Source: a virus (taxonomy: Duplodnaviria; Heunggongvirae; Uroviricota; Caudoviricetes). Taken from it: DNA of 43,512 bases. The notes beneath the pieces are model-generated. The model was given only the letters and a program-made list of their open reading frames with translations, was not told the DNA's origin and made no database searches. Both the position numbers and the translations under genes were made by a program. The DNA is taken from positions 1-43,512 of IMG/VR virus record IMGVR_UViG_2563366800_000009; one strand, given 5' to 3'. This document shows, one piece after another, positions 1 to 43,512 of the stretch (within the stretch, counting starts at the first letter, position 1; the number at the start of each line of letters is the position of its first letter).

Positions 1-933
1 ATGGACAACGACAAAATTGATCAACACAGCGACGAAATTGAAGTTGAGAGCGAAGAAAAAGAGCGCGGCAAAAAAATAGAAATAGATGAAGACCGACTCC
101 CCTCCCGGGCGATGGCAATTCATGAGCATATCCGCCAGGATGGTGAAAAAGAGCTGGAACGCGACGCAATGGCGCTACTGTGGTCAGCCATTGCGGCGGG
201 TCTGTCGATGGGCGCTTCGTTACTGGCAAAAGGGATATTTCATGTCGAACTGGAAGGTGTGCCGGGCAGCTTCTTGCTGGAGAATCTCGGTTATACCTTT
301 GGTTTTATTATCGTCATTATGGCCCGCCAGCAATTATTTACCGAAAATACCGTGACTGCGGTACTACCCGTCATGCAAAAACCGACAATGAGCAACGTCG
401 GCTTACTTATACGGTTATGGGGCGTCGTGCTGCTGGGTAATATTCTCGGGACAGGTATTGCGGCGTGGGCATTTGAATATATGCCTATCTTCAATGAAGA
501 AACTCGCGATGCATTTGTCAAAATCGGCATGGATGTGATGAAGAACACCCCCAGCGAGATGTTTGCCAACGCGATCATTTCCGGCTGGCTGATCGCCACT
601 ATGGTTTGGATGTTTCCTGCAGCGGGTGCGGCAAAGATTGTGGTGATTATATTGATGACCTGGCTTATTGCCCTGGGTGACACCACCCATATCGTGGTCG
701 GTTCTGTTGAAATCCTCTATCTGGTGTTTAACGGTACGCTGCACTGGAGCGATTTCATCTGGCCCTTCGCACTACCTACTTTAGCGGGGAACATCTGCGG
801 CGGCACCTTTATCTTCGCGTTAATGAGTCATGCACAGATTCGTAACGACATGAGCAATAAGCGTAAAGCAGAAGCACGCCAAAAAGCAGAACGTGCGGAA
901 AACATTAAGAAAAATTATAAAAACCCGGCATAA
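1..933 (+). CDS. yfdC: Inner membrane protein YfdC, formate/nitrite transporter family; host gene flanking argW
   Basis: 310-aa ORF with multiple hydrophobic helices; recognised as YfdC; sits immediately upstream of argW as in E. coli K-12. Confidence 0.8.
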   Translation: MDNDKIDQHSDEIEVESEEKERGKKIEIDEDRLPSRAMAIHEHIRQDGEKELERDAMALLWSAIAAGLSMGASLLAKGIFHVELEGVPGSFLLENLGYTFGFIIVIMARQQLFTENTVTAVLPVMQKPTMSNVGLLIRLWGVVLLGNILGTGIAAWAFEYMPIFNEETRDAFVKIGMDVMKNTPSEMFANAIISGWLIATMVWMFPAAGAAKIVVIILMTWLIALGDTTHIVVGSVEILYLVFNGTLHWSDFIWPFALPTLAGNICGGTFIFALMSHAQIRNDMSNKRKAEARQKAERAENIKKNYKNPA

Positions 934-1008
934 ATGGCGAGGGTTTAAGCAATCGAGCGGCAGCGTACTTACCCCGCACTCCATTAGCGGGTATACTCAT
1001 GCCGCATT

Positions 1009-1083
1009 GTCCTCTTAGTTAAATGGATATAACGAGCCCCTCCTAAGGGCTAATTGCAGGTTCGATTCCTGCAGGGGACACCA
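1009..1083 (+). tRNA. argW: tRNA-Arg (anticodon CCU); prophage integration site (attL side)
   Basis: 75-nt cloverleaf read by eye: acceptor GTCCTCT/AGGGGAC, anticodon loop CTCCTAA, T-arm GGTTCGATTCC, discriminator A plus CCA. Confidence 0.9.
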
Positions 1084-1199
1084 TTTATCAGTTCGCTCCC
1101 ATCCGTACCAGTCCGCAAAATCCCCTGAATATCAAGCCTTCCGTATATTCACGGTTCGTCATGGTTCGCGTCAGATCGTTGACAGCCGCACTCCATGAC

Positions 1200-1244
1200 G
1201 GGTAAAAAGTGGATAAAATAATTTTACCCACCGGATTTTTACCC
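1200..1244 (+). promoter_or_regulatory. Repeat cluster directly upstream of intS: GGGTAAAAA (1200-1208) inverted relative to direct copies TTTTACCC (1222-1229) and TTTTTACCC (1236-1244); candidate recombination-protein binding sites or intS control region
   Basis: Repeats seen in sequence; last copy abuts the intS ATG. Confidence 0.4.
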
Positions 1245-2402
1245 ATGCTCACCGTTAAGCAGATTGAAGCAGCAAAGCCGAAAGAAAAACCATACCGCCT
1301 TCTCGATGGTAATGGCCTGTACCTTTATGTTCCTGTATCCGGGAAAAAGGTATGGCAGCTTCGCTACAAGATTGACGGTAAGGAGAAAATCCTGACCGTC
1401 GGAAAATATCCGCTTATGACTTTGCAGGAAGCAAGGGATAAGGCATGGACTGCGAGGAAAGACATCTCGGTTGGCATCGATCCGGTAAAGGCGAAAAAGG
1501 CTTCGTCTAACAACAATTCATTTAGTGCGATTTACAAGGAATGGTACGAGCACAAGAAGCAAGTCTGGTCAGTAGGCTATGCAACTGAACTTGCCAAAAT
1601 GTTTGATGACGACATTTTACCCATCATCGGCGGTCTTGAGATTCAGGATATTGAGCCGATGCAACTGCTGGAAGTAATCCGCAGATTTGAAGATCGCGGT
1701 GCAATGGAACGAGCCAATAAAGCCCGCAGAAGATGCGGCGAGGTTTTCCGTTACGCTATTGTCACCGGCAGGGCTAAATATAACCCGGCACCTGACCTTG
1801 CTGACGCCATGAAAGGATACCGCAAGAAGAACTTCCCGTTTCTTCCTGCCGACCAGATCCCGGCATTCAACAAAGCACTGGCAACATTTTCAGGAAGTAT
1901 CGTATCGCTCATTGCTACCAAAATTTTACGCTACACCGCCCTAAGAACGAAAGAGCTTCGTTCCATGCAATGGAAGAACGTCGATTTTGAAAACAGGATT
2001 ATCACCATCGACGCCAGTGTGATGAAGGGACGCAAAATTCATGTGGTCCCGATGTCAGACCAGGTGGTTGAACTTCTCACTACGCTAAGCTCCATCACTA
2101 AACCAGTATCAGAGTTTGTTTTTGCCGGGCGCAACGATAAGAAGAAGCCGATCTGCGAGAACGCGGTGCTGCTTGTGATCAAACAAATCGGCTATGAAGG
2201 TCTGGAAAGCGGTCACGGATTCAGGCATGAATTCAGCACGATTATGAACGAGCACGAATGGCCTGCTGACGCTATTGAAGTGCAACTGGCACATGCCAAC
2301 GGCGGATCTGTGCGTGGGATTTACAACCATGCTCAGTATCTCGATAAGCGCAGAGAAATGATGCAGTGGTGGGCGGATTATCTCGATGAGAGGGTGGCAT
2401 AG
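1245..2402 (+). CDS. intS: Tyrosine integrase IntS (P4-like family), 385 aa
   Basis: Protein begins MLTVKQIEAAKPKEKPYRLLDGNGLYLYVP, recognised as KplE1 IntS; ORF track extends it upstream to a GTG at 1209 but the ATG at 1245 gives the known 385-aa length; adjacent to tRNA. Confidence 0.9.
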   Translation: MLTVKQIEAAKPKEKPYRLLDGNGLYLYVPVSGKKVWQLRYKIDGKEKILTVGKYPLMTLQEARDKAWTARKDISVGIDPVKAKKASSNNNSFSAIYKEWYEHKKQVWSVGYATELAKMFDDDILPIIGGLEIQDIEPMQLLEVIRRFEDRGAMERANKARRRCGEVFRYAIVTGRAKYNPAPDLADAMKGYRKKNFPFLPADQIPAFNKALATFSGSIVSLIATKILRYTALRTKELRSMQWKNVDFENRIITIDASVMKGRKIHVVPMSDQVVELLTTLSSITKPVSEFVFAGRNDKKKPICENAVLLVIKQIGYEGLESGHGFRHEFSTIMNEHEWPADAIEVQLAHANGGSVRGIYNHAQYLDKRREMMQWWADYLDERVA

Positions 2403-2645
2403 CGCCACCTATAAACCGTGCAATAATCAAACTCACATGCGCATCGTTGATGATGTATGTGATCACCACAAATATCACATCTGGACTAGTTCCGTCTTCA
2501 TGCGTAGGTATCTGTTCACGCCTCCATTTCTGCAAATCCTAAAGATGAGGTTTTGGGATATCTTTTTATCCTCAGTTCTCTATCCATTCTACAAAGCAGT
2601 AATGAACCATCACAGTGTGATAGTGAGACATCCGCTACGTTAATT

Positions 2646-2671
2646 GCAGAGAAATGATGCAATGGTGGGCG
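2646..2671 (+). repeat. Degenerate duplicate of the intS 3' end (compare 2350-2375); integrase C-terminus remnant
   Basis: 26 bp with one mismatch to 2350-2375; would encode REMMQWWA as at the IntS C-terminus. Confidence 0.6.
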
Positions 2672-2742
2672 AACTGGTTACCATGCAAAACATCATGTCT
2701 TATAACGTAAATAATTATAGCTTCATTATATAAAGCCATTAT

Positions 2743-4695
2743 CTAACGAAGCCATTGGCTTGGTTTTTGTTTCAGTATATGTATCGCCCCTTGACCGGAA
2801 GCTGCCTGTTGTGCAGTTGCTAGCGTCACTATGTAGGTATTCCCTACTGTTCTTGGTTGAGTAAGGTTAAACTGCAGCGGTGAAGTATCACAGGATATGT
2901 ATTCTATTCCTGAATCAGAAGTCACCTGAAATTCAGTATATAATACACTACCGGAAGAGATAGAAATGTGAATTGCTATCTCACCTCCAGTGTATACAAA
3001 AGGTATACTTGGCATATTTGAAAAATCCTTAAAGTTAAGCATTGACGATGAACTAATAACCTCTTTGCCTACGTCATTAGTAAGTTGAACCGGTTTAGTG
3101 TAATCATAAGCCAGTAGAACGTAATAGTTTACAAAATTTACAAAACTTGAAGACGCCTTTGAAGAGCTATGCCATGTTTTTTTATTGTCCACACGGTATA
3201 TGGATTGGATGTTTAGAAACTCACTTGCCGTTGCTCTTTGCAGTATACCAGTACCTATGCCAAAATGGATATTACCAACGTCAAACACGTGGTCCTCGAC
3301 ATTTCCTGTAGTTGATAATATCGCGATATCAGGCTCTGCACTATCTTCAAGCGCTTCACTGCATTTTTCAAAGTACATAGAACCAACAGACCAACTAACA
3401 GCGTTAACAGTAGCTAAACCAGCGCCTGCTGTGGTTTCAGCTATTAATGTTCCTATTCTTGATGCCAATCCTTGCCCGAGAGTGACACCGGCACCTATGA
3501 GCTGTGGGGTTAAAGATGATGAATACGGATCATACCCATAGGACAAAGATTTTGATGTGTTATACGCAGCGACGACACCAAATTCAACACCATTAACGTT
3601 TACGTCTCCGGTTTCACCGGAGAAACCATGTGCCAAAGAGACACCTCTTGCACAATCAATTCCCATATATTGATTTACTTTATGATACCAACTCCCAAGA
3701 AGTACAATTCCAACTTCTGTGGCATTATAAGCATATATAATGTCTGTGACAGATTCTGCAACTACACCAAAACCATAAAAACCGTAAGGCGCAACATTGT
3801 TAGCATCAATATTTAATGTACCAATGTGCCTAATTCCACGAACTTGTTGTTCAGGCAATGAAAGATCCGGGGATGTTCCTACTGGTTTTTTGCTGGCGCG
3901 AACTACAGCCTTTCCACCCCATGAATAGCCACTCATCGCTTTAATAGTTGCGCCGTTTGTTTCCATCACTAAATACGATGGGATAACAACTTCATCGCTA
4001 ACAAAATATGTACAACCAGGCGTTAACTCAATAAACCCTGTTTTAATTGCCATGTTAATTGCATTTAAACAATCACTTTCAGAATAAGGTTTGGCGCCGA
4101 AGTTCTCTGGGGTGTTTAAGTTAAACCCATTAAGTAGTCCAACGCATATCCAATTATCATCTGGATGGCTTCCAGCATCAACATCATAACCGCCTTCTAC
4201 TATATCTTTCCTGGCATAAAAATACATGTTTCCATCAGGATCGTTATCATAAAGAACAGCATAGCGCTCATCATCAATATGTCCACCTGATGAAAAACTA
4301 ATATCAGACTTAAAATAGAAGTTAAGTCTGAAATGATTTTTTGCCCATACAGAAAATTGATCAGGATCATACTTCAGCACATTCGGAAAATAGAACTGCT
4401 GCGCCCCATACGCATCATAAACAGCCATAGAATGGCCCTGTACAGTAACGAATTTGGCAATCTGTCCGTTATATACCGGATATCCAGCAGCGTTAATGAT
4501 GATTGGCTGCGAAACAGGAACGTGAGAGCCGTCTTCGTTCTCCACATAAACCTGAATCTGGTTTTCAGGATTTACCGGGTCAGTGTCAATTTTACCGATA
4601 TAAATTTTGCCATTGGCAACCGCTTTAAAAGAACGCGCCATAGTGAAGAGTTGCGAAGGCATTGATACGATCACATTGGCTGTAATGTCTGTCAT
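2743..4695 (-). CDS. Tailspike protein; P22-type N-terminal head-binding domain with divergent receptor-binding/enzymatic domain
   Basis: N-terminus [34 protein letters not shown]...[13 protein letters not shown] matches the conserved P22/Sf6/HK620 tailspike head-binding domain; the rest is distinct. Confidence 0.85.
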
Positions 4696-4751
4696 TTAAT
4701 TTGCTCCAGATACAAGGAATCACCGAAGCATGGCTACGATGAATTTTGGGC

Positions 4752-4777
4752 ATAAAAAAACCCAGCCGAAGCTGGGT
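4752..4777 (-). terminator. Rho-independent terminator between ant and tailspike gene
   Basis: Hairpin CCCAGC-TTCG-GCTGGG followed by a T-run on the minus strand. Confidence 0.55.
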
Positions 4778-4795
4778 TGTCGCGTTGGTTATCTG

Positions 4796-5674
4796 TCAGT
4801 AGTTATGTACTGAAGGAGGTAATTCTTTATTCTTAAGTCTCATCCATGCGGAAAGATTCGCTGGTCCGTCTGGCTCATTGATATCAACATCTCGTGTGTG
4901 ATTGATTAAAACGTCTCTCGCCATTCCGATAACATACGAGAATTCATGACCGTAGTCGTAGCATCTGCCGGAATAGTTCGATTGAACTTGTTTTAATGCC
5001 GGATACAGTTCGCGGAATAATGCCTGTGAACGGTTAGCATAATCCCATAGCCATACAAGGCTGTTTGCTTCTTTTGCAGAAAGCTCGTTTGCTTTCTTCT
5101 CTTGTTTGCCGATAAACTCGCCTTCAAGCACTACCCTGTGGATGTACTCTACGGCCAGCGGGATTTGTTCAATTGAAAGTTCATCAATGCTGTCAATACC
5201 AAAACGCTGATGAACCATATTGTATGCATCGTCATAGCGAAGTCCTTTCTTTCCTACCAGCATGTTTACTGCATCGCGTAGCGGCGTTCTTTCCTCAACA
5301 GTGGTTTTCTTGCCTTTCACATACTCGCCATGTTTGCGAATTGAAGGTAGAACTTCTGCTGTTACCCACTTGCGGAATTTGTGCGGGACCGAACCTTTAT
5401 TGACAGCATCGCGGCAGCGCAGAACCAATGTATACATACCTGATTCGCTAACAATGCTTAGATTCTGCTCACCACCAAGGGTGTAACTTAAAGTTACTCC
5501 CTTTTCATCGTCATCAAGTGCAGTAAGCGCCTTGCGTGAGTTAGTCAGGGTTAAAGCATCACAAACATCTTTTGCTACAAACCACGGCTCACCGCATTTG
5601 TTGATGACGCGGATTTCACTGTCGCCGAATTTGAAGATGGTGAAATCGTTTTGTGCCTTTGCTATACTTTTCAT
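4796..5674 (-). CDS. ant: Antirepressor Ant (BRO-N plus antirepressor C-terminal domain)
   Basis: Position downstream of arc as in P22 immI; ATG at 5674 has an AGGAAA RBS; ORF-track start at 5740 is a TTG. Confidence 0.7.
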
Positions 5675-5736
5675 GTCAATATTTCCTAATCCGATTTGTT
5701 GATACCGAAGCCCTGACTGTTCCCGCAGTTGGGGCT

Positions 5737-5910
5737 TCAACTTTTTGCTAGATTACCTTTAGAACTATCCCGCCTTAAACTATCCACTAACCGCATTACC
5801 ATCTCGGTATTTATTGAGCGACCATTTTCTTTCGCTGACTTCTCGATTGCTAACTTAACCTCTAATGGGATGCGCAAAGGGTACTTTGGTGCGTCTGACT
5901 TGACTATCAT
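5737..5910 (-). CDS. arc: Arc-like ribbon-helix-helix repressor
   Basis: [35 protein letters not shown] resembles P22 Arc; GGAGG RBS before the ATG at 5910. Confidence 0.7.
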
Positions 5911-5928
5911 ATTACCTCCAATCAATTT

Positions 5929-5945
5929 GGTATAACCGTTATACC
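5929..5945. promoter_or_regulatory. 17-bp near-perfect palindrome GGTATAACCGTTATACC between divergent arc and mnt; candidate operator
   Basis: Palindrome seen in sequence in the divergent promoter region. Confidence 0.4.
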
Positions 5946-5998
5946 ATTGTGATCGCAGTGATGCAATAGTAATATCACCAAAATGCTATGGAGGTGGT

Positions 5999-6235
5999 AT
6001 GTCACGCGAAGAGCCGCAAATAAATATCAGGATTTCCAAAGAGTTAAAGGCAAAGGTTAAAGCCAGGGCGCAACATAACAAGCGTTCCATGAATGCTGAA
6101 ATAATACAGATTATCGAAGATGCTGTTTGTGGTAGATCGCTTAATAGCAATGAATTTGCTCAGAAAGAGGCTGACAAATTCAGGGATGCGCTGATTGAAA
6201 CACTGAAAACCATGTATGGTAAGGATGCAAAATGA
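5999..6235 (+). CDS. mnt: Mnt-like ribbon-helix-helix repressor
   Basis: N-terminus PQINIRISKELKAKVKARAQHNKRSMNAEIIQIIEDA resembles P22 Mnt; divergent from arc-ant. Confidence 0.7.
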   Translation: MSREEPQINIRISKELKAKVKARAQHNKRSMNAEIIQIIEDAVCGRSLNSNEFAQKEADKFRDALIETLKTMYGKDAK

Positions 6236-6441
6236 ATAAAAAACAGTTTATTAAGTCAAAAACATCAAGCAAGGAAGAGCTAGAGAAAGAGCTAAACTCC
6301 CTGAAATATGCTCTGTGTCTGGTTTACTCAAGACTGCCAATGGAAGATAAAAACGCTATTTACAATGAAATGATTAGCAGCCTTGATTTTAACGATAGAG
6401 ACCTAGCATCCCACCTCAACAGCTTCCGCGTCCCTGAGTAA
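6232..6441 (+). CDS. Hypothetical 69-aa protein, translationally coupled to mnt
   Basis: ATGA start/stop overlap with mnt; AT-rich. Confidence 0.5.
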   Translation: MNKKQFIKSKTSSKEELEKELNSLKYALCLVYSRLPMEDKNAIYNEMISSLDFNDRDLASHLNSFRVPE

Positions 6442-6601
6442 TTCTGTTGCGGATTTGCTTCTTGCGGTGGTTTAGGCTGGAGAGCTTGGCTTCTGCTTCC
6501 GATATTTGCGCATCCAGATCTTTAAGTTCAAGATCTGAAAGTCGCTGGTCAAGCAGGGTTTGATTCAACTCGATGTTGTTCAGGCGTTCTTCTATGGTCA
6601 T
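6416..6601 (-). CDS. Hypothetical 61-aa coiled-coil ORF convergent with and overlapping the 69-aa ORF
   Basis: Heptad-like sequence MTIEERLNNIELNQTLLDQRLSDLELKDLDAQ; no clear RBS. Confidence 0.3.
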   Translation of the reverse strand: MTIEERLNNIELNQTLLDQRLSDLELKDLDAQISEAEAKLSSLNHRKKQIRNRITQGRGSC

Positions 6602-6626
6602 ATTGTTACCTTAGTGGGAGGTTGGC

Positions 6627-6983
6627 GTGAATGGTCAAACAATCATCATAATATTACTGAGCTTAATAGTTGCTAAGTTATATCCCCAAATCGGTTATAT
6701 TTCCCTAGTTGTCTGTACCTTGGTGGTCTTGGTATACGGGATATATAAAGTTTTTTCTTGGCTATTGCGTTTTAATGCTGCAAGAAAAACTATTTGGATC
6801 ATATTATTAGCAGCTATTGCAGCAACACCAGTGGGAATAGGGTATATCATAGATATTTTTTACCCTTCAAAAACAAAGGCATGGGTCATCGTCATTTGCT
6901 TTTACATCGCAGGTGTTTTTTTATTTGCTTTTCATTGGTGCTTTGTAAAGATTAATGAATACATATCAAGGGAAAAAAACTAA
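6627..6983 (+). CDS. Small integral membrane protein (about 4 TM helices) at the P22 sieA position; candidate superinfection-exclusion protein
   Basis: GTG start with GGGAGG RBS; strongly hydrophobic; visibly AT-rich; between mnt and the end of the late operon. Confidence 0.6.
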   Translation: MNGQTIIIILLSLIVAKLYPQIGYISLVVCTLVVLVYGIYKVFSWLLRFNAARKTIWIILLAAIAATPVGIGYIIDIFYPSKTKAWVIVICFYIAGVFLFAFHWCFVKINEYISREKN

Positions 6984-7006
6984 TATATGCCGTCCATGGC
7001 ATTTAG

Positions 7007-8755
7007 TCACTGCTGTGTTGCCTCAGTGGCAAGCAGCGGTCTGATGGCATTTGCAGCGTTACTTAATGCTCTTTCATAGGCTGGCGTTCCTGCCTTGGTG
7101 TTTGCCAGACGTAAGAGAGCATTCCTAGCCATAGGGCTTTCATAAACCCTCGACATAAGGCCAATCCCTGTTTCCCCAGCCAATAGCGCGCCTCCGGTTT
7201 TTAGGTTACCAATAACCCTTACCAAAGGCGCGAGTGTCATGCCAGTCTTCGTCACAACATTAGCCTCAGATGCTCTTTTGGTAGCATCGAGAATAGATAA
7301 CATCCCCTCTATCTCTTTTCCGTTCTTCCCACCAAATACAGTTTTAAACACCTGACCATTTGCTTGTTTTTGCAGCTTGCCAAGCTCGGTCATCATTTTC
7401 TGAGGGCTGTCACCTACCTTGTCAGCTATTTTGCTGATATATGCCGCCCTTAGCATGTCTTTACCTTTTTGATCGAGTTTCCCGTACAATCGAGCTATAT
7501 CTGACCCATATTGTCCATACACAATGGTATTTACAGCCTCGGGAGTTAAATCTCCTTTGTTTAGAACGTTTTTAAGGCGCGTTTGAGTTACATGTGTTGC
7601 CATTTTTGCATAATCAGCTTTTCCCGCTCTCCATGCTGAAGCATCTTTTGGGCTAAGTCCTTTCGCTATAGATTTACTAAGGCTATTGGTTAGCGAGTTA
7701 TAGACCCTGTCGACCATTGTTTGCGACATTGATGGCAGAACTGTACGATCGCCTTTTACGTCAATGCGGAACTGAGTTCTCAGCTTATCAAGTAACTCAA
7801 AGGCATCATCTCCATTTGTTATCTCCTGAATGGCATTCTTATAATCATTAAGCGCAGAAATGGTCTGGGTGTCAGAAACACCTTTAAGTTTCCCAAGTTC
7901 GTTTACTGCTCCGTCGATAGCTCTTATGGCGCCACTTGTATCAACTGGCTTTCCAACCATTCTTCCTGACAGGCTGTTTAGTTTTGACTTGGCTAACGAT
8001 TTTTCCCTTGCAACGCCTGACTTTAGACTATCAACGACTACAGATGGATCGTAGTCGCCGTATTTTTCGGTGAAGCGATTAACAAGCTTGGTTCTGGCAT
8101 CCTGCTGTGCGGCTCTCATTGGTCCAGTACCAGCTATGACTCCTTCTGAGTAACCCTGCAGTTGATTGCCAAGTTTTGTTTTTGGAGGAACTACATCCGA
8201 TGTCATAACTGGTACATCTGCCGCAGCGGCACGCTTGAGCAATTGCTGATCTGCTGGTGATATTTCGCCACGAACAGCAGTAATTCCACGCCCTATTCCC
8301 TTTGCTGCTGCGGAAAGAACCCCCTGAGCGGCAAGGTTAACTCCGGCGTTTCTTGCTGCATTTTGTGCGAAATCGCCTTTCTGATTTGCGGCCTCTGCCA
8401 GTGATCCAATAGCCATACTTCCTGCCGTTCCAACTCCTGGAACTAAATACCCGCCAATTGTTTCTCCAGCTTGAGCGTAGGAGTCTGTCGGTCTGTCTAC
8501 TGGACGATAGACATCATCCAATACTTTTGGCCCGCCTAACCCCTGACTAATAGCGTTAATCAGGCTTGCACCGCCCTGCAGCACATCGAACGGAATGTTT
8601 ACCAGGCCGCGACCGGCCTGCTCTGCGCTCTGCAACAGAGACTGCTCTTGCGGTTGAGCTGGCTGCTCATCAAACTGATCAAAGAAGTTACCCTCTGCCG
8701 CTGGAGTTTCCGGTTGAGGGATGGCTTCATCAAATTGGTCGAAGAAATTCGCCAT
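7007..8755 (-). CDS. Ejection (E) protein, P22 gp16-like
   Basis: 582 aa; size and position at the end of the late operon match P22 gene 16. Confidence 0.7.
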   Translation of the reverse strand: MANFFDQFDEAIPQPETPAAEGNFFDQFDEQPAQPQEQSLLQSAEQAGRGLVNIPFDVLQGGASLINAISQGLGGPKVLDDVYRPVDRPTDSYAQAGETIGGYLVPGVGTAGSMAIGSLAEAANQKGDFAQNAARNAGVNLAAQGVLSAAAKGIGRGITAVRGEISPADQQLLKRAAAADVPVMTSDVVPPKTKLGNQLQGYSEGVIAGTGPMRAAQQDARTKLVNRFTEKYGDYDPSVVVDSLKSGVAREKSLAKSKLNSLSGRMVGKPVDTSGAIRAIDGAVNELGKLKGVSDTQTISALNDYKNAIQEITNGDDAFELLDKLRTQFRIDVKGDRTVLPSMSQTMVDRVYNSLTNSLSKSIAKGLSPKDASAWRAGKADYAKMATHVTQTRLKNVLNKGDLTPEAVNTIVYGQYGSDIARLYGKLDQKGKDMLRAAYISKIADKVGDSPQKMMTELGKLQKQANGQVFKTVFGGKNGKEIEGMLSILDATKRASEANVVTKTGMTLAPLVRVIGNLKTGGALLAGETGIGLMSRVYESPMARNALLRLANTKAGTPAYERALSNAANAIRPLLATEATQQ

Positions 8756-8765
8756 TACTCCCTCC

Positions 8766-10187
8766 TTATGGGAGATAGCCGTATTTAGCTTTGAACTGAG
8801 ACGCTAATGCCGGGTTTGCTTTCAGTGCCTGGATAGCTGCTTCCGGTGCTTGCCCTGTTGTGCCTGCCTTCTGCTGATCCTTCTGTGATTTCCTTTCTGA
8901 CACATATGTATCGTATCCCTGCGAGCTGTAGCCCATAGATTCAGCTTCGCGGCCCGCCACCTTTTGCAGTACAGAATATTGGCTGCGAATTTCTCCAAGC
9001 TGCTTTTTCACCACGTCAGCTGGTTGTGTAACATCGAGGCGGGCGATCAGGTTTTCGAGCTTGCTTCCTTCTGCGTTCGAAAGTGCTCCCAAGCCTCTGA
9101 GCATCTGAACGTTCTGAACGAAAGCGCCAGATTTCAGTTCCTCAATAGCGTTTCTGTTTTCCAGCCCTTCAGCAGAGGTCATGGCGTCAGGGTAGCGACC
9201 TTCAACCCGACCGACGCCTGCCAGGTCTCCCTTGTTCATCAGAGAGTCAATCTTCTCGATCCCCCTCTCGCCAGTGATTAGAGATTCGTTATATCCGTTA
9301 TTACCCTCAAGCCACTTTCTGGCCTGCCCCATTCGCGCGCCGGTTGCTGGCTTGCCGGTTAAAGGGTCAACTCCCGTAGAGGCGATTTGAGAGTTTAACG
9401 CCAGGGTGTCCATGTCCTGAACGTCGCCATATTTTTTAAGCGCCGCCTGTGACTGCCTGTATACGTATTTATCGTGATTCAGACGAGCCATCTGAGCGCC
9501 ATATGAGAGCTGCTGCCCCTGTCGCGTGGTGGCGTTCTGCATGTCAGCCTGACGGATGCTTTCATCCAATCGCCCTTTCTCAAGTTGGCGACCAACCATC
9601 TTGTCCTGAACAGCAAACGCATTTTCTGGTCCAAGCGCACCGAGAGACATAGTAGTCAGCATGTGTGATAGCTGCTCTGGATTCTGGATACCTGTCTGAA
9701 TCATCCAGTCAGCATTCGCCCCCACGCGATTTAACCTGTCCTTGTTGTCAGTAATGAATTTACTGTAGGCTTCCGGTCCCTGAGAAAGAGCGACGTTAGC
9801 CCTCATGGCTAAATCGCCCATATCGTTGCGTTGCTGATCATTAAGACCGGAAAACGCCTGTTGTGCCTGTGCAACAAACGCTGGATTTTCCTGGGCAAAC
9901 TTAAATAGTCCCGATGGATCACCAGAAGCCCATGCATCAGCGTGAACCTTATTGAACGCACTAATCGCTTTCTGTTGCTGTTCCTGATTGTAAATATCAG
10001 CAACTCCAGCCAGACCACGTAACGCGGTCAGACCAACGTTATTTGCACCTGAGCGAGCCAGTTCATTGTTTTCGCGGATCAGACCAAGCGTTGCGTTAAT
10101 GTCGCTTGCCTTTGGCGCATTCTCATTTTGCGTACCGATGCCAGCCAGAAAACCACCAGAATTAATACCCTGTTGCCACGTAGCCAT
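8766..10187 (-). CDS. Ejection protein, P22 gp20-like
   Basis: 473 aa, position and size match P22 gene 20. Confidence 0.7.
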
Positions 10188-10197
10188 TGATTACTCC

Positions 10198-10890
10198 TTA
10201 AAACAACGAGCCAAGCAGACCAAGACCGCCGCCGATCGCAGCCCCCCACGGAGTTGATGAACCAATTAATTTCGCAAGTCCGGCCCCAGCAATAGCACCA
10301 GACGCACCTCCGCCAATAGCAGATTGCATTGCTGATGGTCTGTTGGCATTTGCCGCTGCAAGAGCCGCACTTTGCTGCGAAATCTGACTCATGTTGTTGG
10401 CATATGTCTGCCCGGCGTTTGCCTGACCTTGCAGTGCGCCAAGACCAATATTTGCCAGATTCTGGTAGTTGTTCATCTGACCAGATAGCCATTGCTGACC
10501 AAGCGTTGGTGCGATTGTTGCTAACTGATTACTGGTTGCGGTGGAACCCAATCCACCTGTTGCTTCCGCTGCCGCCAGACTCTGATAGCGAGCCTGACCA
10601 GCAAGATCTTTGTACTGCTGAGAGTTGTAATACTGGTTAAGCGCCTGACCTTGCCCCTCCAGAGACGATAAGTTTTCGAGGCTTCCGACATACTTATCAG
10701 CCAGAGGAGTAAACGGCTTCAGGTTGTTCATGATGGTGTTGAACTGCTGATTTTGCAGGTCTGCTGCATACTTCTGAGCTTCTGCGGCATACTTTGCGCT
10801 TTTATCAGAACTGCCACCTTTCCCACCCTTTTCAGGGCAATAAGGTTCCTCGCCGCGCAGTTTTCTGCCCAGCTTAAATGCATATAACAT
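10198..10890 (-). CDS. Ejection protein, P22 gp7-like
   Basis: 230 aa, Gly/Ala/Gln-rich with hydrophobic C-terminus; position matches P22 gene 7. Confidence 0.65.
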   Translation of the reverse strand: MLYAFKLGRKLRGEEPYCPEKGGKGGSSDKSAKYAAEAQKYAADLQNQQFNTIMNNLKPFTPLADKYVGSLENLSSLEGQGQALNQYYNSQQYKDLAGQARYQSLAAAEATGGLGSTATSNQLATIAPTLGQQWLSGQMNNYQNLANIGLGALQGQANAGQTYANNMSQISQQSAALAAANANRPSAMQSAIGGGASGAIAGAGLAKLIGSSTPWGAAIGGGLGLLGSLF

Positions 10891-10892
10891 GG

Positions 10893-11348
10893 CTATCTCC
10901 CGTGATTCAGGAAGTCGATTAGTTCTTCGCGTGTGGCGCTGTAAAAAGTCACGTCATCCACGCCTTTGAAGTATTTCTTGATGGTTCCTACACGCTTAAG
11001 GCCAATCATCGCGCAATACATCTGACCGTGGCGGAATTTGCGTGCAGCGAACGATGTGACGCACTGAACGGTGGTGTTAGTCAGAATGTATCGCCAGAAC
11101 GCCAGCCCGATTTCCTTGCTGAATCCGCGAATCTCTGGCAGGTACATGGCGTGGCAATCTAATGTCAGCGGCTGAATCTCCTGATAGTAAACAATGCCGC
11201 CGAACTGCCCGTGCACGTTCACCTCAAAGTAACGGCAATCAGGTTTGTAGTCGTATCCATCACCGTTGTTGCTCCCGGCAATAATGTCAGGGTGATTTCC
11301 GACTGCTTCGATCAGGTCGATGTTTCGCGTTGGTTTGAACTGAATCAT
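10893..11348 (-). CDS. Virion assembly protein, P22 gp14-like position
   Basis: 151 aa; synteny only. Confidence 0.5.
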   Translation of the reverse strand: MIQFKPTRNIDLIEAVGNHPDIIAGSNNGDGYDYKPDCRYFEVNVHGQFGGIVYYQEIQPLTLDCHAMYLPEIRGFSKEIGLAFWRYILTNTTVQCVTSFAARKFRHGQMYCAMIGLKRVGTIKKYFKGVDDVTFYSATREELIDFLNHGR

Positions 11349-12196
11349 TACTGCTCCGCGATTATCTTGATGGTTGTGGCAGTAAACGCCGCACCATTTG
11401 ACTGAATAGTTAACGTACTGCCATTTGTGGCAAGAAAGCCGTCTTTATCCACGCTGAAGAACGTAGCTAACAGGATGTTGTCGGTTGTTGTCGCCGCATT
11501 ACGACTGCTGACCAGTGTGTCAGGAACAGAGCCGGAAAAGGTTAGCTGCATTGACCTGTTGGAGGTTCCGCTGGGCCACGTGCCGACAATCGACAACTTG
11601 AAGAGCAGGGTTTTGTTCTCGTTGAACACAACCATCTTGTTGTTAACTGTGTCGAAGAATGGTGCCAACGAGCCGGATGACGGCGTGAGCGTTTTCAGCA
11701 GGCTAACAAGGTTGGTCGGCGCTGTCGGGATGGTTACTGATACGCCAGAGTAAACAACCTCTGACTTCTTGCGAGTAGTGGCATACTCCAGAGCATCGAT
11801 GCGCGTTTCATGGTCTGAAACCTGCGATTCCAGCGACTGAACTCTGGTATCAAGCGATGCAATATCGCTTTCATTCTGAGCTATTCGTGTTTCATGTTCC
11901 TGAAGAGTTGATTCTGCCTGGCTGATTCGCTCCTCATGATTAACAAGCGTTGCTTCCGCAGCAGAAATTCGCTGCTCATGGTCAGCGAGAATCACATCCT
12001 GCTCATCGTTCCTGACTTGTGCGTCATAAGCACCCTGTCCGGCCTCGTTGGCTTTGTTCGCCACGTTACCAACATCAGTACCCTGTGCGATAACGTAAAG
12101 CAGATACGACTGCGAGAAGATATTGCGTGGAAGGACTGATGTGTCGAGCCGTGTAGCCTGAATGATTACCGGCACATTGAGATTCGAATCCGCCAT
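11348..12196 (-). CDS. Tail needle protein (P22 gp26-like) with coiled-coil core
   Basis: Coiled-coil segment [39 protein letters not shown]; position after tail hub gene. Confidence 0.65.
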
Positions 12197-13614
12197 TACT
12201 CAATCCTTATCTGGCAGCCAGACAGAGTGACAGGTGACTTCGTGATAACGCGCAATTTGAAACCAATGTTTTTCCTGATGCGCCCTACTTTCTTCCACAA
12301 AACGCGTTTGTCGTAAACGAACGGTTCATTCTGCTCAATCATCTGCTCACGCCCGTAATTGATGCCGTCAGTGGTTGCAGAGAGGAACAGGCGGTCGGCG
12401 TACTGAGCTACGCCAGTGGATGATTCCACCTCCAGATCGAAGCATCTGGCGTTATCCGCTTTGAACAGTGGAGTAAACAGCAGGTGTTCCTGTTGAAGCC
12501 CATACTGACTGCTGATATCGAACTGCAATTTCCCGGTCACGGACTCCAGCTTATCGCCGCACGTTATTTGGTTGCCTTCGTAAATGAAGTCGATAGCGCG
12601 GTACACATCGTCATACAGGCCTGTTTTCAGTACACACCATTGCGGGCCATTGGAGCTTGAAGATGCGTCGTAAACAAGAACATGGCGCGGAAGGTGGATA
12701 ATCAGCAACTCATGCGCATCAAACCGCAACGATTCCATCACGCCATCAGCCAGTTCATCAGCAGTGTAGGAGCGGAGGATTTTCTCAATGCTCGCACTGG
12801 CGATTGGTGACACCTGACCGGAGCCGATGATGTACACAGACGGCGCACCTGTTGCCGGATTGCTGATGAACGCATATGAATCAGCAAACGGCGTTTTGCA
12901 GTAGGTTCCGGCGATTCCTTTTTGCACCATCAACGATGGCTGGGCGACATACAAAGCGGCACCAACAGTGGTTGCGCCCGTCAGGGAGAAATATTCAATC
13001 GTCGATGAACCAAAGCAGACGATGAAGTCTCGCCATGTACCTATGCCGATGATGCCATCAGGCTGAGATTCTGCGCGATATTGTGCGCTGTATCGGTCAG
13101 GATGTGATTCGTCTTCAAGGTCAGTGATAAACCATGAATCAGTACCGTCTTTTGACCACGCATAACGCCCACGTAAGCGCGTAATGTCACGAACTGAACC
13201 TAACTCGTACTGTGTGAATCCGCTGTCTGTAGGCCAGTTTGAGACGGTTTTAACCGTGCCATCATAGCGATACTCGACCAGTTGACCATTAACACCTACC
13301 GCCTGTGATGTCCGACCATGAGCCATTGATACTCGACCACTTCCGGCAACATCACCGACTTCACTTTCTCCTTTGTACAGCTTCCCACCACACACACGAT
13401 AAACAGCATTCTGCGCCATGTTGTACTCGACGCCGCGCGATACGCCGTTCACATCAGAACGTTTGGCAATGCCCGGGAATGAGCGAAGATATCCGCTGCT
13501 GTTAAGGATTTCTTTTGGTGTAGCCAACATATTCACTGGCAGATAGTCGATATAGTCGGCGTTTCGAAAGTCTTTGCCGACGCCTTTCATAAGCGGAAGT
13601 TGCTGAATCGGCAT
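12196..13614 (-). CDS. Tail hub protein, P22 gp10-like
   Basis: 472 aa, same length and position as P22 gp10. Confidence 0.75.
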
Positions 13615-14114
13615 TATTCGCTCCCGTTATCGCAAGGTTCCTTTCGCTGGAAGTAATTCCAACCGTTCCACTTCGCCAACTGGTTACCACTACCAACAGG
13701 CATACGGTTTGGATAACCGGACTTACATTTAGCGGCTTTTGCTCTGTCCATTGCAGACAGTTTGACGAGTCGCTCTTTCCCGTATCTGGCAGTGGTTATA
13801 AGTTTTGCAGGTGCTTCCAGCGCATAATCCGGTGCAATGCGGCAGGCAAGGTTGAAAATGATGGCATTGATAGCGTTATTTGATAAACCGTGCTCATCGC
13901 CCGGATCCGGAGCAACATCTGCATCAGCAAAAATGTAGCCAACGTTGATACCAGGTGACGCATCACCGCCAAGCCATTCAGCCATCATCATTTCAAGGTC
14001 GTTGACGCCGTCTTCCATAGACTGCGGTTCGACATCTGTTAACGTGGCATTTGATGCCACACCGAGCTTACGTAATGCCGCAAGGACTAAATCACCCTTC
14101 GTTGTCAGGTTCAT
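13614..14114 (-). CDS. Tail accessory protein, P22 gp4-like
   Basis: [33 protein letters not shown] resembles the P22 gp4 N-terminus; start chosen at internal Met. Confidence 0.75.
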
Positions 14115-14316
14115 CTGCTGCCGCCTTAGGTTTTCGACCAGGCTTTTTACGCTGTTTTTCTTCTGGCTCTGCAACATCCTTCAAAAGGTCATCAGGATGT
14201 GAAAACCAGCCAGCATCCAGATATTCCTGAAGCTCTTCGGCTTTCACGATTTCAAAGTCGTATCCAACGCCTTTCCATTTCTTCATGTCTCCATGACGAA
14301 AGATCATGTGTGTCAT
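14092..14316 (-). CDS. Hypothetical small protein between coat and gp4 genes
   Basis: ATG at 14316 with GGAG RBS; basic C-terminus. Confidence 0.4.
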
Positions 14317-14328
14317 GCTTGTCTCCAG

Positions 14329-14353
14329 ATAAAAAAGGGAGCCGAAGCTCCCT
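14329..14353 (-). terminator. Rho-independent terminator/attenuator just downstream of coat gene
   Basis: Hairpin GGGAGC-TTCG-GCTCCC followed by a T-run on the minus strand. Confidence 0.55.
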
Positions 14354-14360
14354 CTGGTTA

Positions 14361-15656
14361 TCACGCGGTCTGGTTAGGCAGACCAACACCAATTGCCTCT
14401 GGTCGTACAGCACATGCTGAATACCACACAGCAATACGGCACTTACCAGACAGAGTGTTGATATCACCCTGCGTTGCGAAGATGCCGTTAACACCAATAC
14501 CTGGAATGCTGAAGGAAGACGTTTTCATGCCAGCAAACAGTTCATGGGTTACCGGGATCGGCTGAGACAGCAGGCGGATTGAGTCATCAGCCCAGAACAC
14601 GTTAGCGGTGGTTGTTGCCACGTTCAGAACGTTTACCGGAGTGGTATCAGCAAGAGATGTGTTTACATTAGCGTAAGCCTTCTCTTCTTTTGTCAGTGAC
14701 GCGTCATCCAGTGCAATCGGTTTCGGCGTGATTTCGATGTGAGTACCATCGATCACACGGGTGATTGAGAAAGTCGCATCATCAGTCAGCACGTTCTTCG
14801 CCATCTGAGACAGGAATTTCACACCAGTGAAGCTGATTTTGTCGCCGCGCTTAAATCCGGTGGTGGAGGATACGGTCACCGTTGCAACACGGTTGTCGAC
14901 GTTCTCTTTGTTACCATCGGTATCAAGGGTGTATGCCTGCGGCTTAAACTTCTGCGCACCAGAAACAGTTACACCAGTAGCGGTTGACTTGGTAACTGCA
15001 GGAAGTTTCGGTGAGCGAAGAATTTCATCAAAGCCAGCAATCTGACGCTGAATAGTACCGTTGCGATACGCGTCTTCAGGAACGCGACCGAAGATGTCAC
15101 CATCTACAAGATTGCGGCCTGCTTTGCGGTAATCGTCAGGGTTCAGGAAGTAACTGATGCCCATGTCGCGGTTTAGCTCACGGGAGAACATCAGACGTTC
15201 TGCATCAGACACAAAATCCCAGCCAGACAGGCCAGTAGATGGACCAATTGCGCGGGTATCGTGAACAACAAGCGAGCCCATTTCAGTTGCCTGTTTTGCA
15301 ATTGCTGACTCAATGTTATTCGCCAGTTTTTTGGCGGATGCCTGGATGCGACGACGGTAAGAACGCTCATCACGCAGGTCATCTGCACGAAGCTCGAAGA
15401 AATCGTTATCCGGATCGCCCATGTTGCATTTCACGGAGAGTTCCAGAATCCCGGTTGCGTTGCCAGTTAAATCCCAGCCAGTCTGGGTTGGCGCTTCCTG
15501 CTCAACAGGCATCCACACGGTGTTGCTTGAACGCTGCATGGATTCTGCCGGAGGGGTGTATTTTGTCACTTTGGACGCCATTGGCGTCAGGTTCTGGACT
15601 GTTTCGATGATTTCATCCAGAGCATACGTGACCAGTTGACCTTCATTTAATGCCAT
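14361..15656 (-). CDS. Major coat protein (P22 gp5-like, HK97 fold)
   Basis: 431 aa; N-terminus [27 protein letters not shown] and many segments match P22 coat protein. Confidence 0.9.
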
Positions 15657-16567
15657 TATCGAATTCCTTTATTCAGTTGCGCCTTGAGCTTGCGGTATGT
15701 CTCCACATCACCTTTGTTTGCTGCCGCTTCCATCTGCTTTTCAATCGCAGAGATATTTGCAGCAACAGCGTGTCCCTGAATGGGTTCATCAGGTAACGGG
15801 GCTTCTGAGACAGGCTTTGCTCGAGGCTTGAGAGTTAAACGTTCTGACAGTCGAGTGAGTTCAATCAGCGCGGATTGCCCGTCCATCGCCAGCAACTGGC
15901 GTGTTTTCTCAGGATTAGCACCAAGGTGATACATGAGAGCGGCGGATTTCTCCGGGAAGAGGCGCATGATGTCGGCACCGACTGCTGGCGGCACCAGTTG
16001 CATGAATGCATCCTCTTTCTCCTGATAGTCAGGGATATTGAGTTTTTCCGCTGCGTCGTAGTGCTTACGGGCTGCCTCGACGTATTGCGCTGATTGCTGG
16101 GTGAACTCCTGAGTTTTGCGACCCTGCTCGGCGACAGCCCGGCTTCGTGCGTCCATAGCCTTGATCTGCCATTCACTGTTTGCCTGCTGGAAGGCAGCCA
16201 GTGCGCGGCTCTGGTCATAGTCGTACTTAGCCAGTGCATCTTCGGAAAGATAATCGTTAGGGTCTGGTTGTTTTGGTAACTCAGGGTTCACCCGCAGGTG
16301 CTCCGGCAACTCTCCACGCTTAACCGCTTCCATCTGCTGCTCAAGCTCACGCTGGCGTTTGCGTTCAATGCGGCGACGGGCAAATTCAGCATTAGTTGCC
16401 GGGTCTTGTTTTGGTTTCTCATCGTCTTTCAGGACAATCTCGAAGCCTTCTTCCTGACCTGCGTTGTCGTTGGCATTATCGACAACTAAGCCATCAGCAG
16501 ATGCCGCTGCATGATTGCCGGGCAGGGTTAATTCTTCAGAAGCCTGAATGTCGGTGGTTTGGTCCAT
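15656..16567 (-). CDS. Scaffolding protein (P22 gp8-like)
   Basis: 303 aa, acidic, helical; between portal and coat. Confidence 0.8.
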
Positions 16568-16580
16568 GGTTAACTCTCTC

Positions 16581-18746
16581 TTATTGAGGTGTCTCGGCTA
16601 CTCCGCCGGAGGGGATTTGAACTTGACGCATAAGATTCGCGAAATCCATGCGTTGTGAATGAGTCTGGTCTGCATCTTTAAGAAGCAGCTCAGCGTTAGC
16701 ACGAGCATCTTTGCTGCGCTGTTGCTGGAATTGACCTACGAGCTTGAGGTACTCACGCAGTTCTGCCTGCTTGTCGAGGTCCATATTGTTGAAGATTTCC
16801 GCAATCTTCGCGGCGTTGAGTTGGTTTTGGGCTTCAACCTTGGCGGCTTCAACCTGAATCTGCGCCTGTTGGTTCTCTGCCTTGAGCAATTCAGCCTGAC
16901 CTTGCAGAAGGATACCCTGCGCCTGAATTTGCTCTGCTGATGGCTGCTGCGGCTGCTGTTGAGCCTGCTGTACCATCTCCATCTCTTCTGGTGTTTCTGG
17001 TTTCTTCAGCCCCATCATCACCAGTTGCTTGTTCGCGTACTCTCGCATCATCTCGACGCCTTTACCGTCAAGCAGCGTGAAGTATTGCAGCATCAGCATC
17101 TGGAACTCTGGAGTACCTTGCGGTACCTTGGTGAGCAACTCCTGAATCTCTGCGCGGTTCTGTTCCTTCATACTCTGGAAGGATGGTCCAACGTCTGTAT
17201 AGCACTCATAGCGACCGCGAATGTCGTTGAGTGTGACCACATTACCGGACTGGTAATCTACAACTTGCGCGTATAGTTGAACGTCTTTCTCGCTACCATC
17301 TTCAAGTGTCAGCGTTACATGACGAGGAACGTCATAAATATCGTTGACCATTGAGGCATAAATCTCGCCATCACGTCGCATTGCGGTAGCCAGGTTATCC
17401 TGAAACACATATGTCTCAAGGTCTGCCCGCATGTTCAGTTGATTGACGGTATCGAAAGCCACCTGCCCGTTTGCAGCCTCAGCATCAACGCCAAGGCTAG
17501 CGACTTCCTTCACTGCAGCGGTGGCGGCCTCAAGCATGTAGGCGTTGGCCTGCGGAACCTGAGGCTCCTCCATGTACGCAACTGGCGTTGGCGGTAGATC
17601 AGCTCCGTTTTCATCAGTGCGATTGATGAGATAGTACGGATAGGCGTCATCGCCACCGTACATGTGCTCATAACCGGCAATCTGCTCTGGATAGAAGAAA
17701 GGTTTCTTCTGAGGGTTCCGCGCCACGATGTCGGCGTTGAACGACATAATCATGTTGCGAAGTCGCTGCCCGTCTTTCGTCAGCCTTACCACTCCCTCGT
17801 AGCACTCCTTGTCACCAGCGAATGACCATTCTCCATACACTGGAACGATTGGGATATGCTCTCCGGCTATCTTTTCTCGGTCTTTCAGTATCTGCGTGCA
17901 GGTGATGATCGACTTATACACACGACGACGCTTCACCTTACGCTCTGCTACCTTAATGAATCCACGATTAGCCAGGTCGTCGATGACGTCTTTGATATCC
18001 TGCTGGTAATAGCTGACCGGCTCACCTGTCAGCGGGTCGCGGTAGATGAAGACTTTCTCCTTCTTCTCTTCGACCTCGTAATACTCAGCGACGTAGACGA
18101 CATCATTCGATACCCACGGAAACAGCCATGTATCGTTCGGATTCTGGAAAGATGGCAGGGTGTCAGGATCAATACCGTAATCCTCTGCGAACTCTTTCCA
18201 GCCATTGCGCGACAAGGCGTTAATCACCGTGCAGTGCTTAGCGTCGCTCTTATCCATCTGCTTGCTGTTGGCGTCCCATATGACGTGTGAGCAGGCTTCA
18301 TGAATTGGCAGGCGTCGAATTACCTGATTGTTGCTTGTTGGATCGTTGTCTTCGTACTGCGTGACCAGACGCCATGCGCCAACGCCGGACTCTATCTGCT
18401 CACGAACGCCAACGTTAACGGCAATCTTTGCCGTGTTATGGCGCATATCAGTACGATACATACCCATCAATACATCGGCTGCATCAGGATTAGCACCGTC
18501 TTTTGGTCGGAAGAGAACGTCGATAGGGTTCCGGCGCATCTCTGCGACCAGCTTCCTGACCACCGGGCGGACAACATCGAATTGTCCGCGATATTGCAGG
18601 GTGGTGTAGTTTGATAGCCAGTCATCCCATTGCGACACTCGGCTAAAATACAGGTCATTTGTCGCCTCGGTTCTGGCTTCATCGCTCGCCATCCAGTCCG
18701 CGTCAAACTTACACAGAATGGAATTGAGTCTGTTTTCGTCGGCCAT
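16581..18746 (-). CDS. Portal protein (P22 gp1-like)
   Basis: 721 aa with Gln-rich C-terminal barrel region; position after large terminase. Confidence 0.85.
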
Positions 18747-20246
18747 TTAAGTTCTCCGTGCGATGGGCCTGATTGGGGCTGGTATCTTTTTCTCTTTTGG
18801 TTTTTTGATGTCGCGCATCATTTTTGCGAAGCGGCGCATCATGTATGCATAGCGAACGGCTGAGAGAACGTCGTCGTTAAGCTTGACGATTTTCCCGTTT
18901 TCATCACGGTGATAGAGGCGGAACTCCTCAAAGAATGGCTCACAGGTGTTGAATACTTTGAAGCGACCATCGAGCATCATGTCGCGCAATTCAGTGATGC
19001 CAGGCTCAACAGCATTACCGCCATCAGGCCATGTCGCATGCTCCTGTAACATCATAAATCCAGCGTCTGCATACTGCCCTTTGAGCTGCTCACCGCCGCC
19101 CTTCTCATGCTGGTTTCCGTCATGAGGCCATGCGGTTGGCACTTTATGCGCCCATGATTTAACAGCCCCCCATGCCTGAACAGCTGTTTTTTCTTTCGCC
19201 TTCCACACGCGTGAAACGTAGATTGTGTCTGCGTCCTTATCCCACCAAAGCTGAACCTGAGCCTGTGGGTGATCCCATCCGAAATCCATCCCGCCAATCA
19301 CGTAGAAGTGATCAGGACACTCGAACGGCTGACACTTAATAGTCTCTTCCGGTATCTGGAAGATTCGACCACTACCCATCGTAGGAATACCGCGAGCACG
19401 CGCCTCTCTCTCATGCTCAGGATAAGATGCGATGATTTGCTCTTTCTGTTCGTCTGTGTAGTGCTCAGCGTCGTAGATGGTCATGTTGACCACTTTCTGC
19501 GACTTGCTGGGATTCTTCAGGAACTTGGTAACAACGTCAGACATCCCCATCAGCGGGGTAAACGTCAGAATTGAGAATTGACCGTATTTGTTGGTACGGG
19601 TAAGACCTTCGCCATAAATGCTGTATGGTGGCTCTTCGTCAAACCACACGCCGTGGATTGTGTCACCCTGCCAGCGAGCACGGCCTTGCGAGTATGGTTT
19701 GAAGTAGCAGATTGAAATGCCATCTTCAACGCCATCAGCCGTGTGATGCTTAACCAGAAGGTGATCAACAAGGTTCGGAAAGAAAGGAGACTTCTTCCAG
19801 CTAATGATGTCATCTTTCGGTATTGAACCGTAGCCCGGTTCATCATTCTCTTCAATACGACCGCACAGGATGCGTTGAGTCGTTTTGGTTACCGTCTCGT
19901 TTGTCTCGCCGCCAATCCAGAAGACAACAGGCTCATAGAAACGCCTACCTTTCCACTCACCGCCATATTTACCATCAGCAGGATAGCCTTTTGTGCCCGG
20001 ATAACGCCCGGTAAGGTGAAACGCGACTTCAGCAGCACCAGTAAATGACTTACCAATCTGGTTACCAGCCATAAAACAGCGCTCTGGATAGTCATGCCCG
20101 GCGTCGATGAACTCACGCTGTTTGCTGTATGGCGTAAATTCATATAGCAGGTGTGTGTTCCGGTAGTTCTCTTCTTCTTCGAGTAGCTCGAGCAATTCGA
20201 TTTGCTCTTCGTCGCTCAGGTTATCAAGAATCGCGTCCAGTTCCAC
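18747..20246 (-). CDS. Terminase large subunit (P22 gp2-like)
   Basis: 499 aa; overlaps small terminase end; ATPase/nuclease-type sequence. Confidence 0.85.
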
Positions 20247-20712
20247 GGTTGAATAGCTCCTTGATACGAGAGCGTCGCTTATCGCGATCTCCCTTATCAG
20301 GTGTCACGTCTTCAACTTGCGACTGCTCTTTGAGGCCCAAATCACGGGCGATGATATTAGCGTTGAGAAGGTCAGCAGCTGCGCCGGAGAATTTCTGGTC
20401 GTAGATGACTTTCTCTGCTCGCGTGGTGACCCCACAAAAATCTTCGTCAGCGCGAAATCTTCGCCATGTTTCATCGGCTATATCGAGGAACAGGCATAGG
20501 CCGGTGAGCGTCATTGCACGCATCTTGGCGATAGGCTCTTGCGTCACTTCACCCTGATACGAGAATGCTTTCATTTCCCACAGTGGATGCTCTTCCACCC
20601 ATGTGAAATATTCGCAGCATGCTTCCCACAGCACCTCAGGCGATTCGAATTTCGGGTTGCGCCCGTGACTGCTGCGGGCCTCCCAAAATCGGTTGCCCTT
20701 TGGTGCTGCCAT
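20224..20712 (-). CDS. Terminase small subunit (P22 gp3-like)
   Basis: 162 aa beginning [26 protein letters not shown], matching P22 gp3. Confidence 0.85.
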
Positions 20713-20717
20713 ATTGA

Positions 20718-20807
20718 TTATTTCCCTTCTGTTTGCTTATCCCACTCTTCGCGGAATTTGGATGGGTTGTCGAAGCCCTGAGAGCATGAACAAACTTTGA
20801 TTACCAT
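20718..20807 (-). CDS. Very small ORF (29 aa) upstream of small terminase
   Basis: ATG at 20807; below ORF-track cutoff; weak. Confidence 0.25.
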
Positions 20808-21001
20808 TACTTAGCTCCTTCCTGCTTGCCTGTGTTTGATGTCGTTTCAGCAGCAGCCCCAGAGCAATTAACGCTACCCGCAACACCATATCCATAACCA
20901 GTCTTGAAGAAATTGTTGCCAGTAAATTGGTTAACAATCTTCCCGCAGCACGGGCAGCGTTGGCATTGGCAATAAGGGGATTGATTATTCCAGTGATACA
21001 T
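20807..21001 (-). CDS. Hypothetical Cys-rich small protein (64 aa)
   Basis: ATG at 21001 preceded by AGGAG RBS; CQCQRCPCC motif. Confidence 0.45.
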   Translation of the reverse strand: MYHWNNQSPYCQCQRCPCCGKIVNQFTGNNFFKTGYGYGVAGSVNCSGAAAETTSNTGKQEGAK

Positions 21002-21374
21002 CTTGTTTCTCCTGAATGAATGGCAGGAAGTGATTAACCATCCTGTCCAGCATGTAACAGTACGTCTCGTTGGCATCTTCAGGCCTTGTCGTCACGCCGA
21101 CATCAGAGCAAACGTAAAAGCAGACGTGGGCGCACTCATGAACGAGCGTAGCGATCTGCTGATCGAATACTCCAATCAGATAGCATCTCTCACCCGTATC
21201 AGTGTTTTCATAGTTGCTTGCAAGCCCAAGATTGAATGGCTTCTCATCCCCGCTGCCGCCAAGGAATTTATCAGCGTGCTGAAACTGTTCTCTGGTTGTT
21301 GCGAGGTAGACGTGTGCACTTTGAAACAGCGGAATGGTGAACGCCGGGAGTTTGTGCCATTTGGCCTTAGCCAT
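20985..21374 (-). CDS. Hypothetical protein with HExxH motif (LVHECAHV); possible small zinc metallopeptidase
   Basis: 129-aa ORF; HExxH seen in translation. Confidence 0.5.
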   Translation of the reverse strand: MAKAKWHKLPAFTIPLFQSAHVYLATTREQFQHADKFLGGSGDEKPFNLGLASNYENTDTGERCYLIGVFDQQIATLVHECAHVCFYVCSDVGVTTRPEDANETYCYMLDRMVNHFLPFIQEKQDVSLE

Positions 21375-21375
21375 A

Positions 21376-21618
21376 TCACACTCCAGCGGTGAACAGGTCT
21401 AACGCTTCCTTCGATTTACGCACCGCTTCGATAGTACGGGTCGTGATATCTGAATTAGCGCCGCCTGACTGGAAGTGAATTTTGAATAGCTCAAGCTTCA
21501 GTTCGTCAGTGCCAATGAACTGAAATGCTTCTTCTGCTGCTGCGTTCTGGTTCATGACCAGTTTGTAAATCTCTAACTGGAATTTCTGTTCTTCAGTCAT
21601 GGGAATAATCTCTGCCAT
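21376..21618 (-). CDS. Hypothetical 80-aa protein
   Basis: ORF with GGAG RBS; adjacent to HExxH gene. Confidence 0.5.
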   Translation of the reverse strand: MAEIIPMTEEQKFQLEIYKLVMNQNAAAEEAFQFIGTDELKLELFKIHFQSGGANSDITTRTIEAVRKSKEALDLFTAGV

Positions 21619-21874
21619 TGTTGGCTCCGTTTATCCGTTAAAAGGGATATCAATTAAGTTATCCCGTATAGGGTATAAGCCATTGTCGAGACCACTCATT
21701 GAATGGCCTCTGCAATAACCGATGTCTTTCCATCAGTCCGCCACCACAAAGAATCTTTTTTGCCATAAGGCTGGAGGTTCATCTTTCAGTGGCTGCCAGT
21801 GTTATTTCCCCACTTTCTGGCTTGGGTTGTTTCGCGGTGCTGCCGTAATGCAAAAACTGGATTAACCTGCGAAA

Positions 21875-22405
21875 TCACACCATCCCGGGCAAATACATTT
21901 GCACTTCATTTGCCGCTCTCTCGCGTGCAACATGAAGCAATCTTTTTCGCCCACCAACGCCCCACTTAGCCATTTGGCTTGCGCACTGGCTTATCGCTTT
22001 GGTTTCAGTATTGATGATGTGATCGATTCTATTCAGACGGGACATTGCGCCAACGCCGAGACGGACAACCGTTTTGAAAACTTCATAAACTTCGATTTCA
22101 AATTCCGGCTTAATCCATGCTGCATATCTGATTGCCAGAAGTTCAACACCCCACACACCTGGTTCTGCACCACCTTTGATTATTTTAAGTGGTTGAATTT
22201 GTTCCAAAGTGCTTTTTTGCACTTTGGCCTCCAGTGCTTTTATGAAGCGTTTTATCTGCGCGCTACGCAAAAACTGGCTTGGGCGCTGTTGCTCTGTAGC
22301 CTCTCCATTTGCAACTGCTGCTGCATGGAGATCGTTTAAGTTGTAGCGTCCATCCTCATCAACACGAACGGACACACCATTGACAATAACTGTTGGGTAC
22401 TTCAT
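21875..22405 (-). CDS. KilA-N domain protein
   Basis: N-terminal region with YNLNDLH-type KilA-N signature; 176 aa. Confidence 0.6.
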   Translation of the reverse strand: MKYPTVIVNGVSVRVDEDGRYNLNDLHAAAVANGEATEQQRPSQFLRSAQIKRFIKALEAKVQKSTLEQIQPLKIIKGGAEPGVWGVELLAIRYAAWIKPEFEIEVYEVFKTVVRLGVGAMSRLNRIDHIINTETKAISQCASQMAKWGVGGRKRLLHVARERAANEVQMYLPGMV

Positions 22406-22549
22406 CAGTGATTACCTTTTAGTGATGAACCTTGTCACACAGGATTCCGGCCCACAGAAAGGCACCGATCACCAAACCGGCATCCTCAAGGGTCATCCTG
22501 AAAGGTTCTGTGTTCAGAAGTCGCGCGTGTGAAGCGCGTTTGTTGCAGA

Positions 22550-22577
22550 TATAAAAAAGCCCCGCGAATGCGAGGCT
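22550..22577 (-). terminator. Putative rho-independent terminator downstream of Rz
   Basis: Imperfect GC hairpin followed by TTTTTTAT on the minus strand. Confidence 0.4.
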
Positions 22578-22750
22578 AAACCCTGGTATTTGTAATGACT
22601 GGCTCTTATCTCAACGCAGCCCCTTACCGCGCGCCAGATGCTCAATATCAAGCATCAGCAATGAGATGTTTAATCTGGATTCACTCCAGAAGTGATCACC
22701 ACCCTGTCTACAGAGCCAGATGTGAAGGATGATGAGTAAAATTATCGCTA

Positions 22751-23188
22751 TCATCGAAGGCATTGCGTCCTGATGTATTCCTGCAAGTAGTTAACCTGCG
22801 CGGTTATCCTGTCGATTCCGCTTCGTAGACGGTAATAATTGAGTTCAGCATCTGCTGTAAGTCTTGGGCTTTCTCCATCGCCCATGCTGCTGGCTCCGGT
22901 CGTTGACTTTGCACAGGTGGCGGCGACTTGCAGGCGCTTACGACCAGCAGAAACATCAGCACGGAGACTTTCGATAGTCGCATTAGCATCAGCAAGCTCC
23001 TTTGTGTATCTGGCGTCAAGTTCTGCTACATCACGTTGACGCTTCTGCATGTCAGCGATTGTGGATGCGGCCTTATCGCGCTGCTCTTTGTAGGTCATGG
23101 CGTTATCACGGTAATGATTAACCGCCCATGACAGGCAGACGATGATGCAGATAACCAGAGCGGAGATAATCGCGGTGACTCTGCTCAT
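22751..23188 (-). CDS. Rz: Rz i-spanin
   Basis: N-terminal TM helix then coiled coil; directly downstream of endolysin. Confidence 0.85.
22804..22989 (-). CDS. Rz1: Rz1 o-spanin lipoprotein embedded in Rz in the +1 frame
   Basis: Lipobox-like LLVVSAC followed by Pro-rich segment, nested in Rz. Confidence 0.6.
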
Positions 23189-23661
23189 ACCTCAATCTCT
23201 CTGACCGTTCCGCCTGCTTCTTTGAATTTTGCAATCAGGTTGTCAGCCTTATGCTCGAACTGACCATAACCAGCGCCCGGCAGTGAAGCCCAGATATTGC
23301 TGCAACGGTCGATAGCCTGACGAATATCACCGCGATCAATCATCGGTAAAGCGCCACGCTCCTTAATCTGCTGCAGTGCAACAGCGTCCTGGCTTTTTGG
23401 AGAGAAGTCTTTCAGGCCAAGCTGCTTACGATAGGCATCCCACCAACGTGAAAGAAGTTGGTAACGTCCTGCGGCTGTTGATTTGAGTTTGGGGTTTAGC
23501 GTGACAAGTTTGCGAGGGTGATCGGAGTAATCAGTGAATAGCTCTCCGCCAACAATGACGTCATAACCATGATTTCTGGTTTTCTGACGTCCGTTATCTG
23601 TTCCCTCTGACCATGCCAGCATATCGAGGAACGCCTTACGTTGATTATTGATTTCCACCAT
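23185..23661 (-). CDS. R: Endolysin, lambda R-type lytic transglycosylase
   Basis: [39 protein letters not shown]... essentially the lambda R sequence. Confidence 0.9.
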
Positions 23662-23968
23662 CTTCTACTCCGGCTTTTTTAGCAGCGAAGCGTTTGATAA
23701 GCGAACCAATCGAGTCAGTACCGATGTAGCCGATAAACACGCTCGTGATATAAGCGAGATTGCTACTTAGTCCGGCGAAGTCGAGAAGGTCACGAATGAA
23801 CCAGGCGATAATGGCGCACATCGTTGCGTCGATTACTGTTTTTGTAAACGCACCGCCATTATACCTGCCGCGAAGGTACGCCATTGCAAACGCAAGGATT
23901 GCCCCGATGCCTTGTTCCTTTGCCGCGAGAATGGCGGCTAACAGGTCATGTTTTTCTGGCATCTTCAT
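23645..23968 (-). CDS. S: Holin, lambda S-type
   Basis: [39 protein letters not shown]... essentially lambda S, with dual-start motif. Confidence 0.9.
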
Positions 23969-24210
23969 GTCTTACCCCCAATAAGGGGATTTGCTCTATT
24001 TAATTAGGAATAAGGTCGATTACTGATAGAACAAATCCAGGCTACTGTGTTTAGTAATCAGATTTGTTCGTGACCGATATGCACGGGCAAAACGGCAGGA
24101 GGTTGTTAGCGCAACCTCATGCCACCCGCTTTCACGAAGGTCATGTGTAGAAGGCCGCAGCGTAACTATCACTGATGAATTCAGGATAGCCAGTGGCTAC
24201 GGCTCAGTTA

Positions 24211-24286
24211 TGGTGCTGGTTAACGGACTTGAACCGCTACCCATTCGCTTACAAGGCGACTGCTCTACCATTGGAGCTAAACCAGC
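24211..24286 (-). tRNA. Phage-encoded tRNA-Thr-like gene (anticodon UGU)
   Basis: Cloverleaf read by eye: acceptor GCTGGTT/AACCAGC, D-arm GCTC-CAATGGTA-GAGC, anticodon loop CTTGTAA, T-loop TTCAAGT, discriminator A, CCA; one anticodon-stem mismatch. Confidence 0.6.
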
Positions 24287-24291
24287 ATGTT

Positions 24292-24366
24292 TGGCGGGAC
24301 AGCGTGGACTCGAACCACGATAAGAAGGTTAACAGCCTTCCGTAATGACCTTTATACGACTGACCC
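24292..24366 (-). tRNA. Phage-encoded tRNA-Asn-like gene (anticodon GUU), possibly degenerate
   Basis: Anticodon arm GAAGG-CTGTTAA-CCTTC, T-arm CGTGG-TTCGAGT-CCACG, 3' GCCA; acceptor stem has a T-T mismatch and the D-stem is only 3 bp. Confidence 0.4.
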
Positions 24367-24457
24367 AAATAAAAAAAGCCACCGTTGCAACTTAAGAGTC
24401 ACTAACGGCAGCTTATGCGAATAGTGTTGCTCATTTGCTCAATGATGTCAACACGTT

Positions 24458-24946
24458 CTATGCTACATGTTTAATTTTCTCTACACGTTTCCGGTTTTTA
24501 AACGCACTATCCAGAACTGGGTAAATCATAAACAACGAAGCATTGAGGATTTCGTCAACTTCCCGGCGACAGGTTGCGAGCGATGGTTTTTGAATACGCC
24601 CGCCGCCCCGGCATAACATCTTGCGAGGTCTTGCGACACGATGATAGTAAGATGCAATGGCATGCTTGGAAGATCCATGAGCGTAGTAGCTGAGGAGGAT
24701 GCCAAAGGCTTTCTTGTCAATGCACATGACGGAATCGACGACCTGAGAAATCAACATTCCATCATCATCATTACACATTGGCCTTGTCATAACTCTTCCC
24801 GGCTCTACGCTCTCCATGAACTTCGCTATTACGCTGCTCATGCGCTTTTCCAGACGACCTGAATAAACCCATGCGCCCCACAGTTCAAGCCAGCCATTCA
24901 GCCAATCGTGCTGTTCTTTGGTGAGGTTTATTTCTCTTATGCTCAT
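24458..24946 (-). CDS. Q: Late-gene antiterminator Q
   Basis: WGAW and C-x-DDD motifs resembling Q proteins of the phage 21/933W type; lies between nin region and lysis genes. Confidence 0.7.
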   Translation of the reverse strand: MSIREINLTKEQHDWLNGWLELWGAWVYSGRLEKRMSSVIAKFMESVEPGRVMTRPMCNDDDGMLISQVVDSVMCIDKKAFGILLSYYAHGSSKHAIASYYHRVARPRKMLCRGGGRIQKPSLATCRREVDEILNASLFMIYPVLDSAFKNRKRVEKIKHVA

Positions 24947-25131
24947 CGTCTTCCCCTCTTGCCCTGTTTGACCATCAGGACGCCGTTAACTATTACGTGA
25001 CGCTCGCCTTTGCTGTCTCGGTTGTACTTGAGCACTGTTCCTCTTGCGCAGGAAAGCATCCTTGCCACTTCGGTCTGATTGCCTCGTGTCTGGATAAGAA
25101 GCTCTGGTATCGTTTGAATTGTGGCGTTCAT
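24943..25131 (-). CDS. Hypothetical small protein (62 aa) between rusA and Q
   Basis: ORF overlapping Q start and rusA end. Confidence 0.4.
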   Translation of the reverse strand: MNATIQTIPELLIQTRGNQTEVARMLSCARGTVLKYNRDSKGERHVIVNGVLMVKQGKRGRR

Positions 25132-25490
25132 GCGTTCTCCAGTTCGGTGATTTTTATTCCAAGCCTTCCACCTGGTACTTTCACACCACGAATTACGCGA
25201 ATGTCATCGAATTGCTCGTCGTCTTCCGCAAATCCGGCGTGGATAAGGGAGTCGAGTAAACCTTTCAGGATGTTGTCGAGGTCGCGGCGGCGGGAGTCCG
25301 GAACGTCTGCGATTACTTTGATGCGGAGTCGTGATTTGGTGAAAATGTCTAACTTAAGTTGGCGGATGATTTGCTGAACGTCTTTTCGGTATTTCTGGCC
25401 TTTATCGCTGATGTAGTATTGGCTTCCCCGTCTTCGCCAGTAGGTATTCACCGACGGCGGGTATGGAAGCACAAACTGATATTCGTTCAT
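25128..25490 (-). CDS. rusA: Holliday junction resolvase RusA
   Basis: 120 aa with RRRDLDN motif and overall match to RusA. Confidence 0.9.
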   Translation of the reverse strand: MNEYQFVLPYPPSVNTYWRRRGSQYYISDKGQKYRKDVQQIIRQLKLDIFTKSRLRIKVIADVPDSRRRDLDNILKGLLDSLIHAGFAEDDEQFDDIRVIRGVKVPGGRLGIKITELENA

Positions 25491-25777
25491 GGCTTAATCT
25501 TCCCCTCCTTCAGTAGTATCGCCTGCGTCCTGATCACGCCTTCGAGGTGGTAAAGTCTGGCGTCTTTGTTGTCGAGATTATGGGTGCGTCGGTCGATTTC
25601 ATCGTGACACGCGCTACAAGCCCATGCGCCGATCATGTCGTCAGGTTTCATTCCCGTTCCGCAAATTCCAGCCATCCGGTAATGTGCCAGAACTGTAGTT
25701 TCAGGATTGCCATTGCATATGCCGTAAATACGTACCTGGCATTCTCTGCCACGTGCTTCTTTGCGTAGATTAGCCAT
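25487..25777 (-). CDS. ybcO: YbcO-like protein (DUF1364), putative nuclease
   Basis: 96 aa, Cys/His-rich; position upstream of rusA as in DLP12. Confidence 0.65.
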   Translation of the reverse strand: MANLRKEARGRECQVRIYGICNGNPETTVLAHYRMAGICGTGMKPDDMIGAWACSACHDEIDRRTHNLDNKDARLYHLEGVIRTQAILLKEGKIKP

Positions 25778-25982
25778 TTACCTTCCCTCGCAATTGAAGA
25801 ATTGACTGAAGGTCTTTTTTAATAAATATGCGAGTGCGAATTGAGCAGTAGTTTTCCTTCATTCTGGCGTAGTAATAGTCCTTTCTTTGCTTAAGTTTGT
25901 TGGCATCCGCTGTCATCCAGTCTTTTACAGCAAACTTAATTAACCAGCGGTGGCAGAGATACCATTTCAGGTAATCACTCAT
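25770..25982 (-). CDS. Hypothetical 70-aa nin-region protein
   Basis: ORF overlapping the upstream small gene. Confidence 0.45.
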   Translation of the reverse strand: MSDYLKWYLCHRWLIKFAVKDWMTADANKLKQRKDYYYARMKENYCSIRTRIFIKKDLQSILQLRGKVNG

Positions 25983-26145
25983 CGTCTTCTTCCTCGTACA
26001 TTGAGCTATTCGGATCGCTCATCAGTTCTGCGCAGCAGTGCTCACACACATGAACTTCCAGCACATGCAGCTTCTGACCGCAGTTAGCACACGTTAAAGC
26101 TCGCTCGACGCTTTCTTGTTCGTAACTTCGATTTTGGTCAATCAC
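25975..26145 (-). CDS. Small zinc-ribbon nin-region protein (NinD/NinF-like), 56 aa
   Basis: Not in ORF track; GTG start with GAGG RBS; CANCG...CEHCC motif. Confidence 0.45.
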
Positions 26146-26324
26146 CTTGTTTTCCTCGCACGTTCTCTAAGCCACCGGATATCCCACAGGTGAGCCGTGT
26201 AGTTGAAGGTTTTTACATCAGATTCTTTTGGGATTGGCTTGCGTTTATTTCTGGAGCGTTTCGTTGGAAGGTATTTGCAGTTTTCGCAGATTATGTCGGT
26301 GATACTTCGTCGCTGTCGTCTCAT
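26142..26324 (-). CDS. ninE: NinE-like protein
   Basis: [27 protein letters not shown]... recognised as NinE family; start at internal Met. Confidence 0.65.
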
Positions 26325-26731
26325 TCGTACCTCCTGTCGGTAAATCTGACACCCTGACCAATAGCCCATGCTGTCGTGTACTCAATCAGACTTGCCATAC
26401 GCTTCACACTCATCTGCGCGCTGCTTTCGCGAATGTTGACGTATTCGCCTTCAAGCCCGGGCAAAACATCAGCTTCCTGCTTTGTTGCCACTGCATGACC
26501 GCTTATCAACAAAACCTTCCATTGCTCTGGTTTTAACCATTTGCCGCACCATTGAACCTGACAAGCGATATCCGCCAGCATCGCGTGAAATTTTGCGTTC
26601 TGGTCAAGGTTGCGCTTGTAGTCAGTAATGCGGATGGTGACTGGCTTGTCTTTATCGAGTGGTGTTGCGAGGATGGCGTTGATTGCGGCTTGCTGTTGTT
26701 GCTTACTTCGGAGGAAGATTGTTTGCTTCAT
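26321..26731 (-). CDS. ninB: Recombination protein NinB
   Basis: Resembles lambda NinB ([25 protein letters not shown]...); start at MKQTIFL. Confidence 0.85.
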
Positions 26732-26769
26732 CGTTACTCCTTCACTTTGACTCCAGCAGCGCGAATCCG

Positions 26770-27015
26770 TCATTCGCATTCACTAATTGCGTCGTTATAA
26801 CCAAATGTGACCCCATCCTCGAAATCGGTAGAAAATGCCTCACGCTCTCTTTTTCCAGGACACTCAATCTCAATAGCTGCTCGCGATGCCTGCCACGCTT
26901 GCCAATACATCTCAACCATATTGGCGTATATTTTATTTTTATGATCACATCCGGTGTAATTTTCAAACCATTCTTCAAACTGCTTTCTTGATTCGTCCAT
27001 ATTCCTCTCCATCAC
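26770..27015 (-). CDS. Hypothetical 81-aa protein
   Basis: ORF in nin region. Confidence 0.45.
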   Translation of the reverse strand: MMERNMDESRKQFEEWFENYTGCDHKNKIYANMVEMYWQAWQASRAAIEIECPGKREREAFSTDFEDGVTFGYNDAISECE

Positions 27016-27338
27016 TAGACTTTGTGCTGTTCTGAAATAACACGAGAAAATGCCTCACGCCGCCATTCTTTGCTGCGCTCAATGTCATCCTGCATATCTT
27101 TAAATTCGACATTTTTCCTTGATTTCTGCAAGGTGTAACCGCATCGGGCCATGTACCAAAGAAAGGTGTCAATAACATAGATATGCCCATCTCTGGCATT
27201 ACCGTTTTCGTTAGCATTCCCAATTGTGTCGTGCATAGCATTAAACACATCTTTCTGGTCGTGAAAGTCGCGTAGAAAGCCAGGAAGATATTCGCCGCTT
27301 TGCAACCATTCAATTAATCCATTTTCGTTACTCATCAT
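27015..27338 (-). CDS. Hypothetical 107-aa protein
   Basis: ORF in nin region. Confidence 0.45.
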   Translation of the reverse strand: MMSNENGLIEWLQSGEYLPGFLRDFHDQKDVFNAMHDTIGNANENGNARDGHIYVIDTFLWYMARCGYTLQKSRKNVEFKDMQDDIERSKEWRREAFSRVISEQHKV

Positions 27339-27362
27339 CCCTCTCCGTCAGCGTGCTGGATG

Positions 27363-27551
27363 TTAGTTAAGTAGCGTAAATGTGTAATCGTCATCGTGTA
27401 GTACTTCGTCGTGCACATAAATAAATCCGCCTTCATGTGTAATGTACAGATCGCCTAAATCATCTCGCTCAGGCTCAATATGACGCTGGCAGAATGGGCA
27501 ATACTGCGCATGTTTAGATGGTTCACTCACGCTATCACCTCTCACTTCCAA
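27363..27551 (-). CDS. Hypothetical 62-aa protein with C-x-x-C motif
   Basis: ORF in nin region. Confidence 0.35.
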   Translation of the reverse strand: MEVRGDSVSEPSKHAQYCPFCQRHIEPERDDLGDLYITHEGGFIYVHDEVLHDDDYTFTLLN

Positions 27552-27633
27552 TCCAATAAAAAAGGGCTACTGTGTAAATAGTCCCTGTTATTAGCTCAGT
27601 GATGTAGATGGTCATTGCTTCATCTCCCTTTCC

Positions 27634-27641
27634 ATTTCATC
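27634..27641. repeat. Left copy of 8-bp target-site duplication ATTTCATC
   Basis: Identical to 30083-30090. Confidence 0.8.
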
Positions 27642-27678
27642 GTAAGCGTGCAGCAAGAACCGTATTGACGGGGATGTG

Positions 27679-29217
27679 TTATTCAGTCGGCAGTGCTACG
27701 CGCCAGGGGAGCAGTTCGCCGACCCGGTTTATCGGCCAGTCGGCTATGACGTCAAGGACATAGCGGAGGTAGCTTTCTGGCTCCACTCCGTTCAGTTTGC
27801 ACGTCCCGATCAGGCTGTACAGCAGCGCTCCCCGCTCTCCTCCATGATCCGAACCGAAGAACAGGTAGTTTTTGCGGCCCAGACTGACCATCCGCAACGC
27901 ATTTTCAGCGATGTTATTGTCCGCCTCAGCCCAGCCATCATCTGCATAGTACGTCAGCGCCGGCCACTGGTTCAGGGCGTATGCGAACGCTTTCGCCAGT
28001 TCTGAGTGTCGCGACAGGGTTTTCATCTTTTCACGCAGCCAGCTTTCCAGGGATTTCAGCAGCGGTTTCGTTTTCAACTGACGTTCGGCAAGGCGCTGCT
28101 CCGCCGTCATTCCCCTTATCTCTGCCTCGATGGCGTACAGTTCGCCGATCCGTTTCAGCGCTTCCTCCGTCAGGGCTGACGGGGTGCGAACGTGCACATC
28201 GTGGATTTTACGGCGGGCGTGAGCCCAACAGGCGGCTTCCGTTATCCGGCCATCCCGGTACAGCTCGTTGAACCCGGCGTATGCATCCGCCTGCAGTACA
28301 CCACTGAACCCCGCAAGATGGGTCTGCGGATGGATGCCTTTTCTGTCCGGGCTGTAAGCGAACCACACCGCCGGCGCCAGCGTTGACCCGGCGTTACGGT
28401 CGTCACGAACGTAGGTCCATAACCGCCCGGTCTTCGTTTTCTTATTGCCTGGCAACAGCACCGGGACAGGCGTGTCATCAGCATGGAGCTTACCGTCAGT
28501 CAGCACATAGTCCTGAAGCGCTTCTTCCAGCGGTGACAGTAGCCGGCAGCATGCATCCACCCAGCCCGACAGCAGTGAACGACTCAGCTCCACGCCCTGG
28601 CGGCCGTACATTTCAGACTGGCGGTACAGCGGGGTGTGCTCTGCATACTTTGAGATCAGCACGCGGGCCAGCAGCCCCGGTCCTGCGATACCCCGCTCGA
28701 TGGGCCGTGAAGGCGCGGGGGCCTGCACGATGGCATCGCACTGAGTACAGGCATGCTTTTCACGTACAGTCCGGATAACCCGGAAGACGCTGCGCATCAA
28801 CTCCAGCTGTTCGGCGGCATCCTCACCCAGATAGCTCAGTGAGCCTCCACATTCCGGGCAGCATGACGCTGCCGGCAGCAGCCGTTTTTCATCGCGGGGG
28901 AGTGATTCGGGGAACGGTTTGCGGGTGCGGGTTTGACGCAGCGGGCGCTGCACGGCCGGGGCGTCAACCCGACCGGTAAGGGTATCACTTTCTTTCTGAA
29001 GTGCCTTCAGGTCAGCTTCCATCTGTGCGATACGACGGGAGACTTTTTCGGAGCGGCTGCCGAAGTTCATCCGGCGCAGCTTATCCAGCTGTGCCTGCAG
29101 ATGGTCTATTTCGCGTTCACGCTCGTTCAGCTTTTCCAGCAGGGCACGGTTCAGCGCCTCCTGTTCGGCAAGGAGACGTTTCAGTGCATTGATATCGTCA
29201 GGAAGTGAGCTGCTCAT
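27679..29217 (-). CDS. tnpC: IS66-family transposase TnpC (orf3)
   Basis: 512 aa with coiled-coil N-terminus, CPECG zinc motif and DDE-type core typical of IS66 transposases. Confidence 0.9.
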
Positions 29218-29265
29218 ACCGGGTATATTACCAGGCTCATTCAGCGTCGACCAGGATAAAGAGGC

Positions 29266-29613
29266 TTACAACATAGTCAGGGACGTAAGCAGTCTTTTAG
29301 GCTGCCGCCAGTCGATACCTTCAAGGAGCATCGCCAGCTGTGCCGGTGTGAGGAACACTTTGCCATCCCGGGCTGACGGCCAGGCGAAGCGGCCGCGCTC
29401 CAGCCGTTTGGTCAGCAGACACAGTCCATCGCCGGTAGACCAGAGGAGCTTTACCTGACTGCCATTACGCCCACGGAAGATAAAAACGTGACCTGACATC
29501 GGATCGTCTTTCAGCGTCGTCTGCACCTTTGCCGCCAGGCCGTTGAAGCCATTTCTCATATCGGTGATACCGGCAACCAGCCAAATTTTTGTCCCGGAAG
29601 GTAACGGGATCAT
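29266..29613 (-). CDS. tnpB: IS66-family accessory protein TnpB (orf2)
   Basis: 115 aa, MIPLPSGTKIWLVAGITDMRNGFNGLAAKV typical of IS66 orf2. Confidence 0.85.
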   Translation of the reverse strand: MIPLPSGTKIWLVAGITDMRNGFNGLAAKVQTTLKDDPMSGHVFIFRGRNGSQVKLLWSTGDGLCLLTKRLERGRFAWPSARDGKVFLTPAQLAMLLEGIDWRQPKRLLTSLTML

Positions 29614-30011
29614 CGCTTCAGTTCCTGTATCAGCAGAGTCAGGAGCTTTTCGCTGACATTGCCATTGAAGCGGAGCGTCCCGTGCCGGAACGTTACCTCA
29701 CAGCTGATACTGAGGGTTTTCGGGTCCTCTGCGAGCGATTCTGGCTGTTCGGCAGCTGCATCGAGAGTCACAGGAAGTAGCTGGGGGCTCTCTGAAGAAG
29801 GTAATAGCAGCTTTCCCTCGCGCCATTGTTGTCGCCATTTGAACAACAGATTGGCGTTAATGCCATTTTCAAGAGCAAGTTTTGAGATGGATATCCCGGG
29901 TTCACAGGAGGCAGCAACGAGCTGCTGTTTAAATTCGGGAGGATAATTAGGGCTGCCTTTTCGCCTGCCGGGAGTCACATTTTTCTGCATATCTGACACT
30001 TTGGTTCCCAC
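29610..30011 (-). CDS. tnpA: IS66-family accessory protein TnpA (orf1)
   Basis: 133 aa, overlapping tnpB as in IS66 elements. Confidence 0.8.
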   Translation of the reverse strand: MGTKVSDMQKNVTPGRRKGSPNYPPEFKQQLVAASCEPGISISKLALENGINANLLFKWRQQWREGKLLLPSSESPQLLPVTLDAAAEQPESLAEDPKTLSISCEVTFRHGTLRFNGNVSEKLLTLLIQELKR

Positions 30012-30078
30012 TACTTATTTGGTGGACACCACTTTGTCTAATTCGTCAGATTCTGACCAGACGGTTCAGGCTGTACGC

Positions 30079-30330
30079 TTACATTTCATCAATGTCAACG
30101 TCATCAGGAAGATGGGAGCAATACGCCGCTATACCATGATGATTTATCTCATACCCTTTGAACGTTACCATCTGGCGCGTAATCTCAACTTCGTTCAGGA
30201 ATCCGTCATCGCATAACTGCCTGGCTATTTTCGATTTGGTCTGGATTATTGGTAGTGCCTGTTCTTTCAAAGCGCATGATATTTGTGCATCCCATGCCTT
30301 TTCGAGAATGGCTAATTGTTTTTTATTCAT
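30079..30330 (-). pseudogene. Small phage gene downstream of helicase whose last 6 codons are replaced by the IS66 end (C-terminally truncated)
   Basis: ORF runs into the IS right end and stops at TAA inside GTAAGCG; joining the flanks restores ...DIDEMEREMKQ-stop. Confidence 0.55.
30083..30090. repeat. Right copy of 8-bp target-site duplication ATTTCATC
   Basis: Identical to 27634-27641. Confidence 0.8.
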
Positions 30331-31766
30331 CAGAATCCTCCTTTCTTCTTGGACTGAGGTTCCTCGCGTTCACGGCGGCGCATTTCAGCAGACTGTTGGT
30401 CTGTGTCATAAATAGCGCCATTTGCCTGAATGCAATACACCGTGCCGGTATTGCCATGACGATTGAGACGAAGGATTAGTTCAGTTTCACCAGGTGGAAC
30501 ACTGTCATCAAAAGCGCCTTCACGATGGATCCCAACCCAATAATCGCAATCCTGTTCAATCTGCCCTGTATCTCGTGAGTCACTTGGTAATGGGCGTTTA
30601 TTGGTTCTGCTTTCCAGTGCGCGGTTAAGCTGCGTCAGAAGCACAACAACGCAATCAAGCTCTTTGGCAAGGTTCTTCAGTCCTTTGGTGATCATGCCGT
30701 AAGCAAGGTCGTTGCGATCGGCCTTCTCAGCGGTCATTAGTGTCAGGTAATCGACCAGAATCATGCCAACACATCCTTTTTCTCGCTTGATTCGACGGCT
30801 TTCGCTGACGATTTGAGCCAGAGATAATCCCGGCGTGTCGTCGATGTAAAGCAGGTCGATTTCACTCAAGCGATTGGCTGTTTCGATCGCCCTGTTGAAG
30901 TCACCATCGTAATCACCCTGATAGCCGTCATCGGCGTCATTTGTCGCCGGAAGGTAAAAAATATTCGGGTTAACACCTGACTTCTGCCCTACCAGTTTTT
31001 CCAGTATCTGGTCACCTGGCATTTCAAGGCTGAACATCAGAGCGGGCTTTTTCTCATGCACTGCGCAGTTGATTGCCATCTGGCTGTATAGCGTCGTTTT
31101 CCCCATCTTAGGGCGAGCGCCAATGACAAACAGAGAGCCTTTCACCAGACCTTTCGGTGACAGCATCCTGTCCAGCGATGGGATCCCTGTGCTCATTCCC
31201 CGTTGTTCGCCTGATGGATCAAATCGCTTCTCAAGGTCGCTAACCCAGTCTTCCATGACCTCACCAAATGAGCGAAGGCCGCGACGCGATCCGGTTTTTG
31301 CATGGTCTGTCAGTTGCGTGAAAATCGCCTGAATAGCTTCGTACTTCTGCGTTGCAGTCATTCCATTGCGGGAATAGAGCAATTCCGTCGCTTCAGTCAT
31401 GCGGTTGATGGCGTAGCGTTCCATTGCGGTTTCGCGAACCTGCATTGCATAAGCAACGATGTTTGCTGCGCTTGGCGTGTTCTTTGCGATCTCAGCGATA
31501 TAAGCAAAACCGCCAACAGACACCGTTAACGATTTACGCTCCAGTTCATCGAAAAGCGTCAGGCCATCTACTGGCTTTTGCTCACGGTGCATTCTGGTTA
31601 TTTCTTCGAAAAGGATTTTGTGTGGTCGGCTGTAAAATGAATCAGGCTTCAGCATCGCCAGAACTTTCTGGACGCGCTCACTGCTGTCATCATCCAGAAG
31701 CAATCCACCAATCACCGCCTGCTCTGCCTCGATGCTATGGGGCGGCGCATAAAAATTATCGGTCAT
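30330..31766 (-). CDS. Replicative DNA helicase, DnaB-like (P22 gene 12-like)
   Basis: Walker A GARPKMGKT and DnaB-family sequence; start at ATG 31766 with GAGGG RBS. Confidence 0.9.
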   Translation of the reverse strand: MTDNFYAPPHSIEAEQAVIGGLLLDDDSSERVQKVLAMLKPDSFYSRPHKILFEEITRMHREQKPVDGLTLFDELERKSLTVSVGGFAYIAEIAKNTPSAANIVAYAMQVRETAMERYAINRMTEATELLYSRNGMTATQKYEAIQAIFTQLTDHAKTGSRRGLRSFGEVMEDWVSDLEKRFDPSGEQRGMSTGIPSLDRMLSPKGLVKGSLFVIGARPKMGKTTLYSQMAINCAVHEKKPALMFSLEMPGDQILEKLVGQKSGVNPNIFYLPATNDADDGYQGDYDGDFNRAIETANRLSEIDLLYIDDTPGLSLAQIVSESRRIKREKGCVGMILVDYLTLMTAEKADRNDLAYGMITKGLKNLAKELDCVVVLLTQLNRALESRTNKRPLPSDSRDTGQIEQDCDYWVGIHREGAFDDSVPPGETELILRLNRHGNTGTVYCIQANGAIYDTDQQSAEMRRREREEPQSKKKGGF

Positions 31767-32583
31767 CGTGTTCACCCTCACGAACTTTCAGGTAGGTATT
31801 ATCGTTAAGCAGGAAATCAAATCCCTTTTTGTGCCAGACAGTTCCGCGTTGATGGTTTGGGCGCTCTTCGAACATCCATCGGCAATTTTCGCCTACGTAG
31901 CTCAAATAATTTCTCCAGTCCTGCATCGTGAACCCATGCCCGTCAAGCTGGCGGGTTATCACTCCGGCTTTGCGCCAGAACGTTCGGATCTGGTTTTTAC
32001 GCTTGTCATTCAGTGCGCGGATTCTTGGCGCTTCAGGAAGGATTTCGTGGTAAGCATCGACAACATCCTGACAGCTGACGGAAGGTTTTTTCTTGTCAGA
32101 CTTTTTGTCTGCTGTGGCACTCTCTAATACGTCAGTATTAGAGATATTATTTATATTATTGTTTATGGACAACTGTTGGACAACCGTTGGACAATCTCCG
32201 CTGAGAGCCGCACCATTACTGGTGTTTGCGTTGGACAACTGTTGGACAACCGTTGGACAATTTTTTGCCTGAAAATCGTCATATTTAACGATTGTAAACA
32301 GGCTAAATTTCTTCCCCATCGAGCAAATATTAAGCATACCTTTCGACTCAAAAGTCCGTAATAAGCTCCGAACTTTGTTGTCGGGGATGAATGTTTCTCT
32401 GACCAGCGACGGGCGTCCAGTTATCATCTGACCGCGCTCAACAGTTATCGGACCGATATCCGTATTGACGACAGTAGATTCGTGATTAGCCTTGAGGATT
32501 AAGTGAAGCCAAAGATGTACTGCCTGAGAGTCCTTATAGAGCCTGCTGTCCATAAACTGGCGGTGTATAGAGACATACCCCAT
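31756..32583 (-). CDS. Replication initiator, lambda O/P22 gene 18-like, containing the origin iterons
   Basis: Iteron array lies inside the ORF; AGGAGG RBS before ATG at 32583; directly upstream of the helicase gene. Confidence 0.7.
   Translation of the reverse strand: MGYVSIHRQFMDSRLYKDSQAVHLWLHLILKANHESTVVNTDIGPITVERGQMITGRPSLVRETFIPDNKVRSLLRTFESKGMLNICSMGKKFSLFTIVKYDDFQAKNCPTVVQQLSNANTSNGAALSGDCPTVVQQLSINNNINNISNTDVLESATADKKSDKKKPSVSCQDVVDAYHEILPEAPRIRALNDKRKNQIRTFWRKAGVITRQLDGHGFTMQDWRNYLSYVGENCRWMFEERPNHQRGTVWHKKGFDFLLNDNTYLKVREGEHDDR
32165..32263. repeat. Phage replication origin iterons: two clusters of three 11-bp repeats TTGGACAAC(T/C)G, followed by an AT-rich segment
   Basis: Six tandem or near-tandem copies seen at 32165-32197 and 32231-32263. 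Confidence 0.75.
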
Positions 32584-32633
32584 ACTGGATGCCTCCTGAT
32601 GTTGTACAGGGTTATGCCTGTAATCAGCTAACT

Positions 32634-32794
32634 TAACGACGCCCATGTTTCACTCCTGCTTTGGCTAGTCTGTAAACACCAACAAGGCGCTCTGCGAACG
32701 CCCTGTTATTTGCTGCGGCTACCACTAATCCCTCAGGTGAATCAGGGTGTCGAATCTCTTCTTTTTCCTGGTATTTCTTACGACGTTTTGTCAT
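32634..32794 (-). CDS. Hypothetical small basic protein (53 aa) between cII and the O-like gene
   Basis: ATG with AGGAG RBS; not in ORF track. Confidence 0.4.
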
Positions 32795-32828
32795 AATTAC
32801 TCCTGTGGATTGATCCAGTCTTTCTACA

Positions 32829-33107
32829 TCAGGCCTCGAAGAATTCGCCGTTCTTCGGGGCTTTTTCTTTTGTCAGCATTCTGGCTACTTTCTTAGCCAG
32901 TTCCGCCAACTCCTCGTCTTCAACACCCCACTCCAGTACAGCCAGAAGCATGGCCATCTTTGGGATAAAGCTGTCTTTCCATCGCGAAATTTGCGATTCA
33001 TTGATCCCTAATGCGTCGGCCACCTTTCGCTGACCACGTACAGCAATTCGATTCAGGATGTTGCTTGTAATTGCATTCGCTTTCTTGCGAGTACTTGTAA
33101 GTTGCAT
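32829..33107 (-). CDS. cII: Transcriptional activator CII
   Basis: SQISRWK...MLLAVLEWGVEDEELAELAKKVA closely resembles lambda CII. Confidence 0.85.
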   Translation of the reverse strand: MQLTSTRKKANAITSNILNRIAVRGQRKVADALGINESQISRWKDSFIPKMAMLLAVLEWGVEDEELAELAKKVARMLTKEKAPKNGEFFEA

Positions 33108-33164
33108 ATGTAAGTATTTCCTTAACTAATAAGAAGTTATGCGCATCAACTTATGTGCGTTGTA

Positions 33165-33209
33165 TTCCCGCATTTCGGCGGGAATGAGGACCATGACTGT
33201 TAAAGAGCG
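33165..33209 (-). promoter_or_regulatory. nutR site: boxA (CGCTCTTTAACA on the transcript strand) followed by boxB hairpin (TCCCGCCGAAATGCGGGA)
   Basis: boxA matches the rrn-type consensus; perfect 6-7 bp stem hairpin; located between cro and cII. Confidence 0.6.
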
Positions 33210-33215
33210 GTGTTA

Positions 33216-33410
33216 CTATTTGTTTTTCTTGTTGCTTGGGAAAGGACGAACTTCCTCTCCAATCACACTGCCATCAGGCTTTACCGTAACCATGATGTTA
33301 CGGCCTGCCAGAATGGCCTTGCTGATAGCGCACTGGATTACACCAAAGTCACTGGCTGCTTTAGCCTGTCCATGGATTTTGGCGTAATCGGCAAGTGTCA
33401 TTCGAATCAT
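33216..33410 (-). CDS. cro: Cro repressor
   Basis: [32 protein letters not shown]...PFPSNKK resembles lambda Cro; GGAG RBS before ATG 33410. Confidence 0.85.
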
Positions 33411-33439
33411 ATGCACTCTCCGTTATTAACCATGAATAA

Positions 33440-33481
33440 AGAATACTACAGGTATTCAAAGCAATCAATACTCAGGGTATT
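33440..33481. promoter_or_regulatory. oR operator region with pR (and pRM): inverted repeats AATACTACAGGTATT (33442-33456) and AATACTCAGGGTATT (33467-33481); pR -35 TTGATT and -10 TATTCT on the minus strand
   Basis: Palindromes with the same half-site as the oL copies; promoter hexamers at 17-bp spacing. Confidence 0.55.
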
Positions 33482-33516
33482 TTTAGTTTAAGTACCTTAG
33501 CTATTAGAATTAAGCT

Positions 33517-34233
33517 ATGGAAAATAAAAAATCACTGACGACAGAACAGCTCGAAGACGCTAAGCGGCTTAAGGCTTTGTATGAGTCAAAAAAGAAAGAA
33601 TTGGGAATAACCCAATACTCAATCGCTGATGAACTGGGTATCACCCAAGGAGCGGTAGGGCATTATCTTAATGGCAGAAACGCGCTAAACGTTGAGGTTG
33701 CATCTGGTTTTGCACGATTGTTGCAAGTCTCAATTGCTGATTTTAGCCAGTCAATTGCTGCCAAGGTTGCAGAACAGGCAGAAAGCCTTAAGAGCGATGC
33801 CAACGTAAGGTATGCAGGGGAATACAGAGCAGGAAAGAGGTATCCGGTGTTAAGCAGTATCCAGGCTGGCTCGTGGTGTGAAGCATGCGAACCATACACC
33901 ATTAAAGACATAGATGTTTGGCTTGAGTCTGACGCGCATATTCAAGGTAATGCGTTTTGGCTTAAAGTGGAAGGTGATTCAATGACGGCACCGGTTGGGT
34001 TAAGCATTCCAGAGGGAACATTCGTTCTTTTCGATACCGGAAGGGAGGCGATCAACGGCAGCTTGGTCATAGCAAAACTTTCTGACTCTAACGAAGCAAC
34101 ATTCAAGAAGCTGATAATCGACGGCGGAAATAAATACCTCAAGGGACTTAATCCTGCATGGCCTCTCGTGCCAATCAATGGAAACTGCAAGATTATAGGC
34201 GTTGCAATTGAGACAAAACTAAGGCTGGTTTGA
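33517..34233 (+). CDS. cI: CI repressor (HTH N-terminal domain, S24-peptidase-like C-terminal domain)
   Basis: LTTEQLEDAKRLKALYESKKKELG and C-terminal LKVEGDSMTAP...TFKKL resemble lambda CI; divergent from cro. Confidence 0.9.
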   Translation: MENKKSLTTEQLEDAKRLKALYESKKKELGITQYSIADELGITQGAVGHYLNGRNALNVEVASGFARLLQVSIADFSQSIAAKVAEQAESLKSDANVRYAGEYRAGKRYPVLSSIQAGSWCEACEPYTIKDIDVWLESDAHIQGNAFWLKVEGDSMTAPVGLSIPEGTFVLFDTGREAINGSLVIAKLSDSNEATFKKLIIDGGNKYLKGLNPAWPLVPINGNCKIIGVAIETKLRLV

Positions 34234-34250
34234 TCACGCAAGGGGCGATT

Positions 34251-34619
34251 ATGGTTGGAACCGCTATAGCAAGCTTTTTTGGGATGTTGGCAATCTCGAC
34301 AATTTACGGCTTAGCGCATGCTTTTATTGCGAAATCTCTATCAGAAAAAATAAGCCAGGCTTGGGCGCATAGATCAGCTCGTTTCATGATTCTTGTGATC
34401 ATAGCAATACAAGGGATATCTGCATTTATCCTCTATGGATCAAGCTTATACCTATTGTATCAAGGCGCGACATTTACGCCTTACACCAGTGATTACGGAA
34501 CTCTATACGATGGTAGTGAAGACATCACTGTGGCTTGGATCGTCTTTGGTTTATCTATGGCCGTGTCTGTTGTAGCAGACATCATTAAGGTAATTCTCGT
34601 CTTAACCTTCGCTGACTAA
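34251..34619 (+). CDS. Small membrane protein (about 3 TM helices) directly downstream of cI at the rexAB-equivalent position
   Basis: AAGGGG RBS before ATG 34251, 18 bp after the cI stop; hydrophobic segments. Confidence 0.6.
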   Translation: MVGTAIASFFGMLAISTIYGLAHAFIAKSLSEKISQAWAHRSARFMILVIIAIQGISAFILYGSSLYLLYQGATFTPYTSDYGTLYDGSEDITVAWIVFGLSMAVSVVADIIKVILVLTFAD

Positions 34620-34750
34620 CCCATAATCCCGGCAGCAATAGCTATCGGGATCCACTTCACATATCCCGCATAAAAATCACTGAACAAGCAGACAGCGAAA
34701 AAATAAATATCCTTTGTATTCATTTGTTTATCATTATTTCATCAAAAATA

Positions 34751-34792
34751 AATACCTTGGGTATTTACACAATAAAATACCTACAGTATTCT
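34751..34792 (+). promoter_or_regulatory. oL/pL: operators AATACCTTGGGTATT (34751-34765) and AATACCTACAGTATT (34776-34790); -35 TTTACA (34764-34769), -10 TATTCT (34787-34792)
   Basis: Same half-sites and same 25-bp spacing as oR. Confidence 0.5.
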
Positions 34793-34838
34793 TTAGCCAT
34801 CAGCAGGACGCTGGAAGCCAAACGGAACAGATTGGCAG

Positions 34839-34879
34839 GCTCTTTAACATTGATGGGATTGTCCCGCCGAAATGCGGGA
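34839..34879 (+). promoter_or_regulatory. nutL site: boxA GCTCTTTAACA then boxB hairpin TCCCGCCGAAATGCGGGA
   Basis: Same boxA/boxB as nutR in opposite orientation, upstream of the N gene. Confidence 0.6.
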
Positions 34880-34986
34880 ACCAAAGAGTAGTTGGCTTTG
34901 GGGTGGCGTGAAGTGCAGCTGCACGACGGCAACCGGAAGATAAGCACCCGGCGCGTCACCGCCAAAGTCAATCATCGGAGGTCAAC

Positions 34987-35292
34987 ATGACAGTAGTCAT
35001 TACATATCTGGCTGACGATAACGCCAGAAATCGCCGCAGAGCACGCAGACAGGCTCAACGTGAACAGGCAATGCAAGAACAGCGATTGGCACGAAAAATT
35101 GCGCTAAAGCTCTCTGGTTGCGTCAGAGCAGATAAAGCAGCATCACTCGGAAGCCTTCGCTGCAAGAAGGCAGAAGAAGTCGAGCGTAAACAGAACCGTA
35201 TTTACTACCGCAAGCCACGCAGTGAAATGGGGGTGACTTGTGTTGGTCGCCAGAAAATGAAATCAGGCAGTAAGCTACTGTATGAGGGGTGA
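34987..35292 (+). CDS. N: Antitermination protein N
   Basis: Arg-rich motif NARNRRRARRQAQ near N-terminus; C-terminal RKQNRIYYRKPRSEMGVTCVGRQKMK resembles lambda N. Confidence 0.75.
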   Translation: MTVVITYLADDNARNRRRARRQAQREQAMQEQRLARKIALKLSGCVRADKAASLGSLRCKKAEEVERKQNRIYYRKPRSEMGVTCVGRQKMKSGSKLLYEG

Positions 35293-35295
35293 GAT

Positions 35296-35484
35296 ATGCA
35301 TAAATGTCAGTTCTGTGGATACATGTTTGAATCAAATGAAATGCAACGTATTTCGTTAAACCTTATCGGTAGGCCATACAACATTTGCCTAGGATGTAGC
35401 GAGAAATACAAAAACAAAGACATGTGGGACGACAATAAAAACGATATCGACTGGAATAAAGTGCCATGTATTGATGATAGTTAA
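35296..35484 (+). CDS. Hypothetical zinc-ribbon-like small protein (62 aa)
   Basis: CQFCG...CLGC motif; GAGGGGTGAG RBS. Confidence 0.5.
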   Translation: MHKCQFCGYMFESNEMQRISLNLIGRPYNICLGCSEKYKNKDMWDDNKNDIDWNKVPCIDDS

Positions 35485-35494
35485 AAATAATTAT

Positions 35495-35567
35495 GCCGCA
35501 TAGTCGGCCTTCTTTTGGCATAAACAACAGAATAAACACTGCACTGAATTATTTGAGGTGAGATATG
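35495..35567 (+). repeat. 73-bp direct repeat, copy 1 (ends with RBS and ATG of the downstream gene)
   Basis: Identical to 36021-36093. Confidence 0.85.
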
Positions 35568-36014
35568 GAAGAACAAGCAAACAAGATTCTCGTAGAACTA
35601 CTGCAAAAAGCCAGTAATGGAATAGACGCGGCTGTTTCATTTAGCCAGGCACAGATTCCTGATGTTGTTCATCAGTTGCTGCTATGGAATATGGTTGACA
35701 GTCTGATTAAAACATTAATGGCCATTCTAACAATCCCACTGGTTTTCTGGTTTATGAAGAAGCAGTGCCAAAGAGTTGAGACAGGTAAAATCGGTGATGA
35801 AGGATATTCATGGGAGAAAGGAAATCCCAAATACAGGCCGACAATGGTTTGGGATAGCAAAGGTGATATTAATCTTCTTATCATGCCATTGGTTGTAGTT
35901 TTGACTCTGTGGGGGATTTTTATTATTGGTGTAGTAACCAATATGACTTGGTTAAAAATTTGGCTGGCCCCAAAGCTTTACCTTATCGAATATGCAGCAT
36001 CATTGGTTAAGTAA
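35565..36014 (+). CDS. Membrane protein (2 TM helices) in the pL operon at the sieB-like position; candidate exclusion protein
   Basis: 149 aa; flanked by perfect 73-bp direct repeats; AT-rich. Confidence 0.6.
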   Translation: MEEQANKILVELLQKASNGIDAAVSFSQAQIPDVVHQLLLWNMVDSLIKTLMAILTIPLVFWFMKKQCQRVETGKIGDEGYSWEKGNPKYRPTMVWDSKGDINLLIMPLVVVLTLWGIFIIGVVTNMTWLKIWLAPKLYLIEYAASLVK

Positions 36015-36020
36015 TTTCAG

Positions 36021-36093
36021 GCCGCATAGTCGGCCTTCTTTTGGCATAAACAACAGAATAAACACTGCACTGAATTATTTGAGGTGAGATATG
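36021..36093 (+). repeat. 73-bp direct repeat, copy 2
   Basis: Identical to 35495-35567. Confidence 0.85.
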
Positions 36094-36561
36094 ACAAAAT
36101 CATGGAGCGTACCTTTTCCTGAATCAGAAACTGAACATGATGGAATGCCTGTTTTCTGGAGATTCCAAGCGACAGTTGAAGAAGATGGAATCAAAATATT
36201 CGCACTTCAATATATAGCTTTTCATCAGACAGAGCATTATGCATGGTTGGTTCCTGCGCATTGGATTGTTAATTTTAAACCAGCACCAAATCAGTGGTTA
36301 CAGGAATGGAAACAAAGGAGAAATAGATATGCAATTAAGAAAGTAGCAAAAAATGCAGAAAGATCTTTTGCGTTCCCGACGAAGAAACTTGCCATTGAAA
36401 GTTTATTGCGCCGGAAGAAATACCATTTGATGAGAATCAAACAAGATTTGGCTGTTGTATCAACTCTTGTTGATGGGATGAAGAATATTGATACATCAAC
36501 ACCAGATATTGAATATAACTTTGGACACAACCAAGAAACAGAAAATTGGGTGTTTTATTAG
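36091..36561 (+). CDS. Hypothetical 156-aa protein
   Basis: Start supplied by repeat copy 2; no recognisable motif. Confidence 0.55.
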   Translation: MTKSWSVPFPESETEHDGMPVFWRFQATVEEDGIKIFALQYIAFHQTEHYAWLVPAHWIVNFKPAPNQWLQEWKQRRNRYAIKKVAKNAERSFAFPTKKLAIESLLRRKKYHLMRIKQDLAVVSTLVDGMKNIDTSTPDIEYNFGHNQETENWVFY

Positions 36562-36704
36562 TATGAATAAGCACTGTGTATTCATTCCAACGAGTGAATA
36601 CACGGAGCAATGTCGCTCGTAACTAAACAGGAGCCGACTTGTTCTGATTATTGGAAATCTTCTTTGCCCTCCGATGTGAGGGCGATTTTTTTGATGGAGG
36701 ATAT

Positions 36705-37673
36705 ATGAGTGAAGTAACAGATTTAGTTGTTATTGAAAAAGCAAATGCAATGACTGTATTTCAGTCTGCCGACCAGATTGAAGAAATCCTTCAAAAGGTT
36801 GAACGTGAAGTTATGTCCTTTGTGCCTGATATCACAACGGCAAAGGGCAGAAAGGAGATCGCTTCTCTGGCGTATAAAGTTGCGCAGACGAAAACATATC
36901 TCGATGGTCTTGGAAAAGACCTTGTTGCTGAACTGAAGGAAATTCCAAAGCTAATTGATGCCAACCGCAAGACAGTGCGTGATCGCCTTGATGAGCTGAA
37001 ATCCAAGGCACGCCAGCCTCTTACTGATTATGAGGAGGAACAGGCACGGATTAAAGCCGAAGAAGAAGCTAAGGCAGCAGCTGAAGCTCTCGCAAAGCAA
37101 ATTGAGTCTGACCATGAAATAGCTATTTTGATGGATCGCGAATTTGACCGCCAAAGAGAAGAGGCAAGACTCAAAGCGGAGCAGGAAAAGCGAGAGCATG
37201 AAGAACGCTTAAAAAGAGAAGCTGAAGAGAAAGCCAGAGCAGAAGCCGAAGCAAAGGCAAAAGCCGAAATTGAAGCAGCAGCAAGGCGAGAAGCAGAAGC
37301 TAAGGCCGCAGCGGAACGTGCAGAGCGTGAACGCATTGAAGCCGAGCAACGAGCACAGCGCGAAGCAAAAGAGGCAGCAGAACGAGCTGAAAGAGAAAAG
37401 CAGGCGGCAATTGAAGCAGAACGCCGAAAAGCACAGGAGGAGGCTGAACGAATCCGGCGCGAGGCTGAAGCAAAAGAGCAAGCCAGAATAGCAGAAGAAA
37501 AAAGAATCAAGGACGAAGAAGAGCGTAGAGCAAAGGATAAAGCTCACCGGAAAGAAGTAAATAACAAAATACTTGCTGACCTTATCAAGGTTGGCGCATC
37601 AGAAGATGTTGCTAAAAATATCATAACAGCCATCGTAAAAGGCAAAGTATTCGCAACAAAAATAACCTACTAA
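36705..37673 (+). CDS. Coiled-coil protein with long Ala/Glu/Lys/Arg-rich low-complexity region (TolA-like repeats)
   Basis: GGAGG RBS before ATG 36705; about 150 aa of EAKAKAE/AERAERE-type repeats. Confidence 0.55.
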   Translation: MSEVTDLVVIEKANAMTVFQSADQIEEILQKVEREVMSFVPDITTAKGRKEIASLAYKVAQTKTYLDGLGKDLVAELKEIPKLIDANRKTVRDRLDELKSKARQPLTDYEEEQARIKAEEEAKAAAEALAKQIESDHEIAILMDREFDRQREEARLKAEQEKREHEERLKREAEEKARAEAEAKAKAEIEAAARREAEAKAAAERAERERIEAEQRAQREAKEAAERAEREKQAAIEAERRKAQEEAERIRREAEAKEQARIAEEKRIKDEEERRAKDKAHRKEVNNKILADLIKVGASEDVAKNIITAIVKGKVFATKITY

Positions 37674-37697
37674 TAAAACCAACATAAGGAACCACCC

Positions 37698-37844
37698 ATG
37701 ATTTACGCAATCGCGGGAGGCGCTCGCATGGGTGCCTTCCAATTAAATGAATCTTTACTTGAACGAATCACCCGTAAATTACGTGACGGATGGAAACGAC
37801 TCATCGACGTACTTAATCAGCCAGGAGTTCCAAAAAATGGATAA
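37698..37844 (+). CDS. cIII: CIII (FtsH inhibitor stabilising CII), 48 aa
   Basis: Not in ORF track; ...ESLLERITRKLRDGWKRLIDVLNQPGVPKNG resembles lambda CIII. Confidence 0.8.
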   Translation: MIYAIAGGARMGAFQLNESLLERITRKLRDGWKRLIDVLNQPGVPKNG

Positions 37845-37950
37845 AACACTTATGGCTATTCAGACTAAATTCACTATCGCCACTTTTATTGGCGATGAAA
37901 AGATGTTTCGTGAGGCCGTCGAAGCCTACAGAAAATGGAGGTCTAAATGA
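37837..37950 (+). CDS. Small protein (37 aa) immediately after cIII; Kil-like by position
   Basis: Overlaps cIII stop; called by synteny only. Confidence 0.4.
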   Translation: MDKTLMAIQTKFTIATFIGDEKMFREAVEAYRKWRSK

Positions 37951-38135
37951 TTCCGGTAGAGCTGGCGAAAACTCCAGAGTTAAGTCGATTAAAAAGAGAA
38001 TATCACATTGCTGAGGCTCGTTACTGGCGTAAAGCGGGAGATAAATCAAAGAAACAACTTTGTTTATGGCAAGCGCAAAGAGAGCGCATGAATGAGCGCG
38101 AATTTCTTTCCGCCCCATCCGAATTACCATTCTGA
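37947..38135 (+). CDS. Hypothetical 62-aa protein
   Basis: ATGA overlap with upstream ORF. Confidence 0.4.
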   Translation: MIPVELAKTPELSRLKREYHIAEARYWRKAGDKSKKQLCLWQAQRERMNEREFLSAPSELPF

Positions 38136-38143
38136 GGTGAATT

Positions 38144-38824
38144 ATGGGAACTGCGACATTAATACTCGGTGAGTCTGGCACCGGAAAATCAACCAGCATG
38201 AGAAATATCAATCCAGAGGAAGCAATACTTATAAAACCAATAGGCAAGCCGCTACCATTTAAATCAAAAGAATGGCTGGCATGGGATGCCAGAGCAAAAA
38301 AAGGAACCGTAGTTACCACTGACAAATGGGACGTAATAGTTTCCGTAATTAAGCGTGCTCACGAATACGGGAAAAGAATCGTTATTGTTGATGACTTCCA
38401 GTATGTGATGAGCAATGAGTTTATGCGCCGCTCAGAAGAAAAATCGTTTGATAAATTTACTGAGATAGGCCGCCACGCATGGGAGGTGATTAAGGCTGCA
38501 CAGGATGCACCTGATGACCTGAGAGTCTATTTTCTTGCGCACACCGAAGAAACCCCTATGGGGCGCGTGAAAATGAAAACTATCGGCAAAATGCTGGACG
38601 AGAAAATCACTGTCGAAGGCATGTTTACTATAGTTCTTCGCACTCTTACCCGCGATGACCAGTTCTTTTTCACCACGAAAAACAACGGTGCAGACACTGT
38701 TAAATCCCCAATGGGAATGTTTGATTCCAATGAGATTGATAACGATCTCTCTTTCGTCGATGCCACTGTTTGTGATTACTACGGCATCAATAATGTTCAT
38801 CAAATTAAGGAAAACGCCGCATGA
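38144..38824 (+). CDS. P-loop ATPase, RecA-core-like (Sak4-type recombination ATPase)
   Basis: Walker A GESGTGKST and Walker B IVIVDD. Confidence 0.65.
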   Translation: MGTATLILGESGTGKSTSMRNINPEEAILIKPIGKPLPFKSKEWLAWDARAKKGTVVTTDKWDVIVSVIKRAHEYGKRIVIVDDFQYVMSNEFMRRSEEKSFDKFTEIGRHAWEVIKAAQDAPDDLRVYFLAHTEETPMGRVKMKTIGKMLDEKITVEGMFTIVLRTLTRDDQFFFTTKNNGADTVKSPMGMFDSNEIDNDLSFVDATVCDYYGINNVHQIKENAA

Positions 38825-39408
38825 GCAACGTGATTTTTACTTATAACGAAGAAGCAGCACTGACCGCAGGGCAAGGTGGTTTTATTAACGAAACTGGCGC
38901 TCATATCATTACCATTACTGAAGCAGAACTAAAGCAATCAGAAAAAGGAGCCAAATTTATTGAGTTTTCTGGCGAATCCGACGACGGACGTAAAATCCAA
39001 TATCTTAGCGTCTGTGTTCAGAAAAATGACGGAACGGAAAACAAATTTGGCGCAAATGTCGTTCACGCCATGATGGGGTGTGCCGGGATTGGACAATTAA
39101 CGCAGCATATGGTTTCCGCCAGTAAATTTGTTGCACCTGAATTTCATGGAAAGAAAATCGGGTTAGTGCTTCAGAAAGTATTAACCACAAACAAAAAGAC
39201 TGGCGCAGACAGCTACCAGATGGAAATACGCATCCCGTTTATTGCACAAACAGGTAAAACCCTTAAAGAAAAGGCAGAAGGCAAGCAACCAGAAACTATC
39301 GCCAACATGGTTGCCAATCTCAAAGATAAAGACAATCGCTCTAAAAACGTAAGCCAGAATCATGCAGATGATTATGGTTACAGCCAGAACGATTACCCTC
39401 CTTTCTGA
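38821..39408 (+). CDS. Putative ssDNA-binding protein partner of the ATPase; acidic C-terminal tail ending DYPPF
   Basis: C-terminal tail resembles the SSB DDDIPF-type tip; coupled to the ATPase gene. Confidence 0.45.
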   Translation: MSNVIFTYNEEAALTAGQGGFINETGAHIITITEAELKQSEKGAKFIEFSGESDDGRKIQYLSVCVQKNDGTENKFGANVVHAMMGCAGIGQLTQHMVSASKFVAPEFHGKKIGLVLQKVLTTNKKTGADSYQMEIRIPFIAQTGKTLKEKAEGKQPETIANMVANLKDKDNRSKNVSQNHADDYGYSQNDYPPF

Positions 39409-39431
39409 TTACTGAAAATAAGGCTCCCATT

Positions 39432-39728
39432 ATGCCAGCGCCTCTGTATGGTGCGGATGACCCGCGCAATTGCTCCGGTAGCTCCAAGGCGGAGGTGCTG
39501 GAAAATATCAAAAACATTTTCGACACGTTTATCGATCTGCCACCAGAAACAAAAGCAGAACGGATGTACCGACGCGATATACAACTCGCGTTAAAAGATG
39601 AGAAGGACCGAACAAACGAAACAGCAATGAGACCGTTGCGAAAAGCGACAATAGACAAATTCCCTGAATATATCGACCCGCGCCTGCGTAATTACCGCTC
39701 ACGCTATGGCGCTATCAGTAATGACTGA
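39432..39728 (+). CDS. Hypothetical 98-aa protein
   Basis: ORF in early-left region. Confidence 0.45.
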
Positions 39729-39903
39729 GGAATTTACCATGAGAGGGCTTGCATACAATCCCGGCATTCTTCCGGCAGAAATGATTATTCGCCAACGCGT
39801 AAAGCCAATGCCATCGAGAGAGGAATTGCTTAAGAGAAATTCTTTTCCGTCAGTAAATCAAAACAAATATCTGAATGCGATGTTGCGGAGTGGGAAAAAA
39901 TGA
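39706..39903 (+). CDS. Hypothetical small protein (likely starts at ATG 39739)
   Basis: GAGGAA RBS before 39739. Confidence 0.4.
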
Positions 39904-40361
39904 AACAAATGTCACTAATTGAGATGGATGGATTTCTGAAAGGTAAATGCATTCCAAGTGATTTAAAGGTTAACGAAACAAACGCTGAATATCTTGTCCG
40001 TAAGTTCGGTGAACTTGAATCAAAACTGGAAACGGCGTTGCGGGAGTGTCGTTCTGCTGGAATCACGATTGATAACCTTGAGGCTAAATGCGCGAAGATG
40101 GCTGCTGAAAATACCTCGCTTAAGCAATCTGAGAAGGAATTTAATGACTTTTGTCGTGAGGAGTTTAGCGAATGGGAAGATGATGTTACTGAAACCCAAG
40201 CCACCGACGCTTTCCTGGCTGAAATTGAACGCAAAGCAATCCGCAAGTTCATTAACAGCATTGAACACATCCTGCGTGACAAGCTGTCTCCGTATGACAC
40301 CGAAGAGATGCTTGAGGCTATGCGTATTTTTCTGGAAGAACAGGAAGGTGAGCAAAAATGA
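39900..40361 (+). CDS. Hypothetical 153-aa protein sharing the ATDAFLAE motif with Ea22-like proteins
   Basis: Motif [15 protein letters not shown]. Confidence 0.5.
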
Positions 40362-40663
40362 CGATCACAAAACAACGTGTAGAAGAAATCATATCCCGTA
40401 TTGAAATGTATGGGCATGGTGCCGGGTATACCGCTGATGAGGTTTATGACCTTGCTGTACTGGCGCTGAATTTATCAAATATCGCAAAACTCAAGCGATA
40501 CGAGCTTGATATGGATGGTTGTGACTCGTTCGGTCAGGATTGTGGCGCTGACATGACTGAAGATTCTGATGGCGATTATGTCCTGTTTGATGACGTAGTT
40601 AAGTTGTTTGAGTTTGATACATTCGAAAGCCCAGCAAAGGAGGCAACCAGTGAGCAAGATTGA
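40358..40663 (+). CDS. Hypothetical acidic 101-aa protein
   Basis: ORF overlapping neighbours. Confidence 0.45.
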   Translation: MTITKQRVEEIISRIEMYGHGAGYTADEVYDLAVLALNLSNIAKLKRYELDMDGCDSFGQDCGADMTEDSDGDYVLFDDVVKLFEFDTFESPAKEATSEQD

Positions 40664-41447
40664 CTATCAGGCACTGCGTGAAAAGGCAGAGAAAGCAACT
40701 AAAGGAAGCTACATCGTAGGGCATACATCTGTTAACCAGCACGGCAATTTAACAGGAGTTTTTGTTTGTCAAAAATGGAAAGGAGAGCCAGGTGGCGTGA
40801 TTGCAGAATGTCACGTTAACTGCCTGGTTGAAACAGATGCTCAGGCTTATGCAAACGCTGAATTTATTGCTGCCTTTAATCCAAATGTTGCGCTGGCACT
40901 ACTGGATGAACGAGATGCATTAAATGAACGCCTAGCCGAACTGGAGGCTGATTTAGCAGGGCTGGCCGAAGACCACCAGAAAGCGACTGAGTCAATTAAG
41001 CAGGCTGATGCAGCTGTTAAGTTGGCACACGAGAAGTTTTCGGCGCTGGCGGCGGAGAATGCGGGGCTGAAAGACACTCTATCAGCAGTGATTGACCGCA
41101 GTAACGAGCCTGATTATCAAAGCATCGGAATGGGCTGTGGTGTTGAGGATAACGGTCTTCAGACTGACGGTTATAACGCCTGTGAATATGGATGGCGCGA
41201 AGCAATGGATCGCATTTACTCAGAAGTTATTCCAGACACTATTCCTGAAACCCCGGCGACAGACGCCTTCCTGGCTGAAGTGCGGGCGCATGACCTCAAC
41301 GCTTTCATTCGGCATCACAGTGCAGAACTGGATGCGCATATTAAAAACGGTGGTGAGCAGTTCGACGAAAAATCAGTACGCATCAGAGACATCATCGTCT
41401 CAGCCCGCTTGTTCAGGGAGCAGATTCGCAAGGAGGCCGCCCAATGA
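40653..41447 (+). CDS. Ea22-like protein
   Basis: GTG start with AAGGAGG RBS; coiled coil; [17 protein letters not shown] motif. Confidence 0.6.
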   Translation, partial: SKIDYQALREKAEKATKGSYIVGHTSVNQHGNLTGVFVCQKWKGEPGGVIAECHVNCLVETDAQAYANAEFIAAFNPNVALALLDERDALNERLAELEADLAGLAEDHQKATESIKQADAAVKLAHEKFSALAAENAGLKDTLSAVIDRSNEPDYQSIGMGCGVEDNGLQTDGYNACEYGWREAMDRIYSEVIPDTIPETPATDAFLAEVRAHDLNAFIRHHSAELDAHIKNGGEQFDEKSVRIRDIIVSARLFREQIRKEAAQ

Positions 41448-41821
41448 GCAACATCGACAAACAGGCGCTGCGTGAAATCGCAGCGGCAGCAGTTGGCGCA
41501 CATGAGCGCCTTAGTGTTATGCCGCCTGATGACATTTTCGATATCTCACTGGCAGAAGGAACTCAGCTTGATGCAGATATCACTGCCTTGAACGCGCTGA
41601 ACTCCGCAGCCAACCCCGCCACCGTGCTGGCGCTGCTGGATGAGCTGGAAGCCGCAGAGAAGCGAATCGCTGAACTGGAAGCGAAGCTCGATAGCGCAGA
41701 TAAATTGCAAGATAGCGCATTTCGTCATGGTCTTCAGCATGGCTTCAGTTTTGGTCAAACGGATAATCAGGCTGGATTTGAAGAGTGCTTATCTGCCTAT
41801 GGCACCGGTAAAGGAGAGTGA
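41444..41821 (+). CDS. Ea22-like N-terminal paralog (125 aa)
   Basis: N-terminus DKQALREIAAAA parallels the KIDYQALREKAEKA of the preceding gene. Confidence 0.5.
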   Translation: MSNIDKQALREIAAAAVGAHERLSVMPPDDIFDISLAEGTQLDADITALNALNSAANPATVLALLDELEAAEKRIAELEAKLDSADKLQDSAFRHGLQHGFSFGQTDNQAGFEECLSAYGTGKGE

Positions 41822-42096
41822 ATGTGAAAAATTATCTCAGCAATTTAGCCAGCATGCTTCAGGGGATTGCAGGTGTCATTTCAGACGGCGAGCGGGTGCA
41901 GAAAGAGTGCCCTGCGCACTTAAAGTCAGCACTACTCGAGGCTTCTCACGCGCTAGATGGTCAATCGGTCAGGGTCAATTATCCGCCTAATGGAAAGCCT
42001 GAAATTGTTAATGCCCGCGGACACCATCGACCGCTTACCTTCCGGGAACGAGTGGCAATCCGCTTACTTGGTGGCAGGACGGAGATTCGCCCATGA
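41818..42096 (+). CDS. Hypothetical 92-aa protein
   Basis: ORF, GTG start. Confidence 0.4.
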   Translation: MNVKNYLSNLASMLQGIAGVISDGERVQKECPAHLKSALLEASHALDGQSVRVNYPPNGKPEIVNARGHHRPLTFRERVAIRLLGGRTEIRP

Positions 42097-42899
42097 GCAC
42101 TATTACCAGAGAACTGGCAAAGCTGTTCAGAAAAATTACGAATTCTGAAATTGATGCGGAGGGTAACGCTCATGTTGTTTTATCTCCTGCTGATAGCCTC
42201 CTGATTAATAATGCGCGTATCGCGCTGGCATCGCTCGAAGCGGAGCCTGTGGCGTGGGCGCACAGATTAATCAACAAGCGTAACGGAGTCGTTCACCCTT
42301 GGGTTTACGGTAGCGCAGAGGCGTGTCCAAGCGAGGGGGATATCTTCAATATTGAGGTAATGCCGCTCTACACCGTCCCTCCAGCGCCGGTATCTGTGCC
42401 CGCTGCGATGGAAATTGATGATGACTTTGACAGCGCGTTTGAACACGGAAAAGCTGTCGGCTGGAACGCCTATCGCGCCGCCATGCTTCAGGCCGAACCT
42501 GTAAGTAATAGTGATGAGTTACCGCTGGACTATCTGCAAGGACACAAAGACGGCCTGGAGTGGGCTGCACAATTGGCAGAAGCCAATCATCCGCAAACAG
42601 GTGACTGGTTGTACGACGACCAAATCGATCTTGCCAGGGCGATTCGCAAAGGTCCGGATATGCCTACTGTTCAGGGTGGCAACTCTCCGGTGATTCCGGA
42701 TGGTTGGATTCCAGTAAGCGAGCGGATGCCAGGCTCACAAGAGTGGGTAATCGTGTTCGCTAAATGGGATAATCAGCAGGTCTTGTGCTGGGATGATGTG
42801 GCAAATCGCTGGACAGATTTTGAAGACCAATCCTACTACGCCTATATGTTCACCCACTGGATGCCGCTGCCAGAACCGCCGGAGCAGGATGGTGAATGA
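42093..42899 (+). CDS. DUF551-domain protein
   Basis: C-terminal WIPVSERMPG...THWMPLPEPP typical of DUF551. Confidence 0.55.
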   Translation: MSTITRELAKLFRKITNSEIDAEGNAHVVLSPADSLLINNARIALASLEAEPVAWAHRLINKRNGVVHPWVYGSAEACPSEGDIFNIEVMPLYTVPPAPVSVPAAMEIDDDFDSAFEHGKAVGWNAYRAAMLQAEPVSNSDELPLDYLQGHKDGLEWAAQLAEANHPQTGDWLYDDQIDLARAIRKGPDMPTVQGGNSPVIPDGWIPVSERMPGSQEWVIVFAKWDNQQVLCWDDVANRWTDFEDQSYYAYMFTHWMPLPEPPEQDGE

Positions 42900-42985
42900 T
42901 GCCGCCAGTTAAAGTTGTGATTATCACTTTGGTGATGATAGTGATTGCGAGAATCATGTCTGGTGAAATTGGGTGGATATGGTAA
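42896..42985 (+). CDS. Small hydrophobic peptide (29 aa)
   Basis: ATGA overlap with DUF551 gene; single TM-like stretch. Confidence 0.3.
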   Translation: MMPPVKVVIITLVMIVIARIMSGEIGWIW

Positions 42986-43018
42986 TGGCTAAGGCAGCAG
43001 CAGAGCGCAACTAACAAT

Positions 43019-43045
43019 CCTCGCACTCGCGGGGATTTCTTTTAT
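43019..43045 (+). terminator. Putative rho-independent terminator
   Basis: Hairpin CCTCGC-ACTC-GCGGGG followed by a T-rich run. Confidence 0.4.
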
Positions 43046-43086
43046 CTGAACTCGCTACGGCGGGTTTTGTTTTATGGAGATGATAA

Positions 43087-43254
43087 ATGCACTTCCGAGT
43101 TACAGGTGAATGGAATGGAGAACCATTCAACAGGGTTATCGAAGCAGAGGACATCAACGACTGCTATAACCACTGGATGATATGGGCGCAGATAGCACAT
43201 GCAGACGTAACCAATATTCGAATTGAAGAACTGAAAGAACACAAAGCCGCCTGA
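43087..43254 (+). CDS. ypdJ: YpdJ-like small protein (55 aa)
   Basis: GGAG RBS; sits immediately upstream of torI as ypdJ does in KplE1. Confidence 0.45.
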   Translation: MHFRVTGEWNGEPFNRVIEAEDINDCYNHWMIWAQIAHADVTNIRIEELKEHKAA

Positions 43255-43268
43255 TGGCGGTTTTTTAT
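43246..43268 (+). terminator. Rho-independent terminator
   Basis: CCGCC-TGAT-GGCGG hairpin followed by TTTTTTATT. Confidence 0.6.
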
Positions 43269-43276
43269 TGCCTGAT

Positions 43277-43292
43277 TTGCAGGTTCGATTCC
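43277..43292 (+). other. 16-bp exact copy of the argW T-arm segment (TTGCAGGTTCGATTCC; compare 1054-1069); att-core-like element upstream of torI
   Basis: Exact 16-bp identity seen in sequence. Confidence 0.5.
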
Positions 43293-43311
43293 CTATTCGG
43301 AGATAGCACTC

Positions 43312-43512
43312 ATGCAACACGAACTACAGCCTGATTCACTGGTTGATTTGAAATTCATCATGGCCGATACTGGCTTCGGTAAAACCTTCATCTATGACCG
43401 GATTAAGTCCGGCGACCTGCCAAAAGCCAAAGTTATCCACGGGCGAGCAAGATGGTTATATCGTGACCATTGTGAATTCAAAAATAAGCTCTTAAGCCGC
43501 GCCAATGGGTAA
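43312..43512 (+). CDS. torI: Recombination directionality factor (excisionase) TorI
   Basis: MQHELQPDSLVDLKFIMADTGFGKTFIYDRIKSGDLPKAKVIHGRARWLYRDHCEFKNKLL, recognised as KplE1 TorI; the window ends at its stop codon. Confidence 0.85.
   Translation: MQHELQPDSLVDLKFIMADTGFGKTFIYDRIKSGDLPKAKVIHGRARWLYRDHCEFKNKLLSRANG

What the first reader, a model, noticed from the sequence alone, without database searches (positions are those of the whole stretch)
43277..43292. Exact 16-bp copy of the argW T-arm lies 19 bp upstream of torI
TTGCAGGTTCGATTCC at 43277-43292 is identical to 1054-1069 inside argW, too long for chance in a window this size. The sequence after it is not the tRNA 3' end and torI lies downstream, so it does not look like a canonical attR. 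It could be a relic of an earlier integration or rearrangement, a secondary or pseudo-att site, or an integrase core-type binding site in the torI promoter region.
Basis: seen in the sequence. Interest (0 to 1): 0.55.

Follow-up and report, generated by a model that had tools for sequence, protein, structure and literature searches.

The report
tRNA T-arm copy upstream of torI
The 16-base repeat is real, but it is not the prophage end: it is a conserved, tRNA-derived box in front of the excisionase gene of a well-studied phage integration module, and its function has not been tested.

Summary
TTGCAGGTTCGATTCC occurs exactly twice: at 1054-1069 in the argW T-arm, and at 43277-43292, 19 nt before torI.

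The window is an argW prophage carrying the KplE1/HK620/Sf6 recombination module. TorI is 100% and IntS 99% identical to K-12.

- **The 16-mer is not attR.** In relatives the real crossover core, CTGCAGGGGACACCAT, lies 74 nt past the torI stop. The window ends at that stop, so the core is off-window.
- **No recombination at the 16-mer was found.** No such junction exists in 5,426 E. coli genomes or 50,697 phage records. A 135-bp attR lacking it recombines in vitro. Deleting the 17-bp core abolishes Kapi1 integration at argW.
- **It has been annotated before.** The same 16-mer precedes torI in K-12, HK620, Sf6, Kapi1 and CUS-3. GenBank calls it "att core" in CUS-3, which I judge wrong, and part of a putative cII/pI promoter in HK620 and Sf6.
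- **New here.** A core box, GTTCGATT(C/T)CC, sits 18-20 nt before the excisionase start codon in 13 of 24 excisionase clusters across Enterobacterales, all targeting argW. Neutral positions around it are scrambled. It does not track excisionase site specificity. It shares TTCGAT with the integrase's attB and attP left core sites.

Best reading: a tRNA-derived pseudo-B box, probably regulatory, function untested. The module is known; interest is modest.

The parts
1009..1083 (+). argW, tRNA-Arg(CCT); bacterial 5' part joined to a phage-supplied 3' end (attL)
   Evidence: ARAGORN; sequence.
1054..1069 (+). Copy 1 of the 16-mer: argW T-arm (5' T-stem strand, T loop, 2 nt). This is the B-side flank of the att core in attL/attB.
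1069..1084 (+). attL crossover core CTGCAGGGGACACCAT, identical to the KplE1, HK620 and Sf6 core
   Evidence: Sequence. Core given in PMC2951348. Annotated attP cores of HK620 and Sf6.
1089..1179 (+). TorI binding sites on attL, placed by homology with K-12: I1 CAGTTCGC 1089-1096, I2 CAGTCCGC 1109-1116, I3 CGGTTCGT 1152-1159, I4 TGGTTCGC 1162-1169, I5 CAGATCGT 1172-1179
   Evidence: Sequence. The layout (two blocks, 12-nt and 2-nt spacers, pentamers GTTCG/GTCCG/GATCG) is as described in PMC2951348.
1179..1244 (+). PintS -35 TTGACA (1179-1184), -10 TAAAAA (1203-1208), and GGGTAAAA-type IntS arm-type repeats (1200-1208, 1211-1219, 1221-1229 reversed, 1236-1244 reversed)
   Evidence: Sequence. 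Promoter and arm-type sites described for KplE1 in PMC2951348. HK620 attP repeat annotation.
1245..2402 (+). intS, P4-type tyrosine integrase, 99% identical to K-12 IntS
   Evidence: (Arm-DNA-bind_3, Phage_int_M, Phage_integrase).
43087..43254 (+). 55-aa ORF shared with lambda, at the distal end of the leftward early operon
43246..43266 (+). GC hairpin (GCCGCC-TGAT-GGCGG) followed by T6: an intrinsic-terminator-like element shared with lambda. Lambda homology ends at about 43273.
   Evidence: Sequence; alignment with lambda. The scan tool lists the hairpin on the minus strand.
43268..43280 (+). TTGC-N5-TTGC, annotated in HK620 and Sf6 as a cII site of a putative pI promoter. The second TTGC is the first 4 nt of the 16-mer.
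   Evidence: The spacing is non-canonical, and the first half-site is TTAC in 58 of 79 related loci.
43277..43292 (+). Copy 2 of the 16-mer (the finding). The conserved core box GTTCGATTCC is 43283-43292.
43299..43302 (+). GGAG, the Shine-Dalgarno sequence of torI, part of the conserved leader block GGAGAT(A/G)AAACC
43312..43512 (+). torI, the recombination directionality factor. The window ends at its stop codon. The P-arm arm-type sites start at 43507 and continue off-window, as does the attR core.
   Evidence: Downstream sequence seen in relatives L006, L005, L270 and L277.

Best explanation
The 16-mer is the E. coli-lineage form of a conserved box derived from the argW T-arm. The box consensus is (C)AGGTTCGATT(C/T)CC, with GTTCGATT invariant. 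It marks the outer (left) edge of the RDF-attP-int recombination module of argW-integrating phages and sits 18-20 nt upstream of the RDF (TorI) start codon. RDF means recombination directionality factor, i.e. the excisionase. The box is not a crossover site. Integration and excision use the core CTGCAGGGGACACCAT, whose attR copy lies 74 nt beyond the torI stop, just outside this window.

Shown: the box belongs to the known KplE1/HK620/Sf6/CUS-3/Kapi1 module, no natural junction uses it, and it is retained across genera while neighbouring neutral positions are randomised.

Inferred, origin: it is argW-derived DNA left by an ancient att-junction event. One example would be integration into a tRNA-like site followed by an internal deletion. 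Different lineages still keep different tRNA-identical flanks.

Inferred, function (the least secure step): it persists as a cis-acting 'pseudo-B' site. It is identical to the left, B-side flank of attB that every integrase of this family must contact, and it shares TTCGAT, in the same register, with the C site of attP. I propose that the integrase catalytic/core-binding domain binds it, possibly bridged to the arm-type sites about 215 bp away at the torI 3' end. Such binding would damp read-through expression of the RDF.

My confidence by step: about 0.9 for 'not an att site, part of the known module'; about 0.6 for 'maintained by selection'; about 0.3 for 'integrase core-type half-site'.
For: - **Module identity.** TorI is 100% and IntS 99% identical to K-12. 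The attL core, TorI sites and arm-type repeats are in place (PMC2951348).
- **True attR or attP core 74 nt after the torI stop.** Seen in K-12, strain GN02050, UTI89, HK620, Sf6 and Kapi1.
- **Identical 16-mer upstream of torI.** Present in all of these and in 74 of 80 distinct TorI-identical loci.
- **No deletion junction.** The predicted product (argW 5' part + 16-mer + torI) is found in 0 of 5,426 E. coli genomes.
- **No circle junction.** No single-piece junction (16-mer + argW 3' end + intS) exists in E. coli genomes or phage records. Every full-length hit is two pieces about 537 bp apart, which is the real attP with torI inside.
- **Experiments.** In vitro excision works with a 135-bp attR that starts in the torI 3' end (PMC3509656). 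Deleting the 17-bp attB gave 0 of 24 Kapi1 integrations at argW (PMC8787464).
- **Conservation.** The box, with at most 1 mismatch, is present in 117 of 146 unique leaders and in 13 of 24 RDF clusters (90% aa). It lies 18-20 nt from the ATG.
- **Neutral sites are scrambled.** Among 30 representative lineages, identity at -7..-30 from the box is 0.29 and at third codon positions 0.48. GTTCGATT is invariant in the 20-sequence alignment.
- **Population data.** Within 79 E. coli-type loci the 16-mer has only singleton variants, whereas 15 of 67 torI third positions carry common variants.
- **tRNA origin.** E. coli keeps TTGCAGG plus the box. Serratia keeps CAGG plus the box plus TG, reading TTCCTG as the tRNA does. 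Pantoea keeps the box plus TG.
- **Link to the integrase sites.** C sites in most lineages read (A/T)TTCGATGT(A/T)|TGCAGGG and attB reads GGTTCGATTCC|TGCAGGG, in the same register.
- **Independence from RDF specificity.** The box occurs both with GTTCG-type and with TTACC-type RDF-site arrays.
Against: - No binding or expression data exist for this sequence, so the functional step is inference only.
- The box is dispensable. Eleven of 24 RDF clusters lack it, and two losses look like simple microhomology deletions.
- It keeps the weak B-type form (TTCGATTCC). Selection for integrase binding might be expected to favour the stronger C-type form (TTCGATGTA).
- Isolated core-type half-sites acting as operators are not an established mechanism.
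- Some apparent long-range conservation may reflect recent horizontal exchange of the leader. The same leader is found with very different RDFs.
- The with-box set was chosen by the presence of the box, so the 0.97 box identity is partly circular. The fraction of lineages with the box and the flank comparison are the informative numbers.
Confidence: 0.55

Rival explanations
1. Functionless scar. The 16-mer is only a relic of an ancient att junction or rearrangement. It persists because it lies inside the short, slowly changing leader of the RDF gene and spreads with the module by horizontal exchange.
For: The box is lost without obvious consequence in 11 of 24 RDF clusters, and two losses are microhomology deletions. 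The leader is itself a mosaic unit found with different RDFs. In vitro recombination does not need the box. No consensus RNA structure and no promoter were found.
Against: GTTCGATT is invariant at a fixed distance from the ATG in lineages whose upstream flanks (0.29 identity) and third codon positions (0.38-0.48) are near saturation, including phiEt88 with 36-39% RDF identity. Only singleton variants occur in 79 E. coli-type loci. Tandem duplications of the box are retained in the Midgardsormr-type and L205 lineages.
Confidence: 0.2
2. RDF operator. TorI binds the GTTCG pentamer inside the box and feeds back on its own expression, as it does at PintS.
For: TorI sites are defined by GTTCG, GTCCG and GATCG, and TorI represses PintS through sites I3-I5 (PMC2951348). 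The box contains GGTTCG, as sites I3 and I4 of this window do. The orientation matches that of the attL sites. Some lineages have two boxes in tandem.
Against: The box is also present in lineages whose RDF recognition helix and P'-arm repeats are of a different type (ATTACC/GTTACC): phiEt88, the L176 group and the L168 group. It is absent from GTTCG-type lineages Chronis and Ehr49. The invariant part (GTTCGATT) extends beyond the pentamer. The base after the pentamer is A, whereas mapped sites have C or T. TorI binds cooperatively to arrays, and here there is a single site.
Confidence: 0.12
3. RNA-level leader element. In the read-through transcript from the leftward early promoter (pL), the 3' half of the box (AUUCC) pairs with the Shine-Dalgarno GGAG(A)U and limits RDF translation.
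For: The box lies at a fixed distance from the Shine-Dalgarno sequence and the ATG. UUCC/GGAG or AUU(U)CC/GGAGAU pairing appears in the minimum-energy folds of the phiEt88 and Citrobacter-type leaders, and a UUCGA/UCGGA hairpin covers part of the Shine-Dalgarno sequence in the E. coli-type leader.
Against: RNAalifold finds no consensus pair in 20 diverse leaders. Fold z-scores range from -1.4 to +0.4. The invariant bases are GTTCGATT, not the anti-Shine-Dalgarno part, which is the variable C/T position. The T-stem is not maintained, so it is not a T-arm mimic. Neither ARAGORN nor Rfam calls anything here.
Confidence: 0.12
4. cII-dependent pI-type promoter, as annotated in the HK620 and Sf6 records. 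TTGC-N5-TTGC would recruit CII, the 13 nt AGGTTCGATTCCC would be spacer, and TATTCG would be the -10. The transcript would start after the torI Shine-Dalgarno sequence and so express int without the RDF.
For: HK620 and Sf6 GenBank annotation. The geometry parallels lambda pI base for base: the first TTGC is homologous to lambda's, and 13 nt separate the second TTGC from the -10. The window phage encodes a CII homologue.
Against: The spacing is N5, whereas the pRE-like site of this same phage is the canonical TTGC-N6-TTGC (33061-33074). The first half-site is TTAC in 58 of 79 related loci, including K-12. TTGC repeats are absent in the Salmonella, Edwardsiella and Erwinia lineages, which nevertheless keep the box. 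A spacer would not be the conserved part. IntS has its own autoregulated promoter (PMC2951348).
Confidence: 0.08
5. Alternative or secondary att crossover site, as annotated for CUS-3 ('attL core' and 'attR core'). The integrase would recombine the two 16-mers.
For: The two copies form a perfect direct repeat flanking almost the whole prophage. GenBank record CP000711 annotates exactly these 16 nt as att cores.
Against: The CUS-3 integrase and attL arm are the KplE1/HK620 type. The identical prophage end in UTI89 continues into torI and then the normal core next to dsdC. No junction formed at the 16-mer was found in 5,426 genomes or 50,697 phage records. Packaged phages all carry torI between the 16-mer and the core. 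Recombination there would truncate argW. With the 17-bp core deleted but the T-arm left in place, Kapi1 does not integrate at argW.
Confidence: 0.02

Closest known systems
KplE1 (CPS-53) / HK620 / Sf6 / Kapi1 recombination module: intS, torI (hkaC), attL and attR at argW
   Same: TorI is 100% and IntS 99% identical. The 16-nt core, TorI sites, arm-type repeats and PintS are the same. So is the unusual layout with int next to attL and the RDF next to attR. The same 16-mer lies 19 nt before torI.
   Different: Nothing in the module itself differs. The window is a full-length lambdoid prophage of about 42 kb rather than the 10-kb K-12 remnant, and it is cut at the torI stop, so attR is missing.
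'attL core' and 'attR core' of phage CUS-3 (GenBank CP000711)
   Same: Exactly the same 16 nt at the same two positions.
   Different: The annotation treats them as the crossover sites and ends the phage before torI. The evidence here says the crossover is 294 nt further right and that torI belongs to the phage.
Lambda pI (CII-activated int promoter), and the 'pI' / 'phage integration' promoter annotated in HK620 and Sf6
   Same: Same position after the shared ORF55 terminator. The first TTGC is homologous, and 13 nt separate the second TTGC from a weak -10.
   Different: N5 rather than N6 spacing. The first half-site is usually TTAC. It is not conserved outside the E. coli lineage, whereas the 'spacer' is.
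pawZ-type pseudo-tRNA fragment at attR (the displaced 3' end of argW)
   Same: Both are partial copies of argW associated with the prophage's right end.
   Different: pawZ is the true core duplicate, covering the 3' T-stem strand and acceptor end, and lies after torI. The 16-mer is the adjacent, non-overlapping 5' part of the T-arm, lies before torI, and is phage DNA present in attP.
Core-type (B/C) integrase binding sites of lambda-like att sites
   Same: The box is identical to the attB B-side flank and shares TTCGAT with the C site in the same register.
   Different: It stands alone about 290 bp from the crossover, without an overlap region or a partner half-site. No binding has been shown.
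'Boundary sequences' of HK620 and Sf6 (bsq2): short conserved sequences at mosaic joints
   Same: The box and leader lie inside Sf6 bsq2, and mosaic joints fall immediately on both sides of them.
   Different: The strictly conserved part is only 10-12 nt, too short to explain its retention by homologous exchange alone.

Membership tests
Canonical att crossover core (attR) of the KplE1-type module | Duplicated at both prophage-chromosome junctions, with bacterial DNA directly outside it | tested here: not met
   The 16-mer is followed by torI, not by the dsdC flank. In relatives the flank starts after CTGCAGGGGACACCAT, 74 nt past torI.
Canonical att crossover core (attR) of the KplE1-type module | [quoted passage not shown] | tested here: not met
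   The sequence after the torI-side 16-mer is CTATTCGG..., not TGCAGGGGACACCA.
Canonical att crossover core (attR) of the KplE1-type module | Recombinant junctions (empty site, circle) formed at this sequence exist | tested here: not met
   0 of 5,426 E. coli genomes and 0 of 50,697 phage records.
Canonical att crossover core (attR) of the KplE1-type module | Required for recombination | tested here: not met
   From the literature, not from my own experiment: a 135-bp attR without it recombines in vitro (PMC3509656), and the 17-bp core is necessary for Kapi1 integration (PMC8787464).
KplE1/HK620-type recombination module (membership of the window as a whole) | P4-type integrase next to argW; AlpA/TorI-type RDF at the far end reading towards attR; 16-nt core; GTTCG RDF sites and GGGTAAAA arm-type repeats overlapping Pint | tested here: met
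   attR itself could not be seen because it is off-window.
CII-dependent promoter (lambda pRE/pI/paQ type) | TTGC-N6-TTGC flanking the -35 region | tested here: not met
   The spacing is N5. This phage's own pRE-like site is N6. The first repeat is TTAC in 58 of 79 loci.
CII-dependent promoter (lambda pRE/pI/paQ type) | CII-dependent transcription start | not testable with these tools
   Needs 5'-end mapping after infection.
TorI (RDF) binding site | Pentamer GTTCG (or GTCCG, GATCG) inside an 8-nt site YRGWYCGY | tested here: inconclusive
   GTTCG is present (43283-43287), but the 8-mer AGGTTCGA departs at positions 1 and 8.
TorI (RDF) binding site | Arrays of sites about one helical turn apart, and co-variation with RDF specificity | tested here: not met
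   There is a single site in E. coli-type modules. The box is unchanged in lineages with TTACC-type RDF repeats.
tRNA or pseudo-tRNA gene / T-arm RNA mimic | Cloverleaf, or at least a T-stem closing the loop | tested here: not met
   ARAGORN finds nothing at this site in the window or in 8 related loci. Rfam tRNA matches only argW. The 3' T-stem strand is not retained. There are no consensus pairs.
Integrase core-type half-site (B/C type) | Sequence matches the flank of the overlap region in attB or attP | tested here: met
   The box is identical to the attB B-side flank (GGTTCGATTCC|TGCAGGG). It shares TTCGAT with C sites of most lineages in the same register.
Integrase core-type half-site (B/C type) | Bound by the integrase C-terminal domains | not testable with these tools
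   Needs a footprint or EMSA with IntS.

The most novel reading that the evidence does not exclude
The GTTCGATTCC box is a previously unrecognised cis-regulatory 'pseudo-attB half-site'. The phage carries a copy of its target tRNA's T loop in front of the excisionase gene. The integrase, bridging from its arm-type sites at the torI 3' end, would loop out and silence the excisionase in lysogens. This would couple RDF expression to integrase occupancy. It would complement the known integrase and RDF control of PintS at the other prophage end.
Probability: 0.25. Interest if true: 0.55.

Novelty: already known. Interest (0 to 1): 0.3.

Why it matters
**For annotation.** The finding shows how a perfect tRNA-matching direct repeat can be mistaken for an att site. 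The CUS-3 GenBank record, and many automated prophage calls that stop at torI, cut off the excisionase or the real attR.

**For biology.** Control of torI expression is the least understood part of this recombination module. The integrase end is well characterised, while the excisionase is thought to be the main switch for excision. A short box that is identical to the target tRNA's T loop, conserved across Enterobacterales and placed just before the excisionase ribosome-binding site, is a concrete mutable candidate for that control. If it proves inert, it is simply a well-preserved scar documenting how the module was assembled.

Tried and rejected
- **Chance match.** Rejected on context and conservation, although a random 16-mer repeat somewhere in 43.5 kb is not rare.
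- **Recombination at the 16-mer.** Chimeric junction queries found nothing.
- **Pseudo-tRNA or T-arm mimic.** ARAGORN and Rfam were negative and the T-stem is not kept.
- **Conserved RNA structure.** RNAalifold gave 0 pairs and the fold z-scores were unremarkable.
- **Sigma-70 promoter in front of torI.** None was predicted on the + strand. Hand inspection gave only poor hexamers.
- **Antisense sRNA.** There is a weak STnc130 hit (28 bits against a gathering score of 55) on the minus strand. It was not reproduced in 12 related loci, so I dropped it.
- **Co-variation of the box with RDF specificity.** None was found.
- **Generalisation to modules aimed at other tRNAs.** IntS relatives below 40% identity (Pseudomonas VW-6S, phi297 and BR228a; Stenotrophomonas S1; Rhodobacter RcRios) have different gene layouts, so no comparable module could be examined.
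- **Residual tRNA similarity downstream of the box.** Comparing the acceptor-end GGGGACACCA with the Shine-Dalgarno region by eye from the printed sequences gave 4-6 matches of 14, which is not significant.
- **Papers not held in the library.** King et al. 2007 on CUS-3 could not be retrieved. A title-phrase search for Panis et al. 2007 (JBC) did not return the paper itself. What those authors wrote about this sequence could not be checked.
Full report
**1. The observation**

TTGCAGGTTCGATTCC is present exactly twice, both times on the + strand, at 1054-1069 and 43277-43292. No third site appears even with two mismatches.

ARAGORN places tRNA-Arg(CCT), argW, at 1009-1083. Copy 1 therefore covers the 5' strand of the T stem, the T loop and two bases of the 3' strand.

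Copy 2 ends 19 nt before the ATG (43312) of a 66-codon ORF that runs to the last base of the window. Its product is 100% identical to K-12 TorI and to PDB 1Z4H.

Identity stops sharply on both sides. The statement 'too long for chance' needs qualifying. Half of 20 shuffled windows contain some repeated 16-mer, and the real window has six repeat blocks of 16 nt or more. What makes this repeat non-random is its context and its conservation, covered in section 4.

**2. What the surroundings are**

The window is an argW prophage with the KplE1/HK620/Sf6-type recombination module.

The left end, directly after the 16-mer in argW, contains:
- the published 16-nt core CTGCAGGGGACACCAT (1069-1084; PMC2951348);
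- the five TorI sites in the published arrangement (PMC2951348; sequence);
- the PintS -35 and -10 elements and GGGTAAAA-type arm repeats;
- intS (1245-2402), 99% identical to K-12 IntS, with the Arm-DNA-binding, central and catalytic domains.

The right end is the distal part of the leftward early operon. It contains a 55-aa ORF shared with lambda (43087-43254), a GC hairpin followed by T6 (43246-43266), the 16-mer, a GGAG Shine-Dalgarno sequence, and torI.

The phage also has a CII homologue (32829-33107, minus strand; Pfam Phage_CII), with cro- and cI-like genes beside it.

**3. Where the real attR is, and whether the 16-mer is ever used**

The core lies 74 nt after the torI stop in every relative examined:
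- In HK620, Sf6 and Kapi1 phage DNA it is followed by the intS-side arm.
- In K-12, in the close relative GN02050 and in UTI89 it is followed by the dsdC flank.

The window stops at the torI stop codon, so attR is simply cut off. Many IMG/VR prophage contigs end at the same place.

I built the two junctions that recombination between the 16-mers would create:
- The deletion product (argW 5' part + 16-mer + torI) is absent from all 5,426 complete E. coli genomes.
- The circle junction (16-mer + argW 3' end + intS arm) never occurs as one piece in those genomes or in 50,697 phage records. All full-coverage hits are two pieces about 537 bp apart, which is the genuine attP with torI between the 16-mer and the core.

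Published experiments agree. Excisive recombination works in vitro with a 135-bp attR whose left primer lies in the torI 3' end (PMC3509656). A precise deletion of the 17-bp core alone gave 0 of 24 Kapi1 integrations at argW (PMC8787464). Kapi1 carries the identical 16-mer.

The CUS-3 GenBank record annotates exactly these 16 nt as 'attL core' and 'attR core' and ends there. However, its integrase and attL arm are the KplE1 type. The 100%-identical prophage end in UTI89 runs on into torI and then the normal core. I conclude that the CUS-3 annotation is mistaken and that the record lacks torI.

**4. The 16-mer is part of a conserved box**

The same 16-mer precedes torI in K-12, HK620, Sf6, CUS-3 and Kapi1, and in 74 of 80 distinct TorI-identical loci. 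Five of the other six have a single substitution, and no match within three substitutions was found in the sixth.

I then collected RDF loci from annotated phages, IMG/VR and one genome per species. Every module in which a core could be read has an att core of the form TGCAGGGGAC..., so all target argW.

- In 117 of 146 unique leaders the sequence GTTCGATT(C/T)CC (at most 1 mismatch) lies 18-20 nt before the RDF ATG (25 nt in Serratia). It is followed by 4-6 variable bases and GGAGAT(A/G)AAACC.
- It is present in 13 of 24 RDF clusters at 90% amino-acid identity.
- The lineages include Citrobacter/Enterobacter, Serratia, Pantoea, Edwardsiella and the Salmonella Emek/g341c type (RDF about 50% identical). 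They also include Erwinia phiEt88 (36-39% identical).
- Two tandem copies occur in the Midgardsormr38-type and L205 lineages.

Among 30 representative lineages, pairwise identity is 0.29 at -7..-30 from the box and 0.48 at third codon positions. In a 20-sequence alignment GTTCGATT is invariant. The high identity of the box within this set is partly circular, because the set was selected for the box. The flank figures and the fraction of lineages are the informative numbers.

Within 79 E. coli-type loci the 16-mer carries only singleton variants. By contrast, 15 of 67 torI third positions and flanking positions -42, -45, -19 and -14 carry common variants. Zero common variants in 16 positions has a probability of about 0.02 at the synonymous rate.

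The box is therefore retained by more than inertia. It is also dispensable: 11 clusters lack it. In Dryocola and in the L173-175 group the loss looks like a deletion between CTGG/CCGG microhomologies.

**5. Origin**

Different lineages retain different tRNA-identical flanks:
- E. coli keeps TTGCAGG plus the box (16 nt).
- Serratia keeps CAGG plus the box plus TG, including the tRNA's TTCCTG.
- Pantoea keeps the box plus TG.
- Most others keep (C)AGG plus the box.

Together these cover TTGCAGGTTCGATTCCTG of argW. That pattern is what decay from a longer tRNA-derived segment would leave.

In argW the 16-mer abuts the crossover core. In the phage the two are separated by a 294-nt segment holding the leader, torI and the P arm. 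A simple history is an integrase-mediated integration into a tRNA or tRNA-like site followed by an internal deletion. That would leave the B-side T-arm next to the RDF cassette. This is inference, and I could not reconstruct the steps.

Mosaic joints crowd the box:
- Lambda homology stops at about 43273, four bases before the 16-mer.
- K-12 and the Salmonella phages have a 5' fragment of a P22-type xis just upstream.
- The same leader is found with very different RDFs.

**6. Function: what was tested**

- **cII/pI promoter** (HK620 and Sf6 annotation). The geometry mirrors lambda pI. However, the repeats are N5, while this phage's pRE-like site is N6. The first repeat is TTAC in 58 of 79 loci. 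The repeats are absent in other genera that keep the box.
- **TorI operator.** The box contains the TorI pentamer GTTCG. However, it is unchanged in lineages whose RDF helix and P'-arm repeats are of the ATTACC/GTTACC type, and it is missing in some GTTCG-type lineages.
- **RNA element.** No consensus pairs, no significant folding, no T-stem, and no tRNA or Rfam call. A weak UUCC/GGAG pairing is always possible, but that is not the invariant part of the box.
- **Sigma-70 promoter.** None was predicted.
- **Integrase core-type half-site.** The box equals the B-side flank of attB (GGTTCGATTCC|TGCAGGG). In most lineages the C site of attP reads (A/T)TTCGATGT(A/T)|TGCAGGG. TTCGAT is therefore shared in the same register by B, C and the box. 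In Ehr49 the core is a perfect GGTGTC-TGCAGGG-GACACC palindrome, which places the overlap at TGCAGGG. The only things constant across all box-bearing lineages are the host tRNA and the integrase's core specificity. That fits this reading best, but it remains untested. The box also keeps the weak B form rather than the stronger C form.

**7. Verdict**

The repeat is real and non-random. It is an already-sequenced and already-annotated part of a well-known module: once wrongly as an att core, and once speculatively as a promoter. It is not attR and not a used secondary att site.

The wider conservation of a T-loop box in front of the RDF gene of argW-specific modules did not come up in the papers I could search or read. 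It gives a specific, cheap experiment. It is a modest finding rather than a surprising one.

Noticed in passing
window 43512 (end); loci L016, L017, L020 and others: The window ends exactly at the torI stop codon, and many IMG/VR prophage contigs end 3 nt after torI. Automated prophage boundaries here systematically cut off the real attR, whose core lies 74 nt further on.
   Followed up: partly
CP000711.1 (L001 1-16, L002 1693-1708); L270 1529-1816: The CUS-3 GenBank record is delimited by the 16-mer and therefore lacks torI. The identical prophage end in UTI89 continues into torI. The attR core there carries a 1-bp deletion (CTGCAGGGACACCAT), which might impair excision.
   Followed up: partly
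L004 (HK620) 2857-2863 and 2882-2888; same in all lineages: attP has a conserved inverted repeat, CCCCTGC ... N18 ... GCAGGGG. It places an inverted copy of the core's first half about 20 nt to the left of the core. Its function is unknown; it may be an extra integrase site.
   Followed up: no
L009 (Erwinia phage Ehr49), attP core region: The core is a perfect inverted repeat GGTGTC-TGCAGGG-GACACC. This suggests a 7-bp overlap TGCAGGG and core-type half-sites GGTGTC/GACACC for this integrase family.
   Followed up: no
L005 (K-12) 12095-12235 (ypdJ); L010/L011 2435-2500: Just upstream of the box, K-12 and the Salmonella phages Emek and g341c carry the first 17 or so codons of a P22-type xis (…SLTLDEAC.FLKIS). 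This is a scar of replacement of an xis-int module by the torI-attP-intS module.
   Followed up: partly
window 32829-33107 (-) and 33061-33074 (+): A CII homologue (Pfam Phage_CII, E = 2e-41) has a canonical TTGC-N6-TTGC inside its 5' end on the opposite strand. This is a lambda-pRE-like arrangement. cro-like (33216-33416, minus strand) and cI-like (33517-34233, plus strand) genes lie next to it.
   Followed up: partly
window 32166-32232; 35495-35567 / 36021-36093; 33165 / 34865: Three repeats: three TGGACAAC-containing repeats inside the 296-aa ORF at 31756-32646 (ori-iteron-like); a 73-bp exact direct repeat 526 bp apart; and a 19-bp inverted repeat TTCCCGCATTTCGGCGGGA flanking the immunity region.
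   Followed up: no
window 24211-24366 (-): Phage-borne tRNA-Thr(TGT) and tRNA-Asn(GTT), side by side. Kapi1 is described as having two tRNAs immediately before its lysis module.
   Followed up: no
window 43235-43362 (-): A sub-threshold Rfam match to the Salmonella sRNA STnc130 (28 bits, gathering score 55, full model length). It is antisense to the torI start, the box and the terminator. It was not seen in 12 related loci.
   Followed up: partly
window 43318-43325 (-): torI codons 3-5 (CAC GAA CTA) read TAGTTCGT on the opposite strand. This is a good match to the TorI site consensus, inverted relative to the box and 37 bp from it. It is present in some lineages (L161, L166) and absent in others.
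   Followed up: partly
L101 (Dryocola), L173-L175: In these leaders the terminator T-run and TTGCC(T/C)GG run straight into the Shine-Dalgarno sequence. This looks like a microhomology (CTGG/CCGG) deletion of the roughly 24-nt box segment, so the box can be lost cleanly.
   Followed up: partly
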